Positions 1 through 64,000 of a DNA stretch of 64,000 nt are shown here, in pieces. The stretch is from Massalongia carnosa. Taxonomy: Eukaryota. The DNA lies in contig OZ287083.1 of NCBI GenBank assembly GCA_965645245.1, positions 1,364,001-1,428,000 on the forward strand, written 5' to 3'. The translations under genes were made by a program, and so were the position numbers. Under the pieces are notes generated by a model. That model saw nothing but the letters and a program-made list of their open reading frames with translations, was not told the origin of the DNA and searched no databases. Within the stretch, counting starts at the first letter, position 1. Every line of letters begins with the position of its first letter.

Positions 1-1204
1 AGGGACTGCAGAGGGGTTCTCGGATGGGTGGAAATTGGGGTGATCCAGACAAAAACAACAACGATAATAGCAAGGAGGGTTGGGAAAAGAGAAATGTGCA
101 AAAGGCTTAAAGATGGCTAATTGATGGTGGACGAAATACCGGAAGAGAAAAGAAGAAGGGAATATGTAAGTGGATATTTCCCCAAGCGTCGTTTTCGGAT
201 CCTTGCGGTGTTTTCCCTCCCTCCCTCGTTTTCTTTCCTTCTATGTCTGAACCACCGTGATGCCCCTAACCCTCTCCCACCCCGTTTCCTTAGGAGCAAC
301 ATGCCAGCCAATGTTCCTCCCTTGGGGTAATAGAATAACAGTAAAAACAACAATAACGCTCCGGAAATCGTGGGGGTGTTATCGAGGAAGTTAGTTCCTT
401 ATGGGGAGGTCCGTTTTTCTTGGGAAGGTTTGTTTTGGTGTTTTCTGGACTTTTTATCTCGTGGGATCATATCGAGTCATTTTTTAATTCTGAGTGCGTA
501 CAAAGCTGCTCTTGCGCGGTTTTGCAGAGGTATATAGGGTAATTCTAGGTGCTCTTTAGACCTAATCATTTGCTCTTCTCTTCCCTTCTCTCCTACAATA
601 TGGTCAATCAGGCTCTAGGGGGGGGGGAATAACCGCTATGCTCTCTCGAGAACCTCGAGCTGTCTCCGCCTCCTCTCTATTTTGTAATTCCTATGTTTAT
701 ATTACTAGCCGTAAGGCTTCCACTCCCAAGCAAGTCTCAGCGCTGGCTACCATCAATAAACCGACAGGATATTGTTTACACTCCGCCGTTTGAAGCTTCC
801 ACATCACCGCCTGTCGCTCGGAAAATCATTGCAAGCTATTCAGATCCACAAGGCGCAACACCGTTGTTGGTGAATCCATGCGTGTAACCAGACTGACGTC
901 CGTTTTATATAGGAAATTCGAAGCGTGATTATAGTAGTTGGCTTGAGAAAAAAAGGCTAGATGTAAAAGCGAAATTCGCTATCCGTGTATTTTCTGCTTC
1001 TTGTTATCCTTCTGCATCTTTTGTCAGTTCTTGAATAATAAAGGAAAACATAGGAATAAAGGATTATGATCTGATTCTTTTCAGGGGGCTACTATCCCAC
1101 CAGATCATATCTAACCAAGCATCCCTACCCTTCTCAACTATCTTACTCGACCATATCTCGTTTTAGATTATACCAATCTACAGCAGGAACCAAACAGTTT
1201 GAGT

Positions 1205-1749
1205 GAAACAACCACGACATCGAGGGTCTGCGGCCATGGAATGACTTTATCTTGAAGCATAATTCAGAGTGCTTTGGCAATGTCCTTCAGACAGCCATTT
1301 CAGACAATCGTCTATATCAGACGTCTCCACAAATTGGCAGATGAAGCACGTGTGGACACAATCACTAAAAGTCATAATCATGTGAAGATCGACTACGCCC
1401 TACAGGTGGCTGGCCGTCGGCAGGGGAGTTCTCGGTCATTTAGCTGATCTCCTGATCTCTTGAATCTTTACCCGAGATTCAAGAAGATACGCGATTCAGG
1501 CCCGATAAGCCTGGTAGTGTTGACGCTGGAAAGGTGTCGTGTGTGAATCTGATACATGGCGACACCAAACAATCCGCGAAGCGGGACCCCAACATAAAGG
1601 ACACCAGTCATCAAGACGAGTTTCGAAAACTCTTGCGTCAAGTATTGACCTATTTTACGCTCTGTAGAAGCGATTGTGAAGGCATATCACACGATTTCGT
1701 ATGGCAATTCGGGCCTCTTGAAGTTCTGTCTAACTTAATACTTAACTAG
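1205..1749 (+). pseudogene. Decayed fungal PD-(D/E)XK nuclease-like family gene (relic 1)
   Basis: Fragments across frames read LRPWNDF (~1228), FRPD (~1495-1506), NLIHGDTKQSAK (GDTK 1558-1569) and EFRKLLRQVLTY (Q-x3-Y 1639-1653). The order PD...GDxK...QxxxY is that of the restriction-endonuclease-like fold. Interrupted by stops and frameshifts. Family call is from motif recognition only. Confidence 0.45.
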
Positions 1750-2257
1750 AATCAAAGTCCTTTTTTTTGTCCCATTGTTCAATGTCTTTTAGTCGATCGA
1801 TTGTCATCAAAACCCCATCTGAAAACTTGGACGATGTTTAAGACATCATAGGGATGATGAGTTAGCTGGGCAGACCGATCAGGGTGAACCCCTAAATTAG
1901 TTGTCTTGCCCGTATAAGTTTCGAATTTCTGCCTTCAATACAACCAGCTAAGGTAGGTATACTAGTATCAGTTAGGTACAACTAGTATCTATCCAGGCCC
2001 CAGGCTGCACCAATACTCCCTGCAGTGACTCCACAGCCCCTCCGTTAGGTCTTCCACCAGGGTTTATAGATGAGAATCTACGTCTGTTAAACTCTGGACC
2101 TCGAGATTTGGTTGGTTCTGTCGAAGTAGCAAAAGCTCTGATAAGTTTAGTGAGAACCAAGGGTCGCAACACGTCCGACAAACGAGTTCAATCGAACCGA
2201 CAGAGTCAAGTATCTCCCACCTCGGATGAATAGATTTCAACCAACGATCCGTATACT

Positions 2258-3748
2258 TCATTCATAAAGTACGGTTGACCTGCTAACTGTACAACCAAGG
2301 GTCAACCAAGGGTCTTGGAGTAGTTCACCCGCTGTCGCGCGATCCTCTGGCAGCCACCGTAGCATTCTCCTCACAAACTTAAGAAATAGTGTCTTGTCTT
2401 CGCTAGTGAATGATTTCAAATAGCTCTCAAGGGTCGGAGCGTCTGAAGTAGTTATATGGGTCTGCGATAAATTTCCTGGCGTTCATTGTTAGCAAAGTTT
2501 TGACTCTGCAACAAAATTGTAGAAGAAGAGCGTATGCAACGCCCTTTCTCCGCGTTTGAGGGGCTCCTTGGGAGGGGCTAAGAAAAGATGTCATCTCCAG
2601 CAGATGTATCTCGGGACTATAAATGCCACTGGAGGGATCGAGCGCGTCAAAGAGCGTCTTATTCTCAACTAAATCGCAAACCTTCAAAGTATTTGCATCA
2701 ATTCCGTTACGTTGGAAAAGATGAAAACCTTACCATAATCCCAAGATTCCATATATCGGCGCGGTAGGTCCAACTAGCTCGTAAATCGCTTCAGGAGCTT
2801 GAAAGAGATCGGCCTGAATAGGGTGGTTGTGGGGCTGAGCCACGCCCCAAACAGCCAATCCAAAGTCCGCTATTTTCGGTGGGCCGGGAGGGTTCTGAAG
2901 GCCCCCAAAATTTCGAGAAGGGTAGATGGCTCTATTTCCACCCATTTTTCGAGGACTAGGTTCCTCAGCCTCCTCTCTGACGAATCCATCAATAACGGCC
3001 TGATTTTCGATACTAAGCAATATGTTGTCAGGTTTCAGATCTACACTTACTAAGTCAATGTCATCGATTAAGCTGGACTATCTCTTGCCACTTATGTACC
3101 TGTATGGATAATGTGGCAGTTGGTGTGAAGGGAATCTAGCCCGGTCAAATCAAGTCAGTAACGGCTTCAGAAAGTAACCTGGTATTCGATCGTTCGATAA
3201 ACGTATTTGAAACTTCGAAAGCGACTCCTTCATGGGCCCGTAGACTAAACCTACGTGTATCGCGTCGGGTCCAGTCACTTTAAACGAGTTCAGCACCGTC
3301 CTTAGGTATCGTAAACCTTCGCTTTTAGGATCCGCTGCAGCAACGCAACGCGATATTTCCAATTTAGCTCTAGCGGCAGTCTGTTCGACGAGGCCATTGG
3401 TAAGGATCTTCAGAGCCAGGTAGCGGGAATCTTGCCGCCTCTACCATACTAAGGTTTAATGGAAGTAAATCAATCACATTCATAACTCAGCGAGACGTAC
3501 TTCTAGACATCCTGCGCTAACCATACCGTCGAGCTCGCGCCGTATTCCTAGCTTTGCGATTACCTGATATCTGTCGTTGAAGGAATCTCTTAAACAAACA
3601 GGACAATGTTGCTGTGGAAAATATCGAGGGATGGTTATTCCTCAATAGGATTATCTGTACGCAAGATTGACAAAACGTTTGTAGAAACTGACGAGGTTCT
3701 AAGTCTTGGTCCCCCCAAACTACGCATCAGCCTTGCAATAGAGGTCAT
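2258..3748 (-). pseudogene. SRPK/CMGC-like Ser/Thr protein kinase pseudogene
   Basis: Minus-strand fragments: DSFNDRYQVIAKLG/(frameshift)YGASSTVWLAQD; YLALKILT; HIIHT-intron-DLKPDNILL; KIADFGLA; QAPE; KFVRRMLRWLPEDRATAGELLQDPWL. Several in-frame stops and frameshifts. Confidence 0.85.
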
Positions 3749-4210
3749 TGAAGCAATCTTTGGTTGATATCTAATGAAGTGTGAATTCTCTGCTGACACC
3801 CCAGCTTAAGAGTGGAGAGCACATGTTCTGTACTCTACACTTAGGATTGCTCCATGTTTGCTTCAGGTTTGAGAGTTTAACAATTTATCATTAACATGAC
3901 AATATTTAAGGAGCCTAATAAGCTACAGAATACTCGGAATATAGCCGAAGTATAGCCACACTACAGCGATTGAGCTAGCTGGAAATAGCTTAGGACAAAA
4001 ATTGTTCCCTCCGCTCTTTAAGGTCCGACGTGGAAGAAGAGAAATAAGAACTCTGAACGCCCCAACAGCATCGATTGTCGGGGAGTAACAACGACCAAAA
4101 GCAGCGCCTAACGGCTAACAGGGCTAATCTCTTCCGATATGTACTGTACTTCTTGATTTCATAGCCATTTAATAATCCTCGACCCCGGTCGTCACCGTTC
4201 TCCTCCCAGC

Positions 4211-6909
4211 ATGGCGTTCCAGGCTGCTCCCAGCGCAATCGGGGTATCCTTCACCACTCTGGTCGTTAGATTTACATTTGCTGATAAGATACGTAGAACC
4301 TGGCCTCTATTACATCAGAGGTGTGGCCATCGATGAAGTTCACTCTGAGCGCCCCTTGGCGGACCATGCGTAATTCCGCCGCCCAAATCAGCGCAATCCA
4401 CAAAATTGGCAAACAAGAGAGAAACGCATCCACGATAACCCCAAGAGAAGGAAACCATGTTAGTTGTGGCGTTTCTGCTGGGGAATCTCAACGCTAACGA
4501 TACAAGGCCTGCCGTGTGGGTGAGTTACCAGATTGCCTTGCTTCTGTGCCGATGGCGTCTTTACGTTCTCTACAATTCGGTGGGAAATTCATGGAGGGCG
4601 GAATCTTCGGTGTGGCTTCGATCCGTATGTCCTCTTTAACGGAACATGTTTGTCATTCCAGCTAACTGTGATTAGCGTCCGCCAAAATTCTAACTTCCGC
4701 CAATCCCTTCGGTTTTGCGCGCCCTACCATGTCCTCCTCAAGCCGGCTGTACTCAACTCATCCTTTGTTGAAGTTCGCTCGAAATAATAGGTTATTGCCT
4801 CCTGGGTTTGCCAGTAATGTTCAAAGAAGGACTCTCGTCGGAGCCAGCTCATCCCAAAATCTCCTCTCGCACATGGAGCAGACAGCAAATAACAACCCTA
4901 CGAGCCCCACGGCTCAGAATGCGTTTTATTCAGCTTTACTTCGCGCTGAAATGCCCGCAATCATTGTCGAGCGCTATCAGACTGGACGATATGCTAGCAA
5001 CGCTACAGTGGATGCAACCTACAAACGTGCGCTTGAACGAATCGCTCAAACGCAGGCCGTTGGGAACACTCAAATAGCGGGGCAGACGTCATCCTTAAGC
5101 AGCGAGCAGCTTCAAGCGGTTGGGCAAGCTATTGCAGCATCATCGCAAGGTGGCAGTATTGGTATCGCCCGCGGAACTGCTAACCCAAACGGCACAGGAG
5201 CTAAGGAAAGCCCTCTCTATGTTGTAGTGGAAGAATCGATAGGCGCTACCATATTCAAATGGGTCAAGTTTGTCTTCTACTTTGGACTGGTTGCTTATCT
5301 GGTACTGATCGTTTTCACCTTTGCTGTTGAAGCAACTGGCGTTATCAAAAAAGTCGGCGCATCGCAAAACAACCAAGCTCAACCACAACATCAGACTGTC
5401 CGATTCTCCGACGTTCATGGATGTGACGAGGCCAAGGAAGAGCTCCAGGAACTTGTCGAATTTCTCAAGGATCCTGCGAAGTTTTCGACGCTCGGCGGAA
5501 AGCTTCCTAAAGGTGTTTTGCTCGTTGGTCCACCGGGAACAGGGAAGACTCTTCTGGCTCGCGCGGTGGCAGGAGAATCAGGAGTGCCGTTTTTCTTCAT
5601 GTCCGGTGCCGAATTCGATGAAATCTACGTTGGCGTCGGTGCAAAACGAGTCCGTGATCTGTTCACCGAAGCTCGCGCAAAGGCCCCGGCTATAATTTTT
5701 ATCGACGAATTAGATGCCATAGGAGGCAAACGAAACGAAAGGGATCCAGCCTACGTCAAACAGTCTCTCAATCAACTTCTAACCGAGCTCGATGGGTTCT
5801 CGCAAGACACCGGCGTTATCATCATAGCGGCGACCAATTTCCCCCAGCTGCTCGATAAAGCGCTTACCAGACCTGGTCGATTTGATCGCAACGTTGTCGT
5901 TCCCCTGCCAGATGTTCGCGGCCGAGTGGATATTCTCAAGCATCATATGAAAAATGTTCAGCTTTCCCCCGATGTAGATGAAACCATAATTGCTCGAGGT
6001 ACGCCCGGTTTCTCAGGCGCGGATCTTGAGAACCTAGTGAACCAAGCTGCTGTCCGCGCAAGTCGAAATCATTCGGAGAACGTGGGAGCGGTCGATTTTG
6101 AGTGGGCCAAGGACAAAATCATGATGGGCGCCGAGCGACGGAGCGCCGTTATCCACGAGAAGGACAAGCTGATGACTGCATATCATGAAGGCGGCCATGC
6201 CCTGGTAGCTGTATCGAATCCTCACGGTACCCCAATTTACAAAGCCACAATCATGCCACGAGGACAAACGCTTGGCGTAACCATGCAACTGGATGAAATG
6301 GACAAGGTCTCCATGGCCAAGAAGGAGTATCTTGCTAAAATTGACATGTGCATGGGGGGCAAGGCGGCTGAGGAGCTAGTCTACGGCGCCGATAACGTTA
6401 CTAGTGGATGTGTAAGCGTAAGTTGTCTAGGACGTATGAGATAGTCGCTTCCCTAAACTAACCCTATAACACAGGACATTCAACAAGCGACGTCTATAGC
6501 CTTTTCCATGGTGACCCAACTTGGTTTCTCCGACGCCTTGGGCAATATGGACCTGTACACCGAATATAAGGAGCTCTCCTCGGAAACCAAACTACGGATC
6601 GAACAAGAAGTCCGCCGCATCCTCGACGAATGCAGTCAGCGCGCCACCAAAGTCCTCACCGAGCGTCGCCACGACTTGGATGCCTTGGCTAACGCTCTTG
6701 TCGAGTACGAGGTCCTGAACGAGGACGAAATCAAGCGCATCCTGCGCGGAGAGAAGCTCACTAAGCTAAAGACCTTGCCGAACATGCCGATCAAGCTGCC
6801 GGAAATTCCCCTGCCGCCGAGGCTTGGAGGCCCCGGAGAAAAGGAACTTGGAGGCGGAGGAGGCGGCTTGGGTGTGCCAGGTGTGCCAGGTGCTTCGGGG
6901 AGTGGGTAA
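4211..6909 (+). CDS. YME1: Mitochondrial i-AAA metalloprotease (FtsH/M41 family)
   Basis: Walker A GPPGTGKT, Walker B IFIDELD, SRH RPGRFD, zinc motif HEGGH. Three small 5' exons splice in frame from ATG 4211 ([24 protein letters not shown]...). Last intron about 6418-6474 joins to [17 protein letters not shown]. Confidence 0.95.
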
Positions 6910-9900
6910 AAAGCGCCGAGTAGGCCAAACAGCAACTGGGGAGCGAAGTTTTGAAAACACTTATATTTGCTGTTGAAGTGCGTTGTTTGGAGTGGAGTTT
7001 TAGACCCCTTCTTTTTACCTTGGTGGGAAAAAAGGAGTGTCGTTATGGGGAAGCTTTTTCTCGACATTTCTCCCTGTAGCATCTTCCTACCTAGTTACCA
7101 ACCAGTCAGCGGAGCAGTGAGGTATAGGTTAGAAGACAAAATACCTAATCTATTTCAAACAGCTAATCTAGGTGTTCCTGAACTCCCTACATTCCGGGGG
7201 GTTTTTTTTTGAAGTAATATTTTTCGTTCATCGCGTTCATCACGGCCGCGGTTTGAGGATCAAGTATGGATGGGAATAGGAGAAGAGGAGAGGTAAGATG
7301 ACAACACGATTGGGAAATGAAGAGACGTATTCGCTGATTTATTTGTTTTGTGTTCTCGAGAAAGATTTAAGGTATGGATATTTTTCTCCTACGTTTCGCT
7401 TTTTTTTCTCTTTCTCCTTTTCCTTTCTCTTGTCTTTTTATTCTTTTTTTCTCGGTATCTCCCTCAAAGTTTGAGCTTTTTGACGTCTTTTTCGGATTTA
7501 AGTTTCGAAGGGGGGAGGGGTTCGTTTTATTTTTGTTTGTTGCGATTTTCTTCAAGAATTGCGATCTTGCAAGCTCGTGGTTAGTAAGTTAGATAAGGGT
7601 CGGATTGTTAAGGTTCCTTGTTTCCGTTTCTGTTCCTGGTTTTCATCTTTAATATTTCCAGTCTTTCTTTTTTCAGTTCAGTCAAATAGAGATGAGTGTG
7701 CATATGTACCCTCAAACAAATAGTTGAAGCGCGATAATGAGAATGACTGAGACATGGGAAGGGGGTTGACCTTATTCAAGCAACAAGGATGAGGAAGGCA
7801 TGGTTTGATTTGTTCGAATGAATGGAATGGGATGATAAGTTTTCCTTTTCAGGCATGGTTATTTTGAGGAAGGGATAGATGGACAGGTAGATATTGACTG
7901 ACTATAAATGGAGGTAGAAAGGTAGGTGAGTGGAATCTTTGCTCTTTGCAATTTCCTTCTTGTCCTTCTTTCTCTTCTATGCTTGAAAGGGGGGGTTGAG
8001 GGGAAGAAAAATATGGGGATAGGAATAATAGTAGGAAGATATAGGGAGGGGATAGGTAGACGTCTGACTCGTTAACCACCCCACCCCCCCCTTCTTTTAA
8101 CCTTTTCCCCCACCTTCTCTGCCCTTCTCATCCTCTAATATCTACTTCACACACCCAGCCTATCTATCCATTCATCGCATCATCTGTTTCCGTATTTCGG
8201 TTGTTACTCAAACTTGTTTCCTGTGCGTTCCTGGGCCATGGGCGGATGGGAGGTGAGGGAAAGGAAAGGAAAGAGAAGGGATAGGAGAATAGGAAGAAGG
8301 AAAGGATAAAAAGAGGAAAGAAGGAATCATGTGTTAACGAATACATACATAGATGATCGAATAGCTATCTAGCAAATCACTCGGCCAATTCGAGTTATCC
8401 AGTTCTCGTAGGTAAATCAACAAGACGTTTTCTTTCCACTTTCTTCTCCAGTTCCATCGTTCTCTCTACGATCTCGAACACAACCCGTTGTATAAGAGAA
8501 CTCGATTTCTCGACCTTTTCCTCCCCCCTCTCCAGGTTTTCAAATCTCCTCATCTTCTAATCCGATTGCTCTTTTCTTCTTTCCTTATTCATTTCACTCC
8601 AAACCCCAAGATTTCCCTCTTTCGGAATCCTCCCTCCCTCCCTCTCGTCCGCTCCAGAAAGGGAGCGGAAAACAATCCATGACGCTAAGTGGTTATTTTT
8701 GGCGTTTTTTTCTTCTTTTCTTCGTCAATATGTTTGTAAAGGGCTGCGATTGTATCTGGAATTTTCAACAGAGGTACCTAATTAGGAGGTGGAGAGGGAT
8801 AACAAACAAGGCTGGGAAGAAGGGGGGAAGGATGTTGTAAGGAGTACGAACCCCAAGCTAGGGGAGGGACATGAGGGGCGGAGGGCGAGGGACAAGATCG
8901 ATGAAACTGCTGAGTAGGTGAATGGAGGTTGAGTTGTAGGAAAGGGATGGGACGGAGTCCAAAGGGGGGGGGGGGGGTAGGTTCTATGTTATACCTATCT
9001 CCCCATGAACCCAGAACGGGTTCGGGCAAGAGCGATAGATACCCTGCTTTTCCCTGCAAGGGGTTGAGAATTCTGGGTTCAGCAATGGGGGAATGAGGAT
9101 TGTTTAGGGGCAGAATGGATAGGGAAGGTGAGGGGTGATGTGGTATAGAAACAGAAGAGCGATAGTAATAGATTGGTAGGGAGAGTTGCAAGGGAACTTT
9201 CGACTGATAGGTCCGGTTTCAGCGATGCAAGGCAACAAATAACCGCACGCTGCGCAAAGTGTTGCGGATCTTCGTATATTTTTATTATGTCTTCCTATGA
9301 TGGGTAACATACAAAACTAAGGCCTTCCGACTACCTTTTTCCCATTTCTGACCCCTCGTTGGCTGCTGCTCTTTCTTAGAGTCGTAAGTGCATTAAGCTC
9401 AAATCTGCTAGTCTGTACAGAATAGCTGGATGTGCTGGGTAATTGATCATGACTAGTGAAACCTCCGATTTGATAGCCAGCGGATGAGGAGATGGTATTC
9501 AGGTGGGTCTGAGATAAGGTCGATAGGCGAGGATCGCGTTTTGTTGTTTGGAGCAATGTAGCTGTACAAGTTGAGGGTTAACTGCTTCCGATGCATTCTC
9601 TTCATGATATGATTTGGCAACGAGAGAAAATGTAGGAGTTGAGTTCCCGGGCCATGTTCAGGATAGAACTGCTGGGAGGATTAGATTCTGTTCTTCGGGT
9701 GTTTTCTTGACGATTATGCTGTGAAAAAGAACGAAGGGACGCCGGATGTATGGTTAGGTCGATACTGAATAATTTTGTTGATTCATGTTGCTTGTATTGA
9801 GGTTAAGATATCATTGGGAAGACTTCCGGGAATCTGCGCTAGCATGGAATCAAAAAGCTCTCTCTTTCCAATGCAGATCACCCATTGGGATCCTCTTCAA

Positions 9901-10679
9901 CAGATGGCCATCACCCGAACCTAATATGCCTCCAATGCGCACCATATGATGTCAGTAAATATCCGAAAATTTTCCTACATCAACCTTATCCATGGACATT
10001 GGGCTTTGGGTCCATGAGCTTCCTCCGACCATGACAAGTTATGAGCTGAGGGACGGTCTCCAACCTGTTATGTCCTCAAGTTTAGTCTCTTATTCCGTTC
10101 TCCTTGATTCTTATGCTTGGATCCCCTTCTGAGCTCGTTACTTCCGTAGGTATCAAGATAGATATGAGAGAAACAATGCTTGAGTGTACTGATTTCGCTG
10201 CCTAATGCCTCAGTGTCCTGAACATGAGTAGAGCCGACTTCTCAAGTTCATTAAGAGATGATTTGGTTGGCAGGCATACACGTTCTAGAAGGGACTCTAT
10301 ACCCAATGTCGTGATTCAAAGATCGGTTCGGAATTGGCGATAAAAACCTTAAACTCCTCTCAAGCTCTTGGATGGAGACATGGAGAAAATCTCGAAAGCG
10401 TAGACTTAGCTGGAAGACGAAGAAAAAGCCGTGAGAGAAGATGTTGTAAGCTTTCTATGAATGAAGGTAGTCATAAAATCTGGATATGTTTGGAACCTCT
10501 GGTCCTCAAATTGTTGCAATGACGTGGGGCCGTCTGCGGAAGATCATTCAGTGGGAATGATTTTATTACTCTTTTCTTTTTTTGGGGGTAAAGATGTACA
10601 AATCGTACATCATATTTTAGGAGAGGAGGAAGGCGCCTTTTGTTGAGCCCCACACGTGTTTATCAACCACGATCCGTAC

Positions 10680-10960
10680 CAAAAAATGATGGAAATGATG
10701 CCGGTTAGCATACTGGGCTGTCCTCAATTAGGTAGGTCTGGTAATATAGCAACAGCGGATACAAGCTTTAGGCCGACTTAGTACTTTGGCTCGGAGTACT
10801 TGTACTCGGTGGGCCTTTGCAATCCCCTGGAAGTCTGTTAGTGAAGGTTTCCCTAATAGTTGTAGTATGTAACAACAGAGAGTAGATATCCCATAGTAGA
10901 GAAAACGGGAGGAACTGGGGTTTTCCGTGGAGCATTTTCTGGTGGAGGAAATTCAAAAAG
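10680..10960 (-). pseudogene. Possible second relic of the fungal PD-(D/E)XK nuclease-like family
   Basis: Minus strand NRLPGDCK (10816-10839), then a frameshifted GQ/AQYANRHH (~10690-10722). This resembles the GDxK...QxxxY pattern of relic 1. Heavily degraded. Confidence 0.3.
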
Positions 10961-12524
10961 AGAAGGGATCAAGCCATCTTCATACATTGTGAATAGGCCC
11001 ACCGGAAGTTAAAGGGTAACATACCGCATTTTTCGTTGGGCCGGGTTTCTCTACGGGGTTTGTACATTAGCATGGGGTTGTACATTAAGTCATGCGTAAT
11101 AACCGATTGCTGGTGATGACATACGTGGCAACCACGTTAGGTGGACATCTCTGTTGGGTCTGCTGATACCGGACACACCAGGCCTTGACCAGATAGCGTA
11201 CATGCCCACACTGATAACTGACTTTGGTATAGTCACACATTCTGCTCAGTCGTCAAAGGAAGAGGACTGGATTTGATGACGATGATGACACGCCTGGATA
11301 GGAGATTTCCAAGGCTTTGCTAAGACCAATTTATCCATTCAGAAGCACCATTGCACCTAGACTTATATGATTCGTGGTCACCCGATAGCACATTTCCATA
11401 AATACGTGCTCGTTGCAGCTGCATTACCGAGCAGCAGCTGGCTTTCAGGGACCCTTGTCCGGCACCAAGATGACTGTGACAGCGACTTGTAGATTTATGA
11501 GCTGAATCTCGACTTGCCAGAGGCGTGTTGAAATCCGATTTTCAATTAGCCGTGTAGAAAGCCAGCGAGAATTTGGTTCACGTAGCAAGGAAGAAATGGA
11601 TGAATGGTGCATAGGTGGCAGTATCAACGAGTCTACCGGGGCAGATATTTCTGGAGGATCATGGGGCTGGTTTGGCTGAGCAACAAACAGTGCGGAAGCG
11701 AGGAATCTCGATGATAGTTAACCACACTCGGCGCTTTCTCGGAAAGACCCTAGGATTCGGCTTCGTGCTCGATGAGAGTACTGAAATCCTATCGGCGTCT
11801 AAGGCTGACACCAAACTCTCTGGACCTCAACGTCCGGGCTCTGTGATTCCTTCTCCTAATCGCCATTGTGTATCTAGCGCTGGCTTAGACGTGTTTAACC
11901 TGACATGAGCCAGATGATCAATGAGGTGGCCTTGATTGGATGATGAGCTTTGATAACGGGTCCCAAGTTATGCAAATGCGGTCCCGAAGGATCCTCTTTG
12001 GAACGGGAAACCTTCGGCTTTGCAAGCCCCTTACACTAATTCCAGTGGTGCTTCTCGATATCCAAAAGCTACTTCCTTACTAGATCAATGATTCTCCCGT
12101 ATGGTGGACTCAAATGCCGCAATTTTGTCATTTGATGCCGTTTAGCGTCATCCGGATGTGAAATGCTTGCAGCCGGCGGGAGTCTCCAAGGCCGCTAATC
12201 CTCAGCTCCTATTCACTATTGCTTGCATAATCTCAGTTCAGCGATCCTGCCCTTTATGCTGTTTCTTATGTTGAAGACGGTTTAAAGTGACAAAGCTGCC
12301 TTGCTGGCTCCTTAACGGGCGTTGACTGACAAGAGGACAAGAACCGCCCTAAACGACGGGAATTGGAGGACGGTTAAATTGCTTGCACGGAACGGACAGG
12401 ATGCAATTAAAAGGGACATCCTGGCATTTCGATACAACTTCCCAAACAAGTGCTGTTAATTAAGTATTTATACGTGAAGCTAACAAGTTCTAATCAAGCA
12501 GGACATCGGGTTTGATCGCTGTAT

Positions 12525-14437
<1,913 letters not shown>

Positions 14438-15061
14438 CTATTGATCTTAGGCTGGCAAGAGAGTTAGGTCGGTAGTTGGTAGAAAAGCAAATCATTGTAT
14501 ACTTTGTACGCTCTCACACCTCTCTCTCATCCCCGCACCCGGGAAGGGATCCTTCCGGGGAGGATAGATCAGCCACTTACCTTAGAGTGCTTAAGGTGGT
14601 TTAGCACGTTAGGTGCAGAGTGGATAAGTATCTCTCTAGTAAGGAATATTCATGAGGATTCGAGCTTTTGCCCTTGCGGCTGATTGGATGCACAGCTTTG
14701 GGAAAGATCCATGTTTGCAAGTTCGGGAATGCATTCATCATCAATCTACCTTGGGACAAAGTATCATCGATATTATAAGCTCTTAGCGTTTCTGCAAGCT
14801 ATGTTTGACCGAATCAAAATGACCCAAACTCCTGGGAAATGCAATTCAGTTGCCCAAGTGCAAATGTTCTCCAGTACCTGCCGTCTATCCCACCGAAATG
14901 CCCCAAACTTACGATAGGGCTGCGAATACCCAGAAAACACCCAGGAAAAACACCAGTGTGCCGTGTAAATTGAGACAATAGAAAAAGTCTATTAACGACT
15001 AGATCCATGCTACCCGAAATGCGCGCTTGTGAGGAAAAATGGTACACATAACGACCCCCTT

Positions 15062-18000
15062 CTATGCAAAGTAACTCTTCCACAAAACTCCATCCAAATC
15101 CTCGGCCTGCTCCTGCGAGAATGCCTACATTTAACACGAGTTAGCCACATTGACGGTCCACACGAAGGAGATGTAGCGAGTACCTTGAGATCCATATGCC
15201 ATGTGTCTTGTCGCGTCTTCTTAAATTCGCTCAGGATGCTCTTGACGCTCTTCCCAACCATGCCGGGATCGGCGTTGGCCTTGGTAGCCAGCGTGGCCAA
15301 CACTTCTGGAATCCACTTCGGCGGGGGCGATGTGTAAGGGAAAGCTTGAACAGCAGCACCAAGCCCAAGGACCGCAGCGTGGCGGGTTAGGATAAGCTTG
15401 GCATGCTCCGGCGTGGGAGTGCTGGTGTCGGTGCTCGTTCCGGATGCTGTGCTGCGGGGCTTTTTCGGAAGTGGTGAGGCATGAAGCATCTTGGTCATTT
15501 TTCGGATGAGGATTTCCACAATGCCGTTACGGAGCTTAACAGGAGAGCATCGAATCATGCCGGAAAGCGTGGATGAAGCACCGAGGCGAACCTCAAGTTG
15601 AGGATCTTCCAACATGTTGGCAACACACTCGAAGAGCTTTTGTTGCTGGTTACGGGATAGTAAGAATAAACGGCGGAAATAGATGATTTGCATATTGATT
15701 AGCACCCGGAGTCGTTGATGCCAGAAAGGTGAAGTTTGACCAATTCGGATTAGCGCAGCAATAAGTTCAGCATCTTCACCAATTCGATGAGGTATACTTG
15801 GAAGATGCCTAAACACATGATAAGCCAACGCTTGAAGTTCTTGGTCTTCCTTAACATCCATCATGTGCAGTAGCTGCTCGATGAATACGTCTGGGAAGAA
15901 TTGCAGAAGCTGGATGCATTCATGCGAGGACAAGGTTGAGTCGAGCCATAGTAAAACTGTCTTACTGCCAGAAGTATATGATGAAGGCGTTTGCTGGCCA
16001 GGCACGCGTTCCTGCCGCCATTGCTCCAGTCGTCTGAAAACATCGTGAATCGTTTTCGAAAATTCCGTGGAAGGCTGATATGGGCGGGAACCAATCGAAG
16101 AGGCCGATTTTTGAGTTTCGATCAATGTATCCAAGTCCTTGTAAGACTCATAGTACCTGGTGCGGTAGATGGTTGCCAATGTGTGCCCCATGGCTTCACG
16201 CACCCCTTTATAAGGATGATCGATATGATCGAGAAAGTCCTTGATAATTGGCTTCTCTAATTGAAAATGCCATCCAAGATCACTTACACATTGCTGAACC
16301 AGCTGAATCCTTGAGCTTTCCTTAAAAGCCGCGTTAGAAGACATATCCAACCGAAATTTAGCGAGCCAATCTACAAGAGGCCATGAGCGCCTTGGATCCT
16401 TGCCTTGTAGCACAAAGTGAAGGAAAGTCATCCAATAAGCAGAATTCTCAGGTGTCAGGCCATCACCCAAAACCTTCTGGACAATGGGAAAGGCATATTC
16501 CCAGATCATGGTACGAACCTCAACCTTTTTGTCCATAGTAGCTGTGAGCAAAGCTGCCAGAATCTCAGCAGTGGCTCGATGCTGATGTCTATCTGAGCCG
16601 TCTCCAAATACTTTGGCGATTTCTTCTTTGATATCTGAGAGCTTCGCAGCAGTAGATCCTTCGTAGATGAGTTCGAAAGTGTAGACTAATAGCATTGCGT
16701 TTGACAAGCGGAAACGATCAGCGCCAGCATCACGAGGTTCCTGCTTGAGATAACCAAAGAAAGTAGAGAACCAATCTCGAGTCAGAACTCGACCGATTTG
16801 CGTGAGAGCTTTCTGTTCTGCTTCGTCATATTCAAGTTCGATCTCAGGATTGGCTTTGTAAGCTGGCATAGTTTTGGTCCAAATTAGCCATCCCGGATAA
16901 TCGTGGTCAACGTAGTATTCTGCGTCGGGTTGTGCAAACCGCGCGAGGAAATCCGATGTATCATCCTGTGGTGTTCGAATGTATATTTTTGCTGGAAGGT
17001 GCTGCTTATCAAGCAGAAAACTTTCATAACTATGTTGTGCGCATGCTCTTAGATCAATCAAAGAAAACAGAGCGACAAAAGCACTACAGTATAGCCCTCG
17101 CAGGCCGGGATGCGAGTCAGTTGCTCCCTGAGCAACAAGATTTATTAGTTTCTCCGAGGCAAGTGTCTCAAATTTGAGCCCAAGGGAAAGCAGTATACCA
17201 GCAGAGCGGCTTGCTTGTTTCCAGTGTGAATTCTTGGCTATGTCTACCATCTCTTCCGACAGGGCAGCCTTTTTAGCCTCAATCTGATCACGTTTTTGGG
17301 CGATGGCCATCTTCCTCTTGCTCAGAAGTGGGAACACATCCTCGACCGGAGATATTTTCTCTACGACGTCCTCGTCCAATATGACCATCCGCTCGAGCGA
17401 CCTTCCAAACTCCATGATATGCAACATGGCCGATGAACATAGCTTTTGGATAGAAGCTTTGTCCGCTGTGGTCGCAGTTATATAAGCTTTGATAACTCGG
17501 GGAGCATATCGCCAATCTCGAGTGATAGTCTTGACCAAGGACCCAAAAAGCAGCATATACAGAGCACCTTTGATTCGGGCGAAGTCGCTGTTTTCCAATG
17601 CCTTTTCCAGAGCTTGTAGTAGCGGCGGTATGACTAAATAACGCCCCCCAACCACAACCTTTAAAGCAGCTTCCGCTGTACTTTGAGCATTTCTGCGAAC
17701 TTCAGTGTAGAGCGACACACTTGACCGCGCAAGATCAAGCAGTAATTGCGTGTCAAGCTTAGATTTAGGTCTTGGAGAAGAGTTGTGCCGTACGCGCTGC
17801 AGGTGATATACGTTTGCCCTTCTTAATAACAGCGGCCTTGGGTATTGCTTTCGTAACCCACTCACTTTATATGGGCTTACGTCTGCACTCAAGAGCCTAG
17901 TCGCTCGATCAAGGGTATGGGCTGACCTTTCAGTTCCAACGTCAATGAACCATGATCGATACGCGGTGTACAAAGGGCCGAAGCATGAAACATCGTCTTC

Positions 18001-21000
18001 CTGTTTCTCGACAAGGAACTCATGGACTTTGTGTAAGACTATTCCTGCCCTCTGCCTTAGATTATGGACCTCTTTGTAGAGAGGGCTCCCTGTCTCTAGT
18101 AGATAACCTATAGGATATAGAAAGGTAGGCTTGACCTCAGCCTCCAAGTCCTCGAAGGATGCATGGGAGGGTTCGTTCTTGTGTACCAAATGCTCGTCTC
18201 CTTGGTCGTTTATCATATCTATAGCATCGCCCAGATCGCTGTTCACCTCCAGAGGATTTCTGATCACGTTGTTTGGATCAAAAAGCAGAGAAACACCAGA
18301 CAGCAAAAGTCGTAGAAGAACTAGATTGCGCGACACTTCATCAGACCACTCTTTACCAACACCATCCCTCTTGACGTTCGAGCTTCCATCCGTAAGCGCT
18401 GTCAACTGACGCAACGCGCTTTCGCCTTGGGAACTGAACAGTTTGACGGCAAACTCAATCTCTTCTTGACATGGCACATGCCATTTGATGTTGAGATTGC
18501 GAGAATCGGGTATGAAACCCCAATGTTCTGGCCCGAGACCTCCAGCGAGTATGGCTGGTTCATACAGTGCATAATCCACGGTGTACGTAACGGTAAGGCT
18601 GAGAAGCAGGTGATGAATGTAACTCGAAATATGCACTGTGGGTATACCTCTGCATTTTTGCTGCATGTAAACAGCAATGTCAAAAAGTTCATCCTTGTGC
18701 TGCAAGATAGCATCACCAACATGAACAACACACATGCTCAGCATTGTAACACTCCAGACGAGGCCCCGATCTCTTGGAAGGACATCAGTTCCTGTGTTTC
18801 GCGTTGAAGCTGCGGCATTTTCATCAATTTCCGTCCGAATTGACTGTATCAAAACTGGGACAAGACGCTTTAGAGCCTTTTTCGGATTGACCTTGCAAAG
18901 TGCGCTACAAATAAACGCCATCGCATCTCGAGCTTGATGTATGACATGATTTCCGACAAATTCTGCAATTTTGTTAAGGGCTAAATCATAGAGTTCTGGT
19001 GATAATGAGGCTAGCAAAGGAGTGAAAGTAGCTGGCAACGTATTTACCACGTTCTCTTCAGGGGAACCTGAGCGTACACGCGAAGCGTCAGGAAGGTTTT
19101 CTAGTAGAGTAAAGACTCTACCCAGGAATGAGCTCAGGAACTCGGCAAATCCTGCGGTCGATGACCGAAGGATTAACTCTTCATCGCTATCGCTAAGTTC
19201 GCTCTGGTAATCGAACTCGACATTGGATCCTTCCCTCTCCATACGGTCGACTTCAGAGGTGATCCATCCTACTGCGAGCACACTACCACTGATTTCTTCT
19301 TTTCCTTCTGTAAGATCATAAAATGGTATACTGTAGCATACTGACTGAACAAACGACAATGTGTACAGCGTTTTTTCCAGATCATTCGCATCAATACCGG
19401 GGAGCGCAAGACCAAGCATCGTGGTGACATGACATCTAAAACCTTTAGTTCGGACCATAATCCTCGAAAGCGCCTGGAGAGATCGGAGCGAAGAGGTCGT
19501 GCGATGCACCTCAACTAGACCCTGCATGGAAGGATAGATTCGTTGAAGAGCACCAGGCAATATCAAATCTGGCTCTAGATATGCTAGGCTTTGCAGGGTC
19601 GATAAGGAAAAATTCATTGCTGTACCGCTTTTAGCATATATGCCCATGAAGATGACCTCCCTTAGGCATAGAACAAAACGCCGCTTCAATGCCCCGTTCA
19701 ATTTACGTTCCTCGGGCATCTCTAGTTCCCCACTCTTTTCCCGGTTCCATCGCATAACGAAAAAATCCGCCAGGTAATACACAAGTTGAGATAGAGTCTT
19801 CGTCCATCCACCCGAATTAGATGGATGGAAAAAAGTTTCTACCGCTTGGATGAGACCTTCAAGGTTGGACAAGATTGAACCATGTTGGTCGAGACAAGCT
19901 GGAGAAAGTGACATAACGATCCAGCGTGCAATATGATGCGCAATAGGGTGCTTCTTTGGATCTCGTTCGAGCATGATAGCAAGCCCCGCAAGGTTGTCGA
20001 CACTTGCACTATACGGAGATGTTCCTTGACCAACAGGAATGTCCAACAATCGAAGAACTGCAGTGAAAATCAGGGAAGACTGGTCCCTGGTGAAGACACC
20101 GAATTGATCAAAAGGAGTGTGTTTTGCTACTAAACAATCACGAGCTATCCTCGAGAAAAGGTCAAGAAAAGTAGTATCAAATACTCTCGAACGGTTGATT
20201 AACGACCATAAGTGAAAGAGCGTTGGAAGATAATGTTGCGGCAGTAGATCCTCTTTGTCTGCCTTTGCGGGGGCAGTGGGTAGAAGCAAGTTCAAGAGCC
20301 CTGCTACAACGTAAGCGCCTTCAGTAAAAGACGTGCTGAAATAAGGTAATATCTCTTCAAGAATTGCGGGTATATCATTGGGGTCAAAGTAGAGTTGAGC
20401 AAATGTGCTAAGCCTCGCAAGCGTTCGGAAATTTTTCTTCAAGTTTGAGGTGTGAACCAAGCCTGACTCTGAAGGGAGCACAAAGAGTTTAAGCTCTTGA
20501 TACAAGGGTCTCCAATCGAGAGATAAGTCTGTGATAGGTCTCAAGTAATGCTTGCGCCTAGATATAGTTAGCTTATGAATGATCTTAAAGATTCAGTCCA
20601 AGGCTTACTTTGTGAGGACCATAAACATGCTTGAAAATCGTTCTGCCGCACTAACATCAATACCCCGAGCGAGAGCAAGCCCATAGTAGAGCCTGACCAT
20701 TTTGAGCCTTTGCTCCCTAGTAGGATCAAATTTAAGCCCCAACCAATTTCTCAACTCCTTTGTCCAGTGAACCGCCCCAGAGGCGAAGTCGCCAGCTTTG
20801 ATGGCGATGTAGAGTTGTTTGAGTATTTCATCAAAGTTATTTTGCCTCTGCGCGTTATCCTCGACCTCGTATGGTAGATACTGGAGGTAGGGGTATGTCC
20901 TTGGCCTATATCTTGCCACATCCTTATTACCAAGGGTCGCCCGTGGTTCTTCTCCTCCTGGCGATGTCGCTCGACTAAGCTCAGCCTCATCTTTCCCTTC

Positions 21001-21045
21001 GAGAGACGAGACAAGTTCGGCAAGCCTTTCGCGAGCACCTTCCAT
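15062..21045 (-). CDS. BLM10: Proteasome activator Blm10/PA200
   Basis: ~1950-aa HEAT-rich protein with ETFFHPSNSGGW, LPGIDANDLEKT, EFKKTRQDTW. Intron after MVLTK (to 20558). A final intron leads to the C-terminus ...EDLDGVLWKSYFA* (stop 15062-15064). Confidence 0.93.
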
Positions 21046-21987
21046 AGCTTAGCGGGCTGTATCCAGGGCAATGAGATCTCGTAGGAGAGATTCTTAAAGG
21101 CAATGCCCTCGTTTTAGAAGAATCGTGGAGATCCAGCGATCCTAGCAGCAACTTTTATCCTGCACATAGAGGTTAGAGATCACTAGCAAATATAGGTGAG
21201 AGGATTGAAACGAGTTCCGAAGACTCAACATAGCCAAAACAGTACAATCAGAAAGCAGTGAAACAATAGAAATTTATGAAATTATTCGGACCTGGACTTT
21301 TTAGCAAAGCATTGGTGACAGATAAGACAGTTACAGTTATAGATCAATGGTGAAACTGTGAGTCTGCGCAATGTTGGGTTTGTTGCCTGTTTGATAGCTT
21401 TCCATGTACTTGTACCGACTGTCAACCGGCTATCGCGCGAAAAGCGTGAGCTTGGCCAATGCACACTGCAAGGCTAGCTACATACCGGATTCGTCAATTC
21501 TGCTTCTGTACCGTATTGTGAAGACACTAGCGTAAGAGGAAGTGCAGCTGCATCTACAGTGTGATCGATGATTGTGAGAAAGACTGTATGGTTTTAGTTG
21601 TAAAATGAATTTGTTGTAGAATCAAGTGGTTTTTGACGTTGGACCATCTCTAAGGCAACAGCTCCCACGCAATCCATTGCCACTGACTCGAGGCATTAAG
21701 ACAATGCGCCTTGATTTCAAATCATCTGCCGAGTAATGAATCATCATAGAACACCAGCTTCATCACTATCTATAATCCGTCATGTTGATTTACATATGTC
21801 AATTCGTGCTTAATTTTGCAGGCCATGGGGAAGCGCAGAAATAGAGGGAACGATCAACATCATTTTACAGCTTCCTTACAGGTAAATTTCTCACCATCAT
21901 CATCCGCTCTTTGCGAATCACGCTAGTAACTCGGAACTTGCCTTTTATGAAAGTGGCGTGGAAAACTCAAGTAAGGCATATCTTGTG

Positions 21988-23489
21988 CTATGCAGGCGGG
22001 AGGAAGCTTGCGAACAGACCATCTTGAATCAGTGCATACAACACCATCCATCTAACTATTCCCTTAGCAATATTCAAACTTCTCCCGAGAAATTTAACAT
22101 CACGGTCTTCCAAAATCGTTGATGCTAACCACCAGTACCAAACGGGGTAGCCAGAGGAGAGTCGAGTGATGATTTGGACATGATAGGTGGTCAATGCAAG
22201 CGCTGCGAGGACGATCTGCGGAGCTGCAAGACATTGGACTATCCATTGACGTTGTGCCAGGTCCAACCGAGCCTGGATTATACTTTCTCTGTCTCTGGTT
22301 TCTTTTACCATCCCATAATCCAGCATTGTGTACGACATGAACGGTTTGAGGGAGGAAACTCCTAAGATGAGAAGCATTGGTGCTGCTAAGACAAACAAAG
22401 GAAAGTTGGAAAAAGTCCAATACTTGAAAAACCCAACTTGCCTGCATATTGTAAGCGCCGATGGAACAAGTCGATTGTATGAAATTACCAATAATGGGTC
22501 TGAACCCATGCATAAATGCTTGGGACTCGATGCAGACACCAAGGCCGTGAGTCTTCGGCCTCGTTTTTCTCCACGCAGTAATTTATAAAGGCGAGATACT
22601 GCGGTAATGTAGCCCAAATAACCAGAATACCTCCTCCAAGCACGACAAATAGCAGTCGGCGGAGACTATAAAAATGTTGAGAGCGGGTTTTGAGTTCCGT
22701 AAGGACTCGTATTGCTTCGAAGCCAAAGACTAACCCACTCAACAAACCATTCCCTCTAAATGTAGTGGCTATTCCGAAAAGGACTCCACAAGCTAGCAAT
22801 AGAATGTCCTTCATGCCTTTTCGGCCTGTAACTTCTTTATCTAGACTTCTTGCATAGAGGTAGAAACCCATGAAGTTGAAGAATGAAAAGGAGCTCTCTG
22901 CATAAGGTGCCGACAAGAAAACTCCGGCGGGGGATATTATGTGAAGAATGGCCGCTCCAAAAGCAATATTGGCCCGTTTGGTATCAGATATGGCAGGGTA
23001 TACGATCTCTGTTAAATGGTACAGTGTGAGACATGAAAGAAGATGAAAGCTATGTGAAAGCAAGATCCCCGCCACTATTTCTGCGTTGAGTGGTCCCCAG
23101 CATCCAGCATAACTGACACCTTCGCCATTTAGCAAGCGCTTAGCATGTTGAATTTAGAAATGCTGACCTGTTGCGACAAAGGCGAGCAGTTTAGTGAAGC
23201 CCCAACCAAATGCCCATTCCTGCTCGAACAACACTCCACGGTTAGCGATCTGGATGAAGTAGATAGCATCCCATCTAACGAGTTTTTCACGTAGCCCGAG
23301 TAATTTGATAGTTGCTTTAGCGTGGCCATGTCTGTACCCTAGCAGCGCGGCAGAGGTATCATATCCTAGGCCGGGGCTTGTGGCGGCGATTGTTAATAGG
23401 AGCGCTTTCCAAATAATGAAAAATAGTATCAAAGTAGTCATTGGGCGACTTGACATCTCAGTCGAAAAATCCAGTTGAGCATTACGCAT
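21988..23489 (-). CDS. GPI18: GPI mannosyltransferase 2 (PIG-V family)
   Basis: RWDAIYF, EQEWAF, SPAGVFLSAPYAES, FRGNG, VGFFKYWT..NFPLF, HVQIITRLSSGYP, C-terminal FASFLPPA. Two introns. Start is ATG 23489 or the next ATG ~33 nt downstream. Confidence 0.92.
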
Positions 23490-23636
23490 CCTTTTGTGCG
23501 GAGTGAAGGGCGAATGGCTTAGATGATTTGATCATGAAAAAGCACAAAATAGTTATATTAGAACCTTAAGTTCTTTACATGTACCCGTGACATATCGCTT
23601 AAGTACTCTATATTCCTTCCACAGATCTCTTCAAAA

Positions 23637-25525
23637 ATGGAGGGCACACTGGCAACGCTCCCGCTAGAAATAGTGGCTAGAATCATTTCTTGCTTTGAAA
23701 CAGCTCGTACATTAATCTATTTTTCCTTAGCATGTAGAAGGATATACGATTATGTTGAAAGAGATGGATTTCGCATTTTCGTGCAAACCTGCTTCCCCTC
23801 AATTAAAACTCCTCCCAACTGGAAACCAGCAGCACATGCCATGACTACACTTTCAAGAAACTGGGATCGAAGGGCTTTTGTTGCACGATATCTAGTACCC
23901 AGATTCAGAAATACACCTCCAAGAAGGAGAGATCAGCGTGGACACAGCCCTGAAAGGCCGCCAGGAGCGCAGACAATAGCCTATCGACCTGTAATTGATA
24001 GCTATGAAGAATGGATGGGGGGCACCTGGGCTTCAAGAAAACAGATTTTGGCTTGGGGCGCAGGCCCAGAGCTAATTATTCGTTCAAAGTATATGGGGGA
24101 TATGGCAAAAAAGCACCCAGAGGATGAGCTAGATGTAAGACGAACAGACAACTGTTTCGCTCCGCATGCGCAGATATCCATATGGACTTCATACAAAGCC
24201 AATGGACAACTCGAGGGACGCGATGATATTACCTGTCTAAACTTGCTCCCATCGCTAAACAACTCTACAGAAGATGAAGAATCTATAGTGGTAGGAAGGG
24301 CAAGTGGTGCACTGACTCTACTCAACGTCGGGACATTGCATTTACAAAGCCATATAGTAACTGAATTTGATACCGCCCAGCGCCCAGTCCGATTAGCGAC
24401 TGCTAACGAAGCATCGAAGCCCTTGCTGGCGGTCTGTTTATCTAATCGTAGCCTTGCTCTTTACTCTGTTGGTGCAAATGACAGGACTACTAAACCATCC
24501 GATGAAACCCTCATATCGCTACCTAATCAGCAGGGCAAAACTTGGTCCACAAAGTTTCTACGTAGCGATCGCCTAGCGGTAGGGGTTGGACCTTCTGATG
24601 AACCCATACAAGTCTATAGTATCGAGCCAGATGGATTATCCGAATATCCCTTACGCAGGTTTGGGTGCGACTCTATTGTAACTACAGCAGCGAACGGAAC
24701 TAGTGTTACCTCGGTTTACTCCCTTGCCCCGATTGCTACATCTTCTTCCGCAGGAGGTGCTGAGGGTGATTTATTTTTGAGTGGTGCTCATGATGGAAAC
24801 ACTAGGCAAGTTCAACCTTGATGCTACCTTTTTCTTTTGGGTAAGGAATCTTACATTCTGGGCATAGGCTTCACGACTTCCGTTGTCCAGCTCCATCTGT
24901 AGCCGTTTATACCGATGGGATGGATGTATCATCTTTTGGCTACTCGGTTGTGCCATTTGGCCGTGAACGATTTATTGTCGGTAGTTCCCAAAACGCCGTA
25001 ATAAAAATCTTCGACCTACGCATGCCTGGAGGCAAGGTATATTTTGCTCCAGACGTCGACCGATGTTGTATCAATTTCCCTCATGCTCCACCATCAAAAG
25101 AGAAAGGCTCTGCAAACTATAAATATGATTATGGGTGCGAGATGAAATATCGTGACTGCAGCATTTTTCTTCAACCATCGCGGAGAGGCCAGGCGAACGC
25201 ACGACGCCGTACGGCTTCGCCTGTCTATTCACTTTCATCTCCCTCGCCTTGTTCACCAACATTTTTTGCTGGTATCGAGGGTAAAGTATTGGAAATCGAT
25301 GTCGTTTCAGTCATGGATCGGCATCCTGACACGATTTTCGGAAAGGGGTCAGAGAGAGTAGGCGGTAGCATTTTGGACGTAAGACGGAAGTGGGATCCCT
25401 TGTCGAACGTACTATGCTTGCCGATGTTTGAAGAAGTAGGAAGCAATATTTGTATAAGGACACAGCGCCCTGTTGGTGTTATGGGCACCTCGCCACGAGG
25501 GCGAGACGAAAGATGGCCTGAATGA
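23637..25525 (+). CDS. F-box protein with C-terminal WD40-like beta-propeller region
   Basis: N-terminal LATLPLEIVARIISC F-box-like motif. WD-like segments (FLSGAHDGNTRLHDFR, IKIFDLR). The two ORFs join in frame through a GC-AG intron at 24806-24867. Confidence 0.75.
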
Positions 25526-25964
25526 ATGATAGAAATCTAGTAAAGGTAGCTGTCAAAGAACCGGAAAGACATAGCGTATATATTTTGGCAGCTCGCTCAC
25601 TATCATTGCCTTAATTCTTGAATTCGTCGTTCCACAAATGTATGCAAGAATTTTTTGAGTCGAACTCGAAATACATAGACTCTCACAAAGTCCAGGTCTG
25701 AAAGCAATAAGCCTATATCTATTCATGTACCTTTCAGTGATGTCTTATCGGCACTAGATGAAAACAAAAACTTATGCGCATCCTCCCCTTCATGTGTTTG
25801 TGGTCGAAGGTTTGGTGTGCCACAAGACCGCAGGTGACTGAAACGCTCTAGCTGCTGTGTCCATACATAGACACCTGAATTGTCTTTTTGCGCCTCCCGT
25901 CGCCAAAAAAGTCATCATGAAGATCCAAGTTACGGAGACCCTGCGTTGATCATGCTCCCCGGAG

Positions 25965-27557
25965 ATGCCAAACCAGGAAGCGCATATCGACTGGAGACCA
26001 AATGAACAAGAGTATCTTCTCTCGCCACATGATGAAATGAACGAGATGGCGAACTTGAGTCAAGATAGTCGTCGGTCGCGCCCTGAGACTGGATATACGG
26101 AGGAGGTCGGGCCCGAGGGAACCTTCGGGACGGAGCCTGCTCGATCGCCTTTCATCGAGGCGAACGGAAGCCGGCAGGTGGTCTACAAAGTCTACAAAAG
26201 ACGCTGGTTCGGCCTGCTGCAACTTGTTCTCCTGAATATTGTGGTGAGCTGGGACGTAAGTAACCAACCATTCATCGCGAAGGAGAAAGGGTAGAAGGAG
26301 AACAACATCTAACCCGCCCAGTGGCTCTCTTTCTCTCCTGTCTCCAATACAGCAGCAACGTTCTTCTCCACGACCCCAACAATTATAAACTGGTTAAGCA
26401 CTGCCTTCCTTTTCGCCTTCGTTGCCGCGTCCCCGCCCACCCTCTATGCCCTCCACGCCGGTGGTCCCCGCCTGGCAATCCTCGCCTCCTCCCTCTTCAT
26501 CCTTCTGGGAAACTGGCTCCGCTATGCTGGTACCCGCTGCGCCCCTCCTTCCTATTCTCTCACCATGACTGGTCAAATCCTAATCGGGCTGGCGCAGCCC
26601 TTCGTCTTGGCGGCGCCCACGCACTACTCGGACCTCTGGTTCTCACCCGCAGGCCGTGTCTCCGCCACCGCCCTCGCCTCGCTTGCGAACCCTTTTGGCG
26701 GCGCCCTGGGACAGCTGATAAACCCCTTCCTCGCCCCTCATCCCGGAGACATCCCAAAAATGACCCTTTACGTTGCCATAATCTCCTCCCTCGCCACCAT
26801 CCCCTCCATCTTCCTCCCCGCCCGACCCCCAACCCCCCCCTCCCCCGCCTCCACAATCCACTCGCGCCCCTCGCTTCGTAAAACCATCCTCCTCCTCGCC
26901 ACCTCCAAGCCCTTCTACCTCCTCCTTCTCCCCTTCGCGACCTATGTCGGCCTCTTCAATTCCCTCTCCTCCCTCCTCACGCAGATTCTTACACCTTACA
27001 ACTTCTCCGAATCCGCCTCCGGTATCGCCGGGGCCCTGCTCATCCTCGTCGGCCTCCTTGCCGCCGCCATCTCCAGCCCCCTCGTTGACCGCTCCAAAGC
27101 CTACCTCCCCTTCATCAAGGTCCTTGTGCCCGTCATCGCCGTCGCCTATCTTGCCTTCATCTGGGCCCCCCAGTCCCGCGTCGCCGTCTCGTCCTACGTC
27201 ATCCTTAGCGTCCTCGGTGCCGCCAGCTTCAGCCTCGTGCCCGTCGCACTCGAGTATCTGGTCGAAGTCACGTTTCCCGCTGGGCCCGAGGCCGGAAGCA
27301 CTATCTGCTGGTCAGCGGGCCAGCTGCTGGGGGGCATCTTCATCGTGGTGAGCGATGCACTAAAGGCCGGGAAAGGGGCGGACCCGCCGTTTCATATGCG
27401 GCGAGCGCTGGTGTTCCAAGCCGTTGTTGCCATGACCGTGGCGCCGGCTGCGATGACGTTGGGATGGATTGGTGGTGGGGTGCGGACAGGGAGGCTGGAG
27501 GCTGATAAACGGGGCAGGGAGCGGGAAGGGGAGGGAGGTCCGGGGTCGGGGTCGTAG
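25965..27557 (+). CDS. MFS transporter, FLVCR/DIRC2 (SLC49)-like
   Basis: YKVYKRRWFGL, GQILIGLAQPF, WFSPAGRVSATA and about 12 hydrophobic segments. Intron 26256-26321. Confidence 0.85.
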
Positions 27558-28078
27558 ATATGTCGGCTAGGCTTATATACTCGGCTATTGGTAGGAGATC
27601 TAGTGATCGGGATGTAGATGTGTTTAGTGTGTAAGATACCCTTTTCTCCTTCTCTTCCTTCTACACCAATATTTTCATCCAGGACTTTCCCTAATTATAT
27701 CCAAACCGAGAAAAATTAGAAGGGACATGTATACACGCACATGAGAGCGTTTTTAAGGAAATGAAAAATGAAAAATGAAAGTCTTCTTCCCACATTCCGT
27801 TTCTCCACTTCGCCTTACCTTGACTTGCTGATGTTATCTATTAGATAGATAGATGAAAGAATCGATGAAGAGAAGGGGATGGATGGATGGGGATGAGTTG
27901 ATATGTATGTACAAGGCCTCCCCATTTCACTCCCCTGAGCCACGCAATAATCCCTGTCCCTCTCCGTCTTTCATATAGAAACTTTACACAGTTACACCCT
28001 CAGCCCTTGCCCGCACCAAGTTTCTGAGATACTCGCGTTATAGTAAAGCGCTCTTGGGGGTGGTGCGGAAAAAGGCTC

Positions 28079-29084
28079 TTATTTCAGGGCGCGGAAGAGC
28101 TTTGGTGCGGCGCATTGGGAGGCGCAGTGGGAGAGGTGGAAGACTGGGGTGGGGGGAGGGGAGTGTTAGTCTGGCGTGGACTGGGGGTTTTGAGGTGAAA
28201 GTAATGGATTGGGAGATTGTTTCGTAAAAAATCTTACTCTCCCAAGTAGGAAGAACTGGAGTTTGGGTTCCTTATGACCACGAGTGACGAATCGATAAAC
28301 TTGGAAGAAAGAATGGTCGAAAGAACCATGGCTCAAACTTAAAGGTTGAGACTTACATTCCTCAACGCAGTCCTCTTTGGGCCCCTTGTGATCGGGATTT
28401 TCCTGCTGCTCTGTCACACGCTCGGCACACTCGTCGAAATGATGTTTTAACGGTGCGCATTGAGTGGTGCGGGCACATTCTAGATGTAATAAAGAGGAGG
28501 AACGGTTAGTGGAATTTGTAATAATGATGAGTGATGCTGAGAATTGATGGTAAGGGGATGAATAGGAGGAATTGGATTGCGCCGTTAAGACGGAAGAAGG
28601 GTAGATGGGAGAAAGGTGTATGAAAGGGGGAAAGAAAGGGAGAGCGAGGTGGAACGAGATGGCAAACAGTTGAACTCTCAGGCACTGAAAGCCAATGCTC
28701 TTCACGCTCGCTCGAACACTGCAGCGAAGCAGAGCTCTAAAAATTTGCCCCATACAAACACCAAGTTGGTAAAGCTCAAAATAAAAGCTACATACCTGCT
28801 TCCAGCTTCGGTTTAATATCTTCCACTTCTTCTTCTTCCTCCTCTTCCTCCTCCTCCTCCTCCTCCTCCTCCTCCTCTTCCTTCTCGCCCCCCTCTTCTG
28901 CCTCCTCCTCGGTCCCCTCCTCTCCCTTCTCCTCGTCTTCGTTTTCGCCGCCCTCACCCTTCTTTTCGCCCTCCTCCTCTAATTTTTCCTCTTCATCTGC
29001 TGGCTCAGGAGGCGGCGCTTCGGCATGCACGTCGGCGAAGGTAAGGGAGGAGTAGAGGTCTGCGAGTAGGTCGGTGAAGGTCAT
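28079..29084 (-). CDS. QCR6: Cytochrome bc1 complex subunit 6 (hinge protein)
   Basis: Glu-rich N-terminus, DIKPKLE..ECA..CAPLKHHFDECAERV...EDCVEE-FFHLSHCASQCAAPKLFRALK*. Exons 29084-28796, 28479-28357 and 28143-28079. Confidence 0.93.
28826..28880 (-). repeat. (GAG/GAA)n trinucleotide tract encoding the Qcr6 poly-Glu
   Basis: (TCC)n/(TCT)n run on the + strand inside QCR6 exon 1. Confidence 0.85.
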
Positions 29085-29257
29085 GGTCGCTGGGGGTTGG
29101 TTGGGTGAAAATACACGTGGGATGAGGTGGGATGAGGTAGGATAAATGGGCTAAGAATTAATCACGGGGAACCCTGGGGTCAGTGGAGTACAAATGGGCT
29201 CCTAGCTGAGTTGTGGGCAGGAGGACAATGAAATGCGGTGGAATTTTGGAGTGGGAA

Positions 29258-29277
29258 AATTGAAAGGATGTGATTGG
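29258..29277 (-). promoter_or_regulatory. CCAAT-N12-RWT bipartite CBC:HapX-type site upstream of QCR6
   Basis: Minus strand agCCAATcacatcctttcaATT, about 190 bp upstream of the QCR6 ATG. Confidence 0.45.
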
Positions 29278-29528
29278 CTTAGAACATAAACTTTTAGGTT
29301 CATTTAAAAGGATACAATCAACTCGGTTTTTTGCTTATGAAATCCAACTAAAGGTATCGTGATTTAAAAATTCGTCAACCGTTCCATTGAGTGTGGAAAA
29401 AAAACTCTGCACGAATCAGTTTAAATAATGGAGAAGCCCAGAGATTCCTCATAAAAAGTCCAAACCCCTTGCTCCTGGAGTATCTAACACGCCTATTCCC
29501 ATTGAAACGACTAATTTTAAAAATACAG

Positions 29529-30518
29529 CTAGTGCGATTGCCTAATGCTTTCTTCCAGATTGTCTGCTATGCTGCTTTGCTGTGCTTCGTCGTAACCTGG
29601 CGGAAGCTCATTTGGCGGAGGTAGCTGTCCCGACGACGTATTATTTACCTGTGTCTTTCGATCCCCTTGGATATCAGGGAAGATAGCTACGCCGCTATCG
29701 CTCGGCGCAGTTCGAGGAGCGCCCGTTGGTGATATCGGCGTAGGCCGTTGAATCTGCGTTATCGAAGTAGGTATAGACATACGTGCTGGAGCGCCAGCTC
29801 CAATTTCCTCGTACGCAGGTAACTGCTCGAGATCTACTGTTGATAGATCTACCGGTCGCCCACTCTCCCTCGCTACTTCGGACGCCTGCAGAAGCGTTTC
29901 TTTTATCCGCTCATATGTTGACGAAAAGTCAAAGGCCCCCCCTTCCTTAAATGTCATTTTGATCTTGACAAAAGCATGATGTGGTGGTATTCCACCTCCG
30001 GTCACCGGCTTAAGAAGACCAGTCCACACATTTGCGCCAAATAATGGCGCGGAGACGTGGGTATCTTGAAGATTTAGAATCGGAGCGGAGAAGGATTTGA
30101 GGTGAGGGGTGGGATCTGCGGGTAGATAAACCAGCTGTTACGACGTGTTCAGTTAGCGCTGGCAATGGGAACTTTGGCGTGGATGGAGCTCACCCGCTGG
30201 TTAGTGAGATAGGCTGTACCGCTACTTGAGTGTATAGCAAGAGGTTCTTTCCCGGGATACGAGTTTGGTGTTTCGAGTGCTAGGGTAGCCCGTGGAGGAG
30301 AGGTGTAGAGGATATATTCTCTGGGTAAAGGTACGAGTTTATGAGCATCATCAAGCATCACCCAGCTATTTTAGAGTGTCAGCAACTTGCCTTGCAAGAT
30401 CGGTCTCACGTGGAAAACGGAATCTAGGTTCCAGACGGGCGAAGAGTGAATGAACAGGGCGTAGGAGGTCAAATAGGAGCCGATGGGAGAAAATATTGGT
30501 TGCTCACTTGATAGACAT
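29529..30518 (-). CDS. WW-domain-binding protein 2-like (GRAM/PH-like N-terminus, PPxY-like C-terminus)
   Basis: MSIN|WVML start (intron 30366-30507), GTAYLTNQR|LVYLP, APLFGANVW, MTFKEGGAFDF, LPAYEE, LPPGYDE. Confidence 0.8.
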
Positions 30519-32150
30519 CTTGTAATCCCAAATCCCTTTGGGTTTCTCTGACTACGCGGAGACAAAAGCGGGTGATGGTCCAACTGCCGCCTGTCAGGAA
30601 ATCAGGAAATCAGGATCCAGTGTTCAGGGGTGGATGAGAGATTCGTTGTTCAAGGTAGTTATGGATGCTTTACGAACATCTAATAGGAGTAATAGCCGGA
30701 GGTCTTATGGAGGTGAAGGCGTAGGAGGCTATTGACACATTGTGCTTTTTGGCATCTCGTGGATTTAATAATTCTCATGCTATCACGGGTTTCTTCAAGG
30801 CTTGGCAGCTGATTAGATAAAGGATAACCAGCCGTTGCCAGCCACTTGGATTGATGATTAGCCCTTCTATATGCACCTAAAGTAAAGCTACTCTGGATCA
30901 TCCTGCTAACTTCATTACTCATTACAGGCAAGCAATTATCTACAGAAGCGTTAAAGCTCGACTCTTCTCGTCCTCAACAGTGTTTTTTTTTTCTGGGTCA
31001 CCGTCAAAATGACCGATCTCAAACCAGAGACGCACTGTGCAATTGATATGAATAGTCCGATCAAACGAGTTTTGCACATGCAAATGAACTCTGGAAGGAA
31101 CGATTGACTATCTACTACTACGTAGAGTGATACTTATGCCTGTCCACCACCTGTTCCAAAAGCCTCAATTCCCATCCCATAGGCCACCTTTTCCAATGCA
31201 AATGTTTTGACTTCATTAAAAATACGAATTCGTTAAACTCCATCTTAAAGAAGACAACAATCTTATCGTCGAGTATGCCAAGTAGCGACTGAGAGTAGTC
31301 GAGTAGAAGTTCATTGATCATGGTTAGAAGGAAATTGTAAACAAAGCAATCGCTACTTTCAACATAAAGAAATCCCACGGGTGGTCCTCTAAAAAGTGTC
31401 TTCGAGGACGGTTGTATTTAAAAGTTGGATTATGGAAACGACTATACGCATGCCCCTTTGCTCATTTCAGTAGGCATTGAACCACTTACCTACTTCTACG
31501 GCTCTCGAATAAGAGGCAGAAAGCCTGCAAATAATAGACGGGAGGGATGGCGCTGCTAGGAGAGAGACGGTTGAAGGACTTGGTTTCGAGTCATCGATCA
31601 ATATAATCCAAGTCGAGAGTCAGAGATCGACTGACAAGAGGGACAAAACTAGTAATAAGGAAGGAGTATGCAGATTAGACTTCTACGATATTGATTCGAT
31701 GGAAATATGGTGGGGATCGGATTCTAGGCTTGGAGTAGGAGCATCTTGCTTGCATTCCAAGGGGGAAGCTGGAGGGAGAGATTTGTTGGGAATGCCCTCC
31801 TAGAAAACACCATGGAGAGGGGGACGTACTGGAGAAACGGAAGTTATATAAGTTCTTTGTATGATGCAGCATCATCAAATCTATAATAGCATTCAAGATA
31901 AGTGTCTCGCCTGGCAACGTCATGGTGGGGTCTTTGGACCATTCACTCTCTCTAGGTGTGAGAAGTGCTCGCAAAGAATTCAGTAGAATAAACTTAAAAC
32001 GAAACTGGAGCAATATGAGAGTTCAGAGAGGAGATCAGAAGAGCCCTGTGCCTGATTGAATAGATCCCACGTTTTGTCTATCCCTTCAAGCTAATACCAA
32101 TGATTTACGGCTTCTAATAGAAGCGGATACCATATTCCCTGATAAAATCC

Positions 32151-33516
32151 TCACATTATGATAGCAGGTACTACTTTCATGTTAGCCTAGCTCGCCGCCG
32201 GAAGGCCCAACTGCAAACTTACCATCAACATTCTGCTTGATGGTCTTATGAGGCAAAATAGAACCACCATTTACATAAATCTCATCGCCGATCGTCACGT
32301 CGTCGCCTAGCACGGACACATTCTCGAGTCTGGCCCACTTTCCTATCGAGCTGTTCCATCCCACAATCGTAGATTTTACCCAGGCATGATCTTTAATTTT
32401 GCAGCCCGCTAGGAGAACGCTGCGTTGTAGGCGGACGCCATCGCCGATGACGACGTTTGGACCTATTGTTACGTTGGGCCCAATCCTGCAATTCTTTCCA
32501 ATTTTGGCCGAGGGGTCCACCAGCACGTTTCCGCCGTACACATAGGGGTTCGACGGCGAAGTAAGTTTCTTGGAGCCCTTCTTGGTGAGGGATGATAGGT
32601 AGAGGCAGGTACCAGTGAGAAAGTCTTTAGGCTGGCCAACGTCCATCCAGAAACCTTCAAGATCAAACGAGTGCAATTGTCCATCCTTGCAAATTGCTGG
32701 GAAAGTCTCTTGTTCGATGGATGTTGGTCGAAGCTCGATACGCTCCAGAACACTGGGATTAAGGATATAGATGCCAGCATTAATTCTATTGCCCACAAAC
32801 TCGACCGGCTTCTCGACAAATCTATCGATTCGTGAGGGATGGTTAGGCTTATGGACTATTACACCGTATTTCGAAGGCTCCTCGACTTTTGTAACCACAA
32901 TAGTTCCTTCCTCACCGTGTGATTTATGGAAGGCGGCAAGCTGTTGGAAGGGATAATCGCAGATGACATCAGAATTTAAGACAAAAAATGGGGAGTCATC
33001 TTTCCCGAGAGTCTTCTCGGCAAGTTTGAGCGGACCCGCTGTGCCGAGAGGCTCTGTCTCGACGGAGAACTCGATCTTGACATTATATAGTTTCTCATAC
33101 TATAACACGCCTAGTAAGCATCACGGACTATATACAATACTTTGAGCAAAGCTGCATGACTCACCTCTTTCAGTGCTGACGCCATAATATCTGGTCGATA
33201 GTTGACAGCTAAAACAATATCGGTCACACCAGCAGCTGCTAGACTTTCGACTTGATGGCGGATCATGGGGCTATTGGCAAACTCGACGAGTGGTTTGGGA
33301 AGAGTGAGAGTCTAACGGCAGTCAGGTTATTCACGTTTTTTTGCGCCTTTCGTCGTCCGAGCAGATTGTGCTGCTCCAAGGGATTTTCTCGAGATTGGGC
33401 CGTACCAAAGGTCGTAGCCGGGTGCCATACCCGCCGACGAGAATAAGCGCTATGAACATACTGATCAGTATTTGATCATGTCGAAGATTTGATAGGAATC
33501 AGTACTTACCCTTCAT
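32151..33516 (-). CDS. PSA1: Mannose-1-phosphate guanylyltransferase (GDP-mannose pyrophosphorylase)
   Basis: [55 protein letters not shown], hexapeptide repeats, ends VPAIIM*. Five exons: 33516-33510, 33449-33406, 33311-33165, 33099-32223, 32170-32151. Confidence 0.96.
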
Positions 33517-35789
33517 GTTGATTTGATCGTGTATTGACACGCAGGGAGAGCTCGATTTTGAGGAGCTCGGAGGGTTGTTTAAGAGTTTTTTCCAGGGACA
33601 CTCAATTCACTACAAATCTTTGAAGCTTTTAAGTTTTGGGATATGCAGCTTAAGGGAACGTGGGAAGATGTGAACGGATACTTGGAAAGCGAAGACGACT
33701 ACGTGGACGTGAGCATGGATGGACTTCGTAAAGATCTTCTGACAGAAACTCGTATTTTTGAGATCTAAAAATTGATTCACAAGCCGGCAGAATATCGGCA
33801 GAGAGACATGATCGGCAATACATTTCAGGGGTAATGAAGCTAACTGCCACTGACACGACAAGCACGTCCCCTAACTTGCTAGACCTTGATTGGACTACCT
33901 ACCTATCCTCCCTCGGCTTTAACTCCCTATGTTCGCTTCAGGCTTAGATTTCTTGGTTATACTCATATATCTTGTCGATTAAAAGATTCAAGGTCGAAAT
34001 ATTAGTTTCTTTGCAAGATATTTTTCTGACTGCAGAGCAACTTTCAGGCGTCCAGGATGTAATGGAAAAGGGGGCAAGTTGACTTTCGGATGGACGCACT
34101 AAGCTCGTATCGAGACACCCTGAAGGGTAGCTGTCCAATAGATCGAAGGTATTTTAGTTCTCAGCTAATTACCTATCAAGTTCTTCCAGTTGGGGCGATT
34201 GCTGAACCCCTGGGGAATCAATCCAACGAAAGACGACACGAAAAATGCGTGGAAGTGTAAGATGAATGAAAACAAAACGCAATAAAGGTTGACTTAGGTA
34301 ATATGTGCACATAGTTCTCGACCTGCATAATGGAGAGGACGATCAATCGTGCATAATCTCAAGGTAGTGTTTGCAGATTTCCATCTTGATTATATGTACT
34401 TTGTAGTACAAACTCATCTCCCCGGATCTCTGATGCTGAATACCAAACTATTCACCTCGTTACCATTTAAGTCCAATTTTAAAACTGGTTTTAGTGTCTC
34501 ATACATTTCGAAGGTCAATGGCGCGAATGCCTTTGTGTGACTCAAGGAGATTAGGATATCCTATTCCTAACCCTCCATTGGATTTATTGGAGCTAAGATA
34601 GGCCTCAGCGTTCAAATCCACACAGCTAGCCATATTAGTGGTTCAAGGGATATCTTTGGCCATTGTTAAGTGGAAAGTAATTTGTTGCATGTGTAGCCTT
34701 GAGGAAAGACATACTCGACAAACCTAAGTCCAACCTATCCTGCATTGTACACAAATCAACAATTCGAGCTGGATATCTGTTGAAAGTTGGAGCAGGGCAG
34801 CGGCTGAGGATTAGAGCTAGGCAAGCAATAAATATCATCGAAGGCTCATGCATGGTTTCCCTGGTACCTAGGCTTCCTCAAGCTCGATCATACTGTCGAG
34901 AACGTTTTCTTTCCAAATTCAGTTTCAATAGATTGAATATTTGCAAGCATCTCCTACCTCATGTCACCTAGGCCGTTCCTACTACTCCTAGATTTCCATA
35001 GGTCCCTATTCCTACCGATCATCTCACAGGTGACGCCGTTGCACCTATCTGCTCCACCTTGGACCTCATGAGGTGGAGGCCATGCTGAATATTAGGCAAA
35101 TCTTTTATGCAATGATCAGGGCTTTTTGGCTCGAGTAGATGTCCCTGATGTAGACCACATATTATATAGGAACAGTCCTGCTTACGCCATCGCTGTATAC
35201 TAAGAGACACTTTCCAAAAGAGAAGCATCCGTAATCTATTTTACTGATGGGACGCCTCGAAGGCTCCCTTCGCGTGACGTTATTCGCATTTCAATGTTCG
35301 CGCGCAGATACTGTAACTTCACCACTCACAAAGTTGCCTCCCTGTCAATTTGACCGCTGGTACCGAGAGAACACGATCGCAAGGTGTTCGCAGGATACAG
35401 CGACTGGAAGAGATGCTATAGAAAGAAGATAAATAGACGACTTGAGATCTCGTTGCGAATGATAAAATCCCAAGATGAAAATATGCAGAGAAGGTGGTTA
35501 AACACAGAATGTCAATATGGTTGATCCCTTCAAGTCATGACTGGCCAATCAATTTTTACATTGCCGTTGTCGGCGAGTCTCAAAACGCGTCAATTAGATG
35601 GATGAATATGAAAAAAAAACTGATTCTGAGTGGGATCAAAGTGCAGTGGACCAATCAGATGTAATTTCTCAGTACTTTGTGTTGATGGATTACTTAGTGT
35701 TGGTAGAATCGCGAGTATAACTACTCCTTCCTTTCCTTTTCCTTTCCAACCTTTCCTTCTCCTCTCCAACCCACATACATACACTCATC

Positions 35790-36030
35790 ATACTTCCAAA
35801 CTTTCAAACCTCCAGAACTCCAGACTTGCTTACTTCCAGATTTACTTGCTTCCAGATTCACCTATTACCAGACCTACCTGCTCCCATGCTTCCAGACTCC
35901 TAGACCTACTCACTTCCAACCTCACTTCTAGACTCACCTATTTCCAGACTTACTTCCAGACTTACCTGCCCCTATGCTTCCAGACTCCTAGTCCTACTCA
36001 CTTTCAACCTTACTTTCAGACTTACCTTTT
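35790..36030. repeat. Degenerate CTTCCAGAC-type tandem array with an 88-bp higher-order duplication
   Basis: Recurrent ACTTCCAGAC/ACTTACC units. 35868-35939 and 35956-36027 are near-identical copies. Ends about 90 bp upstream of the EAF3 ATG. Confidence 0.8.
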
Positions 36031-36115
36031 CATTCATCTTTGAATATCCATTTCCATCGGCCGGTCTGAGTTCTTACTGCACAATCTCATTACCATAATC
36101 CAAACCTAACTCGTC

Positions 36116-38313
36116 ATGGCTCCTCCTAATCAGCAAGCATATGCAAAGGACGAGCGAGTGTTGTGCTTTCATCACGAGCTACTTTATGAAGCTAAAGTAT
36201 TGGAATCGAAGCTTTCGGATCCTAATGATAAGAAAAGCCCTCCTCAGTATCGCGTGCATTATAAAGGATGGAAGAATACGTAAGTGAAACTTCTCCTTCT
36301 CTATATCCAGCTTTCAGAACGGTTTGAACGTGTAGGCTGTTCTGCAAGGTTAGATGTTTTGACTTATTTTCTACGTGTAAATGCCTACTGTTCATTCTAA
36401 ACGTTGCCTTTCCTTTCCTTCCCATGCCATGTTGTTGGGAGATATAACGTTGCGCTCTCTATATCTCCCTTATTCTCATCCTCGCCTCTTTATTTCCATC
36501 ACTTTAGATGACTCGACCAACTATTTGCTGTTACGTATTTTACAAGAGCTGACGCTCCACTAACATCAGATGGGATGACTGGGTGCCACAAGACCGTCTT
36601 CGCAAACTCACCGACGAAAATATAGAGCTTGCTCGAAATCTAAAGAAAGAAATGGACCTTGTTACTAAACGCACAGCTAGCAAACCAATCACCGCCTCAT
36701 CTAAGAAGAAAGCTGCAGGCTCCGATCTCAGCTCCACCCGCGGCAGCGAAGAACGTCATTCATCAGTACCAGCTACCGGGCGAGGACAAAAGCGCGGCAG
36801 GGATTTCGAGATCGAGAAGGTTGGTGATGCTTTCTCTCCTTTAGGAGCATCTCCCGCAGCCGGCGGGAGATCATTTTTGGACTTCTCTCGGGAGTCTTCA
36901 CCTGACTTGCCAGGATTTCCATCCCCTCCTCCCTCCAAACGCCTCCGAAGAACGCCCTCTCCTGTCCACAACTCAGCAGAGAGCGGCAATGACAAGCCTG
37001 CAAGGGAGAACTTATCTCCCGAGCATGGAGCCGCTTCTCTTGCTCACTTCCCCCCCCCTCTTTCTCCCTTCTCTCCCCCCCCACCTTCCTCTCCGCTTCG
37101 GGGCAACTCAACTAGTTTGAGCTCTGCCCAACTCTCTCCCGCAAAACGCCCCCAAAAAGTACCGGCTGCAGTGGGCGGGCTCCGCCGTGGCCGGAGTGGG
37201 GGTCTCCCAAAGCCAGACGAAGCACCAGCCCTGGAGCCCTGGCGCGCGACAAAACCAACCAGGGCCTCATACAACGCCAAGCCGGTCTACCAGACCGGAG
37301 GCCTGGTCAACCAGATGAGGCTGGAACCTGAATGGGCCGCGCTAAAGTATAACCCTTGGGTGGAGGACAACCACCCAAAGATTCATTGGCTCAACGCCAA
37401 CGATGCAGGGAACCGCCCCAAGCGGAACTTTTACCGGGACACAGATCCCAACCAGGTGCTCATGATCGCGGGAGTGCCTTTGGATGAGAGCCTGGGCCTT
37501 GGCCCATCCAAAGTGCCTCCCGTTGAAGCAGCCCCCTACCTGGCTCCCAGCAACGCACCCGTTGACCCCTCCACGGAGGAAACTCGTCCCGGAAATTCCC
37601 CTGTTAACTTGACCCCATCACAGGAGGAAGCCTTCCACTCGCGCCCCTCGGTTCGTATCGTCGTACCCGACCACCTAAAGTCCATCCTCGTCGACGATTG
37701 GGAAAACGTAACCAAGAACCTTTCCCTCGTACCCCTCCCCTCGGCCCACCCCGTCAACGAGATCATGAACACCTACTTCGAGGAAGAGAAGGGGAAGCGC
37801 CGTCTCGGGTCTGCAGAAGCTGATTTGCTTGAAGAAGTTGTCGCCGGCGTAAAAGAATATTTCGATAAATGCTTGGGTCGTATCTTGCTTTATCGGTTTG
37901 AGCGCGAGCAGTACTTCGAGATCCGTCAATTGTGGGAAGCAGCAACAGGAGAATGGGAAGGTAAGGGCGCAGGAGATGTTTACGGCGCAGAGCATTTATG
38001 CAGATTGTTTGGTAAGCCTTGTCTTCCTCTCTTTCTTCACAATCTTCCCCATGCCATCCCTAGCCTCTTCTCCCACCACAGTAATAAACCCAAACCATGC
38101 TAATCTGCTAACTTCCATCGTCTCCACCCCGCGCTAACAGTGTCAATGCCCGAGCTCATCGCCCAAACGAACATGGACCAGCAATCCGTCAACCGGCTAC
38201 GCGAAGAACTCGCTAAGCTAACGCAGTGGCTCGGCAAGAACTCGGCCCGCTTCTTCACGTCAGAGTACGAGGCCGCCACCCAGGATTACATCGAGAAGGC
38301 AAGGGGCGTCTAG
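36116..38313 (+). CDS. EAF3: Eaf3/MRG15 chromodomain-MRG protein (NuA4 and Rpd3S subunit)
   Basis: Chromodomain ERVLCFHHELLYEAKV...YRVHYKGWKNT|WDDWVPQDRLRK; MRG domain PDHLKSILVDDWENVTKN...LLYRFER..VYGAEHLCRLF|VSMPELIAQTNMD. Introns 36280-36569 and 38012-38140, plus an optional in-frame intron 36820-37623. Confidence 0.95.
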
Positions 38314-38591
38314 GTGCTTGATTTTCTACTTAAGGAGAGCAAGACACTCGATGGGTGAGATTTGATACTGAGGGGAGGGATTGAGCAGGCGACCCATAGA
38401 AGAGAGAGAATTGTTTTTCAAGGTGTTTGAAGCATATTTACATTACGAACCGGCTGGTAGGTCATATCATATACCTTCAGATCCCATATTGTCCCTTTTA
38501 GCAGCCGCTCAACAGCCATTTCTCCTTTCCCGAATCCTCGACCCTCGTCATTTCCATTCCCAAATACCGAAACAGCTCCAGATTATCAATC

Positions 38592-38890
38592 CTTGATTCG
38601 AGTTCTCGGTCGATCACCTAACTATCCACCACACCATAGCAGCCATATTTTCCTCGATACAGACGAACAGTTCATCGCCTTTACATTACATCACAAGATC
38701 CATATCTTCTTTCGACACGAATAGATAGTTGGTCGCTTATAGATTCCGTCACGGCATCTGCTTCTACTCTCGATATGGACGAATGGTCAGTCGGCTTTGC
38801 ACCACATCGTAACATCCATTTCTTCTCTCCATACAAACCGACGGTCGATCGCCTTCACATTACATCACAATACCTGTTTCTTTTCTCAGC
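38592..38890. repeat. Degenerate 58-bp tandem minisatellite (about 5 copies)
   Basis: Unit starts at 38653, 38711, 38769, 38827 and 38885 (exact 58-bp spacing). The core ATCGCCTTyACATTACATCACAA occurs in two copies. Confidence 0.75.
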
Positions 38891-39853
38891 TTAAATGAAG
38901 CTAGCGGCACTCATTCATCCATCAACCATCATCCGTCGAAGAAGTATACCCACGTTCGGCTGTTGCTTGTGGCTTATCTATTAAGATTTTCTCAGTGTGC
39001 ATTGCTGGAAGGTTAAGAGGAAAAGAAAAGCAAGGGAACTAAAGAGGGGAGGTGCATGCATGCAGCTATGAACGCAGAGCTTTCAAGCATATCGACGTCA
39101 CTCTGGAAAAAAGGCAGCGACTTTTCGGAAGCAGAGCTTTATTTTTTCTACGCGCATTTCTTAGTTTCGGTTTTGGTTTGGGGGGTTTAGCCATTTCTAC
39201 GTCAACCAAGAAGAAGATAGCACTTTATTAGACTCAAACCTCGTTTTTAACTCTCTTGTTTTTCATACATGTTTCGGTGTTTGGTTCGGGTTTTCAATTT
39301 CGGGTTTCTCGAGTTAAGTTTGGGCTTTCGGTATTCGGTTTTCGGTTTCATATGAACATGGCAGGCCCATTCAGACCAACTGTATCAAACAAGCCAGATC
39401 CTCTAGTATGCTAAATCTTCATCGAACCGCGACCTATCTCTCTCTATATATCTAGACGGATGGACGTAGACAGCCACGGTAGACATGCAAGCCCACAAAA
39501 TATCTAGATATCAACCCACGCTTTGTGTCCAGGTATACCAAAAAGCCGAGATTGATCGAGCGATTCCCTTGCCGTACATTCAGGGTGCAAAGGTATCTAT
39601 GCAGGTCGACAGACAGAAGCCCCGGGATGCATGCATGTGGACACCCACTCTACCTTAATCCCACCGAAGTAATTCTCACGTCCCCCCAACATCCCCAACT
39701 GGCCCCGCCTAGAAGTGCCCTACTTGTGTCAATCCCGGTGGCTGCTAGGAAGGGAATAGGGAAACAAAGGACGAAAGCAAAGAGAAGGGATTGCGAAGGG
39801 TCAGTGAGCGATCGGTGAAGTGATTGCCACCCCCCCACCCCTTTCCACGGCTC

Positions 39854-42271
39854 CTAGTTACGATTTTTAATTCGAACCTCAATGTCACCAACCTCTCTGA
39901 CCAGCCGCCTCGCATCCTCGACCGCCACCCTACCCACCCTCTTCACCATCCCCCTCTCCTCCGCCTCCCGGAACCTCCCCCAGCGCTCCAACCCTTCCGT
40001 AGCAGGCAAATCCAGCGTCTCGTACCCCTGCCGAATCATCTTGCCCACCTCGCGCGGGCTTAGATTCTTGCCCATGCGGCCTTTTGCTTTTTCCGCTTGG
40101 AGGAGGTCGTGGTAGTGTGCGGAGACTTGAATGAGAAGGTCGATTGGGGAAGGTGACGTTACTGCTGCTGCTGCTGCTATAGAGGCGTTACTGGGAGGGA
40201 CGGGAGTGATGGCGGACGGCGGGCCGAGGTTGAACGCGTCGCGGAAGCGGGGAAGGTAATGGCCCGCTTCCACGAGCTTGTAGAAGAGATCGTCGTATGC
40301 GGCTGGTTCTGGGAGAAATACGTCACCCGCACAAACGGCGAGCGCGAGGCAGGCGAGGAAGGGGTCGAGGAGCGAGCGTAGGTCCTGGGGATGTTGAAGG
40401 GTAAGATCGGGAGCGTAGGTGGTGAGAAACCGAAGGAGGGAGAGAAGGGTTTGCCAGAGGAGGGACCAATGGTAGTGGAAACGAGTACAGCTGTGGACAA
40501 GGTATGCAAGGAGGCGATGGACGAGCGCTATGGTGGCGATGTAGAGGGGGAGGTCGAGGCGGCGACGGAGGTTGTGATTTAGGGTGTCAATTACGATGTC
40601 AAAGATTGAAGCAGCTGCTGGGCGAGGTATGGGGGTGGAGGGCAGGAAAGGAGGCCGTTGGCGGCAGAGGCGGACGGGTAGCGGAGAGGAAGGGTTGCAG
40701 AGATGTTTGCATAGGACGGGGTCTTCAATTATGATGCGGAGGGTGGAAAGGTTGAGGAGGCTGTAGAGGGTAGCGCGAGGGGAGCGATGGGCGTGATGGA
40801 GAATATAAGAGGTTAGAGATAAGAAGGCGCTGAAAGGGGCTTCCTGGGTGCTGGGTTCGGGGGGACAGGTGACGAGATTGAAGCAGAAGAGTTTGTTAGC
40901 ATTGGTGAAGTCGAAGGTCCCTAGAAGGATGGCAGCATCAGGCTCGGGCCTAATTGTGTGTGAGTAAAGGCTAAAACGACGTGTATCAGTTGCTACCTAC
41001 AACGCTGCGAACTGTTCCTTTGTATCTTCAATGCTTGGTGCATGCATAGTGGGTTTACCAGGAGCCAAAACGCCTAGACCGATGTAGCTCAAAGCAGCGC
41101 TTAACGTCCAGCCTTCATTGACGTCTTCTTGCAGTAATACATAGTGATCTCTAGATTGGGAGCAAACGCTAGCCAGACCCCTCACAATCTTCTGGATCGT
41201 GCTCTGGTTGACAAAATCTTCCAGTCTCAGGTGATAAGGGTTTTGAAACTCGAATTTATTGTAATTCGCCAAGAGTCCTAAGAGTAGAAAGGGTTCGAAT
41301 GCTGGTAGTGGGGCCTCGCTGTCCTGAATATACTGAAATCATAGGGATAGAATGTCAGCGTTTGGGTAAGTACTTTCCAATGAAAATATTGCACAACATA
41401 ATTCTGCTATTGCAGGATGTACAAGGATGCAGGAACTGAATGAATCCAATTGTATCTTAACACTCAATAGAAAGCCCGAAATGAGGGAGAATCTGGCTAA
41501 ATACCTTCATCAGCGCTGGGAATAGATCTCGATGCGTAAAATACGACACAAGGCTCGTCTGATATGCCCCGGAAGTTAAAGATATGGCAACTCGAATGGC
41601 TTTTTGACGGATCTCGACTATGGAATATAAGCATTCAGACGATGCCAAAACTGTTGAGGTACCTTACGAGATCTTCCCGTCCGTATGAGGCTTTCGATTG
41701 CATTGGCAAAATCCGAAAAGACTCCATCAACTTCGTTGAGCCCCGCAAGCACGGTAATGATATCGGTACTTGGATTTATATATCTCTTTGATAAGATGGC
41801 ACCTAGAACGACTGTCAAAGTCTGAAGCAGTAAGTGTCAAACATGGGTACGGAGGCTACGAGTCATTGCCTTACATCAAGAGCATTTTCATCCGAGGGTG
41901 CAGAGGCCGTCTTGATTTGACCAACCGCTCGTGCAAATAACTCCTGGGTTTCATGCTATCCGATCATTAATCAGACGGCAAGAGTGCTTGTACCAATCGA
42001 CGGTACCTGAAATTGAAGAAGCTGATCTGGTGTAAGGCTATCGAAGCGCCGTTGGAGGCTCGCCTTATCTGGCCTGAGAAGAAAGAATTCCAGCCAGAAC
42101 CCATCAGAATGAGTCATTTCGTCGTCGTCTTCATTCTACACGATCTCAGTTTTTAAGTCATTTGTGCTGAGCGTCTACCAAGCTTACTCTGAAGAGTTCT
42201 TGGTACAGGTGGGAAACTTTAGGTTGAAATGAACTTGGACGAGCCTGTAGGGTAAGCGGTGAAAATTCCAT
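39854..42271 (-). CDS. ARMH3/C10orf76-like protein (DUF1741 family)
   Basis: MEFSPLTLQARPSSFQPKVSHLYQELF, GFWLEFFLLRP, ITVLAGLNEVD, YFTHRDLFPALMK, LLGLLANYNKFEFQNPY, YDDLFYKLVE, IRQGYETL. Multi-exon with GT-AG joins checked in frame. Confidence 0.8.
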
Positions 42272-42557
42272 TCTGCGTTTGCGTATGTCTGTGGAAACAG
42301 ATTGCCTTTTCCACGTCGTTGATGATTTCTGAGCACTCCACGATGTTCTGAACAATAAGAGGGTTTGGCAGGGAGGTAGTATCTGATTACATGTTACATA
42401 GCATTCTGATGTTTCTTTTGCTTTTGCTCACGAAAGAACCTTGTAGCAAGCGGAGATGGCATTCACGTTCTTGATTCTTGAGTAGATATCATTGATAAGC
42501 CAGTTCCTTTTGCACGACAACATTTTTCTTTCAAGCCAGACAAAGGGTTCCCAGCAA

Positions 42558-42567
42558 ATCACGTGAT
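42558..42567. promoter_or_regulatory. Palindromic E-box ATCACGTGAT in the ARMH3-like/ISA1 divergent promoter
   Basis: Perfect 10-bp palindrome containing TCACGTGA (bHLH-type site). Function inferred. Confidence 0.35.
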
Positions 42568-42798
42568 ATGGACCTTTCTGCTTTGAGCCGTAGCTTCATC
42601 GTTGTTGCAGGTATCGCACAGGGATGATCTGTTACATGATCAGTGAAGGATGGAAAACCCGAGAGTTGGAAAACTGCAAAACTGCATTTACCTTATTACC
42701 AGAGTAGAGTACATAGTAGAGTACATATTAGAGTATAGAGTAAGTTGATATGCTTGTACACCGTACTCACATTCGCAACAGGCAAGGCGCTGCAGGTA

Positions 42799-42818
42799 AT
42801 CATGGTGATGCTGATTGG
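42799..42818 (-). promoter_or_regulatory. CCAAT-N12-RWT bipartite CBC:HapX-type site upstream of ISA1
   Basis: Minus strand agCCAATcagcatcaccatGAT, about 190 bp upstream of the ISA1 ATG. Confidence 0.55.
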
Positions 42819-43009
42819 CTCGGCATGATTTCTAAACTTTAAGCTGCATTGCCTTTTCGTTCAGTCAGTAGTTCAAGAAATAAATAAGGCTCTTATAATG
42901 ATTTCGTGATATCCTTATGTTTGCCTGCTCCTAGAATAAATACTATAATGATACCTAATCATATATCAACTCTCCTCATCAGCTCATAAGAGGCTTCTGT
43001 TCTCTCGTC

Positions 43010-43809
43010 ATGTCCGTCCAGCGGTGTACGCTTCCGCTGACATCATCGTACGGCATATTCAGATTCGCCGCAAACACCAGCGTACACACACCTCGCCCAT
43101 GCCCTCACATACTACGATACTTCAACTCAGGCGTTCATCTTCAGCTTTCCTCAAAACGGAAACTTCAAACTGCAACCGCATACCGGCCGAACTCTTTCGA
43201 TTCCATCCCTCCACCTCCGCGGAATGCTGGCGTGCCAGATACCTCGATGGCGGGAGCCATCCCAGAAATCAACAACACCCACCCCCCAAAGCTTACCAGC
43301 GAATATGCTTATCCTTCCACCTCATACCGAGATGAGACATCAAGCGTCAGTCTACCAGAGGCGGAAGCCCAAAAACCAAGACCAGTCACCCAATCCTCTG
43401 TGTCAAGACCCAGGACGTCCAGGTTACGGCCTCGAAAAGCTGCAATGTCTTTGACGACATCCGCCGTAAACCAGCTTCGAAACCTGCTTGCGCTACCGGA
43501 GCCAAAGCTCATCAGGATCGGAGTGAAGAATCGAGGATGCTCGGGGCTGGCATACCATCTTGAGTACGTGGAGAAGGCAGGAGCCTTTGATGAAGCGGTT
43601 GAGCAGGATGGTGTTAAGGTTCTGGTGGATAGCAAAGCGCTTTTCAGCATTATAGGAAGCGAAATGGATTGGGTGGAGGATAAGTTGAGCCAAAGATTTG
43701 TGTTTCGTAACCCTAACATCAGTCTGTATCTCCACCATCATGGCTGAAAGTCCACGCTAACAGGCTTCGAGAGGAACAATGCGGCTGTGGCGAGTCGTTC
43801 ATGGTTTGA
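43010..43809 (+). CDS. ISA1: Mitochondrial iron-sulfur assembly protein (HesB/IscA family)
   Basis: RIGVKNRGCSGLAYHLEYV, LFSIIGSEMD, FRNPNI|KEQCGCGESFMV*. Short intron about 43722-43771. Arg/Ser-rich presequence. Confidence 0.95.
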
Positions 43810-44709
43810 TATGTGGGGTTTAAGACATCGGCGCAAGTTACATCAACCTTAGCGGCATCACATCAGGCGTTTGAAACTGTGCTTCATGGCATTGAAATAT
43901 CATCAGTCCCGAGAAACAAGCACCTCTCTTGCACAATGTTATTAGAAGCCCTCTGTACTTCTCGCAACTAAAGAATTCCACCCATGAGCTTGTGCAAGAA
44001 TCAGGTCCCCTATATAATTTGATTGCCTGGCCATCTTATCTTGTACATCAACTCAAGAACAAGCCAGTGTGTAAATCCGTGTGAGAGTTACCCTTGCGAA
44101 AGAGATTGGTGGGGGTTTCTAAATCCAACTCAGAGAGGGTTACGATGACAGTGTCCTTTAAAGAAAGTAAATTTCGGCGTAGAATGGACGAGTTTCGTTA
44201 GAGAGTATGCAAACCTACGAGATGCCAACGTCAACGAGGAGTGTCGGGAACCGAACGCGTTACTAGTCAAATGGCCGGCATAACGCCATGGGTAGTTAGT
44301 TGGATCTGATAAAGCCCATCTAATCTCAGTCGACGGAGAGTCTTGGCATACATAATCCGTCAAGAGCCTCCGTCTTCCAACCCCTGATTGAACGTTTTCA
44401 AGCACTGTTTAGCCTTCCCGTCTACAAAGTTGAATCCTTCTAAACCCCGACTATGAATGGGAGACAGGATACGGTGTCCCGGCACCAGCCTATTGCCACC
44501 GAGAAGAACGGGCTTGACCACCGAGTTTATATTTGGAAGATTACGTGGACTCGGCATAGGTCGGAAAGCGTAGGAGATGGGAGATATGCTGAAATTGTAC
44601 ATTACTTAACGCCGTCCTGGCTGCCTGAGGGGATACTCGGTACTCGGCGAAGGCTCGGCCTCGGCCATACTTCGGCTCCTTAAAAGAGTGCCATAGTCAT
44701 CTTTTGGCC

Positions 44710-45915
44710 ATGTCCTTCAAACCGCCCAACAAAATGGTCAACGCACTCTCATCCGTCTTCCAACGAGCAACGGCATATCTTACACCAAGCGTATCATCGG
44801 ACTCGATTCCACAGCTCGACAACGGATTCGCAAAAGCTCCGGAGGGGGCTTTATTTCCTAAAGTAGACCCCGCCGTGGATGGCGAAGGATGCGATCATGA
44901 TTGCGCGAGCTGCACGATCAAATACCCGTGGACTTTCAAGATCGAGGAGAAGGATCAACTATATGGCCACATTAATGGATGGGCTACCCATGTGCTTGTG
45001 GCGACTGGCAAGACAGATTGGGTCAAGGACATTCAAGATGTAAAAGGGAGCGTTATGGAAGCGATTGGGAAGTACGGAAAGGAGCCAACCAACGGGGTAC
45101 ATCATCTCCCCAAGGCCATCTGTCTCATCATTGACACATGATCGCAGAGACTAATGCTCTCCGCCTCCAACATGCCAATTCCCGCGAATCAAGAGCACGA
45201 TCACTCCGCATCGGCCCCAACCACGGTCCTCCTCCTTCCCTCCTTCACCCTAATCGATAACGTCACGCCAGCTTCCGTCCCAGACCTCATCACCTATCAC
45301 ATTAACCTCGCCCCAACAGCTACAACTCCTCTCCTCCCATCGCCACCACCCCCAACCGAAAACTTGACCGTCCTCCCCCCTACGCAATCATCCACACCAC
45401 CTACCTCCCGCTCTCCATCCCTTCCCCCTCAACTATCTCCCTTTAAAAGCCGCCCTTGCCCCCATGATTACCTCATCCTCCTCTGCTCTCAACGCACCCG
45501 CGACGCCCGCTGCGGCCAATCCGCGCCCCTCCTCCGCCGCGAATTTGAGCGCCACCTCCGGCCCTTGGGCCTTTATCGAGACTTGCAAGACGAGCGGCCC
45601 GGCGGCGTGGGGATATATTTCATCAGTCATGTAGGCGGTCACAAGTATTCCGCCAACGTGCTCGTGTATCGCCGTCACGGCGGTGGGGTTGGCGTCCCGA
45701 AAGATATTCTGGCGGGGAAGGAAAAAGTGGAGCGGACAGAAAAGGAGAAGGGAATGGGGCAGGGGGAAGCGGGCCAGTGCATTTGGCTCGCGAGGGTGCG
45801 GCCTGAGGATTGCGAGGGCATCATCCGCTTCACCGTGCTGCAGGGGAAGGTGGTGAAGCCGGAGAGGCAGCTAAGGGGCGGGTTCGATCGGGCAAGGGGG
45901 CTCGTGAGCTGGTAG
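44710..45915 (+). CDS. Sucrase/ferredoxin-like [2Fe-2S] protein (Apd1/Aim32 family)
   Basis: HVLVATGKTDW, CSQRTRDARCG, HVGGHKYSAN (C-x8-C...H-x-G-G-H). Intron 45097-45147. Confidence 0.88.
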
Positions 45916-46330
45916 GTATGGATGAGTCAGCGGCATTGTTTTCTTGGCTGGGTTCCTGGAAAAAACGAAGCGGTGTCGGGTTTGAATATTAGCACAAAAG
46001 TGTTATCCCCCAGAATAGCCCTGCGCGAACACCTCTATGCATATATGTACACACACTTATATCCTAGGTATCCCCCCCCCCCGAGATCAGCCCTAATTGG
46101 ACTTGAGAACCCTTTTCCCTCCCTTTCCAATAACCCCTTATCCATTTTATCCAACCAAACCTAATCCAACTTAGACCCCCAGAACGCCTCGCTAAATTCG
46201 CTCACAGCAGAAAAGCCCAAAACCCTACGCTTTCCTCCCAATCCATGCCACATAACTGGCAGCCGGTTTGGCTTATCTTCCAAAACATCGGCTGCTGGCG
46301 GTGTGGCCCGAATAACTCCCGTCCCCCCCT

Positions 46331-47584
46331 TTACGTTCCCGGCTCCAAAGACGAAGGAGGAAGAATGGTGTACGGCAAATCCAGCGGCCCATGCGCCTCT
46401 GCCAGGCGAATCACGCTGTCACCGGAGCGCCACGATGAGGTCCGGCTCCGTGCGAATGCGGACGTGGTTGAGCAAGGCTTGGGGTGAATTCCCTTATTAT
46501 GCACAGAACGCAGGCTGGAGCTTGAAGGAGAGACGGGGCGGTTGGCGGGAGGAGAGGGGGAAGAGGCTGCTTCTGCGGAGGAAGAGGCTTCCTCATCATC
46601 GTCGGCGACGTGGGAGTCTCGGCGAAGAGGGGTATATTCAACCGTTGCGTCTGTGCGCACGCTTCCAGCTTCGCTGGTCCCTGCGTCGCTTGTCCTCTCC
46701 CCATCTTCGCCTGAAAGCAAAGCTGCTGCAACTGTCGGCTCTAGGGCTGTCATGCCCCGTAGGAATTCCGCGAACGAGCTCATTAAGGATCGAAACTCGT
46801 CTTCTGCGAGTGGGCGAACGGAAAAGCGCGCTTGCTCGTACAAGGTCAGGAAGGAGGCGCCGAGGGAGGGTGGGCGGATCATAGAGAGAGTAATAAGGTA
46901 AGAGATGTAGTCGCGTAGGCCCATTGGCGCGGGGCGTTGAAGGAGGGAGACGGCGAGGGGGTCCGGAGGGGGAGAGGTGAATGTAGGAGTGGTGGGTTGA
47001 GCGAAGGGATCGGGAGGAGCGAGGGAGACAGCTTTTGCTTCTATTAGGTGGGGCAGTTCAAGGATTATGGGGGAGAAGTGGAGGTTTGGGAGATCTGGAG
47101 AGGAGGGGGAGGTCCAGCCAGGGTGGCTTATGGTGCCCCATACTGGGATGGGGCGGGTACTCCCTTGTGGGCGAGTTGTGATTGCAGCAGGAGCGTTAGG
47201 GTTTCCTACTGGTAAAGTAATTGGTTCGTCGTTTTGCAGGTCTCGCGGGTGCGCCTTGTAGGCTATGAGTGCGCTTCTCTTCAAGTTCTCAATTACAACG
47301 CGACGCACACGCCACTCCACGTCACCCTTCTCAACGGGGGACCAGGCGCGCGGGATGTTGGCCAGGGCGCTGCGATTTGCGAACAAACGCCCAGCGTAGA
47401 TGAAGACGGCGGCAAGGAAGGCCAGCAGGTGGGTGCCGGCGATGATGAAGATGTGAAAGATTTGGCGATGCCGAAAGGCTTGGTAGATTTGGTCCCCTGG
47501 GGTGATGAGCATGAGACCCGCGAGCAGGAGGGTGAGGAGGGTGAATGTGGTGCTGTAAAATATGCGGAAGAATGGGATGTGCAT
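46331..47584 (-). CDS. DLT1: Defect at low temperature protein 1-like membrane protein
   Basis: FRIFYSTTF, LITPGD, two N-terminal TM segments, ISHPGW.SP.SPDLPNL, LPHLIEAKAVSLAPPDP, YEQARFS. Intronless 417-aa ORF. Confidence 0.75.
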   Translation of the reverse strand: MHIPFFRIFYSTTFTLLTLLLAGLMLITPGDQIYQAFRHRQIFHIFIIAGTHLLAFLAAVFIYAGRLFANRSALANIPRAWSPVEKGDVEWRVRRVVIENLKRSALIAYKAHPRDLQNDEPITLPVGNPNAPAAITTRPQGSTRPIPVWGTISHPGWTSPSSPDLPNLHFSPIILELPHLIEAKAVSLAPPDPFAQPTTPTFTSPPPDPLAVSLLQRPAPMGLRDYISYLITLSMIRPPSLGASFLTLYEQARFSVRPLAEDEFRSLMSSFAEFLRGMTALEPTVAAALLSGEDGERTSDAGTSEAGSVRTDATVEYTPLRRDSHVADDDEEASSSAEAASSPSPPANRPVSPSSSSLRSVHNKGIHPKPCSTTSAFARSRTSSWRSGDSVIRLAEAHGPLDLPYTILPPSSLEPGT

Positions 47585-47983
47585 TGTGAGAAGGGCATTG
47601 TGATAGTTTGAGTGAGTTGGAATGTTACATTGGCATCAGCATTAGCATTGTTAACTTATGATTGTGGTAGTAATGACGATTATCATTGAGGTATCATTGC
47701 GATGATATAGGAACTTAGGACAGATGTGCAATCCGGATAGGACGGGATCAAAGGGGGAACCTCGGGCCTTGCGGCCAAAGTCTTGGCATGCTAAGAACAT
47801 CGACGTAAAGAAATCGTCTACAGTTCTACATTCTGCAGCATCGAGATTCTCCCCGTCATCGTCGTTAAGCAGAGATTGTTCGGGTCGGTTTATTCCCTGT
47901 CACTTCACGGTTTCTTAAAAAACTCGAAAACTGTGTTTACAGCTTGCACCCTGTGTGGGTAGGATCAGGCGGATTCCCTTGAC

Positions 47984-50941
47984 ATGGCCGTGCCTAAAGA
48001 TACCCTTTTCCGCTCGGCGGATATGTCCTTGACCCAACTCTATATCGCCAACGAGATAGGTCGAGAAGTTGTCAGCGCATTGGGAGAGATAGGGGAGGTC
48101 CAGTTCCGGGATGTAAGTGAATTCAGTCTTCCCTCTACCCGGGCTTCCAAAGGAGGTTCGGCTGGGGCGGGTGAAAACACCTCATAGTTATCAAGCATGG
48201 CTGCTAATGATTTTTGTGCTATAGCTCAACTCCGAAACATCAGCTTTTCAACGAACTTTCACTCAGGAAATACGGCGCTTGGACAATGTTGAGAGACAGC
48301 TGCGTACGACTTAAGCGTGTTCAGCTATTGGGCTTAGAGTTAACCAAGTCTAGGCTATTTCCAATCTCAGATCGATAAGGAGTCAATACCCACGAGACCA
48401 CAGCATGAGTTCTCTAATATATTTGCTGCACCAACCGCTTCAGAAATAGATGAGCTTGCCGAGAAGAGCGAAAACTTAGAACAAAGGGTTGCATCACTCT
48501 ACGAAAGTTATGAGACTTTAAGGAAGCGTGAGGTAGAGTTGACAGAATGGAGATGGGTTCTAACCGAGGCTGGTGGATTTTTCGACCGGGTAAGGAACTT
48601 CAACCCCTTCTCCAAGGCTTTTACTCAAGCTGATAGGCGTTCAAGGCCCGTGGAAATGTCGACGAGATTCGACAGTCGACAGACAATGATGAGGCACCGC
48701 TACTACAAGATGTTGAGCAGCAGTCCCGAGGACGGAACGGAGATACTTCAGGACAACCGGCGCTTTCGATGATGAACATAGGATTCGTAGCGGGGGTTAT
48801 TTCAAGGTCGCGTATCGCAGCGTTCGAGCGAATATTATGGCGGACGTTGCGCGGCAATTTATACATGAACCAGTCCGAGATTCCGAAACCCATCATCGAT
48901 CCATCCAACAACGAAGAGGTTCACAAAAATGTTTTTGTGATCTTTGCACATGGTAAAGAAGTCATCGCGAAAATTCGTAAGATATCGGAGTCGCTTGGAG
49001 CAGATCTTTACAGCGTCGATGAGGATTGTGATCTTCGGAGAGACCAGGTGCATGAAGTCAACACTCGGTTAAGCGATCTGGCAAGTGTGCTACGCAATAC
49101 AAAACAGACGCTAGATGCGGAACTTACACAGATTGCGAGGAGTTTAGCTATATGGATAGTTATCATCAAGAAGGAGAAAGCAGTATATCAGACCTTAAAT
49201 CGCTGCTCCTATGATCAGGCCAGGAAAACCTTGATCGCCGAAGCTTGGTGCCCAACAAACTCACTATCACTAATTAAGTCAACATTACAAGACGTAAATG
49301 ACCGAGCTGGGTTATCGGTTCCTACTATCGTCAACCAAATTAAAACCTCCAAAACTCCACCAACCTACAACAAGAAAAACAAGTTTACTGAGGCTTTCCA
49401 GACAATCATTGATGCCTATGGTACTGCAAAGTACACTGAAGTCAACCCAGGCCTGCCAACGATTGTAACATTTCCTTTCCTGTTCGCTGTCATGTTTGGG
49501 GACTTTGGGCATGGCTTGCTCATGACCTTTGCTGCCGTTGCTATGATTTACTTCGAACGGCCACTTCAGAAAACGAAATTGAATGAGCTCGTGGCTATGG
49601 CATTCTATGGACGGTATATCATGTTATTGATGGGGGTTTTTTCAGTCTATACAGGCTTAATTTATAACGACGCCTTCTCAAAGTCCCTGACACTCTTTCC
49701 AAGCCAATGGGAGTGGTCAAAAGATACGACCGAGGCAAAGCCCAAAAACGGCTACACATACCCATTTGGACTTGACTGGGGATGGCATTCAGCGGACAAT
49801 GAGCTGCTATTTTCTAATAGCTACAAGATGAAGCTGAGCATAGTAATGGGATGGTTCCATGTAAGTGCCTTATCCAGGCCCGGAGTTGGCATTTCTGATC
49901 TATCTCAGATGACATATTCCTTATGCCTATCTTATATAAATGCCCGCCACTTCAAAAGCCCCATTGACGTTTGGGGCAACTTTGTCCCAGGGATGGTTTT
50001 CTTCCAATCAATATTTGGTTACCTTGTGTTCACAATCATATATAAGTGGTCCGTGGACTGGTATCCCGGTGGGCTCGCTAGGCCCGATGGGAAGCAGCCG
50101 CCTGGACTATTGAACATGCTCATCTACATGTTCTTACAGCCTGGCAATGTAAGTAAACAGGAAGAATTGTATCCTGGGCAAGCGATTGTTCAAGTCATTC
50201 TTGTAGTCATCGCTGCTACCTGCGTTCCAATCCTTCTGCTATTAAAACCTTTATATCTAAGATGGGAGCACAATCGAGCGCGTTCTCAAGGTTACCGAGG
50301 GCTTGGAGAGACATCTCGGTTCAGTGCGCTTGATGCGGATGATGAAGACGGCCATGCTATGAATGGACGGCGAGAGAGCACGAACTCCGAGCACGAAGCT
50401 GCAGCGATGATTACTCAGGATCTCGGCGTTGATGAAGAGCATGAGGAGTTTGAGTTCTCTGAGGTTATGATTCATCAAACGATACATACCATCGGTAAGG
50501 ATTCCTCAAAGATTCTCTAGCTTGCTTAAGAAGCTAACCTTACCAAGAATTTTGCTTGAATTGCGTTTCTCATACGGCATCATACCTCCGGTTATGGGCT
50601 CTGTCGCTCGCACATCAACAACTCTCGGTAGTCTTGTGGACCATGACTCTTGGTAATGCATTTGGAGCTACGGGGGTCCTGGGAGTCATCATGACCGTGG
50701 TGTTCTTCTACATGTGGTTTTTCCTTACCATTGCAATTCTTTGTGTAATGGAAGGTACAAGCGCGATGTTGCATAGCCTCCGGCTGCATTGGGTTGAGGC
50801 AATGAGCAAGCATTTCATGGGCGATGGGGTAAGTACCAATCTGCCCGTGTTATTGTGGAAGAGCGCTAACGATGGCTTTAGGTTGCTTTCGAACCTTTTA
50901 GTTTTAAGCTGCTGCTTGAACAAGAAGCAGAAGAAGGCTAG
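47984..50941 (+). CDS. VPH1: V-ATPase V0 subunit a
   Basis: [83 protein letters not shown]. Several introns; stop at 50939-50941. Confidence 0.96.
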
Positions 50942-51690
50942 ACGCTCGGTTGATTTGCTTTAGTGTAATCATAGTATGTAGAGTGCACACATGGATGTCT
51001 ATAATAGAACCCTGCATCATTGATTCTATGCTGGCTGCTGACGCCAAGGCATCATCGATTCCTCAAAATTGAGTCGAAACCACTCGATTAGTTTGGCTAT
51101 CTTGAATCCTTCCTATTGGTCGAGAGCGATTGCGGACTGTTCTCCGTAGACACAAGATGACGTTAAGTATTTACGTATTCACAATTCCCTGTAGGAGGCG
51201 TTGGTACTTTTCCCCAGGTTTCGCCAAAAACCCCACCAAGATTTTTCTCCTCATTTCTTAATAAATCGCTTTGCCCATTATCAACAAAGTGGCGGCAAGA
51301 GCTCTGTCTAATTAGCTATTTGCTCAGTGAGCCCTTTAATCAAGTCCTGCATTACCCACAGGAAAAAATAAGTCGTTCTTGTAACGTATGGAGGCTACAA
51401 CTCAAGAGATTCAATATAGGTCGTTCGCCTACAATCACTCTTGTTTTAGCAAGCAGTTTATCATCGAGTTGTATCGATCTTTCTCTACCTAAAGCATCGT
51501 TGCTGAACAATAAAAAAACCCTCCATCGCATCATAGCGCAAGCTGTCACGCTGTGATCCGAAGAAAGTTTTCAGCCATAGGCTTACTCCGAAGAGGATCT
51601 ACAAAACGAGGAGTCAGCTCCGTCAAACCTTGAAGACAAAAAAAGCCGCAAAAGGGGATCAAGAGTTGAAGGGTACAAAAAATTCCTAGT

Positions 51691-54104
51691 ATGGCGAGGC
51701 GCAAGGAGCTCGCACCTATGGTTAATTGGATCTACGATTTGATGTTGTGGTCTTTCTCCATATTAGTTGACCTTTTCTTTAGAGAGGTCCACCCTCGCGG
51801 ATCATGGAAAATACCAAGGAGGGGACCGATTATCTTTGTGGCAGCACCTCATGCAAATCAGGTAAGTAAGTGTGTGATACTTTCTTTCAGTGCAGGTGTT
51901 GAACCACCTACAGTTTGTTGATCCGCTCATCCTTATGCGAGTGATTCGCATGGAGGCACACCGACGGATTGCTTTCCTTATCGCTGAGAAATCTATGCGT
52001 CGAAAATTCATCGGGAGTTTTGCCAGGGCAGTTGGAGCGGTGCCGGTTGCGCGTGCACTGGATAGTACAAAGGGTGCCACAGGAAGAATATTTTTGCCAG
52101 ATCCTGATAACAATCCCCAGTTGATTTGTGGCAAGGGAACACGATTTGACAAAGAAGCCCAAGTTGGGGGTCTATTAGTCTTGCCGTCTGTCAATGGTAC
52201 AGCTGCCAACGCAGAGATCTTGGAGATCCATGGCCCGGAAGAGATACGGCTGAAGAATGCATTCAAGGGCACAGTTGCATTGAAGCAACTTACTGGCCGG
52301 GATGAAAATTGCCAGGAGCGCACCATCAATGATGGAGATACTAAGGAAACCGAAAGCCTACCTGCCGAATTTGGAGGTGTAGCTTTCAAAACTGCTCCCA
52401 AGGTGGACCAAACCAGGGTTTATGACGCAGTCTTCGAAAGGCTCGATTCGGGTGGCTGCGTTGGCATCTTTCCGGAAGGGGGCAGTCATGATCGGACAGA
52501 ACTCTTACCATTGAAAGGTTTACGCTGAACCCCCACCTCTGGTGAAACGATTTTGCTAATTCCAAGAAGCTGGCGTTGCGATAATGGCTCTTGGATCTTT
52601 GGCCGTGAATCCGAACTCTGGTCTAAAAATCATACCATGTGGTATGAATTACTTCCATGCTCACAAGTTCAGGTCACGAGCTGTTGTTGAGTTCGGCAGC
52701 CCGATTGATGTTCCTATGGAGCTTGTCCAGTTATATAGAAGTGGCGAAAGGCGTGAAGCAACCCGGCAGCTTCTTGATATTGTTTACCAATCTTTAGTCG
52801 CAGTGACGGTAACAAGTCCTGACTATGATACGCTTATGGTGCGTAGAATGTTTATTCATTCAGTGAAAGGCTGCTAACAATACGATGCGCAGCTCATTCA
52901 AGCCGCTCGACGTCTTTACAATCATACAGGGAAAAAGCTACCCTTACCAATGATCGTGGAACTCAACCGCCGACTCGTCAAGGGTTATACGCACTACAAA
53001 GATGATCCTAGAATATCGAATTTGAAAAAGTCCGTTAATGCATATAACCAACAGCTGAGGCTTCTTGGGGTACGAGACCATCAGGTAGAATATGCAAAAT
53101 TCTCTATCCCGGCTGTCGTCTTCACCCTGGTATACCGACTGGGGAAACTGGCTATCATGGCTGTAGGAACACTTCCAGGCCTTGTTCTTTTCGCCCCTGT
53201 CTTCGTAGCTTCAAAGATCATCTCGATTCACAAGTCTCGGGAAGCTCTAGCAGCCTCGACTGTCAAGCTGCAAGGCCGAGACGTCATGGCGACATGGAAA
53301 CTGCTTGTAGCGTTAGCATTGGCTCCACTTCTCTATGCTTCCTATACAGCGCTCTTGACCTGGTGGACCTACCGCAACCGTGTTCAAGGATACGTGCCAG
53401 AATGGGTCCCCTTGTGGATAGTCGTTATGTCCGGTCTGATCTTCTTCCCCTCAATCACGTTTGCCGCTCTTCGGTTCGGTGAGACCGGCATGGACATCCT
53501 CAAATCCCTTCGGCCTCTCGTTCTCTCCCTAAATCCAACCTCTGCCAATACCCTTGTAAAGCTTCGCCAGAAGCGCGCAAAACTATCCGCAGAAGTCACC
53601 GAAGTTATCAATACCCTTGGCCCCGAAATGTATCCCGATTTCGACTCCGCCCGTATCGTCGCAGATCCGTTTCGTGACGGCACACTCCAGGAACCGGCCT
53701 CTCCGCAAACCCCGCGAGGACACGCCCGAACCACCTCTGCGCGCGGCAGCATTACCGCTGCCAGCATCGGCGGCGGTTCGTCTGTCCAGGGCCATCTCCC
53801 TCGCAACGAATCATTCGGCAATCTAGGCAACATTGGGCTCTTTGCCAGTCGCCCGCCAAGCCGGAGTCAAAGCCGAAGTGGCTCTAATGGCGGCCTTGCC
53901 GATTCCGGTAACTTTTCTATGAAAGGGTTCAGTACAGTCAGCTCCAAGGAAACTCTAGACGAAGTTAGCAAGAAGATCCGAGGGGCAATGAAGGAGCGTG
54001 GTAAGGAGAGGCGGAGGAAGAGCGAGGAGGGGATTGGAAGTTGGGAATTCGCGGAGTCCGGCACTGCGACGCCTGCGAGCGAGGAGGGGAAAAAGGAGAT
54101 TTAG
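51691..54104 (+). CDS. Glycerol-3-phosphate/DHAP sn-1 acyltransferase (Sct1/Gpt2 family)
   Basis: FVAAPHANQ|FVDP, GIFPEGGSHDRTELLPLK|AG, YFHAHKFRSRAVVEFG, GRDVMATWK. Three introns. Confidence 0.92.
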
Positions 54105-54807
54105 GATAGGCAAGCTATCTGATGAATAACACTCTGGTGGGTTTCTGGCTATGTGATTTACTTTAGCGGTGGTGTCTTGGTGCCCGGTTCTCGATCCATT
54201 CCACAGACGTCATTTCATTAGGTGGAGACCCGGGTAACTGAGAGAGAGTGGACACTTTGTGCTGTCTTGGAAGGGATAGGAGTTTTCGTCTGCGAACGAA
54301 CATAATCTTTGGGCTAATTTCTAATTCCTTTTGTCGACTTCGCTGTGTGTAAGCTGGCTGTATAATATAAATTGAACATTTACCATCGGCTTTCTGCTAA
54401 ACTTCGCTCCGAACTGACTCCCTAGTTTAACACCTGCGCTCTTAAAACATTCGCCATGTTGGTAACCTTCCATTCCCCTCTCTCAAGAATGCGCACACAA
54501 GTACACCTAGCATGGGTGGATGCTCCTCTAATCCAATATAGCTACATCCAGCACCTCAACCGCACACATGGCCCTCTAAGTATCCACTACGAAATTAGCC
54601 TCTTATCATCCCCTCCACATCTCGCATCCTGCCCAACCACAGCTCAGATTCTCGCATTCCCTCCCTCCCGTTTTGTTATTTCAAACTTTTCCCCTTTCCA
54701 CCCATACCTCCAATCCATCCGCCCCAAGGATTAACCCCCCCCCCCTTTCATCACTCACTCTAAAATACACAGTCCACTGTACTTCTAGCTTCGCTTGGCG
54801 GGAGTTT

Positions 54808-55198
54808 TCATCTTGGCTTATGGGGGCCGATGATTTTCGGGTATAGGCGTGAGAGATGGTGATTGATGGTGTTTTTCCTCTTGTATCCAGGTCTCTGAAT
54901 ATCACAGACACATCACACGTAGCGATATTAGCAAGATATTTAATATGCAACTCGCCCCCCCCCCCTATCATCAACCAGAAGAGAAAGGGAAAGAACCCAC
55001 CGGCTCATCCATACACGCCCTGAGCGCTACTTCCAGCTTTCCGCAACCCTCCACGCTGTACCCACTCGAGGCCCAACAGCCAAGTACGGAGCTCATGACG
55101 CCCGCGCAAGGGTTTGCCTCCATTTGGTTGGGGCGGCGAATGCGTAATCTTGGGAGGGGGGGTAGGCGCTGCGAGGTGGTAAGGAATTTAGGGGGCAT
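54808..55198 (-). CDS. MRP10: Mitochondrial ribosomal small-subunit protein mS37 (twin CX9C)
   Basis: RLPPLPRLRIRRP..NPCAGVMSSVLGCWAS...CGKLEVALRACMDEP|RPGYKRKNTINHHLSRLYPKIIGPHKPR*. Intron 54895-55000. Confidence 0.88.
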
Positions 55199-55530
55199 TT
55201 GGAGTTTTTTTTATTCGCGCTTTTTTATCGTTATCTTGCGAGGAGATGTGGAATGGTTCAAAAGGAAGAGGGAGGCATTGATTTAGTGATTGTGGTGGTG
55301 GTGTTACTTCGCAGGACGTGCAGGGAAATGGCGCTAGAGTGGGGCTTAGCGCTTGAGGCGGGTTTTTGTTTACATTGTCGTAAAGGGAAGGCTTCGAAAG
55401 GTGTTTGTGTTTCTTTTCTCTATCTTGCCCATCATCGCACATACGATTCTTAATTCATGAAGCTGTGACATGAAAGCTGACTCGAGTTTGGTATCTTGTT
55501 TATAACGCGACTGTCATTCTTTTATAAGCA

Positions 55531-58074
55531 ATGGCTGAGATTAAAGCTTCAGACCCGAAAGCACTTCCTTCTTCGTACGCCCCTCGTTCCTTCCTGATTA
55601 CTATTTCATTCACGTCTTCAAATTGGCAAGAGCTTACCAGTTATCTGAGTTACAGGCAGCCTAACGAAAACATTTTCAATTTTCAATCCACCACCCCACC
55701 TCGACGACCCCGTCTCTGGGATCGTGCCCCACAATCCCCGTTTGCGGCGCACCCCCGAGGCCGCAAAGTATGGAAGCGCTATGATTTTCGAGTAGTAAAA
55801 ACTGAAACTAAATCGCGACCCGAAACCACACCTGGTATTGATGCCGAGGAAGCTGAGAAGCCCTCGAATGGCGCCAGGCCTGTCAAACGGCTCCGCGTGA
55901 AACAAGCACCATTTGTTGCGGGGGAGGTACAAAATCAGAAGCCTGCTGCGCGGTATATCGCTACGCTGCAGGATAAAGCTCCTGGAACACCTAGGAGTGA
56001 GTCTTGTATCTTACAGACATCTTTCATAACGATAAAGGGTTAACTGATACTTTTTGGTGTAGGAAAATATGCGAAGAGGAAGAGCTTGAGGCCTGATAGG
56101 CTGAAGCGTAAGATGTTGACGAAGACTGAACTTGTCGAGAGACTGGATGATTTTCCAGCGCCTTCATCGGTTTTAGCTCATGTAGTGGAGGACTTAGCCC
56201 GAGCCGAACGGGAAGGGTCTTGCTCACCTGAGAACTTCGAGGAGTATCCAGAGGTTGTGTTCGTGAAGGATGAGGCTGCAACAAACATCTCATGTAACGT
56301 TGTCGAATACATGAGTGCCAGTGTTGCGGAAAAAACCTTTGGAGATGATGATAATGATAGAGTTGAAAAAAGCTTCTCGAAATCTCCGGCCACGATTTCT
56401 ACCACCAACAGCAACGGCAATTTGTTGGCACTTGGCGAACAGTTACCGGATCACTACGAGTTTACCGCCTCTCCTAATACAAGTCCAATCTTTTCAGCAA
56501 ATATTCCAAGAGCTGTTGCACACAAATTGGTTGTTTCTGAGAGCAAGGGTAAGGATAGGAATAATAATTTTTTCTTGTCCGATTATGAAGATATTGAAAA
56601 TCCTATCAATGAGATATTGTCGGGTTCCACGCAGAGAGCTCCAAAAGAATCTAGCAGTGTCGTGCCAGCAGAAGCAATCACCTTGACGGTGGTTGCTCTA
56701 CATGATGGCCACGACTCATCCTCTTCAAAATTTGATGGACAAATTCCGGAGCCGACCAGCCACAAGGCATTGCAAAATCTTGACCTTGCGTTGTTCCCTG
56801 ATCCTGAGTCAGATGACTCTAAGCTCAATAATAACAGCTCTCTAGGTGATACTGAACGAGGTAATAAACCACTAGCCATCGGAAATGAAAATTCCCTAAC
56901 CATTCAAGCAGAGTCTCTGCAGCAAACAAGTGATAGAGGTCCAGAGAAGAGTCAAGAGGTTGATTCAGAAACCAAGGAAGGAAGTTTGCTCGTAGACTCT
57001 TTGGATATTGGATTGAAGGTACTTCCGTTGAACTCGCCCTTAAAGGGCGATTACGAACACGATGAGCCTCAACAGGCAACAGGCAGCTTGTTTGCTGAAA
57101 CATGTAAGATTTTGTTACGGCAAGACTCATCAAAGCAAGAAGGGTTCCCAAAAGATACTCCTTACCCGTCGACCCAAAACCCAAAATCTGCTGATCATGA
57201 GGAAGTACCTGAGACAAACACAAAGGATATTCCAAGTCATAGACCACCCAAAGTAGCCCATGAGGAACTGGACGGGCCGGTCATAAGGACGCGATCCATC
57301 AGCCGTTTGAGCGACGACACCATGATGCTCAAGGACTTCCTCAATCGAGTACAAGCCAGGAAAGCGGCCAAAGGGATTATGATTCCAGCGTATGTACCCC
57401 CGCCTACGGAACCCTACCGTCGTTCTCCACGAAAAGCCCTCGCCGAGGTCGATAGGAACTCTCCCTCCCCGCAAAAGCCAAGCAATCTTGCCAATCGACC
57501 AGGCACTCCGCCTGCCAAGCAGAATCATAAAGCGGTTGAATTCGATGACCTGGGCGAGCTGGTTCTGGCGACCGCTTCTTGCCGCCGAAGCACGAGAACA
57601 CGCTTATTCGTGCCGCCGAAGACAGTTGCCGGCGCGCCAAGCTTGATTCCTGTCCGTCGAGCTGATGGCACCGATCCCATCGTGTTGCAGAAATCCCTGG
57701 CTCAAGAATTGGCCATGGTCACCCGGGCGAACACTCGACGGAACAAAGGGCAATCCAAGCCGCCCAAGTTAACGCTCCAGAGTTTACCTGCTGAAGCTTC
57801 GGTGGACATCGTCACCGTCCCGATTAGGCGTGGCGAGGAGGATGGTGCCAGAGCTGTCGGATGGGATGAGACGTTGGTGTACTTCCAGCAGCGGTCACCG
57901 CCGAAAGCGGGGAAGGAGCAGAAGCGACCGCAAGTGCGACGACTGAGGAAGCTGGGGGCGATGAATGGCACTCCGGCGCCGAAGGCGAAGCTTAAGGCGC
58001 CGGGCGTGGAGGCAAACGGTGCAAATGGGGGGTCGGGGCCCAAACGCCGAAGCAAAAGCAAAGGGGTAGCGTGA
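55531..58074 (+). CDS. Hypothetical, largely disordered protein
   Basis: 662-aa ORF plus upstream exons with GT-AG signals. C-terminal ordered-looking motifs DDTMMLKDFLNRVQARKAAK, ELAMVTRANTRRNKG, VGWDETLVYFQ. No domain recognised. Confidence 0.7.
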
Positions 58075-58445
58075 TGTCAAGCGATGTCGGGATGTCGGTA
58101 GCGAGATAGACTTTGATCTTTGTACCTCCCTAGCATTCCATCACTTTTTCTTTTTGGCGTCCGGGGGTTGGTGGTGCAAAGGCGGGGGAACCGTTGACGG
58201 CGCATCGACCTGCATGGGGTACTGGGTATCTCGAATGATTTTGAGGCAGAGTACTTACTTGGTGCGGTATGCAAAATACATGCGGACGTATGCACTACGA
58301 TGTACCTCGGTACAGAGTATCTTCAGTCCCTACCTTTGTGACATTTAAGGGATTTAATTTACGGATTTACGGGAGAATCCCTACATCGTACGGTGAGGTA
58401 CTGTACTGCTCTCCACCCAAAGTTTCCGACCAACGCTTGTATTCT

Positions 58446-58517
58446 TGCTTGTAAGCTTGTATGCTTGTAAGCTTGTATGCTTGTAAGCTTGTAAGCTTGT
58501 AAGCTTGTAAGCTTGTA
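58446..58517. repeat. 8-bp tandem repeat (GCTTGTAW)x~9
   Basis: gcttgtaa/gcttgtat units read directly. Confidence 0.9.
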
Positions 58518-59185
58518 CGGGGAAGTTTCGAGGGGCGAAGAGAATTCTCCGTCAGTAGCCGACCGAACCATAACTTACATGCACAGAAAGATCCCGTTCC
58601 AGCGTAACGTTACTGTATCTAGTCAAGGGACCGGTACAGAGTACAGATACAGAGTACCCTATGCTGGACTTGTACTGGCGCCGTCGTAGTGCATCTCCCT
58701 CTAACGGATTCTCGACGCCATGTCCGCGATCTGCAACCTGCACCACCGAAAACTCTCGAATATCGACTCTGTATCCCAAAACACACGCAAAAAGCAACCC
58801 TGAGACATAATGGATCTTCATCAACGCCTGGAAAAGCAAGAAGGCATTATTGTACAGAGTACACGCGCCGAACCTAGGACGACCGTTGCGATGCCCTTGA
58901 TGCGAACATCGCCTTTCGAGCAACGCGGAGCTGCCGCTCGAGGTCCCAGTCGATTCGTCATCCATGGCACGTGTCGTAACAGAGTACCACAAACCAACAG
59001 ACCAGCGTCGCTATTATGTCACAAGATCGTAACTGGGACGTTCTTACTCGAGAAATCTCTTCAGGCGTTAAAGCACCCGAGGAAATGAACGACGCCTTCT
59101 CTCCCCAACCACTCTCCCCCTCGCTCGTCGTGACTGGATCTGACGAGACCAGCGGGCGGAAAACCACTTGGACCCAGCACAAAAT

Positions 59186-59257
59186 GGACCATTAGGACCA
59201 TTAGGACCATTAGGACCATTAGGACCATTAGGACCATTAGGATCATTAGGAACATTA
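59186..59257. repeat. 9-bp tandem repeat (GGACCATTA)x6 plus 2 degenerate units
   Basis: Read directly. Followed by TATAAA at 59264-59269. Confidence 0.92.
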
Positions 59258-60014
59258 GGCTCTTATAAATCCTTACTATTTCTCACTACTCGGAACCCCG
59301 TACAGAGAGGTATGATACATAATCCAGCTGCTAACTCCGAGGAGGGAGTCAACGAAAGGCAAAAACAAAGCTAGTCATCTTTTTCGCTGTCACCTGCTCT
59401 GCTTTTGCTGATGTTGAGTGAACGAAAGAAACTGGAAAAGGTTTAGACACCCAGTCCCATCTGTTACTGCTAGGCAAACAACTCGATTACTATTACTCAA
59501 TAGTCTCTTGCTCTTGCTCATCTTGCCTTGTCCATTGCACAGATCATTTCGTCTCATATAATACGCTTCCTCCCTTGCGTCCCCCCCGTGTGCTTGAATA
59601 ATTGCCACCAGACCACTGTCGTGAAAAATCCGCAAATCAAAAAAAACCCATCGGAAGTCATCTGAGACGGTAGAAACCTTTGGTGTTGATACCAGCATGA
59701 TCACACTTGCCCATGCGCAACTTCTAACCTATCCCCACAGGTATCGCGCAGCCGATTTCCACAGACTCACCAATAGACGAGCCTCATCTGGCAGTTCCCT
59801 ATATGTCCACGCTACGCATGAGTCCCCCGCAGAACAGACCACTAACCGAGGGTGTATTCCTTCTGCCGACAAGCGCCACAGAGCGTCAGGGCGTCCAGCA
59901 CCGTGCGGTTTGCAGCAGCCCTCGCGCGGGGAAATAAGACAGGACCCGTATTCTTCAGTCAAGGAGGAAGGTTGCGGTAAGCCGATGTACATCCAACCAT
60001 CACCGAAGCAGCCG

Positions 60015-60046
60015 TGAGAGAGAGAGAGAGTGTGTGTGTGTGTGTG
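60015..60046. repeat. Compound (GA)n(GT)n microsatellite
   Basis: gagagagagagagagtgtgtgtgtgtgtgtg just upstream of ATG 60070. Confidence 0.85.
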
Positions 60047-60069
60047 GATCCAGCTACTGATCAGTCACC

Positions 60070-61917
60070 ATGAGACCAGGTACCGCCCAATCCTTTCTCG
60101 AGTCGGTGAACAACGCTGCTGCTCCGCAACATGAGTGGAGTCCCGATGGAGACGGCCCAAAGGAGGCCCCATGCAGCTGCTGCTGTCGATGTGGGAGGGT
60201 GTCCAAATGGAAGCCATTGGGGCCTCGAGGGAAGCGGAGGAGCAAGAGCTATACCGCCTTGAGGACGGGGATCTCCGAGCTTTCCGGGTGGGATTGGGAG
60301 CCCCCTAAACCGGTCGACCCCGTGGTGCTCGACGTCGCCAAAACATTTGGACCGGGCGAAGCGCCGTTGGAACGAATGCCGGTGGAAATCCTCGGTGAGA
60401 CCAGGATTTCATGCGATGCCATCGTCTCGTGCGAATGCTAACGGCTCCCCGCAGATGAAATCATCGCCCAGCTCGCTCTCGACGTCCCGCCGTCGGGGTA
60501 CGCCCCGCGCAACGTGGATCTCGTGTCGTGCCTGTTGACCTCACGCACCATCCACGTTGCGACCGTAAATACGCTGTACAACCACATCACCATCCCTCAC
60601 TCTACGATTTTCTCCAAGTTCATGAAGCGCTTGGCCGCGTATCCCGGGTTGGGCACCATCGTGCGACGGCTCGACCTCTCGCACTTCACCTCGGTGGGCC
60701 TGGGTCGTACCCGCCAAATGAACACGGAAATCCAGAACATGACCGCGAAGACGTTGCTGCAATGCCTCGAGCTGACTCCGGCGATCCAGGAAGTCTTGCT
60801 GCAAGAGCATCTCGACCATGACATCGACGGGGATGTACTCCGCAAGCTGTTCACGGGCCTTCCCAAATTGCGGGCCGTCGACTTCTGTGGCGCGGCCTCC
60901 GTCCCGTTCGTGGATGCTTTTGCTGCTACCGTGTCCGGCCTGACCGCGACGCCGTGGGTGACGCTGGGCATTCGACGGTTGGGCCTGCACGAATGCTCGT
61001 CTCTCCCGGGCTCCGCCTTGGAAGGGCTGTTGCCCCGGCTGCCGCAGCTGACGCATTTGGATGTATCGCACACGGGGGTCACCGACCGAGCGCTCGCCTC
61101 GATCCCCGAATGCGCCCGATTGACCCACCTCAATCTCGGCCGATGCACCCAAATCACGGGCGACGGCATCGTCGACTTCCTCTCCACCCACCCGGCCGTG
61201 AGCCGGTTGATCTACCTGAACCTCTACTGCGACACCGCGCGCTACCGCCTGCTCTGGGAATCCGACGTGGACCGCCTGCTTCCCACGCTCCCCGCCACGC
61301 TGCGCTCCCTCACCCTCAGCGGCGCCAAGATCCACGCCTCCCACATTCCCTTTCTTCTCCCCCTCACCAAGCACCTAGAAGAACTCAGCCTCGGCTTCGC
61401 CGACCTCACCCTCCGCGACGTGAACTCGCTCTTCTACCCTCCTCCGCCCCCCCCTTCGGACGAGCATCTCCACGACGCGGACGCTCCCTTCTCCTCCTCC
61501 TCCTCCTCCTCCTCCTCCTCCTCCTCCTCCTTCTCCGCCTCCTGGACCCCGCACTCCCTTCACTACCTCGACCTGACCGGCATCCCCGCCATCACGCAAG
61601 CCTCCCTCTTCAGCGCCCACTGCGCCCTCCTCGCGCCCTCCACCGTCCCACTCGAGGTCCTCGAGCTCGGCGACAAGGCCATCTCCGCCCTGCGCGAGTG
61701 CAGGAACACCAACAAGCGCCTCGGCTGGGTCGTCAAGGAGCTCGGTCGTCGCGGGTGGTACGTTCGCGAGCCATTAGCACAGGCGCCGCAGCCGGGGAGC
61801 ATGGGTGGGGGGAGGCGGGGCTGGAAGTGGGGGGCCATGTGGTGGGGAATGCGAAAGGTGCCGGTGGCGTGGGGGGAGGTGGGCGGCTTGTACGGCCATT
61901 ATATGTTCAAGAAATGA
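60070..61917 (+). CDS. F-box/leucine-rich-repeat protein (resembles the yeast Ylr352w/Lug1 family)
   Basis: F-box-like LERMPVEIL|DEII (intron 60395-60454), LRRs (LTHLDVSHT, LTHLNLGRC, LRSLTLSGA), C-terminal GRRGWYVR...WWGMRKVP..VGGLYGHYMFKK. Poly-Ser from a (TCC)n tract. Confidence 0.82.
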
Positions 61918-63644
61918 CCTTGTGTATTTTGTGGATGGGCGGAACGTGTCGTTTCGATTCGTGTAACTACCCACCTATCCCTTTTCATCTGTTTTACCCG
62001 GGGAGCGTTGTCTTATGGAACGGAGAACGCCAGTCGGGTTTTCTGACTCTTGGTTTATTTCTCTTTTGTTCGTTCTTTTTCGGGTCTTCTTTGGAGCGGG
62101 TGGGGTAACACCAATCCCCTCCAAAAAAATCAAAAGCCAGAAATCAATCAGGAGAGAGGAAAAATATATCTCTTTTCAGCCTCTATTTCGCTTGCTTTGC
62201 TCGATAACGGCTATTATTATGTACCTACGAAATACTGTACGGAGTACTAGTTGTGATGATGTACGTACTCTGTGAGGGGGGTTTTTTTAGTGGGGGGAGG
62301 ATTTTATTATTCAAGTTCAAAACCAACGAACTCGATGTAACTAGTCAGTCAGTTACGAGTGTAATAAACTACATACATATCAATTGACTTTTGAAGATAT
62401 GCTAATCATATAGTGTCTAGTTTACCTGACTGCCAGTTTTCTCTCCCTCTCTAAATATCCATCCATCCATCCATCCAACCCCCCCCCCCCTCCACAAAAC
62501 CTAAAAAAAACCCACATGTACCGAACCACCGAGTCTGCTGCTGCTGTTGTGTTCGTTCGTTCTCCCCCCCTGTTCGGGAAATCCTTCCCGTTCCTTCGAG
62601 ATAAATATCCATCTATTCCACCTGCCTATCAAACTCACAGAATCTCTGGATTAATCCCTTCCTCTCGGGACCGGGGGGGCTTTGGCATTATTTGGTTTCT
62701 TTTTGGGAGAAGGGGGGGGGGGAAAGAGGAAAGAAAGATTGATGAATGAAAAAAAAAAAATTTTTCTTCTCTTCCCTTGGCATTTCCGCGGTCTTTCAGT
62801 AACTCGATTTCGCCTTTTCTTCTTTCCGTCTTGGTTTGTCTTCCGGCTTCTTTTCCCCCTTTCATTCTTCACTCTTCAGCAGCGCCCCTGTTTTCGATTT
62901 CCGTCTTTGTCCTTTCCCCGGCCCCCTCTTTTATTTATTTATTTTTTTTTTCAAAAGTCCTATCTCTCACTCTCTCTCACTCAAGATGCCAGCTTTCCGG
63001 TTTCAACGATTCACCCCCTATTTGAATTTCATGCTTTTTCGTTTGATTTTTTTATTTTAGGGGGAAGGGGGGGGGGGGGGGAGGGTTGGAAGAGGGGTTA
63101 GTTGACTTGATCTATCGTCTTTTGCAAGAAGGAAGAAGGGGAATAAAGAGAAAAAGAACGGATGAAACATAGTAGGAGGGGATTAGAATGGGAGAAGAAG
63201 AAAAAGAAGAACAGTTTGAATTCAAATCAAAATCGAAACATTCCAAGAACAAAAAAACAAAATCCATCTCCATCTCCATCTCCATCATCTTATCTATCCT
63301 CAACAGGAGCAGGAAATGAATGAAAAAGAAAAAAATATATATCCCTACTTGGAGGGAGTTCCTGAAATTAATTGGAAGCGGACGGTGATGTTGGAAGTAA
63401 ATGTTTAAAAGTAAGAGCGTTGCGAGTTTTTCTTTTGTATTCAGAAAGAAGGGGGAGGGGGGGGGCAAAGAGACGAGCCTCTCTGTCCCTTTCGCTCTCT
63501 CCCGCTAGTTATCCGCCAAAATCCCCAATTTCAACCAACAGTAAACCAACCCCCCGTTCACTTTCCTCTTGCATGCATGCCTACCTACCTAGATAGATAC
63601 ATAGATGGATAAATCAACTATCCGAAAACCCCGCAAATCGTCAC

Positions 63645-64000
63645 TCATTGCGTATCCTCCGGCAACGCCACCGCCGTCGTCGCCCGCCCAACTCCAGCGC
63701 TAGCGCCATCATCGCCCTTCGGCGTGGTGCCTCGCGCCACAAACTCCCTTACCCAGCGCCGAACGGTTTGGATTTTCTCCATCGCTTGCGCAGCTCCGCC
63801 CTCATCACCCCCTCTACCTCCACCCTCCTCCTCCCCCCCCTCCAGCTCCCACTCCCGGAACGCCCCCCCGCGATCGCTCGCATCAACCACGTCCCGATAC
63901 AGCAAGTCCAGCGTCGTCGCCTCGCCCCTCAAACTCTGCCCGTACACTTTCCCCCGGAACGCGCTCAGTGCCACGTTCCGCGCCAGCACGACGTCTCGCG
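63645..64000 (-). CDS. 3' end of an unidentified gene running off the window
   Basis: Open GC-rich frame from the window edge (RDVVLARNVALSAFRGKVYGQSLRGE...EDTQ*) next to a low-complexity intergenic tract. Confidence 0.6.
   Translation of the reverse strand, partial: RDVVLARNVALSAFRGKVYGQSLRGEATTLDLLYRDVVDASDRGGAFREWELEGGEEEGGGRGGDEGGAAQAMEKIQTVRRWVREFVARGTTPKGDDGASAGVGRATTAVALPEDTQ

Follow-up and report, generated by a model that had tools for sequence, protein, structure and literature searches.

An 804-nt open segment at an ancestral intron site of the Eaf3 gene in Massalongia carnosa: a candidate exitron-like coding intron

Eaf3 is the H3K36me reader that is common to the NuA4 acetylase and the Rpd3S deacetylase. 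The mammalian MRG family includes a form of MRG15 with an extra chromodomain piece, as well as MRGX, which has no chromodomain, and we know of no MRG-family isoform with an insert between the linker and the MRG domain. According to the accessible sections of PMC8701324, MRG domains bind peptides of the type FxLP(x)2-3-hydrophobic. Exitrons, in turn, were defined by RNA-seq data showing both the spliced and the unspliced form, the latter being the major one (Marquez et al. 2015, PMC4484396, accessible part). The same part of that paper describes some exitrons as derived from ancestral exons, with a GC content in Arabidopsis below that of the flanking exons, and quotes the result that stop-free introns with a length divisible by three (3n) are generally depleted (Jaillon 2008). 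In the openly accessible papers, as far as their available text goes, we found no report of a long Eaf3 isoform or of fungal exitrons.

Here we describe a stop-free segment of 804 nt inside the Eaf3 gene of Massalongia carnosa. All coordinates refer to the window, which is the whole stretch of 64,000 nt that was analysed. The gene at 36117-38313 on the plus strand is an Eaf3/MRG15 orthologue, and it belongs to a lichen-forming ascomycete of the Lecanoromycetes, probably of the Peltigerales. The MRG domain was identified on exon 2 (Pfam PF05712, E 2e-43), and exon 2 alone gave a partial match only to the chromo-barrel family PF22732 (E 0.022); in the spliced relative P0027, both PF11717 and PF22732 are present. 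For another relative, P0134, structural superposition of the MRG part on yeast Eaf3 (8i3g_B) gave Z 25.6 and an rmsd of 1.6 A over 173 residues. The gene and the segment are organized as follows.

36117..36281, plus strand: exon 1, with the start codon and most of the chromo-barrel; matched in tblastn by residues 1-55 of the spliced relative P0027 (match 36116-36280, 85% identity) and followed by the donor GTAAGT.
36282..36570, plus strand: intron 1, 289 nt, GTAAGT...CTAAC..CAG, GC 0.41; the junction KNT/WDDW is the same in cDNA-like relatives.
36571..38011, plus strand: exon 2, which contains the 804-nt segment.
36571..36819, plus strand: exon 2a, the end of the chromo-barrel and the basic linker, with RGRDFEIEK as the last residues; partial match to Pfam PF22732.
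36820..37623, plus strand: the 804-nt segment (exitron candidate), stop-free, phase 0, 268 codons, GC 0.60; homologous to open inserts in 109 relatives.
36820..36825, plus strand: 5' splice site GTTGGT, Val-Gly if retained; lichen-metagenome loci have GTTGGT, GTCGGT or GTTCGT here.
37183..37200, plus strand: RRGRSG motif; relatives keep RRGR(S/P).
37330..37500, plus strand: conserved block EWAAL..HPKIHWLN..NRPKRNFYRDTDPNQVLMIAGVPLDE, from the iterated HMM and AlphaFold2 (AF2).
37604..37613, plus strand: branch-point-like TTAAC and TTGAC, 20 and 15 nt upstream of the acceptor.
37621..37623, plus strand: 3' splice site CAG, Gln if retained.
37624..38011, plus strand: exon 2b, the first part of the MRG domain; Pfam PF05712.
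38012..38140, plus strand: intron 3, 129 nt, GTAAGC...CTAACAG, GC 0.50; the junction RLF/VSMPEL is the same in P0027.
38141..38313, plus strand: exon 3, the end of the MRG domain, with the stop codon TAG at 38311-38313.

The segment starts directly after RGRDFEIEK (gag atc gag aag/gttggt, where the slash marks the boundary and GT lies at 36820) and ends with cctgttaacttgaccccatcacag/gaggaagcc, the CAG occupying 37621-37623. The complete acceptor region at 37604-37632 reads TTAAC TTGAC CCCATCACAG/GAGGAAGCC. Translation of 36820-37623 yields 268 residues with no stop codons, in a frame that is continuous with both flanks, and the remaining five frames contain 5-10 stops apiece. The probability that 268 codons are open, as calculated from the composition, is 5.2e-4, and none of 3000 mononucleotide shuffles was open. 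The segment is a real, non-chance feature. The original prediction of an 804-nt, phase-0, stop-free segment in Eaf3 with the ends GTTGGT...TTAAC/TTGAC...CAG was thus confirmed by reading and translating these positions. The window sequence was also found in four sequencing runs, where the contigs are of the DNA type, identical and without joints; no RNA run was among those recorded as containing it.

The GC content of the segment is 0.60 (GC3 0.58), as compared to 0.51-0.53 in the flanking exon parts, 0.41 in intron 1 and 0.50 in intron 3. Its donor GTTGGT differs at positions +3 and +4 from the GTAAGT and GTAAGC of the other introns of the gene, in a comparison that comprises two comparators and no scoring matrix. 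Most introns had been described as about 45-130 nt long; of the two other introns of this gene, intron 3 (129 nt) falls within this range and intron 1 (289 nt) does not. The encoded region contains KRLRR (36937-36951), RRGRSG (37183-37200) and WAALKYNPWVEDNHPKIHWLNAND (37333-37404), along with 11 SP and 2 TP dipeptides, and consists of 17% Pro and 11% Ser. All of the motifs named beforehand, as well as the many SP sites and the Pro/Ser-rich character, were accordingly located in the segment. The core of an AT-hook is Arg-Gly-Arg-Pro, which is not present in the window, where the sequence reads RRGRSG. No Rfam match was obtained within the 804 nt, leaving the idea of an intronic RNA gene unsupported.

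To place the segment in a wider context, protein relatives and homologous loci were collected. The protein search identified 1128 relatives among 8000 scored candidates, and the best 120 of the 1128 were used. Among these best 120, the closest named relatives are lichen-forming Lecanoromycetes, with Sticta canariensis (Peltigerales) showing 53% identity over the whole query. In addition, 79 Eaf3 loci were sampled from metagenome contigs, and detection of both flanking peptide anchors gave 34 distinct segments. In every one of the 34, the ends are GT and AG and lie at exactly the same codon boundary, and most contain a CTRAY-like site 10-35 nt upstream of the acceptor. Plain short introns make up 12 of the 34 (69-286 nt, GC 0.33-0.57), and stops, a non-3n length or both were observed in 11 of these 12. 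Because of the invariant GT...AG ends and the 12 short introns, the site is read as an ancestral intron site and not as one born within an exon. The segment follows the basic linker (EIEK) and precedes the MRG domain (EE.F), which in this comparison of sequences is the position of an ancestral phase-0 intron of Pezizomycotina Eaf3.

Both anchors were found in 124 of 139 related proteins surveyed for inserts; the insert is missing from 15 of these 124 and measures 95-540 aa in the other 109. The majority of the 109 open inserts come from gene-caller ORFs that read through genomic DNA, and this catalogue is biased in that a protein search returns only open frames. The final residue of the insert is Q in all 109, which fits a CAG acceptor. 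The first residue is V (GTN) in 86 inserts and M in a single one, and the remaining 22 start with A-S; the latter is the Parmeliaceae type and would fit a GC-AG donor. Such fixed boundary codons in otherwise extremely variable inserts are expected under selection on splice sites.

Evidence for splicing came from short Logan/JGI contigs (about 1-4 kb), in which 22 cDNA-like ORFs with both chromo and MRG domains were identified. Intron 1 is joined in all 22 and intron 3 in 21, and from these joined junctions we infer that the ORFs are derived from mRNA. The 20 cDNA-like ORFs with both anchors all have the EK/EE junction or its equivalent, with the segment precisely absent. Splicing of the window gene would yield EIEK-EEAFHSRPSVRIVVPD, the same junction as in the short relatives, as had been predicted. 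The spliced relative P0027 was found on 21 contigs and is nearly identical in its flanks (about 98%) to the genomic sequence P0005, with 78 of 79 residues shared in exon 2a and two differences over the MRG exon part. The insert of P0005 is open and 277 aa long. Therefore, a very close relative of the window gene, with an equally open insert, removes this insert in vivo.

The converse form, a cDNA-like sequence that lacks introns 1 and 3 but still contains the insert, was not found in directed protein searches with P0004 residues 1-140 (near lengths) and 30-200 (shorter lengths). The matches in these searches were NCBI models, genomic ORFs running through intron 1, and spliced forms. Where a long form includes a chromo domain, it is either a predicted NCBI gene model or a genomic read-through ORF. 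The variant isoforms KIV98112 and KIV98113 of Exophiala mesophila were considered as a retained/spliced pair and rejected, since they differ by retention of intron 1 and not by the segment.

The conservation of the insert is low overall, with only 23-37% identity to the window among Peltigerales-type sequences. In-frame islands are nevertheless kept in this group, namely VGDxxSP, SSPGLPGF, KRLR, SSxLSSxPPSP, RRGR(S/P), NLMxLxPEYP and AKRxFFxGQxPxxVLMIAGVPxE. The Sticta-type relatives P0004 and P0009 read RRGRPPGKK at the RRGR motif. The indel patterns differ between open and closed loci of equal divergence: L016 and L017, which are both open and share 87% nt identity, are separated by three indels (24, 3 and 33 nt), all 3n, whereas the closed pair L023/L027 (86% nt identity) has nine, eight of which are non-3n. 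We calculated dN/dS over the open frame that precedes the MRG exon, using pairs from other lineages than that of the window. The values for three of the five pairs are within 0.17-0.37: 0.30 for L010/L070 (249 codons; 0.03 in the MRG exon), 0.37 for L016/L017 (339 codons, of which about 88 belong to the upstream exon; 0.035 in the MRG exon) and 0.17 for L001/L002 (150 codons, with dS saturated). The other two are weak pairs, with 0.60 for L024/L059 (177 codons) and 0.70 for L017/L020 (347 codons, few changes). As judged from these comparisons, the segment is under coding constraint in relatives.

The frame is not preserved in all lineages. Among the 22 long segments of the unbiased locus sample, just 6 have a frame that stays open all the way from the donor to the acceptor, corresponding to about 2 of 14 lineages (the L001 and L012 types). 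Closed or shifted long segments were observed in L002, L004, L008, L013, L022, L023, L026, L027 and L050/55. In L002, a one-base shift near the 5' end leaves the block in frame with the downstream exon only, and in L022, 332 of 346 codons are open and the acceptor is an in-frame TAG. Since the segment is closed in many lineages, the long form has been lost repeatedly and is dispensable in many relatives, and thus it is not essential everywhere. The proposed examination of orthologous loci for a shared frame, 3n length, the block and dN/dS below 1 consequently gave a divided outcome, with 3n-only indels in the open pair, the block in relatives and dN/dS of 0.17-0.70 on one side, and several lichen-metagenome lineages with a decayed frame on the other.

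A different arrangement was seen in the Leotiomycete-like loci (L010, L024/25, L043, L059 and L070), which have stops right after the donor, followed by 197-465 open codons in frame into the MRG exon. The open stretch of these loci carries a block-like element, HPKL..YY..LP(I/L)AGI, with weak similarity to the lichen block (E about 0.05; P0106 and P0110). No match to the block was obtained in the Glarea or Pseudogymnoascus models. The idea that L031 contains a cassette exon was abandoned, as a consistent donor was not found.

The last block of the insert was analysed further with an iterated HMM, by which it was detected in 106 of 230 proteins. The taxa include Umbilicaria, Xylographa, Loxospora, Candelaria, Pleopsidium, Pycnora and Alectoria, and also three Chaetothyriales and Endocarpon. 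The suggestion that the insert is a lineage-specific module was thereby contradicted, as the block is spread across the Lecanoromycetes and some Eurotiomycetes. AF2 models were computed from about 100 aligned relatives. For the exon-2 protein of the window (P0001), the model gave pLDDT values of 92 and 91 at residues 271-290 (nt 37381-37440), and values below about 55 for the other residues of the insert, with helices at 269-277 and 282-289 (PKIHWLNAN and RPKRNFYR). The homologous stretch in Umbilicaria vellea (P0134) reached 93 and 91, and residues 138-243 of this protein were below 50. The ordered-looking block that had been noted is thus borne out in the predicted structure, as two short helices with pLDDT above 90.

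Database searches with the block gave no match in Pfam, none among PDB sequences at E below 0.5 and no usable match in the Atlas. A phmmer search with the 62-aa block against 1.84 billion representatives, which is insensitive, returned five matches, of which only P0003 and P0006 are Eaf3, and the other three match in 5-7 separate stretches each. Structural comparison with the PDB aligned the chromo and MRG parts only.

Taken together, the segment is probably an exitron-like, optionally spliced coding intron, through which the single Eaf3 gene of M. carnosa would give rise to two isoforms. Two isoforms are the best reading because the splice signals are usable, the spliced product is found in relatives and the segment shows coding constraint. 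The original prediction of two isoforms from one gene is hence supported as regards the splice signals at the ancestral site, the spliced product in relatives and the coding constraint, whereas the retained mRNA was found in no taxon searched. With regard to its origin, the ancestral intron may have grown and then come to carry code; in the alternative direction, a coding stretch adjoining the ancestral intron may have become skippable via a distal acceptor.

The segment would be bounded by the donor GTTGGT, which is moderately off-consensus, together with the branch-point-like pair and the CAG. Splicing would generate the short, canonical Eaf3 (about 324 aa), probably from the main mRNA, as inferred for this organism from what is seen in relatives. 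Retention or partial retention would generate a long Eaf3 of about 592 aa, for which the retained mRNA and its translation are suggested by the constraint only. The long protein is predicted to contain about 170 disordered Pro/Ser-rich and SP-rich residues with KRLRR and RRGRSG, followed by the short helical block about 40 residues before the MRG domain. It may change the binding of DNA, nucleosomes or partners by the MRG module, and a role of the insert in DNA or nucleosome contact, or in the choice of MRG partner, is plausible. The earlier suggestion that the two isoforms could divide Eaf3 between NuA4 and Rpd3S is a hypothesis. A more far-reaching version, which we consider rather unlikely as a whole, is that of an old intron with two identities. 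The structured module (EYP..HPxL..AKRxFF..QDP..LMIAGVP) and RRGR(S/P) would then predate the diversification of the Lecanoromycetes and perhaps date to the split from the Eurotiomycetes, and regulated retention would toggle between the canonical and the long Eaf3. The module would pack on or beside the MRG domain and alter the partner (NuA4 Eaf7-type or Rpd3S Rco1-type) or the DNA that is engaged.

Three other explanations were weighed against an optionally spliced coding intron. That the segment is a long intron which is always removed, with an open frame and peptide-like conservation that are never translated, is unlikely, although it agrees with the 20 of 20 cDNA-like ORFs spliced at EK/EE and none retained, with the outcome of the directed searches, with the closed or shifted frames in most long-intron lineages of the unbiased sample and with splice signals that are conserved everywhere. 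Such an intron is hard to reconcile with a probability of about 5e-4 for the open frame, with 3n-only indels in the open pair when an equally diverged closed pair has frame-breaking ones, with in-frame motifs that persist at 23-37% identity and with dN/dS of 0.17-0.37 in three of five pairs. The block with pLDDT above 90 and the lack of an Rfam family within the segment also argue against it, as does the selection against stop-free 3n introns reported by Jaillon 2008, as quoted in the accessible part of PMC4484396.

The opposite view, a constitutive exon in this species with GT...AG ends that are unused relics, is very unlikely. The maintenance of the donor, the branch-point-like site and the CAG in the open versions (Q end in 109 of 109) argues for continued use, and P0027 is spliced on 21 contigs despite flanks about 98% identical to those of P0005 with its open insert; these observations outweigh, in our assessment, the exon-like GC (0.60) and GC3 (0.58), the departure of the donor GTTGGT from GTAAGT/GTAAGC at +3 and +4 and the presence of the insert in the NCBI models of Sticta, Loxospora, Xylographa and Umbilicaria vellea. 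We assign a similarly low probability to the possibility that only part of the segment is coding, by means of an internal acceptor or an internal start that produces the block plus MRG, in the latter case without the chromo domain. This would suit the Leotiomycete-like loci, which are closed after the donor and then have 197-465 open codons with a block-like element into the MRG exon, the L002 locus, where the block shares its frame only with the exon downstream, and the Met located just upstream of the block in the window (NQMRLEPEW). However, only 42 of 96 distinct block contexts have this Met, the Leotiomycete element is weakly similar (E about 0.05), and the 5' half is open too in the window and in Peltigerales-type relatives, with the islands VGDxxSP, SSPGLPGF, KRLR and RRGRS continuous with the upstream exon.

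If the optionally spliced coding intron is real, the choice between NuA4 and Rpd3S in filamentous and lichen-forming fungi would have a new control point, namely a conserved long Eaf3 in which a structured module adjoins the partner-binding MRG domain. The segment would likewise be a clear example, from fungi, of a stop-free 3n intron that has been preserved as code over a long evolutionary time. The public Eaf3 models disagree, with the insert kept in Sticta (611 aa), Xylographa (about 545 aa) and Umbilicaria vellea (524 aa), and absent from Lasallia (325 aa), Stereocaulon (320 aa) and Ramalina (331 aa), so that isoform-aware evidence is needed for annotation.

How does the locus compare with the known systems? 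As in mammalian MRG isoforms, the two putative forms would belong to one reader family and differ outside the MRG domain, although the site and the mechanism differ. The block resembles the MRG-binding FxLP peptides, as presented in the accessible sections of PMC8701324, in that it is short, conserved and hydrophobic, is flanked by helices and lies beside the MRG domain. However, no FxLP was found in the block alignment, and the LMIAGVP of the block is spaced differently.

The segment shares several features with exitrons: it is internal to the coding sequence, stop-free if retained, and has canonical splice sites and a branch-point-like site. Within the accessible part of PMC4484396, the likeness extends to a stop-free 3n stretch with GT-AG ends inside an apparent coding exon, to the removal of an internal, largely disordered protein region and to a GC content above that of ordinary introns. 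In the exitrons of that paper, both forms were demonstrated by RNA-seq, whereas the segment described here is known from DNA and from spliced RNA-like contigs only in relatives. A subset of those exitrons has an exon origin, whereas the segment lies at an ancestral intron site, and its GC content is above that of the flanking exons instead of below, as reported there for Arabidopsis. The segment also runs counter to the rule, quoted in the same accessible part, that stop-free 3n introns are generally depleted. The plain phase-0 intron in Eaf3 of other Pezizomycotina is located at the same position, after E.EK and before EE.F, and is similar in its GT...YAG ends and its branch-point-like CTRAY. 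These introns are 69-286 nt long and mostly closed, whereas the segment in M. carnosa is 804 nt long, open and conserved at the peptide level.

The Eaf3 insert contains two C-runs, which encode Pro stretches, and the Eaf3 start codon (window position 36117) is immediately preceded by repeats:

Window 35819-36031: degenerate tandem array immediately 5' of the Eaf3 start codon
Window 37049-37082: two C-runs within the Eaf3 insert

The frame across the C-runs is unchanged in the DNA-type contigs from runs X1-X3, which are identical to the window sequence, and in the Eaf3 relatives P0003 and P0140. The contigs of run X4 are interrupted at the C-runs and terminate in poly-C loose ends. The upstream array has a unit of 16 nt (TCCAGACTTACTTACT) in approximately 8.8 copies, and a second period of 88 nt is present in 1.9 copies (score 256).

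Long and short Eaf3 sequences were both found for one species, Exophiala dermatitidis (P0169, P0167, P0250 and P0342). The NCBI models of 930-965 aa carry an insert of 605-640 aa at the site of the segment, and the same species is also represented by 325-aa models and by a spliced cDNA-like ORF of 360 aa. The conserved block was not found in the long insert of these models.

Another type of open insert, 777-789 nt in length, was observed in five Eaf3 loci from metagenome contigs (L012, L016, L017, L019 and L020). This insert is rich in Lys, Ala and Pro and is without the conserved block; nevertheless, the frame is preserved, and P0090 is its spliced cDNA-like counterpart. In a further locus, L022, a 1038-nt segment (L022:4235-5272) is open in 332 of 346 codons and the acceptor TAG is in frame. 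If retained, this segment would yield a chromo-plus-tail protein that lacks the MRG domain.

Among the Usnea-type proteins (P0127 and P0079), the NCBI model of Usnea florida has the junction GRGQK|HSKIKFTDKPQQQ-EETFN, which differs from the canonical one in that another donor is used and the acceptor is located 13 codons further upstream, whereas the cDNA-like P0079, from the same 90% cluster, displays the canonical EK|EE junction. The insert starts with Ala-Ser rather than Val in 22 Parmeliaceae-type proteins (e.g. P0068 and P0089), a start that would be given by a candidate GC-AG donor (GCN AGY).

In some Eurotiomycete-type sequences (P0339/P0263, P0146, P0205, P0218 and P0221), intron 1 of Eaf3 likewise lacks stop codons and keeps the reading frame. 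One of these, Exophiala mesophila PV10_01793 (P0339/P0263), has two annotated isoforms, which differ by 85 residues from readthrough of intron 1.
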